NCBI GenBank assembly: GCA_038087875.1
Contig: CM075991.1
Coordinates: forward strand, 9,426,001 to 9,490,000
Direction: 5' to 3'
DNA from: Malacoraja senta
Taxonomy: Eukaryota
DNA: 64,000 nucleotides
This document shows, piece after piece, positions 1 through 64,000 of the stretch. A model generated the notes under the pieces. It made no database searches, was not told the origin of the DNA, and saw only the letters and a program-made list of their open reading frames with translations. Each line of letters begins with the position of its first letter. Positions within the stretch are counted from its first letter, which is position 1. The translations under genes and the position numbers were made by a program.

Positions 1-199
1 GGGGGGTGAAACATATGTTCTTGTGGGTAATGATGAGCTGGTGGGAAGAATTAGCTTGTCTGATCCTGGGGTGTATTTCTGGTCGTTCCTTTCCCTCCAC
101 TTTTATTTTATTTTTTCCTTCTTAACAGGGACTTTATTCAGTATTTCCATTTTACGGTGTGCCGGAAGGTACAAAGACATTTGTGGTCACATTACATCA

Positions 200-740
200 G
201 GCGATCATTATAATACAACAGTGCCATCTTTATCTACCATATGCTCGACTCATCCCCGTGGCGACCAGCGTTCATGGAAGGCCTCCAGAGTCCCCGTGGA
301 CACCGTGTGTTCCCTCTCCAGGGACACGCAGGCCGGACGTAGGCCCGGCAGCCGACTCTGGTGTGACCATCGACCGCCCGCTGCCTGGACCCGCGAATGG
401 CCATCTTGGCCAGGCTCAGGAGCAAACCGACAGGGAGCTCCCACACTCCCCATCGCCCCTCCCAACCTGCTGCCTTGTGCCCAAATACCAAAATCGTGGG
501 ACTAAAATCGATGCTCCATCAGATACTCTCACACTCCGTGTACATGTTGGGCACGGTCTCTTCCTCGCCGCAGAAGTTACAGGCGGCTGGCGAGTCCGTG
601 AACCGACTTAAATATCTGTCACATACCACACCTCTGTGCAACAGTCTCAACCCCAGGTCCCTGATGTAAAAGGGGAGGACACCCTTATAGAGAGACCTCC
701 ACTGGGGACTGCTCCCGCCCGCCCTTTCCCTCTACTGCGT
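200..740 (-). mobile_element. Tx1/L1-clade LINE ORF2 C-terminal fragment (zf-RVT region), degenerate
   Basis: Minus-strand translation gives PQWRSLYKGVLP..LLHRGVVCDRYLSRFTDSPAACNFCGEEETV..EC, then GLLLSLAKMAIRGSRQRAVDG and VSLEREHTVSTGTLEAFHERWSPRG in shifting frames. Typical Tx1-like ORF2 end with stops and frameshifts; boundaries approximate. Confidence 0.8.
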
Positions 741-1195
741 GTGTGGGGTATCCTTGCTTCCTGCAACTGCAGAGGAACTCAGTGCACACTGCCCTTTGAA
801 GAAAAGCTAGGGATATTTACATTTAAGAGGGATAAGGAGAAAGCTCATGGGGTATAGACATAATCAATATTTAATAGGTAGAAAGAAGCTGAATTCTAAT
901 AAATAATTTTATTACCAAGAGGCACAATTATTCATCTAGATAAGAACATGAGCAGATATAGGAGCAGGAGTCAATCATACAGCCCCTGGTGCAGCTATGC
1001 CATTCTATAAGATCTGATCTTGGTCTCAGCTCCACTACCTTGTCCGCATGTCACAAAGGTCTATCACTCTCTGCCTTGAATATATTGAACGATTCATTGC
1101 CCATGGCTTTCTGGAATGGAGGACTCCAAAGATTGGTGACCCTCAAAGATGAAACTCCTCCTTATCTCTCACTTAAAGGGCAGCTGGGTACCAGT

Positions 1196-1467
1196 GGGTG
1201 GCACGGTGGCGCAGTGGTAGAGTTGCTGCCATACAGCACCAGAGACATGGGTTCAATCCTGACAACGGGTGCTGCCTGTAGGGAGTTTGTACCTTCTCCC
1301 TGTGACTGCATGGGTTTCCTCCGGGTGCTCAGGTTTCCTCTGACATCCCAAAGACGTGCAGGTTTGTAGGTTTATTGGCTTCTGTAAATTGTCTCTCGTG
1401 TGTAGGATAGAACGAATGTACGGGTGATCAATGGTCTGCTCGGACTCAGTGGGCTGAAGGGCCTGTA
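1196..1467 (+). mobile_element. HE1-like tRNA-derived V-SINE
   Basis: Box A TGGCGCAGTGG, box B GGTTCAATCC, V-domain core and CR1-like tail; many similar copies in the window. Confidence 0.85.
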
Positions 1468-2127
1468 TCGACCGGAAACATCGCCTATTTCCTTCGCTCC
1501 ATAGATGCTGCCTCTCCCGCTGAGTTTCTCCAGAATTTTTGTCTACCTTCGATTTTTCCAGCATCTGCAGTTCTTTCTTAAACTATAATATTGAAGGCCA
1601 GTTTCAAAAAATGCCGTATCAAATTAACTCACGGAATTATATAGGCACAATCGCCGGCGTCATAAAAACCAATAATACTGGAAAGCCATTTCGTTCATTT
1701 CTTCATCCGGCTGGGCTAATCTCCTTTAATTCCACTTCAATTACACAGTGTGTTACTCTAAAACTCAATTAAAGAATACTAAATGTGAAGAAAAAGAGAG
1801 ATTTTCTCTACTACAACACAATTGCAGGGAATGGATCACAGGTACCCCTGTCATAACTGCACCCAGTCAGAACTAATGACTTTGGGATTCACTGCAGCCA
1901 GACAAGTATCAGAAGACACTCTGAACTCAAGATGAATAATATCGCTGGCCCCCAAAACGTGATATTTAGTAAGAAACATGGATCGCCCATTTCTTTGGGA
2001 TCAATGCCCAATTCTGGTCCCCATATTAAACAAAAAGCATACAGACAGTAGGAATTAACACAAAGAAAAAAGATTTTCAAAGATATTTGCAGAAATGTCA
2101 GGGAAGACTGAGTAGGTTTATCTATGG

Positions 2128-2338
2128 TACACAAAAATGCTGGAGAAACTCAGCGGGTGCAGCCGCATCTATGGAGCGAAGGAAATAGGTAACGTTTCGG
2201 GCCGAAACCCTTCTTCAGACGTTTCGGCCCGAAACGTTACCTATTTCCTTCGCTCCATAGATGCGGCTGCAACCGCTGAGTTTCTCCAGCATTTTTGTGT
2301 ACCTTCGATTTTCCAGCATCTGCAGTTCCTTCTTTAAC
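2128..2338. mobile_element. Mini Penelope-like element: inverted pair of pLTR ends with 14-bp target-site duplication
   Basis: The two arms are reverse complements; AGGTTTATCTATGG flanks at 2114-2127 and 2339-2352. Confidence 0.8.
2191..2218 (-). ncRNA. Minimal hammerhead ribozyme core (PLE-associated)
   Basis: Minus strand reads CUGAAGA-A-GGGUU-UC-GGCCC-GAAAC-GUU. Confidence 0.6.
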
Positions 2339-2369
2339 AGGTTTATCTATGGGCCTGTTCATTAGTTTC

Positions 2370-2655
2370 TGCCTTACAGCGGCAGAGGGCCGGGTTCGAT
2401 CCTGACCACAGGTGCTGTCTGTACGGAGTTTGCACGCTCTCCCCGGAACCTGGGTGGGTTTCCACCCAGGTGCTACGATATCCTCCAACGTTCCAAAGAC
2501 ATACTGGTTTGTAGGTTAATTGGCATGGTGAAATTATAAATTGTCCCTGGTGTGTGTAGGATAGCGTTAAAGTGCGGGGGTCGCTGGTCGGCGCGGACTT
2601 GGTGGGCCGAAGGGCCTGTTTTTGCGCTGTATCTCTAACACTAAAACTAAAACAA
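2370..2655 (+). mobile_element. HE1-like SINE (5' truncated)
   Basis: Box B GGTTCGATCC, core and CTAAAA-type tail. Confidence 0.85.
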
Positions 2656-2754
2656 ATAGGCCATTTAGACCATCAAGTCTTCAAGATAGACCATTCAATC
2701 ATGGCTGATGTATCTTTCCCTCTCAACCCCATTCTCCTGCCTTTTCCCCAGAAC

Positions 2755-2930
2755 CCCACGACAGAAGGGGGAGGAGTTGTACAGTTTGGTAGCCACAGGG
2801 GAAAAGGATCTCCTTTGGCGTTCTGTCCTGCATCTTGGTGGAACCAGTCTGTTGCTGAAGGTGCTCCTCAGGTTGACCAGTGTGTCATGGAGTGGGTGAG
2901 CTGTATTGTCCAGGAGGCTCCGCAGTACTG
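2755..2930 (-). mobile_element. Rex1/Babar-like LINE 3' coding end fragment
   Basis: Minus strand reads HPLHDTLVNLRSTFSNRLVPPRCRTERQRRSFSPVATKLYN; similar copy at 13972-14297. Confidence 0.7.
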
Positions 2931-3141
2931 AGTTCCCTCAGCAGCTGAGTGTTCTAACTACAGCCTGCACCAGGGGTTAGAAGAAAGATAGCCTCACATG
3001 GTCCAATACAACCACGAGATAGTGGCAAAGATTCATCTGTTTCACCCCTGTCCTTCAGCAGAGATCTGCTGTTTGTACATGGTTTCTCCTGTGCATGACT
3101 TCACCCCCCCCCCCTCTCAGGTTGCCTTTGATCTGTTTTTA

Positions 3142-3483
3142 GACAATAGGCAATAGGTGCAGGAGAAGGCCATTCGGCCCTTCGAATCAGCACCGCCATT
3201 CACTCTGATTATGGCTGATCATCCACAATCAGTACCCCGTTCCTGCCTTCTCCCCATATCCATTGAATCCGCTATCTTTAAGAGCTCTATCTAACTCTCT
3301 CTTGAAAGCATCCAGAGAATCGGCCTCCACTGCCCTCTGAGGCAAAGAATTCCACAGATTCACAACTCTCTGGGTGAAAACGTGTTTCCTCATCTCCGGT
3401 CCAAACGGCCTACCCCTTATTCTTAAACTGTGGCCCCTGGTTCTGCACTCCCCCAACATCGGGAACATGTTTCCTGCCTCTGG
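3142..3483 (-). mobile_element. CR1/HER1-like LINE 3' end
   Basis: ORF 3229-3468(-) RTRGHSLRIRGRPF..FTQRVVNLWNSLP is the CR1 ORF2 C-terminus, followed by 3'UTR and (CTATTGT)-type tail. Confidence 0.9.
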
Positions 3484-3496
3484 CGTAATCTGGTAT

Positions 3497-3795
3497 GGGG
3501 CGGCACGGTGGCGCAGCGCTAGAGTTGCTGCCTAACAGCGCCAGAGACCCGGGTTCGATCCTGACCACGGATGCTGTCTGTACGGAGTTTGTACGTTCTC
3601 CCCGTGGCCTGTGGGTTTTCTCCAGGTGCTCCGGTTTCCACCCACACTCCAACAATGTACAGGTTTGTAGGTTAATTGGATTGGGTAATGATTGTAAGTT
3701 GTCCCCAGTGTGTGTGTGTGGGATAGTGTTAGTGTGCGGGGATTGCTGGTCGGCGCGGACTCGATGATCCGGAGCCTGTTTCCACGCTGAATCTG
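3497..3795 (+). mobile_element. HE1-like SINE, full length
   Basis: GGGCGGCACGGTGGCGCAGC head, box B, core and tail. Confidence 0.9.
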
Positions 3796-5059
3796 TAATC
3801 TAGTTACATAGATAATTATGGGTGAACGTTGTATGCTGATATATGTCCACATCTCTTCAATTAATAACATCATCTTTACTAAAAGAATCATCAGTGCATG
3901 AAACTGTTGAGCAAGCAGTCTATTTTCCCATTATAATTACAACTATAAGTCTCATGAATGAACAAATTCTTTCCAGTAAGGGGCTGAACTTGGTAAGAGA
4001 CACTTACTCACTTTTTACTGACCAAGGTCATGTTCCAAATTGGACTGAAACACGGAATAGCCGAGTGGACGCGTTTGGAAAGCAATTAAATGCTGCAGTT
4101 TAAAGATGACAGGATTGTTCTCGGGATATCAAATGGATTGGAAGGCGTCATCATGATCTGAGGAGACCAGCTTACAAATATGTGCAAAAACACAAAGTGA
4201 TGGAGGAACTCAGCGGGCCAGGCAGCATCTCTGGCGGGAATGGTTAGGAGACATTTGCGGTTGGGACCCTTCTTGAAAAATCTTGAATGTGTCTTGGAAT
4301 GAACTCGTACAGTGGGACAGGGCTTTAAGGCAGCAACTCTAAGGCTGCGTCACCTGATATTTTGACATAGCAGCAAACAACCAACAAAAAATTAAAAAAA
4401 TGATTGTAATGGAAGCGGAGGGGGGAAGAAAGCTGGAAAAAAGATAGGGGCAGGATAAAGGGTTTCGGCTCGAAACGTTGCCTATTTCCTTCGCTCCATA
4501 GATGCTGCTGCACCCGCTGAGTTTCTCCAGCATTTTTGTCTACCAGGGAGCAGGATAAAGCTTGGCGAGTGATAGGTGGATGCAGCTGATGGGTTTGCAA
4601 GGCAAATGTATGAAAAGGAGACAAAAAGGTGTCACATGAGTGGAGGAAAGGAGTGAACTAAAGCTAGAGGGAGGAATATGTGGAAGGGAGCAGGGAAGGG
4701 GGGTGGGATAGTGGTAGAAATGGGTGGGACTTACAAGTGTGTGGGTTGGCACAATTCAGAAGGAAGTATGTAACAACAAGGATTTGCAGACCCTAAATGA
4801 TTGTTACTATCTATCTTATCTATTTCCCTCCTACTTTTATAAACCTATTCAAATAGAGTCCTGTGCTGAAATGTCATCTATCTATTCCCTCCACAGATAA
4901 CATCTCACCTGTTGAGTTCCTCCAGCACTTTGTGTTTTACTCGAGATTCCAGCAACTGCAGTTCCCTGTGTCACCACACAGTAACATCAGGTGGCCCACA
5001 CCCCAGCCAGGGTATGGAGACAAGAGGAAGGGGCTTGGATACACACCTGTTATTTTTTA

Positions 5060-5650
5060 ATTTAGTTTAGAGATGCAGCGTGGAAACAGGCCCTTCAGCC
5101 CACCGAGTCTGCGCCAACCAGCGATCACTATCCTACACACACAAGGGACAATTTACAATTTTACCAAGCCAATCAGCCTACAACCCTGTACGCCTTTGCA
5201 GTGTGGGAGAAAACCGGAGCGCCCGGAGAAAACCCCACGCAGGTCACGGGGAGAACATACAAACTCTGCACAGACATAGTAAGGATCGAACCCAGGTCTC
5301 TGGCGCTGTAATAGCCCTGTCCCACGGTACGAGTTCATTCCAAGAGCTCTCCCGAGTTTTTAAAAAATCACGGAGAATGAACGTAGCGGGTACGTCGGAG
5401 CTCGGGGACGTCTCTTAGCGGCTCGTAACGCTAACGGCAGGTACTCGGGAAGACTCGCTAACGGCAGGTAAGCACGGGAAGACTCGAAAAGATTTTTCAA
5501 CATGTTGAAAAATGTCCACGAGAGCCGCGAGTACCGACGAGCGGCCATTACCGTAAATCTCCGAGTTCGAATCAGGGCAAACACGGGAGAGCTCTTGGAA
5601 TGAACTAGTACAGTGGGACAGGGCTTTAAGGCAGCAACTCTAAGGCTGCG
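5060..5650 (-). mobile_element. HE1-like SINE interrupted by a MITE
   Basis: SINE sequence is continuous across the insertion (GGCGCTGTAA | GGCAGCAACTC). Confidence 0.85.
5312..5626. mobile_element. PIF/Harbinger-type MITE (family 1)
   Basis: ~40-bp TIRs starting AGCCCTGTCCCAC, TAA TSD at 5309-5311 and 5627-5629, internal CTAACGGCAGGTA subrepeats. Confidence 0.85.
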
Positions 5651-6114
5651 TCACCTGATATTTTGACATAACAGCAAACAACCAACAAAAAATTAAAAAA
5701 TGATCTTCAGTGCTTACCTGTTAACCAAGAGCCAATACCTTTCTGTTCATTGCTAAAGTTCAGCAGAAATCCAATGGCTTTGAAGACTGTTCAATAAAAA
5801 TGCATTGTTAAAGTATGGGAGGTTGGTCAATTTTGTTCTTGATTTAAAACCTTAATAGGGCGGCTGTAGCACAGAACTAACCATATTTTCACAGCGCTGA
5901 CATTTTGGTGGCTCAGCGACACCACTTTGATCGTTAACTTCAATTTTATGGCCTTAGATATCCAAGAAAAATAAAAAGGAGAGCAAACTTCGTTTAACAT
6001 TGCAAAATTTGAAAGAAAAATGATCATTTAATAAAAGGCAAAATATTTTTGGTGTGGCTGGAAACATGCTGAGGTATTACATTGAACAAAGAATGTATCC
6101 ATATCGAATAGACC

Positions 6115-7337
6115 ATACTCTTCATAGACTTCAGCTCTGCTTTTAATACAATCATTCCGCAGCAGCTGGTGGAGAAGTTGGAGCTATTGGGGGTTGATGC
6201 TGGCACATGTAACTGGGTCCTGAACTTTCTATCGCAACGGCAGCAGACAGTCAGGGTGGGCAGTAGGACATCAAAAACCATAGCCGTGAGCACTGGCTCG
6301 CCCCAAGGCTGTGTCCTAACCCCCTGCTGTTTAGTCTGCTAACACACGACTGTACTGCAAGACTCAACAACAACTTCATCAACAAGTTCGCTGATGACAC
6401 AACAGTGGTGGGTCTCATCAGTGACAATGATGAGTCGGCGTACAGGATTGGAGGTGGAGCTGCTCACAGGATGGTGCAAATCCCACAACCTCATTCTCAA
6501 CGTGGGAAAAACTAAGGAGATGGTGGTTGACTTCAGGAGGGCGGGAAAACAACACCATACACCTCTGCACATCGATGGAGCTGATGTGGAAAGGGTCAAC
6601 AGCGTGAAGTTCCCAGGACTCCACCTGTCAGATGACCTGACGTCCACGACCAACACCACAGCACTGGTCAAGAGAGCCCAGCAGCGACTACACCCTCTCC
6701 GAAGACTACGTAAAGCAGGTCTCCCCACTACACACCTACGAACTTTTTATAGGGGGACAATCGAGAGCACATTAACCTACAGCATCACTTCCTGGTTCGG
6801 GAGCTGCAAGGCGTACGAACGGCATCAACTAGACAGGATTGTGAAGACCGCCAGCAGGATTATTGGTGCTCCACTCCCTTTCCTGCTGGACATATACAGG
6901 AAGAGATGTATCAGCAGAGCCATCTCCATCATCAAAGACCCCTACCACCCATTGCATCACATATTCTCCATCCTGCCATCTGGGAAGAGGTACCGGAGCA
7001 TTAGGTGCAAAACCAGCAGGATGCTCCTCAGCTTCTTCCCGCAGGTTATAAGACTGATAAACTGACTTTGCCCCCTGCCAAAGTATCATGCACCAACCAC
7101 CAACCTGGACACACTGCAGCAGAGCCACTGTCGTGCCGCTGCCGATCGGAACGCCTGTTGATGTTTAGTAGAGTAGAGTGTTAATTTGTTCATGATATAT
7201 GTAATTTTACTTCTATTTATTTTTTACTGCACACTGAAATGGACACTGGTTGAGGAACGTTTTTTTGTTTCCTCTGGGTATGTGAATACTCAGGAAATGA
7301 CAATAAAGATATACAATACAATACAATACAATACAAT
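6115..7337 (+). mobile_element. Rex1/Babar-clade LINE, 5'-truncated RT with frameshifts
   Basis: [22 protein letters not shown] / [23 protein letters not shown] motifs. ORF 6394-7065 carries the C-terminal half (LNVGKTKEMVVDFRR..YRGTIESTLT..SFFPQVIRLIN). Ends in a (CAATA)n tail. Confidence 0.9.
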
Positions 7338-8494
7338 CTTATCTGTATTCCAGGGATTCACTTTTAACATTGATAAAAAATACATCTCTTGATGCTCCTG
7401 AACACATCATCAGTGATGTAACCTGGGATCATTGGGTGTTTCGGGTCTTTCAATATCAGACACCCTCACCCATGCGACCCAGCCGTGGTTGATCAGACCA
7501 CGACTGGATTCACTTTTAACAAAGGAGTACCAAAAAAAAAAATCCTTTCTAAGCATTTAGACGTTTTACAAAATGTAACAGGTTGAAATCTACAGATCTT
7601 GTGATTTATTTGAAGATAGACACAAAATGCGGGAGTATCTCAGCGGGACAGGCAGCATTGCTGGCTGGTCCACCTGGTGTTACTCTGGAGATCCAAGGAA
7701 CTACAGATGTTGGAATCCTGAGTAAAACTCAAAGTGCTGGAGGAACTCAGCTGGTGAGATGTTATCTGTGGAGGGAATAGATAGGTGGCATATCAGGTCA
7801 GGATCCCTATCCGATCCTGCCCGTCCCACTGAGTTACTCCAGCATTTAGTGTCTATCTTCTGTTTCAACCAGCATCTGCAGTTCCTTCTGACACACTTGT
7901 GATTTATTTGAATGTTTCCGGTGTAGTTTGACCTCAGTCGGTGGACATTAGATGTCATTGAGTCCCTCTGTGTCGGTGTTATTGTACGCTCAGACTATTG
8001 ACATGAGAAATGATGTACTTTGATTTTGGACTTCTGCCAACCTCAACTAGTCTGGCCCACGTGACTACCAACCCAGCAATTCTCTTTCTGAACTGCCACC
8101 TCAGTGCATGGGCATTTAGAAATAGGTGACATCCTATGAATGAGGTGGTTTTTTAAAACTAGGATATACACATTCCCTACACAAAGCACTATCTTGCACT
8201 TGATGAACTAAACATGTTAATGGATGAGATACAACTCGGGGATATTAGTGATGAATGTGCTACAATGGTTTATGACATTGCACCATTATTTTAACATTCA
8301 TTACAAGGAAGCGGAGTGGAGTGCCGTATGCCCACAGTGAGATGTGTGTTACTCATTTTCTGCAACATTATTTTAACTCTTAAGTGACTCGCAGGCAATT
8401 CTGTGAAAGTCAAAAGGTTTGTAAGGCTGTGTTCATGTTTCCACGTAGATATATATCTCAGCACAAGTCCTAGTATGAGGTGCTGATAAGTCCT

Positions 8495-8631
8495 TCTTCT
8501 TATTTCGTGTGGCGTGCACAGCCTAAAGTTGTAGGACAACTTGTTCTATTTGATCTTCCGTTTGTGCACGTCGAGTTGATTGCATTAGTCGAAACAGGGC
8601 GGGCCACGTGAAGGTTGCAATCTTCCTCCCC
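8495..8631 (-). mobile_element. Short retroposon family A (137 nt) starting with an HDV-like ribozyme
   Basis: 12-bp TSD CTGATAAGTCCT at 8483-8494 and 8632-8643, AAG-type 3' tail, second copy at 59704-59838. Confidence 0.85.
8578..8631 (-). ncRNA. HDV-like (CPEB3-type) ribozyme, minimal P4
   Basis: GGGGAGG-AA-GAUUGCA-ACC-UUCACGU-GGC-CCGCCCU-GU-UUCGA-CUAA-UGCAAUC: P1 with G1-U wobble, perfect 7-bp P2, P3/L3, J4/2 with catalytic-position C. Confidence 0.8.
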
Positions 8632-9217
8632 CTGATAAGTCCTGAATTGACCGAATTAAGTCCTATCGAACATTTCCCAGCCGAGGGATAAGGTCTCATT
8701 GAGATTCCAAAATTATTTAGGTGTTTCTACTTAAATGTTTAAATGCTTAAATATTTTCTAAAAAAAATTTAAAAATCGTTTAAAAAACTTTTTAGTTCAT
8801 TTTTAGTAGTTTTTAACTGTTTCAGAGATTCCCCCAGATGAGAAATCTGCTCTCAGGGACTAAATTAGGTCTGGCACAAGACTCGAAACTTCACCCATAC
8901 TTTTTCTCCGTAGATGCTGCCTGACCTGCTGAGTTACTCCAGCACTTTGCATCTTTTTTTTTGATAAACCAACATCTGCAGTTCCTAGTGTCTACGGAAT
9001 GGCTTTATTGTCTGTCAAAGACTCCCAGAAGGATAGATGTGTGACCTGTTCTGGATGCTCACACATCGGTTAGGTCCATGCTGCACTGCTCAGAGCCTCA
9101 TCACTTAGTCCGAAAACTTTCGGGGCCTTTAGCGTCAACCTTTAGTTTGGGAAATGATTGGGGGGATGTTTTGGGGGAGCGGGCTTTGTGGTTCTAGGTA
9201 GCTGGCCATATCGTTTG

Positions 9218-9411
9218 TCTTCTTACTTGTCCATCTTCCATGTTTCAAATGTTGACATCGCTGTCATCGTCCGTCCTGAAAAGGACGCAAGCTTCCGGCG
9301 ACAATCAGTGGGAGCCATCACTTGTCACAATAGATGATGGTGGTAGCAGAATTAGCTCAGGATACTTCCAGTTTCCCAGCCCCGCGACGTGGACGCTTCT
9401 GCTATGGGGCC
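9218..9411 (-). mobile_element. Short retroposon family B (~190 nt) starting with an HDV-like ribozyme
   Basis: Highly similar to 20537-20724; similarity ends at ribozyme +1; 3' end AAGTAAGAAGA. Confidence 0.75.
9345..9411 (-). ncRNA. HDV-like ribozyme closely resembling the CPEB3 ribozyme
   Basis: GGCCCC-AU-AGCAGAA-GCG-UCCACGU-CGC-GGGGCU-GG-GAAACUGGAAGUAUCCUGAG-CUAA-UUCUGCU: P1, P2 and P3 fully paired, P1.1 CC/GG available. Confidence 0.85.
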
Positions 9412-10223
9412 GCTGTATGGCTGAAAAATCAGGACCAAGAATCCTTTCCTTGATGAAAACAGGGGTGCTTCCACTCGCCCTTAAATCTTCTCTGGAATGC
9501 GATGAGGCAATGGATGGTTTGCATTTTCATTCCACTGGCTGACGGAGTGGGTGCAGGAGGTCGGACGAGGACACGCAACTGAGAGAATGAAGAGGGACCC
9601 AGTGTGGGAGGGGGGGGGGGGGCGAGCACAGAGGAACCCCTCATTGGGTGGGGGGGGGGAGCAAAAGAACCCGGAGTGGAGGGGGGGGGGGGGCAGCGAA
9701 AGAACAAAGAGTGACCCTTGGTGATGACATTGAACAGTTTGTAACTTTGTCGACTCCCTGCGCCTGGCTGTAAAAGTACTTCCTGTCTTTAACCTTGGAT
9801 GTCCTCATTCTAACAGCTCTGGGTGTGGAATCTCTCCAGGAATTACATCACTCCTCAATCATACATATATTCAAGATGGATACCGCAGGTAGAGACACAT
9901 TATTTATCTGGAATCACCAAACTAATGAGGATAAAAGCACAAAATGATCAAGGCAAGAGGTGACAAGGCTGTCAGTCTTAAAGAGAGGATTGGGATTGAT
10001 TACAGGCCAACTACAATTAGCGTACCGCTTGAAAGGCACTAAGTTTAAATCTGGCTCAATTAGTATTACTCGTGTCTATGAGTCAGAGTGCTGTTGGTTC
10101 AAGTCCCACTTCAGAGAGCTGCACACCAAATCTGTGATGGCACTTTGTTCAATGCTTTGTCTTTTGGATATGAAACTCTGTTAGGGGGTTCTAAAGGTCT
10201 ACAGCAGGTCTTCTGAAGAGTTA

Positions 10224-10401
10224 AGGGCCTGTCCCACTTGGGTGTCATTCGCGGGTCATTTACGCGTTATGACGCACGACCCGAGCATGGTGTGCATTAC
10301 GCGCGCATGGCACGTGGTGACATAAGCAGTGACACGCGGTCACAAAATCTTCGCGCGTCACCTGCGTGACGCGCAAATGACGCCCCAGTGGGACAGGCCC
10401 T
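10224..10401. mobile_element. PIF/Harbinger-type MITE (family 2)
   Basis: TIR AGGGCCTGTCCCACT, TTA TSD at 10221-10223 and 10402-10404. Confidence 0.85.
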
Positions 10402-10406
10402 TTACT

Positions 10407-10722
10407 GTTTAGTTTAGATTAGTTTAGCGATACAGCGCAGAAACAGGCCCTTCAGCCCATCAAGCCCACGCTGACCAGCGATCCCCGCACACTAACACGA
10501 TCCTACACACACGAGGGACAATTTACAATTTTACCGAAGCCAATTAACCTACAAACCTGTACGTCTTTGGAGTGTGGGAGGAAACCGGAGCACCCGGAGA
10601 AATCCCACGCAGGTCACGGGGAGAACGTACAAACTCCGTGCAGACAACACGTGTAGTCAGGATCGAACCCGGGTCTCTGGCGCTTTAAGGCAGCAACTCT
10701 ATCACTGCGCCACCATGCCACC
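10407..10722 (-). mobile_element. HE1-like SINE, full length
   Basis: Reverse-complement head, box B, core and tail. Confidence 0.9.
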
Positions 10723-10902
10723 ACGACTGGGTGAGACGGGAAGCGGGGGGGGGGGGGGTGTTGTCATTTAATCCCTCACTTCCCATCCTATCATAGGTAT
10801 TCCTTTGCATTTATTGTTCCCTTTCTTTCTTTTTCTGCATCTTCAAACCTCTTCCCCTTTATTTTCCCACTTCTGATGAAACGTTTAACTGTTTCTCTCT
10901 CT

Positions 10903-11174
10903 GCCTTACCAGAGACCCGGGTTCAATCCTGACCACAGGTGCTGTCTGTTTGTGCAAAGGTGTTTTAACGTTCTCCCTGTGACCAGACGGGTTTTCTCCA
11001 GTTGTTCCAGATGCCACCCACGCTCCAAAGACGTGCAGGTTTGTAGGCTAATTGGCTTCTGTAAATTGTCCAAAGTGTGTGGGATAGAACTAGCCTATGG
11101 GAGATTATTGGTCGGCACTGACTCGATGGGCGGAAGGGCCTGTTTCCGTGCTGTATCTCTGAAATAAACTAAAC
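10903..11174 (+). mobile_element. HE1-like SINE
   Basis: Box B, core and tail. Confidence 0.8.
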
Positions 11175-11767
11175 CTCTCAGGTTTTTAGATATTTCACAC
11201 AACACCCTCCTCTCTCTCTAAACTCCAACAGATACAAGCCAAGCCTGACTAATCTTTCCTTACAAGATACTCCAGGGAAGAGCCAGTAGACCTTCTCTGA
11301 ATGTGATTCGAGTCAACCATGGTCACCCTCTCTACGCTCTCTGCATCACCTTCAACCTCCTGCAATCCCTCAGACCCAGCAGGAAGGTCGATCTCCCAGC
11401 ACAGGGGATCCAGCACCCTTCAGGTTGAAGAGTCGGGGAGCCTTGCGCCCAAGGTGCTTGCCCAGGAGCTCAACAGCAGGTTCGGGAAGGGTGCCGCTCA
11501 TCACTCTTGCCACCGCAGCAACACATGGCTAATCCCGTGTTGATAAGTCCATGTGTCATGGAGATGAAGGGACTGGTCTAGAAAAAGTCCACCAGCCTTC
11601 AGCAGCATCCACGACCCCCCCCCACCCCCCCGCATGTTAAGGTCCACCACCGATTCTCCGGCACCCTTGGTTCCAAAACCTTGCTGGATTATGCGTTTTG
11701 CTGGTGAAACAGAGGTCATGGCCTCCGAGAGGAGTCTAACAGTACCAGAACGATCTGCCTAGGCTGC

Positions 11768-11872
11768 TGGGGGGGGGGGGTTGGGGGGTGGTTTGGGGGG
11801 GGGATTAGGGGGGTGGTTTGGGGGGTGGTTTGGGGGGGGTGGAGGGGGTGGGGGAGGGGGTGAGGGGGGTGG
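11768..11872 (+). repeat. G-rich low-complexity tract (G-quadruplex-capable)
   Basis: More than ten G runs separated by short T/A spacers. Confidence 0.85.
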
Positions 11873-12774
11873 AATTTCAAATCCACTCTCGTAATTTTGT
11901 CCGCATTAAAGGAGGTGTCGGAGAAAAGAATATTGTTTTAAAAGAATTGAAAAATTATCAGCCATGATCATATTGAATGGCGGTGCTGGCTCGAAGGGTC
12001 GAATGTCCTACTTCTACGTCTATTTTCTATGTTTCAAAATACCTGTTGGACGCATAAATGGATGGGAAGGGTCTCGCGGACTGGCGGCCAAATGCAGGCA
12101 AATCAGGCTGGTCCAGAATGCCAACTTGGCCCCCATGGGCAAGACGGGCCAAAGAGCCTTTTTCCGTGCTGTGAAGCTCGGTGACTCTCTGCCTACTTTC
12201 TGCTTCTTGTTACTCAGCCAAACTGCCCTCCCTGCCAACTCCTGCTCTTATTTCTTGATGCCTTCTGCGAAGGAATAGCGAATTAACATTTTATTTTTTC
12301 TTGTAATTCTATAACGCAATAGGAAGTTGGAGTCTTTGGAAATTGTCTCCAACCGAGGACCTTGGATGGATGTCCCCCTGCATATGTTGATGCGATCTCT
12401 GCCCAACTTTTTTTATTGGCGACAGTGAAGGTTGCAGGAAATCTGGGACTTTTCCAAACGCAGCTAGTTAAAAGCATCGGCAACAAACAAACCACTGTCT
12501 GCCTTTTTCTTTTCCTTTTTCAGCAAAGTCAATGTCACTTGTTCTGAATACATGGGAAAGGGCAAGTAGGTTATTCCGTGACAGTGCCGAGAGAAAAGAC
12601 CGACAGATATATATCTTGGCAGCATTTAGCACCAGCTGCCAGTCTCGCTCAAAGAGGTCAGAGAATAGATGGTGTTGCAAACAGGAAAAACGTTACTGTG
12701 CTGCATAGGGAGGTGCTACTCTTGAGATATGAGCTAATGCTTGTATTTTGAACATAGTTCCAGAGCTTTGGATA

Positions 12775-13407
12775 GAGAGTTTCGCTGAACACCTTCGCTC
12801 GGTCTACCTGGACCTACCTGATTGCCCAGTTGCTAAACACTTTAATTCCCCTTCCCATTCCCACACTGACCTTTCTGTCCTAGGCCTCCTCCATTGTCAG
12901 AGAGAGGCAGGAACGGGGTACTGATTGGGGATGATCAGCCATGATCACATTGAATGGCGGTGCTGGCTCGAAGGGCCAAATGGCCTACTCCTGCACCTAT
13001 TGTCTATTGTCTATTGTCTATTGAGGCCAAACGCATTTTGGAGGAACAGCATCTCATATTTCGCTTGGGAAGCTTACAACCCTGGGGTATGAATATTCAT
13101 TTCTTTAACTTCAAGTGACCCCTGCATTCCCACTCTGTCCATCCATCCCCCAACCACGTCACACCAGCTTCTCGTTCTCACCCAACAAACAGCTAACAAT
13201 GGCCTGTTTCCTTTATCATTGTTAATTTTTTGCATATCGTTCATTCATTTGTTCTATATCTCTCTACATCATCGTCGCTATCTCTCCTTTCCCTTTCCCG
13301 TAACTTTCAGTCTGAAGAAGGGTCTCGACCCGAAATGTCACCCATTACGTCTCTCCAGAGATGCTGCCTGCCCCGCTGAGTTACTCCAGCATTTTGTGTC
13401 TATCTTC
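12775..13407 (+). mobile_element. Penelope-like element 3' fragment (end of GIY-YIG EN plus pLTR) interrupted by a CR1 3' end at ~12905-13023
   Basis: FAEHLRSV..PVAKHFNSPSHSHTDLSVLGLLHCQ..EEQHLIFRLGSLQP matches ORF 60507-60950; hammerhead-like core at 13312-13339. Confidence 0.85.
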
Positions 13408-13971
13408 TAGGGCTTTGGACTTCTCCAAATCCATGACATAATTGCTCTGGAATGCTCAGCGCTCAAAAAGAGGAATACATTTGATTCCCCTGTTCTCAAC
13501 ATTCTTCACAGGAATGAACAAAAAATTTGCCAAACAATTTTTTTTCTTTAAAAAAATAGCAGCTGCATCTCAACGATAAATCCAAAGAGAGAGACAAGTC
13601 AAATTGATCCAATTTAAAGATTTATTTTGCAATTTTTTTTATTCTCCAGAGTGCAATACATCAAAAAATAGGATGATATGCATTCAGCTCCACACAAAAA
13701 AAGTAAAATTGTTTGGCAAGTCCTACTCACACAGAAGGAATTAGGTTTGTTGTGCAATAAAACTCCGATAATCCGCTATCTGATTTTTCAGAAATTCTGA
13801 TGGTTCAGGCTCGATTGGAATCATGCGTTGTCTTTCTGCATGTAACAAAAGCTTTTCAATGTACCTCAGTACACGTGACAATAAACTCAACTGAACTAAA
13901 CACGTCTTGGGATTACTGAGGAGCTGTTTCCCGCGCTCCTTTTAGAGTTTGGAAACAAGAATCTGCAGAGA

Positions 13972-14297
13972 CGATACGGTACGATAGAACGTTATTCATC
14001 CCAGGAGGGAAATTGATCTGCCAACGGTCATAAACACCAAATACATCAAACATGAAATTAAAGTGACGTTGTGGAAAGGATTGAGGATATGCAAAGATTG
14101 GGAAGGGGGTGGGGGGAGGGGTGGTTGGAGTCAGTCTACCCCATGTCAGAAGGGGGAGGAGTTGTATAGTCTAATAGCCACAGGAAGAAGGATCTCCTGT
14201 GGCGTTCTGTGCTGCATCTTGGTGGAACCAGTCTGTTGCTGAAGGTGCCCCTCCGGTTGGCCAGTGTGTCATTGATGGGGTGAACTGGATTGTCCGT
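13972..14297 (-). mobile_element. Rex1/Babar-like LINE 3' end
   Basis: Similar to 2755-2930, plus 3'UTR and short tail. Confidence 0.7.
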
Positions 14298-14328
14298 TTA
14301 TCAAAATAGACACAAAGCGTGGGTGTAA

Positions 14329-14699
14329 AGCCCCCGTCCCACGATGCGAGTTCACCCAAGAGCTCTCCTGAGTTTTAAAAAAAAAATCAAACTCGTGGTA
14401 AGTACGTAGAATGTACGTAGGACCTCGTGGATGTCCCGTAGCGGCTCGTTAAGGGAACGGCAGGTACTCGGGAAACGCGGTAACTAACGGCAGGTACTCG
14501 GGAAACTCTTGGACATTTTTCACAGTGTTGGAAAAACTTCACGAGTTACCGCGTTTCCCGAGTACCTGCCGTTAGCACTACGAGCCACTATGGGACATCC
14601 ACGAGGTCCTACGTACCCGCTACGTACATACCACGAGTTTGATTTATTTTTTTTACTCGGGAGAGCTCTTGGGTGAACTCGCATTGTGGGACAGGGGCT
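14329..14699. mobile_element. PIF/Harbinger-type MITE (family 1 relative) inserted in a PLE end
   Basis: TIR AGCCCC(C/T)GTCCCAC, TAA TSD at 14326-14328 and 14700-14702. Confidence 0.85.
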
Positions 14700-15329
14700 T
14701 AACTCTGCAGGAGGGGTAGCATCTTTAGAGAACAGGGATAGGTGACATTTCGAGTCAAGACCTTTCCTCAGACTGTCCCGGACTATACTACCACAACATT
14801 TGTACCATAATCCATGTAAGCAAATTGCTTTTAATTGAATGGTAAGAAACTCTTCCATTGTACAGTGCTTACCAATAACATAGAAGATAGATACAAAATG
14901 CTGGAGTAAGTCAGCGGGACAGGTGGGCAGACAGGAGGGAAGGAATGGGTGCCATTTCGGGTCGAGGCCCTTCTTCAGAATCTTCAGAATGTCACCCATT
15001 CCATCTCCACAGAGATGCTGCCTGTCTCGCTGAGTTACTCCAGCATTTTGTGTCTATCCTCTATGGTATCGGCAAGCACTGTACAATGGAAGCCTTTCCT
15101 ACCATTCCATTAAAAGCAATTCATTTTCACGGCTTATCGTAACAGAGGACTTGCCCGTCAGCTTTCAAATAGAAGACATTTCTCAATGGAACCCTTACTG
15201 AAAATTATTATACATTTCAAGGGGAAAGGAATAGATTTTCTTCCTTGGTACCATCAATGGAAGAAATTACTCCAATAGGAGGACATTCCGATGGCTTCAA
15301 AGGAATTGCCCAAGTACTTACAGGTGGGA

Positions 15330-15930
15330 TTCAGGAGCACCTTAATTGTCACGACAACCCCAGAATGGATTATTTTTGGAATATCGGAAGGTATTCCTGA
15401 ATTAAACGTGTATCAGAAGAATTTACTCAATTATGGCTAATAATGGGAAAAAAGCTTATACTTAAATTCTGGAAAAATGCGCCCACACCAACAATAAAAA
15501 TGTGGACATCAAATATGTTGGAAACATTACATCTGGAAGAGATGAGATTCCTCCTAGTAGGCAAAGTAGACCAATTTCAAAAGACGTGTCTACGTTTTTG
15601 GACCTATTACAAGCATGAGGTGCAATAGTAATTTAGAAAAACAAATAAATAAATAAAAGGTATCTGGACCTGGTAATGGGAGGTAAAACAAAAACAGACT
15701 TGGTTGGTAGTTCCTTCTCTATGAAGTATGTTATAAGAGTTATAATAGAGCGATTGTTCCTTCTTTCTTTCTCTTTCTTTTCTAGGGTCTATTTTCTAAC
15801 TTTACTTCCTTCTCTAACTTCTTTTCTAAGGGGCTTTCTTTTCCCAACACTCTTTTGCACTTCACAACCTTTGCGCACTTTCTCCACTTTTCTTACTTCT
15901 TTCTTTTTCTTTCTTAAAGTTTAAAAAAGT
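15330..15930 (+). mobile_element. L1-clade LINE ORF2 C-terminus and pyrimidine-rich 3'UTR
   Basis: KKLILKFWKNAPTPTIKMW..LHLEEMRF resembles fish L1 ORF2 ends; the 3'UTR shares TTTCTAGGGTCTATT with 56145-56616. Boundaries approximate. Confidence 0.65.
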
Positions 15931-17402
15931 GAAGCGGTACAAAAAATCCCAAGCAGCCAGCAATGATTGAGGAATGCCCTCCGTGATCTATCAAGGTTCC
16001 AGATCAGGGTGACCATAAATCCAATTGATGCCTTGGAGAACAACAGCTACTTTGCACAAAAAGCTGGATTAACTCAGCGGCTCAGGCAACATGTCTGCAG
16101 AAAAGGAATAGGTTACATTTCCGGTCGAGACCCTTCTTCTCGACTCGAAACGTCACCTATTCCTTTTCTCCAGAGATACTGTCGTAGGGCCTGTTTCCTA
16201 CGCTGTATCTCTAAACTAAACTAAACTGGGAATCCCAGCATGTTGTGCCAGGCCACTGTTTCGCCTCATTCATCCATGTTTCGTAATGACTGGTTTCTGC
16301 ACCTCTCTCTAGCGTGTTCCAACCCGAACCTCCCCAGATCCCAGCCTCTCCCACACAGAGCAAGAATCGGTACGTGAAGAATCACAAGCATCATTTGTCT
16401 CATCGGCTTGTCAACAATCTAAGATATAACTATCCAGCAGATGCCAAGCAGATGGCATCCTTTGCCATAAGTTGTCAATAATGGTACGACTACCTCAGTA
16501 CCTCCAAAATCAACATATGTCTCTGCGTTTTGGATATGGCATAACAATGAAAAATACTCACAGAGCTACTTGTAAGGCTGTTTAACATCACTCCTCGATG
16601 ATGTGAAACCTAAAGCAAAATAAATTGCATTCATATCAAAATCTGCTCGACAATCTTGTTGGAAACTAGATACCATAAAAATTGTAATCTTGTCTTTTTC
16701 AGGATGCCCTGACAATTTATCACTTGCTTCAGTTTTGGGACTAGCTTACGAACATAACATTTCTCACTGTTGTCTTTTGACATCAATGTTTGCATTATTT
16801 GAATGAAAGTGATTTTTTTTCCCCTTAATTTCCGGGATGGCGGGACTGTCACATGTTGAAAGAATATGGATGATCAGCCATGATCACAGTGGTACTGGCT
16901 CGAAGGGTGGAATGGCCTACTCCTGCACCTATTGTCTATTGTCTATGTGAACAATGAACTTGCAATATATGCTTCCAAGTGCATTAACATTGAATCACTT
17001 GCTAATTGAGCTCCAGATCTGAATTTTATTGATATTTTTGATCAACAGATAAGCCTCAATTTTGTGTAGGAAGGAACTGCAGATGCTGGTTAAAAAAACG
17101 AGATAGACACAAAAAGCTGGAATAACTCAGTGGGACTGGCAGCATCTCTGGAGAGAAGGAATGTGTGACGTTTCGGGTCGAGACCCTTCCTCAGTCTGCT
17201 TTACCTTGCACTAACGTTATTCCCTTATCCTCTATCTATACACTGTAAATGGCTCGATTGTAATCATGTATTTCTCCTCAGTCTTTCTTCAGACAGTCTG
17301 ACTGTCTTTCTTCAAACTCAGTCTGAGGAAGGGTCTCGACCCAAAACATCACCCATCCCTTCTCTCCAGAGATGCTGCCTGTCCCGTTGAGTTAAAAATC
17401 CA

Positions 17403-17723
17403 TGTCCCACTGTACGAGTTCATTCAAGAGCTCTCCCGAGTTTTAAAAAAAAATCAAACTCGTGGTAAGCACGGAGAATGAACGTAGCGGGTACGTCGGA
17501 GCTCGGGGACGTCTCTTAGCGGCTCGTAACGCTAACGGCAGGTCCTCGGGAAGACTCGCTAATGGCAGGTAAGCTCGGGAAGACTCGGGAAGATTTTTCA
17601 ACATGTTGAAAAATGTCCACGAGAGCCCCGAGTACCGACGAGCGGCCGTTACCGTAAATCTCCGAGTTCGAATCAGGGGCAAACTCGGGGAGAGCTCTTG
17701 AATGAACTCGTACAGTGGGACAG
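17403..17723. mobile_element. PIF/Harbinger-type MITE (family 1)
   Basis: Near-identical to 5312-5626 with eroded termini. Confidence 0.85.
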
Positions 17724-18257
17724 CTTTTTGTGGCTATCTTCAGCCTCAAGTTTTTAACGGCAATAGCAGTGAAACAATTGGCGGTGGCAATCATTACTCT
17801 GGTAAACAGACAAACTCCTTGCGATTTTCCACATACAAAGTTTGACACTGGCACCCCTTGGATATTGTCAATGATTTAGCCCTACTTCACAAGACTGCAC
17901 CGTATGCAATCTTCTTCAGTGGAATCAGGGGAAATCACTTGATCTGAGGAGAACTTAAACTACTTTGAAACTTGTCCTGCTGCTATAAAGTACGCTAAAT
18001 ATCTTGAGCTTAGCTGCATACTGTAAGTTTTTAATGCAGTCATGTTTGACAAACTCTTTGGCCCTAAAGACTAATTGCACAGGCATACCATAATTTTCTC
18101 ACATAAATATTTCAAAATAAATGGAAATTAAAAAATATATTTTTTGAAAAGTTTAGTTTCATCTTTTATGCATACATTACCATTTTATTTTTTTATTTCG
18201 TGATTTGCATGACGCCGAAAGCTTAAAAAAATATTTCTTCAAGGGTAAATTTCTTAC

Positions 18258-18495
18258 ATTCATAAGTGAGAGGAGCAGAATTGTGCCATTCGGCCCATCA
18301 AGTCTACTCCGCCATTCAATCATGGCTGATCTATCTCTCCCTCTTAACCCCACTCTCCTGCCTCCTCCCCATAACCTCTGACACCGGTACTAATCAAGAA
18401 TCTATCTATCTCTGCCTTAAATATATGCACTGACTTGGCCTCCACTGCCTTCTGTGGCAAAGAATTCCACAGATTCACCACCCTCTGACTAAAGA
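18258..18495 (-). mobile_element. CR1-like LINE 3' end
   Basis: FSQRVVNLWNSLPQKAVEA..GYGEEAGEWG in ORF 18344-18556(-). Confidence 0.85.
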
Positions 18496-20536
18496 GTGCC
18501 ATCATTGAGTCACACAGCATAGAAACAGACTTTTCTGCCCAACTTCTCCATGCCAATCAAGATAGCCTATCTACGCTAGTCCCAACAGCCTGCATTTGGC
18601 CCATATGCAACCTGTCCCATCCTTGTACCTGTCCAAATGCCTTTGAAATGTGGTACTGTTGCTTTGCATCTGCGAACAAAATCCAGGCCAAGCAGTCGTC
18701 TCCCAAAAGGAAAAGGAAAGTGACAGAAAAATAAGTACCTCGATGAGAGAGGCGTGAAGGGGAAAAAAATCTGAAGGACAAAATGGCTTTTGAAACTATG
18801 CAATTACACCAAGTAATTCAATGCCGTATGAAGGAGCGTGGTAGAAAAGCCAGCCTTTGATTAACCTGTGCAAATGGAAAACAGTTGCATGTAATGACAT
18901 GAGGAAAATCCTTTTAAATATAATTGACCAAGTTGACAGGTATGGTCCAATGCAGAAAGTTGATTTTTTGCAACTAATTCTAAACAGTACTTGGCATAGG
19001 AGCGATGTGTTTCCCATGATAAACACTGTGGTCTCAAACATCTGTACTGCTAATTAACACGTTGCCCCAGTAACAGCATTACACCGTTGGACACACACCA
19101 ATCCAGCAACACGCCACACGTGTATAATATTCTTAATGACAGAACTTATTTTGTTTTTGATTTTCTTGCAAATATTCGCTACAGATTAGTTACATGAGTG
19201 GAGCTATTTTCTCCCTAAAGCACTCTTCAGCTTCCAACCTCATCATTTAGTTACCTTCAATTTGTTTCTTGATTATAGTGTGAGCTTTAGAATTGACTTT
19301 AGAGATACAGCGAGGAAACAGGCCCTTCGGCCCAACGTGTCCGTGCCAACCACCGATCACCCAGTACACTAGCACCAGCCAACACACTAGGGACAATGCA
19401 CAATTTTACAAAAGCCAAATAGTTCTATCCTGCAATGGACATCGTTAAGAACGTGTTCTCTGGTTAATTATCTCATCACCATTTTCCTTGCATCCCCATA
19501 CTTTGATTGTATCTCATTGCCTGTGAATATATTGGGATGCCCAAAGGGCCAATGTGGAGTAGTCCAATATTTTATTAATTTTAACCAAATTGATTTTCAA
19601 TCGGCAATAGATAATAAGTACAGGAGTAGCTATTCGGCCCTTCGAGCCAGCACTGCCATTCAATGTGATCATGATTTTCATGTTAATAAGTTCATGTCAT
19701 AGGAGCGGAATTAGGCCATTTGGCCCATGGAGTCTACTCCGCCATTCATCATGGCTGATCTATCTTTCCCTCTCAACCCCAATCTCCTGCCTTCTCCCCG
19801 TAACCCTTGACACCCTTACCAATCAAGTATCTTTCAATCTCCAATAAATCACCAGTTAATCGCCAATAAATCTCCAACTATTGGCGTTACGTCACAGTTG
19901 AGTTTTGCTCATCACTCTCTCCCCTGTTTATAGAAACATAGAAAATAGGTGCAGGAGTAGGCCATTCGGCCATTCGAGCCAGCACCACCATTCAATATGA
20001 TCATGGCTGATCATCCAAAATCAATACCCCGTTCCTGCTTTTTCCCCATATCCCTTGATTCCTTTAGCCCCAAGAGCTAAACCTAACTCTCCCTCTCTCT
20101 ATTGAGGTATTCTACGGACATAATACCATTTATGATTTGGTGGAGGGGTGGTGGTGGTTGGGGTACCTTCTCCACTGTGTTCTCTGCATAGCTGATGTAA
20201 AGAAACTTCGTAAATATCCACTTCTTCAGCTGCCTAGTGTTGCATGACATTCTATCCATCCTACGCTCCTCAGAACCATGAGTCTATAGATCTGTCCACC
20301 TCCTCATATTTCTTTACAACACAGAAGGAGGCCATTTGACCATCAAGTCCGTGCCAGCTCGGAGAGCATATGATTACTCCTCTGTCATTTTTTTGTTTCT
20401 GTATATCTGTTCTCTCTACATTTCCATCAATTCCACCATCCGGCAACATTAGCAGATATTTACAGTGGCCAGTTGTTCCACCATCCTGTTTCCAGAACAT
20501 GGGAGGAAACCAGAGCAGCCGGAGGAAACACACTCA

Positions 20537-20724
20537 TTCTTTTCGTGTCCATTTTGTTACAAATGTTGACCTCGCTGTCATCGTCCGTCCTGAAAAGGAC
20601 GCAAGCTTCCGGCGACAATCAGTGGAAGCCATCACTTGTCGCAGTAGATGGTGGTGGCAGCAGAATTAGCTCAGGATACTTCCAGTTTCCAGTCCCGTGA
20701 CGTGGACGCTTCTGCTATGGGCCC
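20537..20724 (-). mobile_element. Short retroposon family B, second copy, inserted in an old SINE
   Basis: Short TSD ACTCA at 20532-20536 and 20725-20729; host SINE resumes after the insertion; 3' end CACGAAAAGAA. Confidence 0.75.
20659..20724 (-). ncRNA. HDV-like ribozyme, decayed copy
   Basis: GGGCCC-AU-AGCAGAA-GCG-UCCACGU-CAC-GGGACU-GG-...-CUAA-UUCUGCU, with one mismatch each in P1 and P3. Confidence 0.7.
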
Positions 20725-20993
20725 ACTCAGGCATGGCGAACATGCAAACTCCACATCAAAGGTCAGAATTGCTGGAGCTCTGAGGCAGCGGCACTACCCG
20801 CTGCAGCACCAGGCAGTCAAAACTTTTGTTGGTTTCTTTCCGTCTCCACCGAATATCATCTTTATTAATCACTTCTTATTTAGAGAGAGATACAGCATGG
20901 AAATGGGACCTGAGGTCCACCAAGTCCACGACGACCAACAATTACCCATACACTAGTTCTATCCTGCACACTGGAGACCATCTACAAGTCCAT

Positions 20994-21563
20994 GTTTAGT
21001 TTAGTTGAGTTTAGAGATGTGTGGCGTAGAAACAGGCCCTTCGGCCCACCGAGTCCGCACCTACCAGCGATCTCCACACACTTACACCAACCTACACTAG
21101 GGACAATTTTTACATTTATACCAAGCCAATTAACCTACAAACCTGCACGTCTTTGGAGTGTGGGAGGAAACCGGAGCACCCAGAGAAAACCCACACGCTC
21201 ACAGGGAGAACGTACAAACTCCGTGCAGACAGCACCCGTAGTCAGGATCGAACAGTTCATTCCAACACTGAAGTTCATAAATGATAGGAGCAGAATTAGG
21301 CTATTCGGCCCATCAAGTCTACTCCGCCTTTCAATCATGGCTGATCTAACTGGACCAACTAACCTCATTCTCCTGTCTTCTCCCCATAACCCCTGACACT
21401 CTTACTATTCAAGAATGTATATCTATATCTACCTACAAAATATCCATTGACGGCCTCCACAGAACGTGCAAACTCCGTGCAGACAGCGCCCGTAGTCAGG
21501 ATCGAACCTGGTTCTCTGGCACTGTAAGGCAGTAACTTTACCGCTGCGCCACTGTGCCGCCCA
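20994..21563 (-). mobile_element. HE1-like SINE interrupted by a 210-bp local duplication
   Basis: SINE head at ~21563, tail at ~20994, insert at 21253-21462. Confidence 0.85.
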
Positions 21564-22519
21564 CTTCTGCCATCCTCTTATGATTGAAATAACCTCACCA
21601 AGTCCCCAGCGGCAAGTCTCTTTTTCCTTTTTATCTTTACCGGAAATAAATTCCTATTTCCCATCAAGTTGGTTGCTGCTGTGTTTTTATTCTCTCCCTC
21701 CGCTTTCTATCAGCCGATTACAATATTTGCAGAGATCGTCTCTGACTTTGACCCACACATTTATGTAGATTAAATGTTGCTGGCGTTTTTCATTATTTTT
21801 ACCCTATGTTAATACATTTTTAAGTTACAAGATGCTATTTACTTGTGTTATAATGTGGCTGAAAAACTATTAATGAAGTGTGTTATGACCCAAGATAATT
21901 ACACTGCAAAATATATTATGTACCACCACTGACCCAAAACAAAGATCTACTCTTTATATTTAAATTTGGTAATGCTATTCACACAACCGCTGCATCCACT
22001 TAATGGACTTGTGGTACATCTATAAAATGAAATGAAAATGTGGTAGATGCATTTTTTTTATTGCCAAGTTTTAGTCTCCTCATATGATTGGGTTTAATGA
22101 CATCTGTCTAACAGTGCAGTATTATAGCTGTGTATCGGTGACAGGGTCATTTGTAAGCTGGACTGATGAACCAAGATAGACACAAAACGCTGGAGTAACT
22201 CTGCGGGTCGGGCAGCATCTCTGGAGAAAAGGAACAAACGGCGCAGCGGTAGAGTTGCTGCCATTCAGGGCCAGAGAACCGGGTTCGATCATGACTACGG
22301 ATGCTGTCTGTTTGGAGTTTGTACGCTCTCCCTCTGACCGCGTTTAAAAAAAAATCTCTTGTATCCCACCCCCCCTGACTCTCTGTCTGAGGAAGGGTCT
22401 CGACCTGAAACGTCATCTATTCCATTCCTCCAGAGATACTGCCTGACCCGCTGAGTTACTACAGTTTTTGGTGTCTATCTTCAGCGTAAACCAACATCTG
22501 CAGTTCATTCCAACACTGA

Positions 22520-22880
22520 AGTTCATAAATGATAGGAGCAGAATCAGGCTATTCGGCCCATCAAGTCTAGTCTGCCTTTCAATCATGGCTGATCTAACTG
22601 GACCAACTAACCTCATTCTCCTGTCTTCTCCCCATAACCCCTGACAGTCTTACTATTCAAGAATGTATATCTATATCTACCTACAAAATATCCATTGACG
22701 GCCTCCACAGCCGTCTGTGGCAGAATTCCACAGATTCACCACCTTCTGACTAAAGAAATTCCCCTTCATCTCCTTCCTAAAGGAATGTTATTTTATTCGG
22801 AGGCTATGACCTCCAGTCCTACACTCTCCCACTAGTGGAAACATCCTCTCCACATCCACTCTATCCAGACCTTTCACCAC
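22520..22880 (-). mobile_element. CR1-like LINE 3' end
   Basis: KGLDRVDVERMFPLVGECRTGGHSLRIK. Confidence 0.85.
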
Positions 22881-23863
22881 TGCTCTCTCCTGATCTGAGG
22901 CTATATGTGACTCCAGACACACACCTATGTTCTTGAATCCAAACTGCACCTCTAAGGTGGCGCAGCAAGGTACGTAGTTTGGGGATAGACACAAAATGCT
23001 GGAGTAACTCAGCGGGACAGGCAGCATCTCTGGAGAGAAGGAATGGGTGGCGTTTCAGGTCGAGACCCTTCTTGGGGAGATTGGAGGCAGGAAATCTCTG
23101 CTGGTCAAATTAGTAATGTCCATACTTCTCAAAAAAAAGATTAAAGCAGTCTCATTACGTACATCTACGGAACATGGTGATAATCTCTGGATATTAACAT
23201 AGAGCATCGAACAGTGCAGCACAGAAACACGTCCTTCAGCCCACAATGTCTGTGCAGTTCAATTCATGTTTTTCCCACATCTTTCATGGGCCTTTGAAGT
23301 GCAATTCCAGGTGTAATGAGCAAAATATTTACAATAGCTCGTTCCCAAAAGATGCAATGTAATTGGAATGCCAATGTCTTTTTTTCTCTGTGGCACGGAA
23401 TCAAGGGATATGGGGAGAAAGCAGGAACGGGGTACTGATTTTGGATGATCAGCCATGATCATATTGAATGGCGGTGCTGGCTCAAAGGGCCGAATGGCCT
23501 ATTCCTGCATCTCTGTTCTATGTTTTTATGTTTCTATGTAGAACGTGGAACAGTACAGCAGTGGAACAGGCCCTTCGACCCCCAATGTCCGTACTGAATA
23601 TGATGCCACGACCAACTCTCATCTGCCTGGACATCATCCACATCTCATCATTCCTTGCATATCCATGTTTCTAAGGCTCGTTAATACCACCATTGTGTCT
23701 GCCTCCACCACCACCACTGGTAGCATGTTCCAGGCACTCATTGCTCTGTGTAAAATAAGTTGCCCCTTGCACCTCCTTTAAATTTTGCCCCTTTCACCTT
23801 AGAGCTGTACCCTCCAGTATTTGATACTTTCATCCTGGCGGAAATGTTCCGACATATCTACCT

Positions 23864-24223
23864 CACGGGTGGGGAACCTGCGGCCTTATGGCCGCATGTG
23901 GCCTTCTAGGCCATAGATGCGGCCTTTTGAAAGAATCCAAATTTTGTAGAACAAATCCCTATATTTTTAGTAATATGTTTTTGTTTGTCTTTTATTATTT
24001 TTATTTTAATCTTAAAATGAACGTATTTAAAATACCAAAGAGTAAAAGAAGATTCAACGAAATAATCCTCCCCGACTGACGGCCACAACTAAAACATGAG
24101 GGCTATTTTAACAAAATAACGTACATTTTGAAGTATATCTAATTGAAGTTTTTTGGATGCGGCCTTATTAGATTACAGCTAACTTAATGCGGCATTCCAA
24201 CATGAAAAGGTTCCCCACCCTTG
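23864..24223. mobile_element. hAT-type non-autonomous DNA transposon
   Basis: TIRs CACGGGTGGGGAACCT / AGGTTCCCCACCCTTG; imperfect 8-bp TSD ATCTACCT / CTCTGCCT. Confidence 0.8.
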
Positions 24224-25405
24224 CTCTGCCTTGAGAAAGGTTCTAACTGTCTCCCTTATCAATGCTTCATTCTTAATTGTTTAGGGAGGAACTGCAGATG
24301 CTGCTTTATACCGAAGATTGACGTAAAATGCTGGAGCAACTCCGCGGGTCAGGCAGCAACTCTGGAGAGAAGGATCAGGTGACGTTTCGGGTCGTCAGAC
24401 TGGAAGAAGTTACTCCACCATTTTGTGTCTCTCCTTGTTAGTGAATACCGTACGCTTTGCCACTGCGCCTCCCTTTTGCCAGAGAAAACAACAACCCCTC
24501 AGATTGAACATGTTAACTCATCAACAGCGATGCACTGTCATTGTGTCGACCGGATCTGAAAAATAGCAACAAGAATACACTTTCCTTAATGATCCAAGGA
24601 GTTGGCATGGCCCAAACAAGTTGATAAATTTCCAAACATCCACCCCACAGCAGCTGATATTTCTTGTGACATTTGATTGTCATATTTAAGATTGCATTTT
24701 TGACACAGAAATTGTTTATTATAGTCAGTGTCCAGTCAAGGAACAAATCATTATATTTCACAGTATGCCACAGATCCTATTTGCTGACAGAAATATGCTG
24801 CTGTCAGTCAGATTGGTCCCTTCACCGTGACTAGGAGTGAGAGAGCAACAGAGAGTAGGGTAATCAGTCCGTTCCATTCACTAACAGTAACACAGGTCCG
24901 CATGTAATAGAATCCCGGTAGAACGTAGAAGGCAGGAACGGGGCCCTTTGGCTCACAATGTTGGTGTGAAACACGATGCCTGGTTAAACTGATCTCATCT
25001 GCCTGTACATGGTCCATACCATTCCATTCCCCACGCTCCCATGTGCCTGTCCAAAAGGCTCTTAAACGCCACTATTGTATCTGCCACCACCTCCCCCACC
25101 CCCGCCCCCATCACGTTCTGGTTCCCCCCCCACCCTTCTGTGTTATATGACTCAATAATTGGGTCAGATTTGAGTCAGCCACAGAGTATGCAGCAACCAT
25201 GATACTAATCTAAAATAATACCATTTGCCTGCATGTGGTCCGTATCTCTCTATTCCCTACCTGTTTATGAGGCTGTCTAAATTGTTGTCTTCAACGTTGC
25301 AATAATCGCTGATTCAACTACCTCCTCCGGCAGCTCGTTCCATACACCCACCACCCTCTGTGAAAATAGGTTACCCTTCAGGTTCCTATTAAAACTTTCC
25401 CCCCA

Positions 25406-25890
25406 TATGATGAAAGAATGGATTGACTGGGCTTGTATTCACTGGAATTTAGAAGGATGAGAGGCTATCTTATAGAACATTTAGAAGGATGAGAGGGGAT
25501 TTAGAAGGATGAGAGGGGACCTTAAGGGATTGGACAGGCTAGATGCAGGAGAAATGTTCCCCATGTTGGGGGAGTCCAGAACCAGGGGGTCACAGTTTAA
25601 GAATATGGGGTTGGCCATTTAGGACTGAGATAAGGAAAAGCTTTTTCACCCACAGAGTTGTGAATCTGTGGAATTCTCTGCCGCAGAAGGCAGTGAAGGC
25701 CAATTCACTGGATGTATTGAAGAGATAGTTAGATTTAGCTCTTAGGGCTAACAGAATCAAGGGATATGCGGGGAAAGCAGGAATAGGGTACTGATTCTGG
25801 ATGATCAGCCATGATCATATTGAATGGCGGTGCTGGCACAAAGGGCCAACTGGCCTACTCCTGCTCCTACTTTCTATGTGTCTATGTTTC
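25406..25890 (+). mobile_element. CR1-like LINE 3' fragment with internal triplication of TTAGAAGGATGAGAGG
   Basis: GHSLRI..FFTHRVVNLWNSLP motif and CR1 3'UTR. Confidence 0.85.
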
Positions 25891-26596
25891 CATGTTTTTC
25901 ACCTTAAACCTATGCCCTGCAGTTCTTGATTCCCCAACTTTGGGCAAAAGACTCTTGTGCATTTACCCAATCTATTCCTCTCGTGATTTTCTATAATAGA
26001 TAACCCCTCATCCTCCTGCGCTCCAAGGAATAAAGTCCTAGCCTGCTCAACCTCTCCCTGTAATTCAGGTCAGGATTGAACCTGGGTTGCTTGATCTGCG
26101 AGGTATCACTGTGCCACATACACCAGGCTTCATGGCTTAATGCCACGATCATTTGGTGATTCTATGAAGCAGATGCAGCTGATATCCACATATTCATTGA
26201 TTCAATGATACGTTATTGTCACATGTACCTAGGTACAGTGAAACGCTTGGTTTTGCATACAGCCTGGTAAAATCATACAGCAGATCCCACCTGGGCAGGT
26301 ACATGAGAGTCGCCACATTTCTGACGCTGACAAAGCTACAAAATGTTCACCAAACTGGGGGATCTTCTGCCTGCCGCCGCACATGGCAGCAAGCGCCCCC
26401 CCATCCATCCACACCCCCCCCCCACAATCGGGTCCCCGCTCATTGCTGGCGGCCCCCCTCACTACAACTCAATATCAACTACAGAATCGTGCATCGGCAA
26501 GACTAACGGGGAAATGCCAAATTATGTCTCCGACTTAAAGAAAAGAATTAAAGATGCAATATGAAGTTGGCTAATAAATCTCCCGTTGGCTGTTAG

Positions 26597-26895
26597 CAGT
26601 GGCGCAGCGGTAGAGTTGCCGACTTACCACGCCAGAGACCCGGGTTCCATCCCGACTACGGGTGCTGTCTGTACGGAGTTTGTACGTCTTCCCCGTGACC
26701 TGCGTGGGTTTTACCCGGGATGTCCGGTTTCCCCCCACACTCCGAAGACGTACAGGTGTGTAGGCTAATTGGCTTTGTCAAATTGTAAATTGTCCCTAGT
26801 GTGTAGAACAGTGCTAGTGTACGGGGATCGCTGGTCGGCGCGGACTCAATGGGCCGAAGGGCCTGTTTCCACATGATACTCTGATCTAAACAAAC
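26597..26895 (+). mobile_element. HE1-like SINE
   Basis: Box A/B, core and tail. Confidence 0.85.
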
Positions 26896-28433
26896 GTTAG
26901 GGTGTCCACCGACCTCAGTTCAGGGATAGTTACGCATGGTTACTCATTATTAAACCAGCATTGATCAGTGAGTGGCTTATTGCATTAGCATTGCTGAGGG
27001 ATATAATGAATACATGTCAAAAGAAATACAGATAACTGGAACAGGCTGACACAAACTAATCATCTACGTGGACAGCAACAGATACTAATATCCTCATGTA
27101 GTTCTCGAAGGGTTGCTGAGGTCTACTTCTGTGCCTTTGTTTTCCCCATTCTCCATGTTTATCTTAAGCTCCAAATGAAAGGATGCTGCTTCTGGAAAGG
27201 AAAGTACAAGTCATGGCAATACAATAAAAGCTAGACTCACTGCACAGAGATGATAATTGGGTAAAGTCTATGAGCAATATTAGCTTGCTTGTGTTCAAAA
27301 TCATGAGAGGAATAGATCAGGTGAATTCCAAGTTGGGGAATCAAGAACCAGAGGACATGGGTTTAAGGTGACGGGGGGGGGAGGAGATTTAACAGGAACC
27401 TGAGGGGCAAATTTTTTTTACACAGATGTTGTGAGTCTCTTTCCACCCAGGGAAAGACATTCTAACTGTCTACCCTATCTATGCCTCTCATAATTGTATA
27501 TACTTCTATCAGGTCTCAACTCAACCGCTGACATTTCAGGGGAAATAATCCAAGTTTGTCCATTCACTCCTCATGGCCGATGACCTCTAATGCAGGCGGC
27601 ATTCTGGTGAACCTCTTCTGCACCCTCTACAAACCTCCATATCCGTCCTGCAATGGGGCGACCAGAACTGGGCGCAATACTCCAAATGCAGCCAACAAGC
27701 CCACAATGATACTTCTTGTCCAAACTGAATAATGCAAGCATATCGGTTTCGACCCGAAACGTTGCCTATTTCCTTCGCTCCATAGATGCTGCCTCACCCG
27801 CTGAGTTTCTCCAGCATTTTTGTCTACCTTCGATTTTCCAGCATCTGCAGTTCCTTCTTGAACACGCATATCGTATGCCCTCTTTACCACTCTATCCACT
27901 TGCGTTTCCACCTCCAGGGTGCTATGGACTTGGAACCTTTCTATTTCTCTTGATAACTGTCCCGCTGAGCACCTTGAAGTGTGTAGGAAGGAAATGCAGA
28001 TGCTGGTTTATACCAAAGATACACACAAAGTGATGGAGCAACTCGGCGGATCAGGCAGCGTCTCTGGGGGAAAAAGGATGGGTGACGTTTCGGGTCAGAA
28101 CCCTTCTTCAGTCTTCTTCCTTCACACCCAGTCTGAAGAAGAGTTTAGACCCGAAAAGTCACCCATCCTTTTCCCCCCAGAGATGCTGCCTGACCCGTTG
28201 AGTTACTCCAGCTCTATCTGAGTTACTACAGCACATATGTGTCCATCTTCGAGCACCTTGAAATGCTTTGTTACACTAAAGCTGTTACAGAAATAGAATT
28301 GTTGTTGTTGTTGAAAATGGATGGGGACCTCTTGGTCAAGTGCCTTCAAATTCACTGACGTGTTCAATGAGAAATAAGCTGTCTTTCATTGACAGCTTTG
28401 TCTACTTTTCACAGAAAATGATGAACGGTTTTG

Positions 28434-28740
28434 TGTGGCACAGTGGCGCAGCGATAGAGCTACTGCCTGACAGCGCCAGAAACTCGGGTTCAATCCCGAC
28501 AACGGGCGCTTGTCTGTACGAAGTGTGTACGTTCTCCCCGTGACCGGTCTAGGTTTTCTCCGAGATCTTCGGTTTCCTCCCACACTCCAGAGACGTACAG
28601 GCTTGTAGGTTAATTGGCTTGGTATAAATGTATATTGTCCCTATTGTGTGTAGGATAGTGTACGGGGATCCGCTGGTCGGAGCGGACCCGGAGGGCCTGT
28701 TTCCGCGCTGTATCTCTAAAACTAAAAGCTAAAACTAAAA
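28434..28740 (+). mobile_element. HE1-like SINE
   Basis: Box A/B, core and (CTAAAA)n tail. Confidence 0.85.
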
Positions 28741-29204
28741 TCATTCAGGTCAACATAGCTCAGAGAGCAGAAATTGGAATGCAGGCAAACACTATGGAAT
28801 TGCAAATATTTGCATTAGACATGTGCATTCTAATTGAAATAATGTTAGAGAAGCAAACTATCACATGAGTAATTAATACAACATTCCCTGCACAGCCTGG
28901 AAGATACTGATCAAAAGATTTAATTTCAGACTATCGTCTGTAGGGTAAAGCAAGCAACAATTCAATTTAAGCCAGCAAATATTACATTCAGATCTTTCTG
29001 TTAGATATCGAGTTAATATTAATGAAGTCAATACCCCCAGATAATGAGGTTATGTATAGTTGATATAATTAGTGACCTATGATGTCTCGTGGCCAAAGTT
29101 TAGATCAAACGTCTGAATGGAAGATCTATACAAAACCACTGAAAAGAAACTGAAATGTGAAATTTTCTGTAAAATGTGATTTTTATTTTCTCTCTCTTTA
29201 TTAG

Positions 29205-29507
29205 GAGTGGCACGGTGGCGCAGCGGTAGAGTTGCTGCCGTACAACGCCAGAGGTCCGGGTTCAATCCTGACTACGGGTGATGCCTGCACGGAGTTTGTA
29301 CGTTCTCCCTGCGACCGTGTGGGTTTTCTCTGGGAGCTCCGGTTTCATCCCACACTCCAAAGACATACAGGGTCGCAATTTGATTGGCTTTGTGTAATTG
29401 TACATTGTCCACAGAGTGTGTGGGAGAGAGCTAGTGTGCGGGGATCGCTGGTCGGCGCGGACTCGGTGGGCCGATGTGCCTTTTTCCGCCCTGTATCTCT
29501 AAACTAA
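29205..29507 (+). mobile_element. HE1-like SINE
   Basis: Box A/B, core and tail. Confidence 0.85.
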
Positions 29508-31898
29508 GAATGGCGCTAAATTAAACCATGAACATGCAGGGTGGTGAATATCTCTGTACGTCCTATGCCCTGACTGCAGGAAATGAAGGGATATGGTTCA
29601 AGTGCAGCCAGAAGAAATTAGTTTAACTTGGCATCATGTTCAACACAAACAATGTGGGCCGAAGGGCCTGTTCCTGTGCTGTACTGTTCATTGTTCCAAG
29701 TTCCATCACCAATAACAGGAGTCATTTACCTGTTGAAAGTTCCCGCTTCACCACCTCTGTTGATGTTCGTGCTCTGCCCGTTTTCAGGTTTTATCCCATA
29801 AAAACCAATAGACATGGGAACAGAATTATGACATTCGGCCCATCGAGTCTGCTCTGCCATTCGATCACGGCTGATCCATTTTTCATTCCCAACCCCATTC
29901 TCCTGCCTTCTCCCTGTTTTTTTTTAGTGCCCTGACTTATCAAGAAGCCAGCAATCAACACTTCAAAAGTTTGTAAGTTCGAGGAGCAGAATTAGGCCAT
30001 TCGGCCCATCAATTCTACTCCGCCATTTCCCTCTCAACCCCATTCTCCTGCCTTCTCCCCATAACCCCTGGCACCTCAGTCAAATACTCAGTCAATACCA
30101 ATTATGAAGCACCCATTTACACCAATTCCATCTTATTCTCCATCCATTCCCATCAATTTCCTCCTCGTCTCCATTATTCGCACATAGCAGGTGGAATTTA
30201 CAGCAGTCAATTCATCTTCCGTGTCTCTGGGACGTGGGAGGAAACCGGAGCGCCACAAGAATGGAACAACGTGCAAACTCCACACAGACAGCGCCGGAGG
30301 TCAGGATTGAACCCAGCTGTACCGCCAGTTTACGTCAACAATCCTGCAGCTGCAGGAAGCCTGAAATAAGGGCAGGTAATACAGAAAGCACTCAGCATGA
30401 ACAGGGGGCAGAGAGACAGAGGAGCAAATAATGAACTGGTTCCATTGAAGCGTCCATTCATCACTTTTACAGAGGTCATGGTGAGAGCTGGCTGTGTGGC
30501 TTTGCTTTCGAGCAGTTACAGATCTGAAAATCCGACCTCACTCAGCAGCATCTAGGAAGCGTTAAAGCTGTCGGAATTGGGTAATCTGCTTTAATCGAAG
30601 CTGAACTTCAGAACAATTCCAGTCAAAGCAATCAAGTCACTGACGGTTTTTTGCTTTCTAGCTGGTTATCTGTGTTGTGCGTTTTTCTCTTGTTCACTAA
30701 AACTGGGCGTTTGCCAAGAACCACTTTACATTCGTTTCCCTTGGTTACAACCACTTCAATTAAGATCAACACTCTTCCTTACCAGGCTACTGAGAACTGC
30801 GATATCTCTCAACTCCTTAACTGGTATGAGACACCAGCAATCCCCAGATTTAGTTTAGCTAAGTAGATACAGCATGGAAACAGACCCCTTCGGCCCACGG
30901 AGTCCGTGCTGGCCGATGATCTGCCGTACACTGGTTCTTTGTTATCCCAGATTTGTACCCTACACCCCACGGGCAAATTACAGAAGCCAATTAACCTACA
31001 AACTGCACGTCTTTGGAATGTGGGAGGAATCCGGAGAAAACCCACGGGGCCAGGCAGACAGCGGGGATCGCTGGTCGGCGCAGACTCGGTGGGCGGAAGG
31101 ACCTGCTTCTGCGTTGTATCTCTAAACCAAACTAAACTGAAAATTACCGCCTGTGTCAGCTACCATACCTTAGAATATTTCATGCAGCAGTGTGTTTGTC
31201 TCACACCTCCCTTGAGCTTTCGAAGAGCAGGTCCTGTTATACGACAGGTAAAAGAAGCAGACAATTTACACTTCGCCAGTTCCCAAAAACAGCAATGTGT
31301 TTAGAATGCCAATATCTTTTTCCTCTGTGGCATCTAAAACATTAAACAGTAGAGTACAGCAATACCCACTGGCCCACAATTTCCACGCCGAACATGAGGC
31401 AAAGTTATATTAATCTCCTCTCTCTGCACGTAATCCATATCCCTCCATATCCACGTGCCTATTCTAAAAGCCTTTTGACTGCCACTATTGTACCTTCCTG
31501 CATCACCATCCCTGGCAGTGCATTCCACACACCCACCACTCCATATAAAAAGCCTGCTCCACACCTCTCCTTTAAACTCTTCCCCTTTCATCTTAAACCT
31601 ATACTCACAAGTCCTTGAGATTTTTACCCTAGGAGAAAGGTTCTGAATGTCTGTCTGTGCCTCTCGTAATTTTGCATACTTATGTCAGACCATGACCATA
31701 GGCCATGACTTTCCAGAGAAAACAAGCCATGTTTGTCCAACCTCTCCTTGGAAGAATAGCTTGTAATCCAGGTAACATTCTAATTAACCTGCCTTCACCC
31801 ACTCCAGTCGCCATATCCTTCCTGCAGTTGAGAGAACAGAACTACACACAATAGTTTATCTTAAGCCCCTGTCCTTAAGTAACAATGGTTCCACAGCT

Positions 31899-32090
31899 AG
31901 GGCCTGTCCCACTTGGGTGTCATTTACGTGACATCATTTATGGGTCACGACGCACATTACACGCGCATGGTGCGCGGTGACGTAGGCGGTGACGAGCGGT
32001 CGCGCGCGTCACCCCAGGATTTTGGGGTGTACAAAATCTTCGCTCGCCATCTGCGTGACCCGCAAATGCCGCCCAAGTGGGACAGGCCCT
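31899..32090. mobile_element. PIF/Harbinger-type MITE (family 2)
   Basis: TIR AGGGCCTGTCCCACTTGGG; similar to 10224-10401. Confidence 0.8.
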
Positions 32091-32784
32091 TAAGTTACTT
32101 ACTTGTGGTGCAGAATATGGGACAAGTAGGAACCAACGTAATGGGAGGAACCTCAAGTCATGCCATGGGACATATCATTGTGCACAGTCCTATTCTCCTC
32201 CAAAGGTGGTATAGTTGTTGTCGGGCTCGATCCTGACTACGGGTGCTGCCTGTACGGAGTTTGTACGTTCTCCCCGTGACTGCTCGGGTTTTCCCCCGGA
32301 TGCTCCGGTTTCCGCACACACTCCAAAGACGTACAGGTTTGTAAATTGTCCCTCGTGTGTGTAGGATAGTGCGGGGCCGCTGGTCGGCATGGACTCGGTG
32401 GGCCGAAGGGCATGTTTCCATGCTGTATCTCTGAACTAAACATTCGCTGGACCACTGGTGTCTTCAAGCCCAGAGCTGCAATGAGCTCTGCGGTGATAAG
32501 TCCCAGCATTACTCTTTCATTGAAATATCAGAGTATTATTCTGTGCCTCTATTGTGGGAGTATCATCTCCGCTCAATACACTGCAACGGTTCAAAAAGAC
32601 AACACATTTCCACCCACTCAGGGGCGGTTAACGATGGATAATAAATAATGACTTTGCCAGTGACACACACCCATGAATGAAGAATAAAACATACTTTCAT
32701 TTAATGGGGCACCTCTCTTTCTCCAGGCCTTATCTATCATTTCATGAGATGCACACAGGTACAGCAGAAGGGAATGGCCTGATC

Positions 32785-33072
32785 ATTTAGTTTAGCTTAG
32801 AGACGCAGCCCAGAAACAGGCCCTTCGGCCCACCGAGTCCGCACCCACCAGTGGTCCCCGCACATTAACACCATCCAACACACTAGGGACAATCTTTACA
32901 TTTTATACCAAGCCAATTGTCCTACAAGCCTGCACGTCTTTGGAGTGTGGGAGGAAACCGAAGTTCTCGGAGAAAACCCAAACAGGTCACCGGGAGAACG
33001 TACAAACTCCGTACAGACAGCGCACGTGGCCAGGATGGAACCCTGGTCTCTGGCGCTGTGAGGCAGGAACTC
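32785..33072 (-). mobile_element. HE1-like SINE
   Basis: Reverse-complement core and tail. Confidence 0.85.
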
Positions 33073-33269
33073 TTCCTCTGTTTATCAATGGTAAGTTGAC
33101 AGTGAATGATTGACGACAGGGGCGCGCATGTTCCAATGATCCGGCAGATCCAGATCCACCAGATGTCCTCAACAATCTAATTCCATCCTTTTCCACCGAA
33201 AATCCCCCAAAAACCTGTAGATGCTAGAAATCTGAAATAAAAGCAGAAAGTGCTGGGAAATACTCAGCA

Positions 33270-33575
33270 GGTGGCGCTGCGGTAGAGTTGCTGCCTCACA
33301 GCGCCAGAGACCCGGGTTCAATCCTGACCACGGATGCTGTCTGAACGGAGTTTGCACGTTCTCCCCGTGAACCACGTGGGTTTTCTCCGGGTGCACCGGT
33401 TTCCTCCCACACTCCAAAGACGTGCAGCTTTGAAGGATAATTGGCTTCTGTAAAATTGTAAATTGTCCCTGGTGTGTAGGATAGCGTTAGTGTGCGGAGA
33501 TCGCTGGTTAGCACGGACTCGGTGGGCCGAAGGGCCTGTTTCCGCCCTGTGCCTCTAACTAAACTAAACTAATCT
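33270..33575 (+). mobile_element. HE1-like SINE
   Basis: Box A/B, core and (CTAAA)n tail. Confidence 0.85.
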
Positions 33576-33769
33576 TTTTTTTTTTTTTTTTTGGAAAATA
33601 TTTTTTATTGGAGATAAGTACACAACCTATTAACATCATTACAATCTTACATTTTGAATTGATAATATTGTCAATTATTATTACATTGTCTCCAATACCT
33701 TTTGCCTTTTTTTTAAAACTAGATAGAACTAAAAAGATAGATGAAGTAAAGAAAGAAAAGAGAGAGAAG

Positions 33770-33807
<38 letters not shown>

Positions 33808-33813
33808 GATAGA
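33576..33813 (-). mobile_element. Polyadenylated retroposed 3' end (probably L1-clade) with 16-bp TSD
   Basis: Poly(T) followed by TTTATT on +; TAAACTAAACTAATCT at 33560-33575 and 33814-33829. Confidence 0.75.
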
Positions 33814-34450
33814 TAAACTAAACTAATCTAAAGGTCAGGCTGCATCTGTTGAAAGAAAACAGGTAACGTTTCAATTTGATGATCTGACGAAGGGTCTTCG
33901 ATTTAAAATGTTGGCTGTGTCTTTCTTCCCACAGATGCGGCCTGACCTGTCGAGTGTTTCCCAGCATTTTGGGGATTTATTTCGGTCCGTTCATTCTTCG
34001 GTTCGAAGGGTATTGGGTCGCTGGATCAGTGAGGCAGTGGCTCTACCCCACTGCGACACAGTGCCACCTATATTTCAATAACACTGGCTCATAACACTGG
34101 GCATCAGCAGAGTTTGAGGTGATAAGACTAACAGCCGGACTCCATGACAATGAAGGTTGCCTATCCAGAACGCACGGTTTAATGGCATTATCAGAATATA
34201 AAGATATTCTCATAGAGTTAAGCAGTGGGGAAACAGGCCCTTCAGCCCAACTTGCCCACGTCGACCAACATACCCCATCTACATTAGTTCCACCTGCCGG
34301 CACTCTTATCCTTCCAAACCTATCCTATCTATGTACCTAACTCAATGTTTCTGAAAAGTTGTGATAGTGCTTGCCCCAACTACCTGCTCCAGGCAGCTCA
34401 TTCCATGCACCCACCACCTTTATTCTCATTCTCTGATACAAATCTGGGAA

Positions 34451-34738
34451 TTTGAGTTTAGAGATACAGCATGGAATCAGGACCTTTGGCCCACCGAGTC
34501 CACACCGACCAGCGATCCCCACACACTTACCCCACCCTATACTAGGGACAATTTATATTAATACCATGCCAATTAATCTACAAACCTGTACCTCTTTGGA
34601 GTGTGGGAGGAAACTGAAGCACCCACAGAAAATTCACGCAGATCAAGCGGAGAACATACAAACTCCGAGGTCAGCATCGAACCCGGGTCACTGACGCTGC
34701 GAGGCAGCAACTCTACCGCTGCGCCACCGTGCCGCCCT
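34451..34738 (-). mobile_element. HE1-like SINE
   Basis: Reverse-complement head CCACCGTGCCGCCC, core and tail. Confidence 0.85.
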
Positions 34739-35337
34739 TAAATTAGTATCAAAATCTTGCCAGAGAAGGACTCTCCCCTCTGTGAGTAAAACTATTCCTT
34801 GTCTTTGTCAAAGTCATAAAAGATAAAAAAGATTACGTCAAAAGTCAGAAGCAACCGGGTTGTGCAATGATGTTTCATGAAGATACAAAGAGATATCTTA
34901 TCTGTCAAGAAACACGAGTGTTCAGGAAGATGCCAAGCGAGGAGAGGAGATAGTTCTGTTCCATTCGGAGGCAAATTCATTTGGCAAACCATCGAGCGAA
35001 ACAGCTACGGGCTAAATCTGTGAAATATCAACTGCAGCTGTCACTAGGAACATGCAAATGACAGTCCATCAGTTGTGTGGTGTCAGCACGCAGGGCAGGA
35101 TGTTTGCTGAGTGCATGTGTGCCATGCTAGGATGGAGCCCACACCTTGTCGAAACCACCGAAGGCAAACTTGTGTGAACCCACATTGAGCATCTGCAGCC
35201 TTCTACTGCCATCTGGTGGGACGATTGTAGACTTCAGCTGCCCAAATTCACCAGAAATGCTTTGAAAACAAGGTTTCAATTCCTGATCAGACTCAGTTAA
35301 AATACAAGACCGGGGTCGGCACGGTGATGCAGCGTTA

Positions 35338-35531
35338 AGGGCCTGTCCCACTTTAGGCGACTGCCAGGGACTAGTTTTAATGGAATTCACCTACGACGCC
35401 TGGCGACAACCTACGACAGCCTACGACAGCAATAATTGTCGCCATTGTCGACGAACAATTTTGAACATGTTGAAAATTTTGCGGCAGTCGCCTGTAGTCG
35501 CCCAAACAATCACCTAAGTGGGACAGGCCCT
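35338..35531. mobile_element. PIF/Harbinger-type MITE inserted in the head of an HE1-like SINE (35311-35818)
   Basis: TIR AGGGCCTGTCCCACTT, TTA TSD at 35335-35337 and 35532-35534. Confidence 0.85.
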
Positions 35532-36582
35532 TTAGAGTTGCTGCCTTGCAGCGCCAGGGGCCCCAGTTCGATCCTGACTACAGGTGCTGTCTTTACAGAG
35601 TTTATACGTCCTCCCTGTGACCACATGGGTTTTCTCCGAGAACTGTGGTCTCATCCAACACTCCAAAGACCTACAGGTTTGCTGGTTAATTGGCTTGGTA
35701 TAAATATAGAAATTGTCCCTAGTTTAGGATAGTGTAAGTGCGTGGGAATTGCTGGTAGGTTCGGACTCGGTAGGCCGAAGCGCCCGTTTCCACGCTGTAT
35801 CTCTAAACTCAACTAAACTTAACCTGGAGTCGTGGAGCATGTAAAAAGGAGCTTTGACTATTGAATTCACACATCAGCCTCACGTTTACTATTCAATTTT
35901 TTGTTTTAATTCCCCACATTCTCGTCGATTCTACCACTCACCGCACACTGGGGGAACGTACAGCAGTGAATTAACCTTCCGACCCACACTATCTTCAGGA
36001 TGGGGGCGAAAACTGGAGCACCCGGAGAAGAAAGACTGGAAGAGAACGTGCAAACTCCACGCAGGCAGTACCAGAAGTTTTGTGGGTTTTTATATTTTGT
36101 TTAGTTCAGAGATACAGCGTGGAAACAGGCCCTTCGGCCCACCAAGTCCGCGTCAACCAGTGATCCCCCATTCTGTCCTAAATACTCGGAACAATTTTAC
36201 AGAAGCCAATTAACCTACAAACCTGCACGTCTTTGGAATGTGGGAGGAAACCGGAGCACCCGGAGAAAACCCACGCGATCACTTGAAGTTCGTATAAACC
36301 CTGTACGGACAACACCCGTAGTCGGAATCGAACCTGGGTCTCTGGCGCTGGTGCTTAGAGCCAGTGGCCCCACCAGCCAGTGGCCTCACTGTGCCACCTA
36401 GTGGTCACTTCTATATGGATGAAGTCTGTAAAGAATAACCTGTGAAGAAGCCGAGCTGGACTTTAGCAAATAGGATTGAGTGTGTGGTTTGAACTGTAGA
36501 TGCTGGTTTAAACCGAAGATAGACACAAAATGCTGGGGTAACTCAGCAGGTCAGACAGCATCTCTGGAGAGAAGGAATGGGT

Positions 36583-36610
36583 GACGTTTCGGGTCGAGAC
36601 CCTTCTTCAG
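36583..36610 (-). ncRNA. Minimal hammerhead ribozyme core (PLE-associated)
   Basis: CUGAAGA-A-GGGUC-UC-GACCC-GAAAC-GUC. Confidence 0.6.
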
Positions 36611-38238
36611 ACATTTAGATGGGGCAGAACGGTGAGAGAATGCTGGCGTGAAGCGGTGGCATTGAGATGGATCAGTAGGAGAGGACGAAAATCAAAATGG
36701 CTACAGATTCTGGAAATCTAAAACAAAAACCAATAATGCTGGAAACACTCGGCAGGTCCATGGGACAATAAACAGAGTCAATGTTTCAGGTCAGAAACCC
36801 GTTCTCACCCAGCCCTCAGCTAACAATGACCTGTTTCCTTCATCATCGTTACTTATTTGCATATCTTCCATTCATTTGTTCTATATCTCTCTCTACATCA
36901 CCGTCTCTCACTTCCCTTTCCCCCGACTCTCAGTCTGAAGGAGGGCCTCGGCCCGAAACGTCATCCATTCCTCCTCTCCAGAGATGCTTCTCTGACCCAA
37001 AGTGCTGGAGTAACTCAGCGGGACAGGCAGCATCTCTGGAGAGAAGGAATGGGTGACGTTTCGGGATGAGACCCTTCCCTCCAGAGATGCTGCCTGTCCC
37101 GCTGAGTTACTCCAGCATTTTGTGTCTACCTTCGATTTAAACCAGCATCTGCAGTTCTTTCTTATACATACTGTCTGACTCACTGAGTTACTCCAGCTTT
37201 TTGTGTCAACCTTTAGTAAGAAGTCTTTTTGGAGAAGGACCTGATACTCTGCACTACATTAGATACAGTTCCATGCAATTAAAATTGTACAAATAAGTCC
37301 ATTATAAATTGATCAAATTCTGAGAGTATGAATGTCATTCAGGCACAGAATGCAAAGGGTACCTACGCTACAGCAATGAGAAACGCATACACTGTGGCAA
37401 TAAAAGCCTCTTTACTCTAATTCAATGACACCTTTGAACAGAACCTGAGGGGCAACCATTTTACACAAAAGATGGCAGGTGTATGGAACGAGCTGCCGGA
37501 GGAGGTAGCTGAGGCAGGTACCATCATAACGTTTAAAAAGCATTTGCACAGGTTTGTGTATAGAGGATAGGTTTAGAGGGATATGCGGCAAATGCAGGCA
37601 GGTGAGACTAGCATGTTGGTCGGCATGGGCAAGTTGGGCCGACTGGCCTGTTTCCACACTGTATCACCTCCAACGTTCGGAACACAGTCTTAAGTTGTAA
37701 ACAAACAAGGACTGACAAATTCATGCTTCGATAACCATAAAGGATTGTAAACCAAATTTTATGGCGTAATCCCAATTTACAAGCACAAGAAATTCTTGTC
37801 ATTTAAATCGATCTAAGTCTCAAAGTACATCAAATATAATACACTTACTTCTACACTCATAAAGAAACCAATTAACTTAATAACATTGGCTGGATATTCA
37901 TCCCTGTCAGAAGTGCTAAATATGCTACACCATAACAGTTGTCTCCAGAATTCATTCCATTGTACTGTAGATGAGATTTCTATGACAGGATACAATGCGC
38001 TGACTCAATAACAGCGGGCAAAATCAAAAATGCGACAGATGCTTAAAATCCAAAGCAAAACAGAACATAGAAAAAAAGAACTGCAGATGCTGGTTTATAC
38101 CAAAGATAGTCACAAAGCGGTGGAGTAAATCAGCAGGTCAGGTAGTTATCTACGGAGAAAAATGATGGGTGCCATTTTGGGATCGGGACCCTTCTTCTGA
38201 CCACCAAAGTGCTGGAGTAACTCAGTGGCTACCAAAGA

Positions 38239-38560
38239 TAGATGCTTCCACTAGTGGGAGAGTCTCGGATCAGAGGCCATCGTCTCAGAATAAAAGGACG
38301 TACCTTTAGGAAGGAGATGAGGAGGAATTTCTTTAGGCAGGGGGTGGTGAATCTGTGGATTTCATTGCCACAGAAAGCTGTGGAGGCCAAGTCAATTCTG
38401 AAGGCAGAGATCGATAGATTCTTGATTAGTAAGGGTATCAGGGGTTATGGGGAGAAGGCAGGAGAATGGGGTTGAGAGGGAAAGATAGATCAGCCATGAT
38501 TGAACAGCGGAGTAGACTTGATTGGCAGAATGGCCTAATTCGGTTCCTAGAACCTATGAA
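38239..38560 (+). mobile_element. CR1-like LINE 3' end
   Basis: ORF 38242-38475 is the CR1 ORF2 C-terminus. Confidence 0.85.
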
Positions 38561-39580
38561 CTTACGAAATCACTGCATGGAAAACACTGTAAATGCTCAG
38601 CATGGAGTCATAGAGCGATACAGCGTGGAAACAGGTCCTTCGGCCCAACTTGCCCACATCGGCCAACATATCCCAGCTACACTAGTCCCACCTGCCTGCG
38701 TTTGGTCCATGTCCCTCCAAACCTGTCCTATCCATGTACCTGTCTAACTGTTTCTTAAACGTTGCAATATTCCCTGCCTCAATTACCTCCTCTGGCAGCT
38801 GGTTCCATACACCCACCACCCTTTGTATGAAAAAGTGACCCCTCAGATTCCAATTAAATATTTCCCCCTTCACCTTAAATGCTCAGCAGGTCAGTCAGCC
38901 TGTGTGGAACTCTAAAAAGTGAAGTTAATAGCATTTTCTGTTTTTAATTTAAAATTTCCAGCATCTGCAATTCTGTTTTTTATTAGCTTTGGAAACCAAT
39001 TTGAATTTCTGTGTTTCCAGAACATATGGCTCATTTCTAGTAACACTCTTTTGCAGCTTTAAACACCATAGCTATGTTGTATGTTAACGGTTCAACATCT
39101 ATTACTTTCATTTGAGTTTATATTTCAAAGGCATTATTGTTTAAATAAATGAGATTAGTCTTGTGATCTAGCACAGGCATATGTGTGTAGCTTTGAGCAG
39201 ACTTAAAACCAAGATCCCCATGGGAATGCATTGAAAATGAACCACACGTTTTGAGTAAGATACTGAATAAAAAGACAGTAAAGGCAACTAAAATCTAATT
39301 ACTTTTCAATGCAGTTTAAATTGAAAATTCATAGAGTGCATTTAAGCTAACACTTAAAGATAAATAATAGCTTCAACTCACTGCCGTGATACAAATGAAA
39401 TAAACAAAATGTTTATCTGTGTTAAACTTCAACAAAGGATTAACAATGAGTGAACATCAGACTTCACTCAGAGGTGACAACACCACTTCAATGCAATTCC
39501 TAAATTTGTCCCCTGTCTTTCAGGGCAGCTGTTAAAGCATCATGTTAAAGCTGAGACATGTCATTGAAAATACAAAGTTA

Positions 39581-40561
39581 CATTAGCAAATTTGCAGATT
39601 CAAAGTAACATTAGCAAATTTGCAGATGACACAAAGCTGGGTGGCAGTGTGAACTGTGAGGAGGATGCTATGAGAATGCAGGGTGACTTGGACAGGTAGG
39701 GGTGGGTGGGCAGATGCATGGCAGATTAAGTTTAATGCGGATAAATGTGAGGTTATCCACTTTGGTAGCAAAAACAGGAAGGCAAATTAATATCTAAATG
39801 GCGTCAAGTTGGGAAAAGGGGAAGTACAACGGGATCTGGGGGTCCTTGTACATCAGTCTATGAAAGTAAGCATGCAGGTACAGCAGGCAGTGAAGAAAGC
39901 GAATGGCATGTTGGCCTTTATAACAAGAGGAATAGAATACAGGAGCAAAGAGGCCCTTCTGCAGTTGTATAGAGCCCTAGGGAGACCACACCTGGACTAT
40001 TGTGTGCAGTTTTGGTCCCCTAATTTGAGGAAGGACATTCTTGCCATTGAGGGAGTGCAGCGTAGATTTACAAGGTTAATTCCCGGGATGGCGGGACTGT
40101 CATATGCTGAGAGAATGGAGCAGCTGGGCTTGTACACTCTGGAGTTTAGAAGGATGAGAGGGTATCTCATTGAAACATATAAGATTGTTAAGGGCTTGGA
40201 CACGCTAGAGGCAGAAAACTTGTTCCCGATGTTGGGTGAGTCCAGAACCAGGGGCCACAGTTTAAGAATAAGGAATAAGCCATTTAGAACGGAGACGAGG
40301 AAACACTTTTTCTCACAAAGAGTGGTGAGTGTGGAATTCTCTGCCTCAGAGGGCGGTGGAGGCAGGTTCTCTGGATGCTTTCAAGAGAAAGCTAGATAGG
40401 GCTCTTAAAAATAGAGGAGTCAGGGGATATGGGGAGAAGGCAGGAACGGGGTACTGATTGTGGATGATCAGCCATGATCACATTGAATGGCGGTGCTGGC
40501 TCAAAGGGCCAAATAGCCAACTCCAGCACCTATTATCTATTGTCTATTGTCTATTGTCTAT
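39581..40561 (+). mobile_element. CR1/HER1-like LINE, 5'-truncated (RT C-terminal half)
   Basis: SKFADDTKLGG motif at the 5' end; ORF 39809-40399 RDLGVLV..LYRALGRPHLDYCVQFWSP..RTRGHSLRI; (TATTGTC)n tail. Confidence 0.92.
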
Positions 40562-40676
40562 AAAATTGGAAGGAGAAAGAATTAAATTGGATTTCATGAC
40601 TTCTTTAACTCTGTGTATTTTTAAACACGAAATGCACTTTGAGAAACACTTGAGTAAACTAACCAACTAACTTCAA

Positions 40677-40897
40677 CAGGAGGTCCCTGCTTTCTCCTCC
40701 CCTCCCTCAGCCCACTGTCTCTGCCTCCTCCTTTCTTCTTCCTGCCCCCCCCCCACCCTCACATCAGTCTGAAGAAGGGTCTCGACCCGAAACGTTGCCT
40801 ATTTCCTTCTCTCCATAGATGCTGCCTCACCCGCTGAATTTCTCCAGCATTTTTGTTTACCTTCGATTTTCCAGCATCTGCAGTTCCTTCTTAAACA
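40677..40897 (+). mobile_element. Penelope-like solo pLTR with 12-bp TSD and hammerhead core at 40769-40796
   Basis: AACTAACTTCAA at 40665-40676 and 40898-40909; matches the 3' part of 60520-61144. Confidence 0.8.
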
Positions 40898-41206
40898 AAC
40901 TAACTTCAATATATAACTTGAACAAGTAATTCTCAGATCAGCATCAGCTTTAGTTTCATTGTGGTGGTGATGAAAATGATTGAAGAGGGTCAGTCCAAAA
41001 CCAATTAACCTGCAAACCTGTACGTCTTTGGAGTGTGGGAGGAAACCGGAGCACCCGGGGAAAACCCACGCGGGTCACGGGGAGAACGTACAGACAGCAC
41101 CCATAGTCAGGATCAAACCCGGGTCCCTGGTGCTTGTAAGGCAGCAACTCTACCGCTGCGCCACCATGCCCATGAATATTATAAGCCGAATGATCGGTTC
41201 TTGCGC

Positions 41207-41760
41207 TGTTCCCATGTTCCCATGTCCCATGTTGCCATGTTGCATGTTCCATGTTCCATGTTCCCATGTTCCCATGTTCCATGTTCCCATGTTCCCATGT
41301 CCTCATGTCCCATGTCCCATGTTTCCATGTTCTCAGTTTCCATGTTTCCATGATCCCATGTTCCCATGTTCCCATCCCATGTTCCATGTTTCCATGTTCC
41401 CATGTTCCCATGTCCCATGTTTCCATGTCCCATGTTCCCATGTCCCATGTTTCCATGTTCCCATGTCCCATGTCCCATGTCCCATGTTTCCATGTTCCAT
41501 GTTCCCATGTTCCCATGTTCCATGTTCCATGTTCCATGTTCCCATGTTCCCATGTTCCCATGTCCCATGTTTCCATGTTCCCATGTCCCATGTTCCCATG
41601 TTCTCATGTCCCATGTTCCATGTTCCATGTTCCATGTTTCCATGTTTCCATGTCCCATGTTTCCATGTTTCCATGTTCCCATGTCCCATGTTTCCATGTT
41701 CCCATGTTCCCATGTCCCATGTTTCCATGTTTCCATGTTCCCATATTTCCATGTTCCATT
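41207..41760 (+). repeat. Mixed 7/8-bp tandem repeat (CCATGTT / CCCATGT / CCATGTTT)
   Basis: ~550 bp of CATG-anchored units; explains the spurious repetitive ORFs in all frames. Confidence 0.95.
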
Positions 41761-41804
41761 CAACTGCATCAAAGAGAAACTTCACCTGGACCGCTTTCCC
41801 TTCA

Positions 41805-42372
41805 CAAGTTCACAAGTTATAAGAGTAGAATTAGGCCATTTGGCCCATCGATACCACTCCGCCAATCAATCATGGCTGATCACTGCCTCCTAGTCCTGTT
41901 TTCCTGCCTTCTCCCCATAACGCTTGACACCGGTTCTAATCAAGAATTTGTGTATCTCGGCCTTAAAAATATCTACTGACGGCCTCCACTGGGCACTGTG
42001 GCAATGAGTTCTACAGATTAACTACCTTCTGACTAAAGAAGTTCCTTCCTCACCTCCTTTCTAAAAGAGCGCCCTTTAATCCTGAGGTTGTGACCTCTGG
42101 TCCTCGACTCTCCCACCAATGGAAACATCCTTCCACATCCACTCTGTCTATGCCTTCCATTGTTCTGTAAGTTTCAATGAGGTCCCCCCTCAACCTTCTA
42201 AACTCCAGCGAGTACAGGCCCAGTGCTGTCAAACGCTTACTCTTCATATGCTAACCCACCCATTCCTGGAATCATTCTTGTAAATCTCCTCTGCACCCTC
42301 TCCAGAGCCAGCACACCCTTCCTCGGGTATGGGGACAACATTTGCTCACAGTGCTCCAAATGCGGCCTTATA
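41805..42372 (-). mobile_element. CR1-like LINE 3' fragment
   Basis: LGLYSLEFRRLRGDLIETY motif and CR1 3'UTR. Confidence 0.88.
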
Positions 42373-44078
42373 GAGCCTCAACCCTGGTCGCAAACAGAGT
42401 TTCAGTCAATTTGCTGCCCGACTTGCTGCCAACCAGATAGAATAAGAGGCAGCTGCATCCAGACTAATCCTCCACAAAACAGCATCAAATGGGTAATGAG
42501 TTTGCAATTTAATTAATCCCTCACTCAAACTGGAAGAGCAAAGATATTTAACATTTTTGCGATGGCATGTAATCAGTGTACCATAATTAATTTCCTGAGA
42601 AAAAAAAAAAATACGTTAAAGGATTTGGATAATTAGATGCAAATTTGCAGATAATGCCCTTGATTGGAGTGTTGAACAGAAGCCTCAGTCGCAAACTCCT
42701 GCAAGTATCTGACAGATAGCTTGACGTGACAGAAAGAATGTTAAAGCTGTAAGTAACAAGAAAATGCTGGAAATACTCGGCAGCTCAGGCAGCGTAGGTG
42801 GAGAAGGAAACCGAGTTGACATCTCAGATTAATAATCTGTCACCCATACTAGAAGTCCTTAGAAACTTAGATACTTAGGGGCGGCACAGTGGTGGAGCGG
42901 TAATGTTGCTGCCTTACAGCGTCGGAGACCCAGGTTCGACCGTGTTTTCTCCGGGTGCTCCGGTTTCCTCCCGCACTCCAAAGACGTACAAGTTTGTAGC
43001 TTAATTGGCTTTGGTAAGTTGCAAAATTGTTCCCAGTGTGTATAGGTTAGTGTACGGGGTGATCGCTGGTCTCGATGGGCCGAAGGGCCTGTTTCCGCTC
43101 TGCAGCTCCAAAGTCTAAAGTCAATCATATTTTATGCTGCAAGGAAGGGGAGGGTGTAATGGAAAACAGAGGGGATGTCTGTGATAGAGGGGACATTAAA
43201 TGGCGATGGTGGTGTCAGCTAAAGGTGGGTGCCGAAGGCTTGGTGGGAATGTGGGAGGAATAAAAATATATATTAATGTCGGGTTATAGGTTTAAAGTGA
43301 TTGAGGACAGATTTAATAGGAACATAAGTGTCAACATTCTTACACAGAGGATGATGGGTACACAGAACAATCTGCCAGAGAAAGTAGTTGAAGCAGCTTC
43401 AATAACAATATTTGGACAGGTACATGGATAGGATAAGATTAGAGGCAAATGGGTTTAATTTAGATGGGCCATTTTGGTCGGCTTGGACGAGTCGGGCCAA
43501 AGGGCATGTTTCCATGTTGTATGACTCTGTCTCTAGTGTCAATGGGTGGTTGATGATCAGTGTAGATTTGATGGGCCAAAGAGTCTGCTTCTGTTCTGTG
43601 TGACAAGGTGTGTAGGAAGGAACTGCAGATGCTGGAAACCGGCCCTTCGGCCCAACATGCCCATACTGTAGATTAGTGGCTCATGCTATGAGTCATGCTT
43701 TTGTAGTTACGCCCACTAGCTTATCTACTGCACTCGTCAGCCTAAAGTGAACTCTCAAGTGAGAATTTGTAGTTGTTTATTCTAAATAAACAGTGTATAA
43801 CCTGAGGTATACAAAAATGCTGGAGAAACTCAGCGGGTGCAGCAGCATCCATGGAGCGAAGGAGATAGGCAATGTTTTGGGCCGAAACCCTTCTTCTGAT
43901 GTGAGGTCTTTATGCGACTTGATGTGAGGTCTTTATTATTACAAGGACTCTACATCAACACACACCGCCCAACATGTCCCGTCTACACTAGTTCCACCTG
44001 CCTGAGTGTGGCCCATAATCCCATGCTGTATGGCTCTAAGTGAAATGGAGGAAAGCACAGAGTGTTGCAGTATCTATG

Positions 44079-44249
44079 AAGATAGACACAAAATGCTGGA
44101 GTAACTCAGCGGGACAGGCAGCATCTCTGCGGAGAAGGAATGGGTGACGTTTTGGTCTGAAGAAGCGTCTCGACCTGAAACGTCACCCATTCTTTCTCTC
44201 CAGAGATGCTGCCTGTCCCGCTGAGTTACTCCAGCATTTTGTGTCTATC
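44079..44249. mobile_element. Palindromic PLE pLTR-end cassette with hammerhead-like core at 44157-44184
   Basis: Arms of ~70 bp are reverse complements. Confidence 0.75.
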
Positions 44250-44441
44250 ATTTATATGACATGGTGGCTTGCTTATATATGTCACAGTAATGGCTGATTT
44301 TTAACTATAAATAATTGTTTTATGTAACCTGATAGGAGAAATTAAAAATCCTCATCTTCTCAGCATTGTTCCATAGTGTGACCACTATGTTTACCATTAT
44401 GAATCACATTATCTCACAGCCTTTTATTCCCTACATAAATT

Positions 44442-45032
44442 CACAAGTTCACAAATTATAGTAGAATTAGGCCATTTGGCCCATCAAGTCTACACCACCA
44501 TTCAATCATGGCTGATATCTGCCTCCTAATCCCATTTTCCTGCCTTCTCCCCATAACCCTTGACACCCGTTCTAATCAAGAATTTGTCTATCTCTGCCTT
44601 AAAAATATCCACTGACTTAGCCTCCACAGCCCACTGTGGCAATGAGTTCCACAGATTAACTAGCCTCTGGTAAAGAAGTTCCTCCTCACCTCCTTTCTAA
44701 AAGAACACCCTTTAATTCTGAGGCTATGACTTCTGGTCCTAGACTCTCCCACCAGTGGAAACATCCTTTCCACATCCACTCTATCTATGCCTTTCATTAT
44801 ACTGTAAGTTTCAATGAGGTTCCCCCTCAACCTTCTAAACCCCAGCGGGTACAGGCCCAGTGTTGTCAAACACTCGCTCATCATATGCTAACCCACTCAT
44901 TCCTGGAATCATTCTTGTAAACCTCCTCTGGACCCCCTCCAGACCCAGCACATCCTTCCTCCGATATGGGGCCCAAATTTGCTGACAGTACTCCAAACGC
45001 GTTCTGACCAGCGCCTTATGGAGCCTCAGCAT
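44442..45032 (-). mobile_element. CR1-like LINE 3' fragment
   Basis: KALVRTRLEYC..LEGVQRRFTRMIPG and RTRSHSLRIKG motifs. Confidence 0.88.
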
Positions 45033-45564
45033 TGCACTTCTGCATCCCGGGACCTGGCTTGGATGAGGAAGGAATGTTTGCTTGCAAAGCTTGTTGCAGT
45101 ACAACAGTTCAAACACCAGGTGGAGCAGAGGGAATAGAAAGTGAATCAAAGATAGACACAAAAGGCTGGAGTAACTCAGTGGGACAGGCCGCATCTCTGG
45201 AGAGAAGGAATGGGTGACGTTTCAGGTCGAGACCTTCAGAGCTAATCAATTTGATTTCGCACCTGAATCGATTCCGAAATGCTTTCAGAGTTCCGATTCT
45301 CGATTTCGCACAAGTCTAACTGAAATTATAAAATCTGTGCTTCCACTACAGTGTAATCCCAATCTTCCTACCTAACTCATTGCAGATATTGGGCTTTTTC
45401 TCTGTAACTAACGCTATAATGTTGCGACACTTTATTCTACACTCTGGGATTTTCTCTTTGTTGTACTTGTGAAAGGCTTCATTCTATTCAGGTGCAATTT
45501 GATTTGATTTGACTGGATAGCAATCAAACAAAAGCATTTCACTGTATCGCAGTACACATGACAA

Positions 45565-46016
45565 GGGCGTTCGCGGTGGCTCAGCGGTAGAGTTGCTGCC
45601 TTACAGCGCTTGCAGCAGCCGGAGACCCAGTTCAATCTCGACTACGGGTGCTGTCTTGTACCTTCTCCCTGTGACCGCGTGGGTTTTCTCCGAGATCTAC
45701 GGTTCCCTCCCACACTCCAAAGACGAACATGTATGAAGGTTAAATGTTTAAGAAGGAACTGCAGATGCTGGAAAATCGAAGGTGGACAAAAATGCTGGAG
45801 AAACTCAGCGGGTGCAGCAGCATCTATGGAGCGAAGGAAATAGGCAACGTTTCGGGCCAAAACCCTTCTTCAGATTAATTAGCTGGGTGTATGTGTAAAT
45901 TATCCCTAGTGTGTGTAGGATAGTGTTAATGTGCGGGGGTTGCTGGTCGGCGTGGACCCGGTGGGCCGAAGGGCCTGTTTCTACGCTGTATCTCTAAACT
46001 AAACAAAAACTAAACA
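45565..46016 (+). mobile_element. HE1-like SINE interrupted by a PLE pLTR end (hammerhead core 45846-45873, minus strand)
   Basis: SINE halves flank the 45745-45875 insert. Confidence 0.8.
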
Positions 46017-46273
46017 ATAAACTAATACCAATAAAGCATGCACACGCTGCTTCATTTGGTCCGCACATATTTTTTCACTCTCGAATTTTGTTGGTCTTTA
46101 CACAACTTAATAATTAGAAGATTATTAGGAAGATTATTCTTCCTCAGTCTGAAGAAGGGTCTCGACACAAACGTTGCCCATTCCTTCTCTCCAGAGATGC
46201 TGCCTCACCCGCTGAGTTACTCCAACATTTTGTGTCTACCTTCGATTTTACCAGCATCTGCAGTTCTTTCTTA

Positions 46274-46475
46274 AGGGCCTGTCCCACTTGGCCATCATTT
46301 GCGCGCCATTTACGCGACCTGGTAGCGTGTGGGTAGCGCGGGACGGGCGCATGGAGTGGCGTGGAGGAGTGTGGAGTTGCGCGCGGTATATCGCAACGCT
46401 CCAGGATTTCGTTCTGCACAAAATCTTCGCGCGCCACCAGCCTGTCGCGTAAATGACGGCCAGGTGGGACACCCT
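46274..46475. mobile_element. PIF/Harbinger-type MITE (family 2 relative)
   Basis: Left TIR AGGGCCTGTCCCACTTGG after TTA; degenerate right end GTGGGACACCCT. Confidence 0.65.
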
Positions 46476-47739
46476 GGCGCGGAGCAACGTCTCACCTCCA
46501 ACAGCAGCAGAAGCAGGCAAACGATCGCCGAGCTCGGCCTGGGGCTCACGGCTGTTGCGGATCCGGATCCGCCCCGACTCCTACTCCCAGAGCGGGGCCA
46601 AGACGATTGGAGACAGACACAAAATGCAGGGGTAACTCAGCGGGACCGGCAGCATCTCTGGAGAGAAGCAATGGGTGACGTTTCAGGTCGAGACCCTTCT
46701 TCAGACTGAAGAAGATAGTCCCTATTCACTACGCTCCTGTAAAAGAAATAACAAGTCTCTTCCTTTTACAAATGTAATCCTGGTTGTTGCAACAATTCCT
46801 GGAGTTCGGAATTCAGGAGATGATCACCACCAGGGGGAGTGTGAACAGTCAAATTGACCAAAGATAGACACAAAATGCTGAAGTAACTCAGCAGGACAGG
46901 CAGTCTATCTCTATCTCTGCCTTAAAATCATGAGAGGAATAGATCAGATAGATACATAGAGTCCCTTGCCCAGAGTAGGTGAATCGAGGACCAGAGGACA
47001 TAGGTTTAAGGTGAAGCAGAAAACATCTAATAGGAATCTGAGGGGTATTTTTCTCACACAAGAGGGTGGTGGGTGTATGGAACAAGCTGCCAAAGGAGGT
47101 TAAGAAACAGTTTGACAGGTACATGGATAGGACAGGTTAGGAGTGATATGAGCCAAACGCAGGTAGGTGGGACTAGTGTAGCTGGGACTTGCTGGCCATT
47201 GTGGGCAAGTTGGGCCGAAGGGCCTGTTTCCACACCGTATCACTCTCTGACTCTAAGTGCTTAGTTAAATTCAAAATAGGGGCGTGGAAGGTGCTACAGA
47301 ATTGCAAGTCTTTCCATCTTGTGCAGGCAGCATCTTAATGAATCTGCCAGCGAGCACAAGGGCAAACCATTCCTGCTGCACTAAATTGTAATTCACTGCA
47401 CAGTTTAATCCCGTTAAGCAGTGGCTCACTAACTTAATTTACTGTGAATTCAGAACTCCAATTATTAATGAATATATTCGATTGACATTTCTTACCAATT
47501 TTGAAAAGTAACAGGAATTTAATTCCCTGTCACTGCTGGTAATTTTACATGAGGTCATAATAAGGAATCTTAATGTTAGAATCCCAACTAATAATTGGAG
47601 TTGGGTTTTGTATACTGCCATGTGTACTGAGGTACGGTGAAAAGCTTGTGTTGCGTGCTCACCAGTCAGAGGAAAGACCATACATGATCACAATCGAGCC
47701 GTCCACAGTGTACAGATAAATGAGTGGATCGATTGTAAT

Positions 47740-48252
47740 GTGCAGGAAAGAACTGCAGATGCTGGTTTAAATCGAAGATAGACACAAAATGCTGGAGTAA
47801 CTCAGCGGGACAGGCAGCATCTCTGGAGAGAAGGAATGGGTGACATTTCGGGTCGAGACCCTTCTTCAGACTGATGTCAGGGGAGTGGGCAGTACAGAGT
47901 TAAAATGTGGACAGTAAGTCTGTTCGGAGAGGAATGAAGGGGTTACTTGATGTTAGAGAAGTCAATGTTCATACTGCTACCCAAGCGAAATATGAGGTGC
48001 TGTTCACTCTGACAATGGAGGCGGCCCAGGGCAGAAAGGTCAGTGTGGGAATGGGAAGGGGAAGTTAGAGTGTTGAGCAACCGGGAGATCAGGTAGGTTT
48101 AAGCGGACTGAGCGGAGGTGTTCAGCGAACCGATCGCCGAGCCTGAGTTTGGTCTCGCTGATATACAGGAGTCCACACCTGGAACATCGGATACAGTAGA
48201 TGAGGATGGAGGAGGTGCAAGAGAACCTCTGCCTCACCTGAAAAGGCTGTCA
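47740..48252 (-). mobile_element. Penelope-like element 3' fragment (GIY-YIG EN plus pLTR)
   Basis: ORF 48040-48237(-) RFSCTSSILIYCIRCSRCGLLYISETKLRLGDRFAEH. Confidence 0.85.
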
Positions 48253-50415
48253 GGGTTTGTAATGTGTAGTTTAGATTAGCTGGTGCGGGATTTCAGATCC
48301 ACGTCTGTGACCAGTACACAAAGAGTCGCCTGGGGTGGACACCATCAAAGTGATTTGTGTTTTATAATGCAAAAGTATTTTTATAGAAACTGTTTAATTA
48401 GGCCACTAAAGATTGAAACCTTTTATGGGCAAGCATTCCCTGGAAAATTGGACTTTGAGGAGGCTTTGCTTCATTCCAATGGCTTTGGGGGGATTTGCAC
48501 GATTGAGTTCAGCTGCTGTTTGTATATTCAAGGCTGAGACCAGGGTCCTAATGGAATATACCAGACCAAGCCCTGCATTGGCCGTTAAACATTTCTTAAA
48601 GGCATGATCAGAGAAGGTATTACAGAAAAGGATGAATGCACAGAGTCTTTTAACCAAGGTAGGAGAGGCATGAACAGAAGGAACATTAGGACACAGGTCT
48701 AAGGTGAGAGGGCCTAGATTTCATAGAAACCCGAGAAGCAACTTTTTCATTCAGATTCAGCCCATCAAGTCTACTCCTCCATTCAACTGAATGAATGAAA
48801 TCATGAATTAATGAATAGGTTTATTGGCCGAGTATATTCACATACAAGGAATTTGCCTTGGTGCTCCACCCGCAAGTGACAACATGACATACATTGACAG
48901 TTAGGAATGACACATAAAACATTAAACATTAATAATTAATAATAAAACAAAAAATCATGGCTGATCTATCTCTCCCTCCTAACCCCATTCTCCTGTCTTC
49001 TCCCCATAACCCCTGACACCTGTACTAATCAAGAATCTATCTATCTCTGCCTTAAAAATATCAATTGATGGCCTGCACAGCCTTCTGTCGCAAAGAATTC
49101 TGCAGATTCACCAACCTCTGACTAAAGAAATTCCTTCTCGTCTACTTCCTAAAGGAACGTCCTTTAATTCTGAGGCAATGACCTCTGGTCTTAGATTCTC
49201 CCACTAGTGAAAACATCCTCTCCACATCCACTCTATCCAGGCCTTTCACTAATCGGTAAGTTTCAGTGAGGTTCCCCCTCATCTTTCCAAACTCCAGTGA
49301 GTAGAGGTAGGAAGCATTTATAAGACACTTGGATAGTTCCCTGGATAGGAAAAGGTCAGAGTGAAGGCAAGCACAAAAGGCTGAAGTAACTCAGCGGGTC
49401 GGGGTGCGTCTCTGGAGAGAAGGAATAGGTGACGTTTTGGGTCGAGTCCCTTCTTTCCTCCCTACACAAGGTTCAGAGGGATATGGGCCAAATGCGGGGG
49501 AAATGGGACTGCCTTAGATCGGGGATCTTGCTCAGAATGGACAAGTTGGGCCGAAGGGCCTGTTTTCATGCTGTATGACTCAATGTTTCTATTTCTGTTC
49601 TGTTGTTCTTTTTCAACCGATTAACCTACCAGAGTGTCTTTGGGACGATGGAGGAAAAGCAACATGGTCAAATAGAGATCTTGCAAACTCCCCACCGACC
49701 CAAGGTCAGGATCGAACCCTGGTCCCTGGATGGCAAGACAGCAGCACTATCTGTTTACTCTTCATTGTTTCATCTTCTGACCAAGGTCTCTCTAGTGACC
49801 ATCATCATGCTAATGCCTATTTAGAAGCAATCACTAATAGCCTGGAGTACCGGCCAATTCCCACAGTAATTACATTTTCCACTAATCCACCAAAATAAAA
49901 AAAAAGCTTGCTATTAAATATAGAAACACTCATTTTTCGCATAGACTGTGAATGTTTGCAAGTTCTTGGGTGCAAGGTCAAATAAAGCATTTCCCCAAAT
50001 GGTGCCCCTACTGTCTGCAATGGACATAAATGTGAAGGAAATGTTTCCTTCGCTGTGCATGAAGTAAAAGCAAAAGAAATAAGAAGGGTCTCCACCCGAA
50101 ACGTCACCTGTCCTTCGCTCCATAGATGCTGCCTCACTCGCTGAGTTTCTCCAGCATTTTTATCTACCTTCATGAAATATAAATGTCATATGTTCCTCAC
50201 ACTGAACTGCGTATTGATGTCGTGAGGCTGTTTAACATTGCTGTGTAAATCCATTCAAATACCCAAATGACAATACAGCAAGAATTTGCAACTGCTCCTT
50301 CCAAATTCAACTTTCTTTATCTTTTGAAAGAATCTTTTATTTTCCGAAAGGTCACTGTGCTGACGAAGATATGGAGGGGAGGGAACCTGACCACCAAGCC
50401 CGAGGACTATATTGA

Positions 50416-50711
50416 TGGGCGGTACAGCGGTAGGGTTGCTGCCTTACAGCGCCAGAGACCCGGGTTCCATCCTGACCACGCTAGCTGTCTGAACAGAGTT
50501 TGCACGTTCTCGCTGTGACCTGGGTGGGTTTTCCCCGGGAAGGTCGGTTTCCTCCCACACTCCAAAAACGTACAGGTTTGTAGGTTCATTGGCTTTGTAT
50601 AAGTGTAAATTGTTCCGATGGTGTGTAGGATAGTGTCAGCGTGCGGGGATCGGAGCGGACTCGGTGGGCCGAAGGGCCTGTTTCCGCGCTGTATCTCTAA
50701 AACTAAACTAA
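50416..50711 (+). mobile_element. HE1-like SINE
   Basis: Head, core and tail. Confidence 0.85.
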
Positions 50712-52331
50712 TGCAGGTGATGATAAACACAGTGGACTTACATCAGAGGACAACAGAGGAGGATGACTGAACTTTGGTGCCTTCCCTCGCAGTGGGAAAC
50801 TTTGATCCCGCTGTGTGGGAATGTCTGTGTTAAAGACTATCGTGTTCTGTGCTCTTTATTATTCGTATGGCAGTATGGCGACCACCAATTGGTACATGTG
50901 ACAATAAATGTCTCTTGTCTCAACTTGAACACGAGAGGCTACATTTCCCCTTGATCCTAATGAGAACTTCCAACTAAGACCTTTCCTTAATTTTCCCATG
51001 CGGCACATCTGGAATCACTTTTTTGTTCCGTATTCTTATTTGTATTCCGTTTGCATTAATGTTCATTCGGCTCCGGATACAACTCTTTCTCCAGCCAACA
51101 TAGAGCGTCGGCACCCACTCACAATGGAAATATATCAGGGCGTTGCTTTTCAAAATTGAGTTGGCTCCAGCTGAGAGCCATCTGTCCACCATCACCCCTC
51201 TCTGTCTCAAGTTTGTATATATTCTCCCACAACTATCCATTCCCACTTCTGAAGCCTTCATAACTTTACTTCACATTGGTCGAAAAGAGAGTGGGCAGAA
51301 TATATATTTGAATAGCCATTGAATCTCCACATCCCAGACTGTTCTGGCGACGATAGAGTTGGAGAAGAAGGGTCTCGACCCTAAACGTCACCCATTCCTT
51401 CCCTCCAGAGATGCAACCTGTCCCGCTGAGTTACTCCAGTATTTTGTGTCTATCTCCTCTAGAGACCTGTTTGTAGAAAGGAACTGTATATGCATGGTCG
51501 GGATCGAACCTGGGTCTCTGGCGCTGTAGGGGCTGTCCCACTTGGGCGACCTAATTGACAGCAACTCTACCAGCGATCCCCGCATATTTTACACTATCCT
51601 ACACACACCTGGGACAAGTTATAATTTTACCGAAGCCAATTTACCTACAAACCTGTATGTCTTTAGAGTGTGGGATTGAGAACCGGAGAAAACCTATGTG
51701 CCCATGGAGAACGAAGAAACTCCGTACAGACAGCACCCGTAGTCAGGATCAAACTCGCGTCTGTGAGGCAGAAAATCTACCGCTGTGCCACCAAGCCGCC
51801 TCCGAGATCGCAGGACCACATTCAGCCCCTTGATCTTGTTCTGCCCTTCCCTGAGATCAGAGCTGATCTGTACATCCCGCAAATCCCTTAAAACCTTTGG
51901 ACATCAAAGCCTCGGATTTAAACTTAACAATTGGCTGAGCAACAGCAGAGAAGTAGGTCTTAAAATTTTACCATTCCTCGCAGGTAAAAGTGCTTTCTAA
52001 ATTCCCAAAGGTCTGGCTCGTATTATTCAGGCTTTGAACTTTTGTCCCAGACTCCAGACGAAATAATTTCGCTCGGCCAGTTCACCTTGAAATGTTTCAG
52101 CAAAATCCTCCCTGAACCACCCCAGACAGCACTGAATTTTCTGACGGTACCTCACAGGAGATAAAATATTAGACTCTCTTGACTTAGTGGTCCGGTGTGA
52201 AAAGAGGGAAGGCGTGGGTAACCCTTGCAGAGTGAAAATCTGAAATTAAAACATTCAGCAGGTCAGCCAGCACCTGTGGGGGGGGAACACGTTGCTCATG
52301 TTTTTGACTCTCTGTCGGAGCTGGGCGATCT

Positions 52332-53235
52332 ATAGGGAGGTTTCACGGCAGTCGGGTCACGATCCATGACCCATACTGTTGCTACTCTACGCCAAATGGA
52401 GTACACGCGATGAACTGCGGGTAGGCACTTACCATTGTTTCCAGCGTAGCGGGCCCGTTAAAACCCGCCGAAATTGTCAATTTTTGCGCTGTAAATAATT
52501 ATGGAAATCGGGGTAAGCATGGGAGACATTTAGCCAACTTCAGAATTCAAAAAGTGAGGAGAAAATGACGGTACATAGAAGCGAGAGCTGAAAGGAACAA
52601 CAACAGCCAGGGTGCTTGGCGAACATTGGCCATGTGCTCACTGCATTTCATCAACTAAGGCATTATTTGTGTGTTTTTTTTATTCCTTTGGCATCTAAAA
52701 CGTTTCAGAAGGGATAAATCTGGCTGTAAAATTTTAAAATCGCCCCTGGTTCTCGTGGGTTTTTACATACAAAAATAAAACGCCTCTGAAGCAAAATTTA
52801 CAACCAGATTTATCACTTCTGAGACTTTTTAGATACCAAAGAAATCAAGAAAAAAAACAAATAATGCCTTACTGTTGATTAAATGCAGTGAGCAAACGCG
52901 ATAAATCCCGATATTTTCAATTCCGATATCTGCACGGCCAATGTTCGCCAAGCACTTTAGCTGTTGTTGTCCCTTCAGCTCTCGCTTCTCTTTCCCTTCA
53001 TTTCGCTTCACTTTTGGAATTCTGAAGTTGGGTACATGTCTCTCACACTTACCCCGACTTCCACAATTTTTTACAGCGAAAAAATTCAGCATTTTGGCGT
53101 TTTTTAACAGGTGGGAAAGTACGCGTTTCTTGCATTAATAACATATACCGGAAGTGACGGATGTCCTCCAGATGGATTGAGCGGCTCCGTGCGTCAAGCC
53201 CAATGACCCAGTGACCTTACGTGCAACCCCCCTAT
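52332..53235. mobile_element. Non-autonomous foldback DNA transposon (~900 bp), superfamily uncertain
   Basis: Terminal IRs ATAGGGAGGTTTCACG / CGTGCAACCCCCCTAT (14/16) plus ~280-bp internal inverted arms at ~52457-52735 and ~52795-53110. Confidence 0.8.
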
Positions 53236-53941
53236 TCCAGGGACTGTGAAGGACAAGATACTGGACACTGCATCTGCTTGCTTAGTATCTAAAGTCACTT
53301 CTCCATAAAACCCACAATAGGACTTGAAAGCATTTTTCATAGCGGGCCATCCAATTACACATCATGTCAGGTTCAATACGTCTCATTCTACCTCATCCAG
53401 GGACGCATCCGTACATAATTGGCTCTCAGCCCCTATGCTAATATAACGTCCGTCTCGTCACTTTCCGCACACCCATAAAATCATGCTCAGGCATCAAAAC
53501 TAATGGCCCACAAATGACATTGTTAATACAGCCGGTTGCAGCTACGTCTACACAATGCCCTTGCCAGCCCTTTACACGTCACACCAATGCATCCCGAGGG
53601 ATTTTGCATTCAGTGCGAGCGGGATGCGATCACACATTGGCCGTGTGCTTTGTCTCCATGCCCGGAGCAAGCACACAGAGGGAGATACCACACGACCTTG
53701 AAACGAACAGGAGAGAAGACACGGGGTAAAGATCGAGTGTGGTACCGAGCGCCCCGTCCCACTGCCAACGTTCAGATGCTTCTGGTCATGAATAAGAACA
53801 TGTTTACGTGAGCCCCCCCATCCAGGTTTTGGAGCTCATGTCACAGCTCATAGACACAAAAAGCTGGAGTAACTCAGCGGGACAGGCAGCCTCACTGGGG
53901 GGGGGAAAGGAATAGGCGACTTTCGGATCAAAACCCATCTG

Positions 53942-53946
53942 TATAA

Positions 53947-54005
<59 letters not shown>

Positions 54006-54275
54006 TGTTATATATATTATTATATATTATTATATTTTATATTATATACGCCATATTTATTTTATACATACATACATAATACATTATACTATACATAAAC
54101 GAATAAGATTATGATCTATGATATATATCGTATATGACATGGATATGGTATGTGTAGATATAATATATATTGCTATGTATATATGCTATGCTATACATGT
54201 ATATATATGTGTGTGTTATATGACATATACAATAGACAATATATAACATATGTATGATATCTTATGAATATATAT
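53942..54275. repeat. (TA)n microsatellite with degenerate AT-rich extension
   Basis: Perfect TA run followed by decayed TA-rich sequence. Confidence 0.9.
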
Positions 54276-56144
54276 CTTCAGTATCTTCAAACCAGCATCT
54301 GCAGTTCCTTCATACTAACCAAGATCACACTTGATCTCAGCTCTATTTATACACTCTGTGGCATCAAAACACGACTGGAACAGGCAGTAACATGTCTATG
54401 TCTGCCAACACTCCTTATATGCAACTTCCTCCCACTGTTTCCCTCACCCAGTTCCTTTCCCCTTTGCTTTCCACTCATCTCCCAGCTTTCCCACATTCTC
54501 CTCTTAACCCCCCCTCCCCCAACCCCTTCCAACTACTATCATTCCCACCAGTTCTACATTTCACTCCTCTGCTTCCTTCCTTCTCTGGCACCCTTGGTCC
54601 CAATTTCACTTCTCACCTTTGGTATTATCTCCACTCATCTGCCAATCACCTCTCCTCCACAGTGACCTCCCATCTCTTGCTAGTGTTTGCTCCACCGATT
54701 CCCCCCCCAACCCCTCCCTCATCTCTCCATACCAACTTTCTCCCCTCTACTATAATTATTATAAAGTACGTCCTTTAATTCTGCGGCTCTGACCTCTAAT
54801 CCTAGACTCATTCCTGGGATCATTCATGTAAACCTCCTCTGTGCGCTCTCCAGAGCCAGCACATCCTTCCTCAGAAATGGTGCCCAAAATTGCTCACAAT
54901 TACATTGAACAGTGTCAGTGTCCTATACATGGCAACCCTTTGCATACCCATTTAAAACAAAGAATTGCACTGTGACATGTCACACATGATAATAAAGGAT
55001 CACTCATTCATTCGTCCTTGAATGAGAAAAGCTAAGTAAGTAAGTACGTTTATTGGCCAAGTATTCACATACAAGGAATTTGCCTTGGTGCTCCGCCCAC
55101 AAGTAACAACATGACATACAGTGACATTTACGAATGACTCAGAAAACACTAAACATTAATAATGATAAAACATTAATGATAAAACATGTGAACCAACAAA
55201 ATACCATCAATATCAGGGAGGCTACAGATTTTTGGCTGTTGAGTAGAGCAACTACTCGTGGATAAAAACTGTAAAGCAGTTGAATTCCAATCCAGATAAA
55301 TCAAAAATATATTTGGCTCTAAGTTTATGTTGAGGTACTAATCAGATAATACCATGCATAAATACAATCAAGCCAAACTCAAGTACATTAGGTAGAGCAA
55401 AGGGACAGATACAGAGCTGCAACAAAGAGAACATTTTCCCTTAAATATGCCAAGCCATGTTTAATTTGTAGAGTATTATTGCACATGTATTTTTCCCTTC
55501 TGCAGGGTCTGATTTGAACAACATAAATCATTCAGTGCCTGTGCAGACAATATTTATGAACGAAGAGTTTGAATATATGAACATTGTGAATAGGCTAAAT
55601 GATAAATGATACCAATGTTAATGATTTAAACGGAGCTAAAGTGCTAATCATTCATGATGTGTAAGCCACTGTGAATACGCTTAGAACTGATCCGAGCCTC
55701 ATAAATTCAGCCGCTGTTCTGGTTAGGTTGATCATCATTGTGAAGGGGACTATTGTCACCTTCAGCAAAGCGTTAATGTAGGAGTTGATTCACCCCAAAC
55801 ATGGCTTGTGCCGTGCCGAGGATGTGCTGCCCTTCACTGCATGGTTGTCCTTCATTTGCCCACCCTGGTGGACATACAGCTTTTTTCAGGGAAGAGCAGG
55901 TCAGGACCCCCACACAGCCACAGGGAAAAACCTGCACGTCTTTGGGCGGCATGCTGGCGCAGGGGTGGAGTTGCCGCCTTACAACGGCAGGGACCCGGGT
56001 TCAATCCTGACTATGGGTGCTTGTCTGTGGGGAGTTTATACATTCTCCCCGTGACCCGCATGGGTTTTCTCCGAGATCTTCGGTTTCCTTCCACTCTCCA
56101 AAGACGTACAGGTTTGTAGGTTAATTGGCTTGTTAAAATTGTAA

Positions 56145-56616
56145 CCTCCAGGTTACCTCCTAGCAGGTAAACCAGATCACTTCCACCTGACGTGGTCTGC
56201 ATTTATAGAATTATTACAAATATAGGGTGCAAAAGTACTTAAAAAAAAAAAATTGAGGTCAGGTAAGGGGGATGATAGTTGAAGAGTTGGTATGTCCCAT
56301 TTACGTAATGCTTATAAAAATATTTGTTTCTCTCTTTTTCCTCTTTCTCTTTCTCTTTCTTTTCTAGGGTCTATTTCTTAACTCTTTTTCTTTTGTTTTT
56401 AATTTTGCTCTTATAGGGTCTTCGTCATTTTTTGTTGTCACATTTTCTACACTCTCACTTTTTCCTTCACTTTCTTCTTTCTTTCAATCTTTTCCTTTTC
56501 TAGTGTAAAAAATAAATGGAGTACATTAATTGTAAGAAGATATAAATGACGAGTACTAATGTATGCGGTTGTAATGTAATGTACTTCTAATAAATAAAAA
56601 TTTAAAAAAAAAAAAA
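56145..56616 (+). mobile_element. L1-clade 3' end with poly(A), inserted in an HE1-like SINE (55945-56725)
   Basis: TSD AAAATTGTAA at 56135-56144 and 56617-56626, TT/AAAA target, AATAAA and poly(A). Confidence 0.8.
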
Positions 56617-56769
56617 AAAATTGTAAATTGTCCCTCGTGTGTGTAGGATGGTGTTGGTGTGCAGGGATTGTTGGTCAACACAGACTCTGTGGGCCAAAGG
56701 GCCTGTTTCCATGCTGTATCTAAACTAGAGTAATCTGAAGATTACCCCTTCACCAACGTCACAGGATTA

Positions 56770-57070
56770 TTTAGTTTTTAGTTTTAGTTTAGAGATACAG
56801 CACGGAAACAGGCCCTTCGGCCCACTGTGTTCACGTTGACCATGGATCACCTGTACACTATATCTATCCTACGCAAAAGAGACAATTTACAGAGGCCAAT
56901 TAATCTATAGACCCCCACGTCTTGGGATGTGGGAGGAAATCGGAGCACCCAGAGGAAATCCACGCGGTCACAGGGAGAACGTGCAAACTCCACACAGGCA
57001 GCACCCGAGGTCAGGATCGAACCTGGGTCTCTGGCGCTGTGAGGCTGCAGCTCTACCACTGGGCCGCCAC
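56770..57070 (-). mobile_element. HE1-like SINE
   Basis: Reverse-complement core and tail. Confidence 0.85.
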
Positions 57071-57299
57071 ATGCATCCGAAGGGAACCCACACAGTCACT
57101 GGGGAAAACTGTACGTCTTTGGAGCTTGGGTGGAAAGTAGAGTACCCGGAGGAAACCCATGCAATCACAGGGAATACATTCAAGCACTACATGAATGTCA
57201 CCCTGGGTCTCTGGACCTCTGAGGCAGCAGCACTACCTGCTGTAACACAGCGCTGCCCTTGCATCTACTCAACAACAGGTGTTTTATGGATGACGGTGG

Positions 57300-58172
57300 T
57301 CCAATGTGTTCCGGAAGTGGTGGCGCTGTCGAACAGCAGCGGCTCGCCTGCAGTCCGTCTGTTTTTACTTTTTTTGTTGTTTTCTTTTGTCCTGTTTTAT
57401 TTACATTTTAGTTTATTGGGTTGTGTATGTGTGGGGTGTGGGGTGGGGGGGGGGGTGAAACATGATTTTTGTCTCTTCCTTCGGGGGAGTACGACTTTTT
57501 CTTGTCGTATCCCCCTTCTCTGCCTCCGTCTGCGCCGAGGCCTAATGGCGGAGCTGCCGGCCTCCAACTCCAACTGCGACCGACCGACCTCGAGACTCCG
57601 GAGGCAGAGCCAGGACTTACCAGCGCGGGGCTGGCCGGCTTCGGGGCTGCAGTGGTGTTCCGGCAGCGGCGGTGGCGACCGAGGACGCTGGTGGCGACCT
57701 GAGTCCGGAGGCTCGGCCGCGGGCCCAGTGGACGACATCGTCGGGAGCTCGCAGGTCACAGGTGGGTGACCTGTTTTTCTGGGGCTCCCGCAACTACAGC
57801 TGCATCCGCTGGACTGGAGGGCGGCAGCTTCGGCAGCTTCGGCCACCCCGGGCCGCGGAGTTTGAACCGGCCCGTCGCGGACGGAGCACGGATTCAGCCG
57901 CGGGATTGACTTACCATCACCCGGCGGGGTCACAACGTCAGAAGCCTGGATCGCCTCAGCGCAGAGGAAGAACAAAGCGGGAAGAGACAGAGAATTTAAG
58001 ACTTTTGCCTCCATCACAGTGAGGAGGTGCCTGGTGAACTCACTGTGGTGGATGTTAATTTGTGTTTATTGTGTGTTTTGTTATTTATTATTATATGTAT
58101 GACTGCAGGCAACGGAATTTCATTCAGACCGAAAGGTCTGAATGACAAATAAAGGAATCTCTCTCTATCTCT
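57300..58172 (+). mobile_element. CpG-rich unclassified non-autonomous retroposon with LINE-like 3' stem-loop
   Basis: GC-rich body, then TCATTCAGACC-GAAA-GGTCTGAATGA hairpin (58120-58145), AATAAA and a (TC)-rich tail. 5' boundary approximate. Confidence 0.5.
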
Positions 58173-58445
58173 CTAAAAGGGGCTGGAGTTTAGAGATATA
58201 GCGTGGAAAGAGGCTCTTCGGCCCACTGAGTTCGTGCCGACCAACGACCACCCATGCACTAGTTCTATTCCATAACACTTGCGCATCCTACACAATGGGG
58301 GCAGTTTGCAGAAACCAATTAACCTACAAACCTGAATGTATTTGGAATGTGGGAGGAAACTGGAGCACCAGGAGAAAACCCACGCTGTCACAGTGGCGAA
58401 CGTACAAACTCTGCACAGACAACAACCGTAGACAGGATTGAACAT

Positions 58446-58751
58446 GGTACGAGTTCATTCCAAGAGCTCTCCCGAGTTTGCCCTGATTCGAACTCGGAGA
58501 TTTACCGTAATGGCCACTCGTCGGTACTCGGGGCTCTCGTGGGCATTTTTCATCATGTTGAAAAATCTCCACGAGTCTTCCCGTGCTTACCTGCCGTTAG
58601 CGAGTCTTCCTGAGTACCTGCCGTTAGCGCTAAGAGACGTCCCCGAGCTCCGACGTACCCGCTCCGTTCATTTTCCGTGCTTACCACGAGTTCGATTTTT
58701 TAAAAACTCGGGAGAGCTCTTGGAATGAACTCGTACCGTGGGACAGGGCTA
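58446..58751. mobile_element. PIF/Harbinger-type MITE (family 1), left TIR clipped, inside an HE1-like SINE
   Basis: Reverse complement of 5312-5626. Confidence 0.85.
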
Positions 58752-59210
58752 TATGGCAGTAACTCTATACATGAAACAATCAGACAACATTGTCTCTGAT
58801 CAATACAGCTGCTACTTTAACCTGCAGTCGTCATTGAAATTGACAAGCAATCTCCTCTGTTGCAACAATACTCTATCATACAATGTTACACACAGCCTGT
58901 AGTAACAACAATAATCTTATTGGAATTGAAAGACCTTTAGTTCTTAAAAAACCTGTGGGGAAAAATATTTTTTTATATTGCGAATCTGAAACTCTCTAGC
59001 CCCTAACCTTGTTTCCTTCATTGACACAATTGCCTTTCAAACACTATTTTTCTCTAACACAAGGTTTTTTAGGTTGATCATAACACAAGGTTGATCATAA
59101 CTATTATGTTCATTGCAGAATCACCGACATTAAGCATGAAGCATTGAGCCCGAGCCTAACCTCTAGTGAGGGATTAAAAAAAAACAGATTGATAGTGTTT
59201 TTGTTAGTAG

Positions 59211-59482
59211 TTTGGTTTAGTTTAGAGATACAGCAGAGAAACAGGCCCTATGCCCACCGAGTCTGCGCCGACCAGTGATCACTCCATACATTAGCACTAT
59301 CCTGCACACTAGGGACAACTTGTGCATCTTTGGAGTGTGGGAGGAAGCCGGAGCACACGGAGAAAACCCACGCGGTCACAGGGAGAACATACAGACTCTG
59401 TACAGACAGCACCCGTAGTCAGGATCGAACCCGGGTCTCTGGCGCTGTGAGGCAGCAACTCTACCGCTGTGCCACGGTGCTG
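59211..59482 (-). mobile_element. HE1-like SINE
   Basis: Reverse-complement head, core and tail. Confidence 0.85.
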
Positions 59483-59703
59483 CCTTTCTTCTGAGAGGGG
59501 AGCTGCTGAAAAGGCTACACTTACCTCGCCCACCCCTGAGGGCACCAAGGGCCAAACACTCAGTATGGGGTTGGGGTCACAAGTACGTTTAACTGTGTCC
59601 AGAAGGGCAAGGATTCAGCATCGGGAAGCCAAGCAAGGCTTTCCATGAGAATCCAGGAGTTTATCAAAGTTCATTTTGCATGGTGCCATCTCACAGATGG
59701 CTA

Positions 59704-59757
59704 GGGGTGTGAGATTGCAACCTTCACGTGGGCCGCCCTGTTTCGACGAATGCAATC
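59704..59757 (+). ncRNA. HDV-like (CPEB3-type) ribozyme, minimal P4
   Basis: GGGGUGU-GA-GAUUGCA-ACC-UUCACGU-GGG-CCGCCCU-GU-UUCGA-CGAA-UGCAAUC. Confidence 0.78.
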
Positions 59758-59838
59758 AACCCGGCGTGCACAATCAAGTAAGATCAAATAGAACAGGTTG
59801 TCCTACAACTTTAGGCTGTGCACGCCATACGCAAGAAG
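59704..59838 (+). mobile_element. Short retroposon family A, second copy
   Basis: Aligns end to end with 8495-8631(-); degenerate TSD ACAGATGGCTA / ACAGATTACTA. Confidence 0.8.
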
Positions 59839-60519
59839 ACAGATTACTAGATTTACTGAATTCAATTTCGCAATCAGCCATAGCTAGAGTTCATTTTAGG
59901 ACGTCTGCCATCTGCACTTTGAAGACTCTTTCAAGGTCATTTTTGGGGGCATTTTTGTGGTGGGGAAAGTGAGGCCCCTAGTTAATGATTGTGGGCTTGC
60001 CTGGTGTGGTTGAACTCATTGTGGAATGGAAGACATTGCTGTCGAGCAATTTAACAGACGTGATTGTCACTAAAAGCTGGAGTAACTCAGTGGGTCAGGC
60101 AGCATCTCTGGAGAAAAGGAACAGGTGACCTTTCTTCAGACGTCTCAAGCCGAAATGTCACCCATTCCTTCTTTCCAGAAATGCTGCCTGACCCGCTGAG
60201 TTACTCCAACTTTTTGTGTCTATCTTCGCTTTAAACCAGTTCCTGCCTACACTTAACAGACATGATTTTCTGCAACTCATTGACTGCGAGGTACCTTGGA
60301 TTGACCTGGGCTTGCTGTTATCATCACAATGTGAGCTGTGGGCTACCGAGTGATCCATCAAAGATGCAGTACACCTTCAAACAGAGACAATGGCCTTCTC
60401 CAGTTATTATAAGGAATCATTAGGCTGAACAAATGTAGTTTGCTTTATTGTTACTTGTACCGAGGGCACATGCTAACCAGTCAGCAGAAAGACAATACAT
60501 GATTACATGATTACAAGCA

Positions 60520-61144
60520 CCACCCCCTCCCCGGGCACTTTCCCTTGCAACTGCAAGAGATGCTACACGTGTCGCTTTACCTCCCCCCTCGACTCCGTTC
60601 AAGGACCCAAGCAGTCGTTCCAGGTGCGACAGAGATTCACCTGCACCTCCTCCAACCTCATCTATTGCACTCGCTGCTCTAGATGTCAGCTGGTCTACAT
60701 CGGTGAGACCAAGCGTAGGCTTGCCGATCGTTTCGCCGAACACCTCCGCTCGGTCCGCATTAACCAACATGATCTCCCTGTGGCTCAGCACTTCAACTCC
60801 CCCTCCCATTCCGAATCCGCCCTCTCTGTCCTGGGCCTCCTCCATTGCCAGAGTGAGCACCACCGGAAACTGGAGGAGCAGCACCTCATATTCCGCTTGG
60901 GCAGTCTGTATCCCAGTGGCCTGAACATTGACTTCTCCAATTTCCGATAGCCCTTGCTGTCTCCTCCCCTTCTCAGCTCTCCCTCAGCTCTCTGGCTCCT
61001 CCTCTTCCTTTCTTCTTCCCCCCCCCCCCCCCCCCCCCACCCTGCATCAGTCTGAAGAAGGGTTTCGGCCCGAAACGTTGCCTATTTCCTTCGCTCCATA
61101 GATGCTACCGCACCCGCTGAGTTTCTCCAACATTTTTGTCTACC
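60520..61144 (+). mobile_element. Penelope-like element, 5'-truncated: Cys-rich linker plus GIY-YIG endonuclease (reading frame to 60950) and pLTR
   Basis: PCNCKRCYTC..NLIYCTRCSRCQLVYIGETKRRLADRFAEH..LEEQHLIFRLGSLYPSGLN; 15-bp flanking direct repeat ACATGATT(A/G)CAAGCA at 60505-60519 and 61145-61159. Confidence 0.92.
61052..61079 (+). ncRNA. Minimal hammerhead ribozyme core in PLE pLTR
   Basis: CUGAAGA-A-GGGUU-UC-GGCCC-GAAAC-GUU, about 100 nt downstream of the EN stop codon. Confidence 0.65.
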
Positions 61145-61159
61145 ACATGATTGCAAGCA

Positions 61160-61555
61160 AACCATTCACAATGTACAGATACACGATAAAGAGAGTAACT
61201 GCCTTTAGTGCAAGATAAAGTCAGTAAAGTCCGATCAAAGATAGTCCCAGGGTCTCCAATGAGGTATATAGTAGTTCAGGACTGCTCTCTGGTTGTGGTA
61301 GGATGGTTCAGTTGCCTGATAACAGCTGGGAAGAAACTGTCCCTGAATCTGGAGATGTGTGTTTTCACACTTCTAGACCTTTTGCCCGATAGGAGAGGGG
61401 AGAAGAGGGAGTGGCCTGGGTACGACTAGTCCTTGATTATGCTGGTGGCCTAGCCGAGGCAGCGTGAGGTGTAAATGGAGTGAATGGAAGGGAGTTTGGT
61501 TGGTGTGATGGTCTGAGCTGCGTCCACAATTCTCTGCAATTTGTTGCGATTTCTT
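61160..61555 (-). mobile_element. Rex1/L2-like LINE 3' end (host of the PLE insertion; continues at ~60435-60519)
   Basis: Minus strand DAAQTIT..IYTSRCL..PGHSLFSPLLSGKR..RFRDSFFPAVIRQLN. Confidence 0.75.
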
Positions 61556-62629
61556 GTACCTCATTCATCGACCAGTAGTCAGAACAGAAACACTTTCTTT
61601 TTACTTATCAAATTAAAACCATCCATTATCTAAGGCCAAAGGTGGTAGTGTTGCTCAATGTTGGCAATCTATCCTCAGCAATGAACCCAGGCAGAACTGG
61701 TCATAAGTCACAAACACTCCCAATGATTGAAAGTTTCAGGAATCACAGTTGCAAAGTCAACCGAAATGCTCAATAACCACAAGATGTCTCTCAAATAATT
61801 CAGACGGTCACACACACACACACTCTCCAATAACTCATACACCCTTTCCCAAAGTATTACTTCTGAAATAAATCTGCCTGCTTTGATTTGGATGAATCAA
61901 TACTAACTGTCTACACCAAGGGAGGGGGTCCTCACACTGATACATCACTCACCGAAACAATCATGTAGATTGTCTTTGATATTATCCTCAGCACTTCGAT
62001 CCACTGCACATGATATCAACAAATGGCTGAAGGCATTGGATACAGCAGAGACTGTGAGTCCTGGCAACATTCATTTTAGTTCAGTTTAATATTGCCTTGT
62101 GTACCGAGGTACCGTGTAATTCTTTATCGTTGCCTGATATCCAGTCAGACCCGCCTGAAGGGTGTCGATCCGAAACGTCACCCATTCCTTCTCTCCAGAG
62201 ATGCTGCCTGTCCCGATGAGTTACTCCAGCATCTTGTGTCAATCTTCAGTGAAAAGACTATGCATGATTACAATCAAGCCGTCCACAGTGTACCAATACA
62301 GAGTAAAGGGAATAACTTTAGTACAAGATCAAGTCCAATTAAAGATAGTCCAAGGGTTTTCAATGAGGGAGATGGTAGGTCAAGACTCCACTCAAGTTGG
62401 TGATAGGATGGTTCAGGAAAAAACTGTTAGTACAGAAGACCTGTGGTCAAAAACTTGCCAAGTCTTTGGTCATTTGGGTAGTTTGAAGGCGAAGATTTAC
62501 AGATTCTTAACTATTAAAGGGATATGAGGAGAAGGCAGGAGAATGGAGTTGAGTGGGAAAGATAGATCAGCCATGATTGACGGAGTAGACTCGATGGGCC
62601 AAATGGCCTAATTCTGCTCCAATTACTTT

Positions 62630-62948
62630 GGGCGGCATGGTGGCATAGCGGTAGAGCTACTGCCTTACGGTACCAGAGACCCGGGTTCGATCCTGACTAC
62701 TAGTGCTGTCTCTACGGAGTTTGTACGTTCTCCCTGTGAACTGCGTGGGTTGACTCCGAGATCTTTGGGTTCCGCCCACACTCCAACGCAGTACAGGTTT
62801 GTAGGCTAATTGGCTTGGTATAAATGTAAATTGTCCCCAGTGTGTGTAGGAGTGTTAATGTGCGGGGATCGCTGGACGGTAGGGACACGGTGGGCCGAAG
62901 GGCCTGTTTCCACACTGTATCTCTAAATCTAAAACTAAAAACTAAAAC
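62630..62948 (+). mobile_element. HE1-like SINE, full length
   Basis: Head, box A/B, core and (CTAAAA)n tail. Confidence 0.9.
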
Positions 62949-63814
62949 TCTGCTCCTTTACATTTCACTACAATTCGAGTGCTACCTGGTCAGGGGTGCT
63001 GGACATCTGGTGAGAAATTAAGCTGAGAACCAATTGCTCTTCTGAGCATGGCTTGAGGAAAACCAAGTGGTCTGGCCAAAGCTATATTACAACCAACTCC
63101 AACAAGATAGACACAAAATGCTGGAATAACTCAGCAGGACAGGCAGCATCTCTGGATAGAAGGAATGGGTGACGTTTCGGGTCGAGACCCTTCAAGAGAT
63201 TGCTTGAGTATTTCCAGCATTTTCACAGGTGCATTTATATGACTCCCCACCAAATGCTCCACCATTTGATCATGGCTGATCTATTGCTCAAATCCATTCT
63301 CCTGTCTTCTCCCCGTAACCTTTGACGGCCTTACTAATCAAGAACCTATCAATCTCTGCTTAAAAAATCCCCAATCACTTGGCCTCCACTGCCTGCTGTG
63401 ACGATAGATTTTACAGATTCCCCACTTCTGGCTAAAAAATATCCTCTTCACTACATTCCTCGTCCATGTAGTGAAACCATGGTACTCGCAAACATATCCT
63501 TCCTTAGATAAGGAATCGAGATCTAAACACAATATTCCAGTTGTGGTCTTATCAGCACCATCTATAATTGGGGCAAGAAGTCTCTACTCTTAGATTCTTG
63601 TATACACACACTTCATGCCAAAAGACTGGACCAGGAGCAGATAATAGCCAATGTTAATCCTTTGCTGCCCAAACTACCCTCATTCCTTTTTCCTGCTTTT
63701 ATGTGGGTTTTGCCCAAAGATAGTAACAACTTTATTTCTAAGAACACAATGCCTGAAGCAATTTATGTTTCGAAAATGTTTTTGAAACTCAACACCCTCT
63801 CGTTAGACTTCACA

Positions 63815-64000
63815 CTTCAGAGATACAGCTTGAAAACAAGCCCTTCGGCCCACCGAGTCGAAGCCGACCAGCGATCACCCCGTACACTAACACCTTCCTA
63901 CACTCCAAGGACAACTTACCATTTTACAGAAGCCAATTAACCTACAAGCCTGTACGTCTTTGGAGCGTGGGAGGAAACCAGAGCAACTGGAGAAAACCCA
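63815..64000 (-). mobile_element. HE1-like SINE, cut by window end
   Basis: Reverse-complement tail and core. Confidence 0.85.

Follow-up and report, generated by a model that had tools for sequence, protein, structure and literature searches.

A 137-nt SIDE of a Vingi-type LINE with a predicted HDV-like self-cleaving head in Malacoraja senta

Bipartite non-autonomous LINEs are known from RTE, Ingi, Vingi, and R2, and the reason for this bias is left open in the accessible text of PMC5786205, which also places 5' ribozymes in six clades, Vingi not being among them there. The Vingi clade is represented by the derivatives of Vingi-1_EE (Kojima, 2011, as cited in PMC5786205), in which, as in the family described here, internal deletion has joined the 5' and 3' ends of a LINE that has a single APE/RT ORF and lacks RNase H, and which are likewise dispersed and devoid of a small-RNA head; the present family may already have a Repbase name. 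PMC13708176 places Ingi as the sister of Vingi; the trypanosome elements NARTc and RIME, which belong to the L1Tc/ingi clade with its L1TcRz ribozyme, are also short, internally deleted, and dispersed, with an HDV-like ribozyme at nt 1. They differ in having a 77-nt head with P4, shown promoter activity, and a parent with RNase H (PMC4035085), whereas the element described here has a predicted 54-nt fold with almost no P4, an animal host, and thousands of copies.

The category of SIDE was defined in PMC3414825, where the R2 SIDEs of Drosophila provide the example. These resemble the present element, whose ribozyme is predicted, in combining a ribozyme with a LINE 3' end and in having no connection with pol III, and are called SIDEs and not SINEs; cleavage has been shown for them, and the ribozymes of both R2 SIDEs and L1Tc/NARTc cleave in vitro (PMC3414825; PMC4035085). 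In contrast, R2 SIDEs are specific to rDNA sites, derive from an RLE-type parent, measure 529 bp in the case of R2Dwi_SIDE, and occur in few copies (PMC3414825). Minimal HDV-like and theta ribozymes resemble the 54-nt head in lacking P4 while keeping the core intact; they are carried by phage genomes and their origin is called open, whereas the 54-nt head is carried by an animal retrotransposon (10.1101/2023.06.13.544163).

No ribozyme on a Vingi-type LINE was found in the literature examined, as far as its texts were accessible, a set that includes PMC6765202, PMC5753468, and PMC10919898. An earlier description of Vingi ribozymes is quite possible. A patent text is said to place an HDV-type fold in the 5' UTR of Vingi-1_Acar. 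The kind of element is already known, so the finding is not a new class; the short element is new by its P4-less 54-nt head, its small size, and its high copy number in an animal. Putatively new, judging from sequence, are ribozymes on Vingi-type LINEs, a P4-less fold in an animal, 5'-tip inversions (8/8), and sister heads that score on the CPEB3 model.

The window copy and its family

The window, that is, the whole 64,000-nt stretch of DNA that was analysed, located at C15:9426001-9490000, carries a copy of the short element at 8495-8631 on the minus strand, with its first base, G1, at 8631. The copy is enclosed by a perfect 12-bp direct repeat, CTGATAAGTCCT, at 8632-8643 on the 5' side, where the last base lies one before G1, and at 8483-8494 on the 3' side; the 137 nt between the repeats and the perfect target-site duplication (TSD) adjoining them were correctly recognised in the earlier note. 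Repeated 12-mers are by themselves not rare in this repeat-rich window; this pair brackets a family member exactly. In the element, nt 1 to about 79 of a LINE are followed by a filler of 13 nt and then by the final 45 nt of that LINE. On the minus strand of the window copy these parts are the 54-nt HDV-like fold (8578-8631), the remaining part of the LINE 5' UTR (nt 55-79; 8553-8577) with an arm, CGTGCACA, at 8563-8570, the filler at the deletion joint (8540-8552), and the final 45 nt (8495-8539), which comprise the last codons of the LINE ORF with their stop at 8523-8525 and a short 3' UTR with an arm, TGTGCACG, at 8513-8520. The copy ends in a terminal ACACG motif and an AAG-type tail. The filler is found in neither LINE end; it is a partial repeat of the preceding letters and is predicted to form a small hairpin with the LINE-derived part. 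A pseudoknot-blind fold of the 137-nt element was no better than those of shuffles (z -0.17). A second copy, belonging to the main (older) subfamily and 89% identical, lies at 59704-59839 on the plus strand within a decayed 11-bp duplication. Elsewhere, the window contains a minisatellite of 7-8-nt units (41174-41760) and long perfect hairpins (2148-2282 and 37005-37115) that are head-to-head copies of an abundant repeat and give spurious microRNA matches.

In the 1.94 Gb genome, a 21-mer of the head has 5,225 exact matches, which sets the number of copies of the short element at 5,225 or more, and a 23-mer of the 3' part has 2,990; the reversed pattern of each has none. The copies are dispersed and inserted in both orientations. 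For the behaviour of the 5' ends, the first 71 among the listed matches to the 3' part were taken, so that there was no selection on the 5' end; three were left out, namely two with duplicated flanks and L091, which is split by a CR1-type LINE, and the remaining 68 all lie on contig C1. The gathering of 5' ends at G1 that had been predicted is borne out: 64 of the 68 copies reach nt 1-4, and 65 reach nt 1-10. A TSD of 7-15 bp is present in 61 of the 68 (mode 12 bp, 18 copies; 11 bp in 14), and in 58 of these 61 it ends within nt -1 to +3 of G1. The base that follows the TSD is nt 1 in 32 copies, nt 2-3 in 18, often because the duplication itself ends in G, nt -1 or 0 in eight, and another in the remaining three.

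The commonest letters of the family are GGGGUGG/CCGCCCU for P1 and ACC/GGU for P3, as the earlier note had foreseen in its consensus with Y at position 5. U5 is found in 60 and U29 in 63 of the 64 copies that cover the position, whereas the letters of the window copy, A5 and C29, occur in 0/64 and 1/64. More than 90% of poly(A) RNA reads from a related organism also have U at both positions, and the window copy thus carries two private helix breaks. All pairs and core bases are intact in 26 of the 68 genomic copies.

The window copy belongs to a younger subfamily, for which diagnostic letters give 847 exact matches and whose median pairwise identity over nt 1-62 is 96.0%, against 92.6% for the main subfamily. 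This subfamily, the youngest, postdates any copy of the partner LINE that was found, and its tail, ACACGAAAGAAG, is closer to that of L190, a younger LINE family with copies 96-98% alike, than to the tail of the parent LINE, ATACGCAAGAAG; from this likeness, its driver LINE may have changed.

The parent LINE and the predicted 5' fold

The parent is a decayed LINE of about 3.1 kb in the same genome, with a single ORF encoding APE and RT, and it was found with a pattern that required a Trp codon ahead of the shared 3' part. Its 3' ends read ...AWMSTLDLQL-stop, followed by the last bases of the short element. Other routes did not lead to it: the pattern TGG..ATCAAATAG gave 82 matches, and each of the 18 examined was the short element itself, either truncated or altered by point mutation; a search by RT motif gave 344 matches from which the parent was absent, its motif being different; and a further pattern had no match in the genome. 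L091 (G000:C1:20848500-20854000), where 5' and 3' motifs stand 3.3 kb apart on C1, was considered as a parent and rejected: a CR1-type LINE of 3.3 kb has inserted into a short copy there, giving a 5-bp duplication, and an open frame of 784 aa is left.

Short elements share 92-97% identity with LINE copy L318 over their first 72-75 nt and 91-96% with LINE copy L277 over their final 45 nt; the window copy (92% over its first 72 nt, 91% at the 3' end) and the LINE-like copy L092 (97% and 96%) mark the two extremes. The same head occurs with ORF remnants on L273, L309, and L310, and the same tail on L273 and L310; in L310, which has head, ORF remains, and tail, an 11-bp TSD ends four bases ahead of the run of G. 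The element is therefore two LINE ends joined, that is, a SIDE or bipartite non-autonomous LINE, and not a classical SINE; what stands of the earlier view of a SINE-like retroposon is a retroposon family with TSDs. Such internal deletion arose more than once in this LINE. In L325/L304, nt 1-143 of the same LINE are joined directly to nt 2859 to the end, with a TSD present, and L085 is a short copy with a later joint.

The parent ORF contains an endonuclease domain (PF14529) and a reverse transcriptase domain (PF00078), and no RNase H family was detected at E<=0.1 in any of the nine proteins or protein pieces examined. Its best homolog, P0121, is an unbroken single ORF of 1,019 aa, 72% identical, of which aa 22-1012 align to L309; this is a possible lead to horizontal transfer. 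Every LINE copy examined is broken, and the 5' ends are 93.2% alike (median pairwise identity, 11 copies); set against the 92.6% of the main subfamily, this makes the LINE as old as that subfamily. In an RT tree the parent groups with proteins of about 1,000 aa from fish, lancelet, sea urchin, and insects and with a multi-copy RT family of Anolis carolinensis, away from CR1. By definition, a Vingi element encodes APE and RT in one ORF and lacks RNase H (PMC13708176), and the parent is a Vingi-type LINE by this published definition and not by comparison with a reference, because the tree contained no sequence named Vingi, Ingi, or RTE. Among 11 PDB matches there was no solved Vingi structure. 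At least ten Vingi-like families, reached through variants of the RT motif (L159-L208), are present in the genome, which suggests repeated invasions; in most of them the 3' UTR is as short as 13-30 nt and the tail is of the AAG type.

The 54-nt head, found also on LINE copies L310 and L318, was parsed with a fold descriptor based on the HDV-like consensus. In the window copy, P1 is formed by GGGGAGG/CCGCCCU (8625-8631 with 8596-8602), P2 by GAUUGCA/UGCAAUC (8616-8622 with 8578-8584), and P3 by ACC/GGC (8613-8615 with 8603-8605), all on the minus strand; L3 is UUCACGU (8606-8612), G37 lies at 8595, the six nucleotides UUUCGA occupy the place of P4, and J4/2 is CUAA, with C44 (8588) as the putative catalytic base. 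The perfect P2 (7/7), L3, J4/2, and nearly absent P4 of the earlier note all stand, and what was implied there and left unstated is that pairing in this copy amounts to 6/7 in P1 (A5 vs G) and 2/3 in P3 (A17 vs C29), the private mismatches being at 8627 and 8603. On account of these two mismatches, the window copy is probably a poor or dead ribozyme. Its parse scores 34.7, compared with a maximum of 27.4 among 40 shuffles, and an Rfam search of the 54-nt head gave no match at E<=1.

The family and LINE heads have all pairs of a nested P1/P2/P3, the G1.U wobble, U..C..G in L3, the G after P1, and C-N-A in J4/2, and the head of L318 has 17/17 pairs. Neither the LINE nor any subfamily has lost the putative catalytic C, G1.U, L3, or J4/2, and the changes that run through whole subfamilies preserve the fold (U5-A to U5.G; CUAA and CGAA in J4/2). 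P1.1 amounts at best to one G-C pair, and the six residual bases of P4 could form a UUCG loop closed by one pair.

Other Vingi-like LINEs have related heads. L190, another family of this genome, has a full-length copy with a TSD whose first base is G1 of a fold of 73 nt, and the same kind of start is found in five distinct relatives from metagenomes (L326, L334, L337, L346, and L371). Across seven LINE heads with the same fold, both sides have changed in 12 of the 17 pairs; covariation was counted on helix parses because MAFFT misaligns the heads. The count of 118 paired cells out of 119 is partly circular, since pairing guided the parsing itself, and it is the 12 pairs changed on both sides that carry information. 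The paired count of the seven heads was reached by none of 2,000 shuffles, and the result was the same when three similar heads were merged to one. With the strict descriptor, none of 79 ORF-internal windows matched, and 23 metagenome LINE loci, many of them without a 5' end, gave four matches, three of them distinct; L326 and L346 matched only under the relaxed descriptor, which parsed L362 and L328 doubtfully and L347 and L348 not at all. A metagenome search with the head itself gave no match. In L327 (420-570), a Vingi-like head has a long insertion in the ribozyme core between the strands of P3, which the descriptor fails to parse. The related heads measure 67-74 nt, and P4 was lost only in the lineage with the 54-nt head. 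This head is a family-wide predicted self-cleaving fold inherited from the LINE; of the idea of a near-minimal ribozyme, the size of 54 nt and the near absence of P4 remain, and the fold is no invention of the short element.

Transcription, predicted cleavage, and insertion

The element is probably a SIDE that derives from a Vingi-type LINE; its head of 54 bases has a predicted self-cleavage site at G1, and cleavage there would likely free the RNA from host transcripts, ready to be copied by the LINE protein. Its history begins with the deletion seen in the sequences, which joins two LINE ends; the product, with its AAG tail, has spread to thousands of sites, where it is flanked by duplications of 7-15 bp. 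HDV-type cleavage during transcription would then set the 5' end, as suggested by the fold, the covariation, and the 5' junction, and no pol III head would be needed. The APE/RT protein of the LINE would recognise the last ~45 nt and prime reverse transcription at a nick; the shared 3' end, the tail, and the matching age all point to such borrowing, as had been supposed, with a Vingi-type partner in place of the R2 or RTE elements first considered. Both the cleavage-made 5' end and the use of a LINE protein in trans would follow the precedent of R2 SIDEs and L1Tc.

Transcripts were sought in one raw poly(A) run (X24) of a related organism, in which about 6% of the run supplied 819 reads. These showed no pile-up of read starts at G1 and no place with many molecule starts. 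Upstream of the position corresponding to 8631, 201 of the 819 reads continue into varied flanks, from which it follows that the short element is transcribed inside host RNAs. First mates are about twice as common on the minus strand; the strandedness of the library is unrecorded, and in a library of the usual stranded type this would mean an approximately twofold excess of antisense over sense.

A rather unlikely but serious alternative is that the 5' region combines the ribozyme with an internal pol II promoter, like Pr77 of L1Tc, in which case the element would not be promoter-less and cleavage would only trim or back up its own transcripts. In Ingi, sister to Vingi, the first 77 nt serve as both ribozyme and promoter (PMC8256844; PMC4035085), and dispersed insertion in both orientations gives the short element no fixed host promoter; however, reads over G1 mostly run into varied flanks, and the visible RNA of the element is host-driven. 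It is improbable that the fold survives only as a relic or as a structural cap, with the 5' end set by the start of transcription or by protein binding and a P4-less head too slow to be useful. The reduction of P4 to 6 nt, the failure of Rfam to detect the head, the single possible pair of P1.1, and the lack of a pile-up of read starts are in keeping with this; against it stand the retention of the catalytic C, G1.U, L3, and J4/2 in the LINE and all subfamilies, the poor showing of 5'-OH ends in fragmented poly(A) libraries, and the activity of P4-less phage ribozymes (10.1101/2023.06.13.544163). A conventional pol III SINE with a tRNA, 5S, or 7SL head and a tail merely shared with a LINE, which the size, copy number, and tail might suggest, is already refuted, because the head is the 5' end of the LINE itself. 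Against it, too, exact A and B boxes are absent, in agreement with the earlier note, one-mismatch matches to them stand in the wrong order, and no tRNA or other Rfam RNA was found in the element.

To return to the SIDE with a self-cleaving head, evidence on how its 5' end behaves at insertion comes from the LINE itself. Among 46 distinct LINE 3' ends, eight have an inverted upstream piece, and in 8/8 this piece derives from nt 8-349, while the direct part begins at nt 1,072-2,974, with gaps of 723-2,898 nt; inner pieces would have shown, because the whole LINE served as query. The TSD surrounds the entire inverted structure in four of the eight. Inversions of the 5' tip were recorded in L217, L235, L240, L241, L251, L257, L271, and L274, and further ones in L284, L298/L322, L302/L323, L305, L316, L317, and L318; L315, in the set picked by 5' ends, has a single ordinary inversion with adjoining pieces. 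In L1 twin priming, both pieces usually adjoin. The mechanism of twin priming is described in PMC2912911. The capture of a second, short 5' RNA would give the same inverted structure as that found here.

The two ends of the element can also pair, over 8 bp in the LINE and the window copy and 10 bp in the main subfamily, and, with unrelated letters, over 9 bp in L190 and 10 bp in L337. By energy, this end helix was better than all control windows in two of eight elements (L337 and L348), the parent LINE not being one of them, and with so mixed a test an end-to-end helix is not established as a clade-wide rule. Together, inversions and end pairing point, more weakly than the evidence for the other steps, to a 5' end held near the target. 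The protein might thus keep the 5' end close, perhaps aided by the 8-10-bp helix, which would account for both the near-universal full length and the 5'-tip inversions.

Sister heads, the CPEB3 ribozyme, and significance

Two sister heads score on the Rfam model of the CPEB3 ribozyme (RF00622; cut-off 35): positions 692-775 of L190 (G000:C1:86602000-86606200) with 59.7 bits and positions 3106-3189 of L371 with 55.6 bits, the latter agreeing with the consensus in nearly every letter between the start of P1 and the last base of P1'. L190 and L371 group together in the RT tree (96/93). The 54-nt head has L3 UUCACGU, the GU after P1, and C-G/U-A-A in J4/2 in common with CPEB3, but differs in the letters of P2 and P3, has no P4, and falls below detection at E<=1. 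In mammals, the CPEB3 ribozyme occurs as one copy only, conserved within an intron. The accessible text of PMC7761336 suggests domestication in general terms only, no source of the ribozyme is named in the literature searched, as far as accessible, and the text seen of PMC8233481 has no mention of origin or of transpos- terms. The sequence likeness suggests that the CPEB3 ribozyme may have arisen by domestication of a Vingi-type head.

A second short ribozyme-headed family, of about 185 nt, is present in the window at 9230-9412 and at about 20535-20722, both on the minus strand; its CPEB3-like heads score 35.2 and 26.4 bits, with a 6-bp P1, TSDs, and the ACACG+AAG end that also marks the 137-nt element. 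A first look gave 2,041 candidates, and its parent LINE was not found among the loci examined.

The discovery of a natural minimal template, with about 125 LINE-derived bases, bears on a LINE clade that has been used with both UTRs for gene insertion in human cells (PMC13708176). It places on an animal retrotransposon a P4-less HDV-like fold hitherto seen in phages and metagenomes, and the 5'-tip inversions are relevant to the question why bipartite elements are confined to RTE, Ingi, Vingi, and R2 (PMC5786205). These inversions and the near identity in core between Vingi-type heads and the CPEB3 ribozyme are testable leads. A broader proposal, offered tentatively and with the balance somewhat against it, is that HDV-like ribozymes occur throughout the clade of Vingi-type LINEs, that these LINEs keep the cleaved 5' end beside the 3' end at insertion, and that the CPEB3 ribozyme is a domesticated head of this type. 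If so, one closed-loop mechanism would explain the full-length mini-elements, the 5'-tip inversions, and the need for both UTRs, and the short family, with its 54-nt P4-less ribozyme and 137-nt unit, would be the smallest animal version of it.

Follow-up and report, generated by a model that had tools for sequence, protein, structure and literature searches.

Background

According to the available text of Kojima (2018, PMC5786205), the only LINEs that make derivatives retaining both of their ends are those of the RTE, Ingi, Vingi and R2 groups, for reasons that are unknown. One example cited there, the derivatives of Vingi-1_EE, retains nothing but the 5' and 3' ends of a compact LINE with one ORF and no RNase H. 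The accessible sections of PMC13708176 define Vingi elements as compact retrotransposons with a single ORF carrying APE and RT domains and lacking RNase H, and present Vingi-1_Acar as an all-RNA gene writer whose donor RNAs are flanked by both UTRs. The corresponding portion of PMC5753468 merely lists Vingi traces. A search of the article literature returned no report of a Vingi ribozyme or of pairing between Vingi ends, and the part of a 2026 ribozyme survey that was accessible contains no mention of "Vingi".

The element considered here lies in a stretch of 64,000 nucleotides of Malacoraja senta DNA, referred to as the window. It belongs to an already known class, and the end-to-end complementarity that it revealed is apparently undescribed. 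With a probability of roughly two in three (0.68), we read it as a ribozyme-headed internal-deletion derivative of a 3.1-kb Vingi-type LINE, which would pair its two ends in order to be copied in trans.

Two independent insertions of one family

The element occupies 59704..59838 of the forward strand, ends in an (AAG)n tail (59833..59838) and represents subfamily A1 of a bipartite non-autonomous retroelement. It is bordered by an 11-bp target site duplication (TSD), as the sequence-only reading had recognised, whose left (59693..59703) and right (59839..59849) repeats agree in 9 of 11 positions, a match equalled by a random 11-mer of the window at a frequency of 1.2e-4. A second copy, of subfamily A2, lies on the reverse strand at 8494..8631 within a perfect 11-bp TSD. 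Pairwise alignment of 59704-59838 to 8631-8498 (-) gave 121 identical positions out of 136 and started exactly at the GGGG of 59704, with no homology between the two copies upstream of that point. The claim that they are independent insertions, each beginning at nucleotide G1 of a predicted ribozyme, is supported by these data. Judged by eye, no common upstream flank was seen among 90 fetched copies either. Segmental duplication is ruled out, as the flanks differ and TSDs are present.

Exact matches to an internal 23-mer in the 1.94-Gb genome searched revealed at least 4,577 family copies, with none for the reversed control, and by our divergence-corrected estimate the family numbers roughly 10,000 copies. 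Two genome searches, one per window copy, scored the best 40 of 851 and of 1,487 candidates, and 30 loci from each were examined. The J4/2 segment reads CGAA in 30/30 of the copies nearest the one at 59704 and CUAA, as in the second window copy, in 30/30 of those nearest the latter. What had been taken for variation between individual copies is fixed within each set, and the two window copies therefore fall in different subfamilies, A1 and A2 respectively.

Other differences between the two copies do reflect individual decay. P2 and L3 are the same in both, whereas the P1 mismatch sits at position 7 in the copy at 59704 and at position 5 in that at 8631, and position 29, in the 3' strand of P3, is G in the former and C in the latter. 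The A1 set has G at position 7 in 28/30 copies and T at position 29 in 29/30, while the A2 set has T at position 5 in 27/30 and T at position 29 in 27/30. Since P1 and P3 are paired in the majority sequence of each subfamily, and no consensus retains the mismatches, those of the 59704 copy are private decay, and descent of both copies from a paired ancestor is upheld. The sets were picked for likeness to mutated copies, a bias that runs against a paired majority.

A sample independent of such likeness, the first 30 matches of the 23-mer in genome order, contained 23 A1-like and 7 A2-like copies, whose mean divergence from the reference copies was 3.5% (a figure biased low). A TSD could be scored in 22 of the 30, and 17 of these 22 copies start within 1 nt of G1. 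The small element thus has the features by which bipartite derivatives are recognised, namely TSDs, a simple-repeat tail and its own amplification. Sequencing-run contigs from four runs span the element but not its window flanks; runs labelled with eight organisms contain part of the stretch.

The window holds other repeats, and those densely flanking the element appear to resemble the repeats of cartilaginous fishes. A second small family, B, likewise has a predicted ribozyme at its head; its members are about 200 nt long, share the tail motif and are represented at 9345-9424 (-) and 20659-20729 (-), with 35.2 and 26.4 bits on the Rfam CPEB3 model; for its close copies, the best 40 of 2,034 candidates were scored. 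A low-complexity tandem array with 8- and 15-nt spacing occupies 40959-41976, and palindromic MITE-like high-copy repeats, at 2148-2282, 37005-37115, 44069-44240 and many more places, account for spurious Rfam miRNA matches. No host gene was found when 86 of the 93 longest open frames were scanned; the single Pfam match, PF09004, is presumably a LINE fragment.

The predicted ribozyme head

The first 54 nt of the element (59704..59757, forward strand) can be folded, according to our own descriptor, as an HDV-like ribozyme without P4. The predicted fold comprises P1 (59704-59710/59733-59739), P2 (59713-59719/59751-59757), P3 (59720-59722/59730-59732), the loop L3 (59723-59729) and J4/2 (59747-59750), with the predicted catalytic C at 59747. 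Two intact copies (L002, L063) and a LINE head (L179) show 7+7+3 pairs in the nested double-pseudoknot order, and the strict form of the descriptor had no match in three shuffled windows; a chance fold is rejected as an explanation of the head. The fold is fully intact in 8 of the 30 position-sampled copies, and C is kept at the first position of J4/2 in 29. The head is, on the strength of the fold, likely an HDV-like ribozyme predicted to cleave itself 5' of G1.

Both window copies fail the strict test. The copy at 59704 has lost a pair in P1 (59710) and another in P3 (59732), and its ribozyme is, by the predicted fold, probably poor or dead. The copy is old and decayed, a dead end with two ribozyme pairs lost.

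An internal promoter in the head could also set the precise 5' start, the fold then being a weak or vestigial ribozyme. Pr77 of L1Tc is at once promoter and ribozyme and some well-folded SIDER ribozymes have no activity (both from the accessible part of PMC4035085); moreover, P4 is missing and the family A heads match no HDV-type or small-RNA model of Rfam. Against this stands the conservation of all helices and of the J4/2 C in the LINE and in both subfamilies, together with HDV-like heads built from different helix sequences in sister LINEs, and minimal HDV-like ribozymes devoid of P4 are active, as stated in the available text of PMC10879173. We consider a promoter-only role quite improbable. 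Sister LINE heads, at 63.8 and 42.8 bits, exceed the Rfam CPEB3 gathering score of 35, and the P1 pair 5/32, U5-A32 in the LINE, has its counterpart in U5.G32 of the small element, so that pairing is kept. A Pol III SINE with a tRNA, 5S or 7SL head is ruled out, because the head is the LINE 5' end and matches no Rfam small RNA.

Two observations can be added. One small-element copy (L298) has a LINE-type head (A32, CUAA) and possibly represents the oldest subfamily. The 63.8-bit score on the mammalian CPEB3 model belongs to the head of LINE family F6 (L333:336-419; also L331-L334 and L350), with identity reaching into P2, which suggests that the CPEB3 ribozyme derived from such an element. L331 and L332 have the 5' part of the ribozyme tandemly repeated and contain open frames of some 1,010 aa.

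The partner LINE

An autonomous LINE sharing both head and tail, which the sequence-only reading had proposed to look for, is present in the genome. It was traced through loose contig ends, where another sequence carries the identical tail; the tail-adjacent pattern taken from them had 105 genome matches, and in the 20 loci read an ORF ends in a Cys/His motif and a stop codon, followed by the common tail. The LINE measures about 3.1 kb and has a single ORF encoding an endonuclease and an RT. Pfam identified PF14529 (Exo_endo_phos_2) and PF00078 (RVT_1) in four of its segments, and no RNase H family in these or in four full-length relatives. Head and tail lie inside one TSD in two loci (L148, L150), and a third (L135) has the head from near nt 8 together with the whole 3.1-kb body. 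No intact copy was found, every copy examined being broken and about 90% alike.

Compared with these three loci, the small element consists of LINE nt 1-79, a short junction and the last 36 nt (100-135 of the element), that is, both ends of one LINE with the middle deleted and no ORF. The junction region (59773..59802) contains a few bases of the LINE head and a short tandem duplication, together with the 5' side of an inner hairpin. The LINE-derived tail (59803..59832) comprises the last ORF codons, the stop (59812-59814), the 3' arm discussed below and a conserved tail motif of the AYWCG type (59827-59831). Several other head-tail joins occur in runs of related organisms, and most of them fall after the 5' arm. 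In L135:2020-2100 no stop interrupts the ORF frame across the ribozyme, where J4/2-P2 contains an ATG; a second ATG follows about 65 nt later.

A length of about 3.1 kb, APE and RT domains and the lack of RNase H fit the Vingi definition of PMC13708176, and the partner LINE is, by these sequence features, likely of Vingi type. Its closest relative is a 1,019-aa protein with 71% identity, relatives being mostly proteins of about 1,000 aa on contigs of about 3.2 kb. The RT tree, built without named Vingi, Ingi or RTE rows, joined 19 rows in one clade (100/99) apart from the two-ORF LINEs of the genome. The latter, used as outgroup, we take to be I-like, L2-like and CR1-like. At least seven Vingi-like LINE families were distinguished (L135, L184, L189, L193, L199/L346, L333 and L347), each with its own HDV-like head; copies of some are 97% alike, indicating recent activity.

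The 50 loci recovered by a genome search with the endonuclease family belong to other LINE types and lack the head; a stray tail fragment lies beside one of them (L102). Scanning metagenomes with a single protein yielded nothing, whereas an alignment yielded 80 loci, six of which offered both a usable head and a usable tail and were included in the complementarity test; the others lacked one end or a recognisable head or tail motif. No such loci were found in viral contigs, and a PDB search returned distant RTs only. Three partial loci with a Vingi-like RT (L328-L330), on short contigs of one archaeal bin, are probably eukaryotic contamination.

Complementarity between the two ends

A stem and an inner hairpin in the 3' half of the element had been put forward as a recognition structure for the RT. 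The predicted fold contains both, the stem GGCGTGCACA/TGTGCACGCC at 59763-59772/59817-59826 and the hairpin at 59795-59811, and the 3' 81 nt fold well alone (z -3.08; 1 of 200 shuffles as good), the whole 135 nt folding no better than shuffles (z -1.32) with a program that cannot draw the pseudoknot. What did not stand is its inheritance as a 3' unit. The 5' arm (59763..59772) comes from the LINE 5' end, 5 nt past P2, and the 3' arm (59817-59826) from the LINE 3' end, 3 kb away, just before the motif, which is ATACG in the LINE. The stem joins sequences that the parent LINE carries 3 kb apart, one at either end, and represents an end-to-end match. The LINE tail has no counterpart of the inner GTTGT arm, which arose at the deletion junction, so the 5' side of the hairpin does not exist in the parent; nor can the arms act there as a local 3' hairpin, since 5' truncation of LINE copies is common. 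A local 3'-UTR hairpin of the LINE is refuted, and the recognition structure originally proposed is very improbable. It survives only as a protein binding the end-to-end helix, which abuts the conserved tail motif, where the protein may well bind.

The match recurs across the clade. Fourteen elements were compared, including six further LINE families, small family B (which also shows end complementarity) and the six metagenome elements with both ends. The sum of duplex energies of own pairs was -184.3, compared with -108.9 +/- 11.6 for permuted partners, and none of 200,000 permutations was as good. The corresponding values for the first 11 elements were -140.4 and -91.8 +/- 10.0, and 4 of 200,000 permutations did as well; because the window size and the offsets had been set after inspecting these 11, only three elements constitute a blind test. 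At least four of the first five pairs formed in 12 of 14 own pairs and in 26 of 182 foreign pairs, and moving the 3' anchor by 1, 2 or 3 nt reduced this count to 5, 1 and 1 of 14. Internal LINE windows matched the 3' arm equally well at 0-19% of positions.

For the blind test, the rule that the 5' arm lies 3-6 nt past P2 and the 3' arm ends before the AYWCG motif was fixed beforehand, and 20 more loci then fetched provided three new families. All three fit: F6 with nine perfect pairs, F5 with 9/10 (head and tail of different copies being joined) and F7 with five pairs plus an extension. Against 26 foreign pairs, F5 and F7 beat all and F6 all but two. Sisters in the tree (L227/L230, F5/L254 and F4/F7) keep the match with different letters, and A1 has changed an A.C mismatch of the LINE to G-C. 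Exceptions exist: L222 has no end pairing, the duplexes of F2 and L253 have weak energies, and F3 agrees in its energy but fails the five-pair rule. At the level of sequence, the complementarity is register-specific, linking bases 3-6 nt past P2 to those just before the tail motif.

The strand on which it would act is a separate matter. It could operate on the cDNA, or be a binding motif repeated within the element: the 3' end of the new cDNA would repeat the motif found at the 3' end of the RNA, and with its help the protein would attach the 5' end or initiate the second strand. Under RNA and DNA parameters alike, antisense duplexes are indeed as good as their sense counterparts (mean z -2.33 versus -2.09; the sense strand has the better energy in only 4/14), and the A.C mismatches of F1 and F5 would become G.T on cDNA. 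G.U pairs, however, fill the RNA helix in L235, L227, L230, F2 and L253, and inversion priming beside the 5' arm, described below, occurs on RNA. The end duplexes have G.U in nine columns versus A.C in five, which is not decisive, and the A.C to G-C change of A1 improves either strand. Action on cDNA or as a repeated motif appears unlikely, and pairing between the RNA ends is preferred.

Inversions of the LINE 5' end

Copies of the partner LINE frequently contain an inversion that takes in the ribozyme head (L125, L127, L132, L139, L142, L202 and others). Seven copies with an inverted 5' piece were compared, from loci chosen by their tail or middle and not by their 5' end. The outer end of the inversion falls at nt 73-81, adjoining the 5' arm, in five of the seven, and the inverted piece reaches nt 1-9 in six. 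Uniform priming would give this pattern with a probability of about 2e-6, the choice of window being allowed for. Inversions of 5' ends are explained by the twin-priming model, under which these positions are consistent with a 5' end kept close to the insertion site. Other families did not show the pattern, 36 loci containing two inversions, neither at the head.

A proposed life cycle

The preferred reading can be viewed as a sequence of steps beginning with an internal deletion in a likely Vingi-type LINE, which would have produced the small element. A read-through host transcript would cleave itself before G1, freeing the 5' end of the element, and the two arms would then form an RNA helix holding that end at the insertion site. 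The LINE protein, acting in trans, would recognise a template with both ends and carry out target-primed reverse transcription, and copying into a staggered nick would generate TSDs of 8-15 bp. Deletion derivatives would keep both ends, we infer, because of this helix. A broader proposal, that the RNAs of Vingi-type LINEs in general form a panhandle, its helix beginning about 4-5 nt past the ribozyme and ending at the tail motif, and that the protein reads both ends together, seems to us evenly balanced.

A conserved yet sequence-variable end match offers a mechanism for two-ended derivatives and, if true, would explain why this clade spawns two-ended mini-elements. It would likewise tell how templates for Vingi gene writing, in which both UTRs are used, should be designed. 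In addition, the family provides a predicted natural HDV-like ribozyme of very small size in an animal, which in principle could cut host transcripts.

Comparison with known systems

The Vingi-1_EE derivatives share the two-ended architecture, end pairing not being mentioned for them in the portion of PMC5786205 that was available. The SIDEs of Drosophila R2 (PMC3414825, available sections) resemble the present element in combining an HDV-like ribozyme with a LINE 3' end, in having no Pol III head and, as proposed here, in being mobilised in trans. They are, however, specific to rDNA sites, rare and longer (529 bp in R2Dwi_SIDE), whereas the present element is dispersed, 135 nt long, present in thousands of copies and associated with an APE-type partner. 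The pairs NARTc/L1Tc and RIME/ingi belong to the sister clade and likewise have a ribozyme at the exact 5' end of long and short elements; as described in the accessible text of PMC4035085, their head is the 77-nt Pr77, which includes P4, and their hosts are trypanosomatids. Ingi, according to the available part of PMC13708176, has the RNase H that the present partner LINE lacks. Finally, the minimal HDV-like and theta ribozymes (PMC10879173, in the part at hand) also lack P4 and have the catalytic C first in J4/2, but they come from metagenomes and from phages, where they lie beside tRNAs, whereas the present one heads an animal retroelement.
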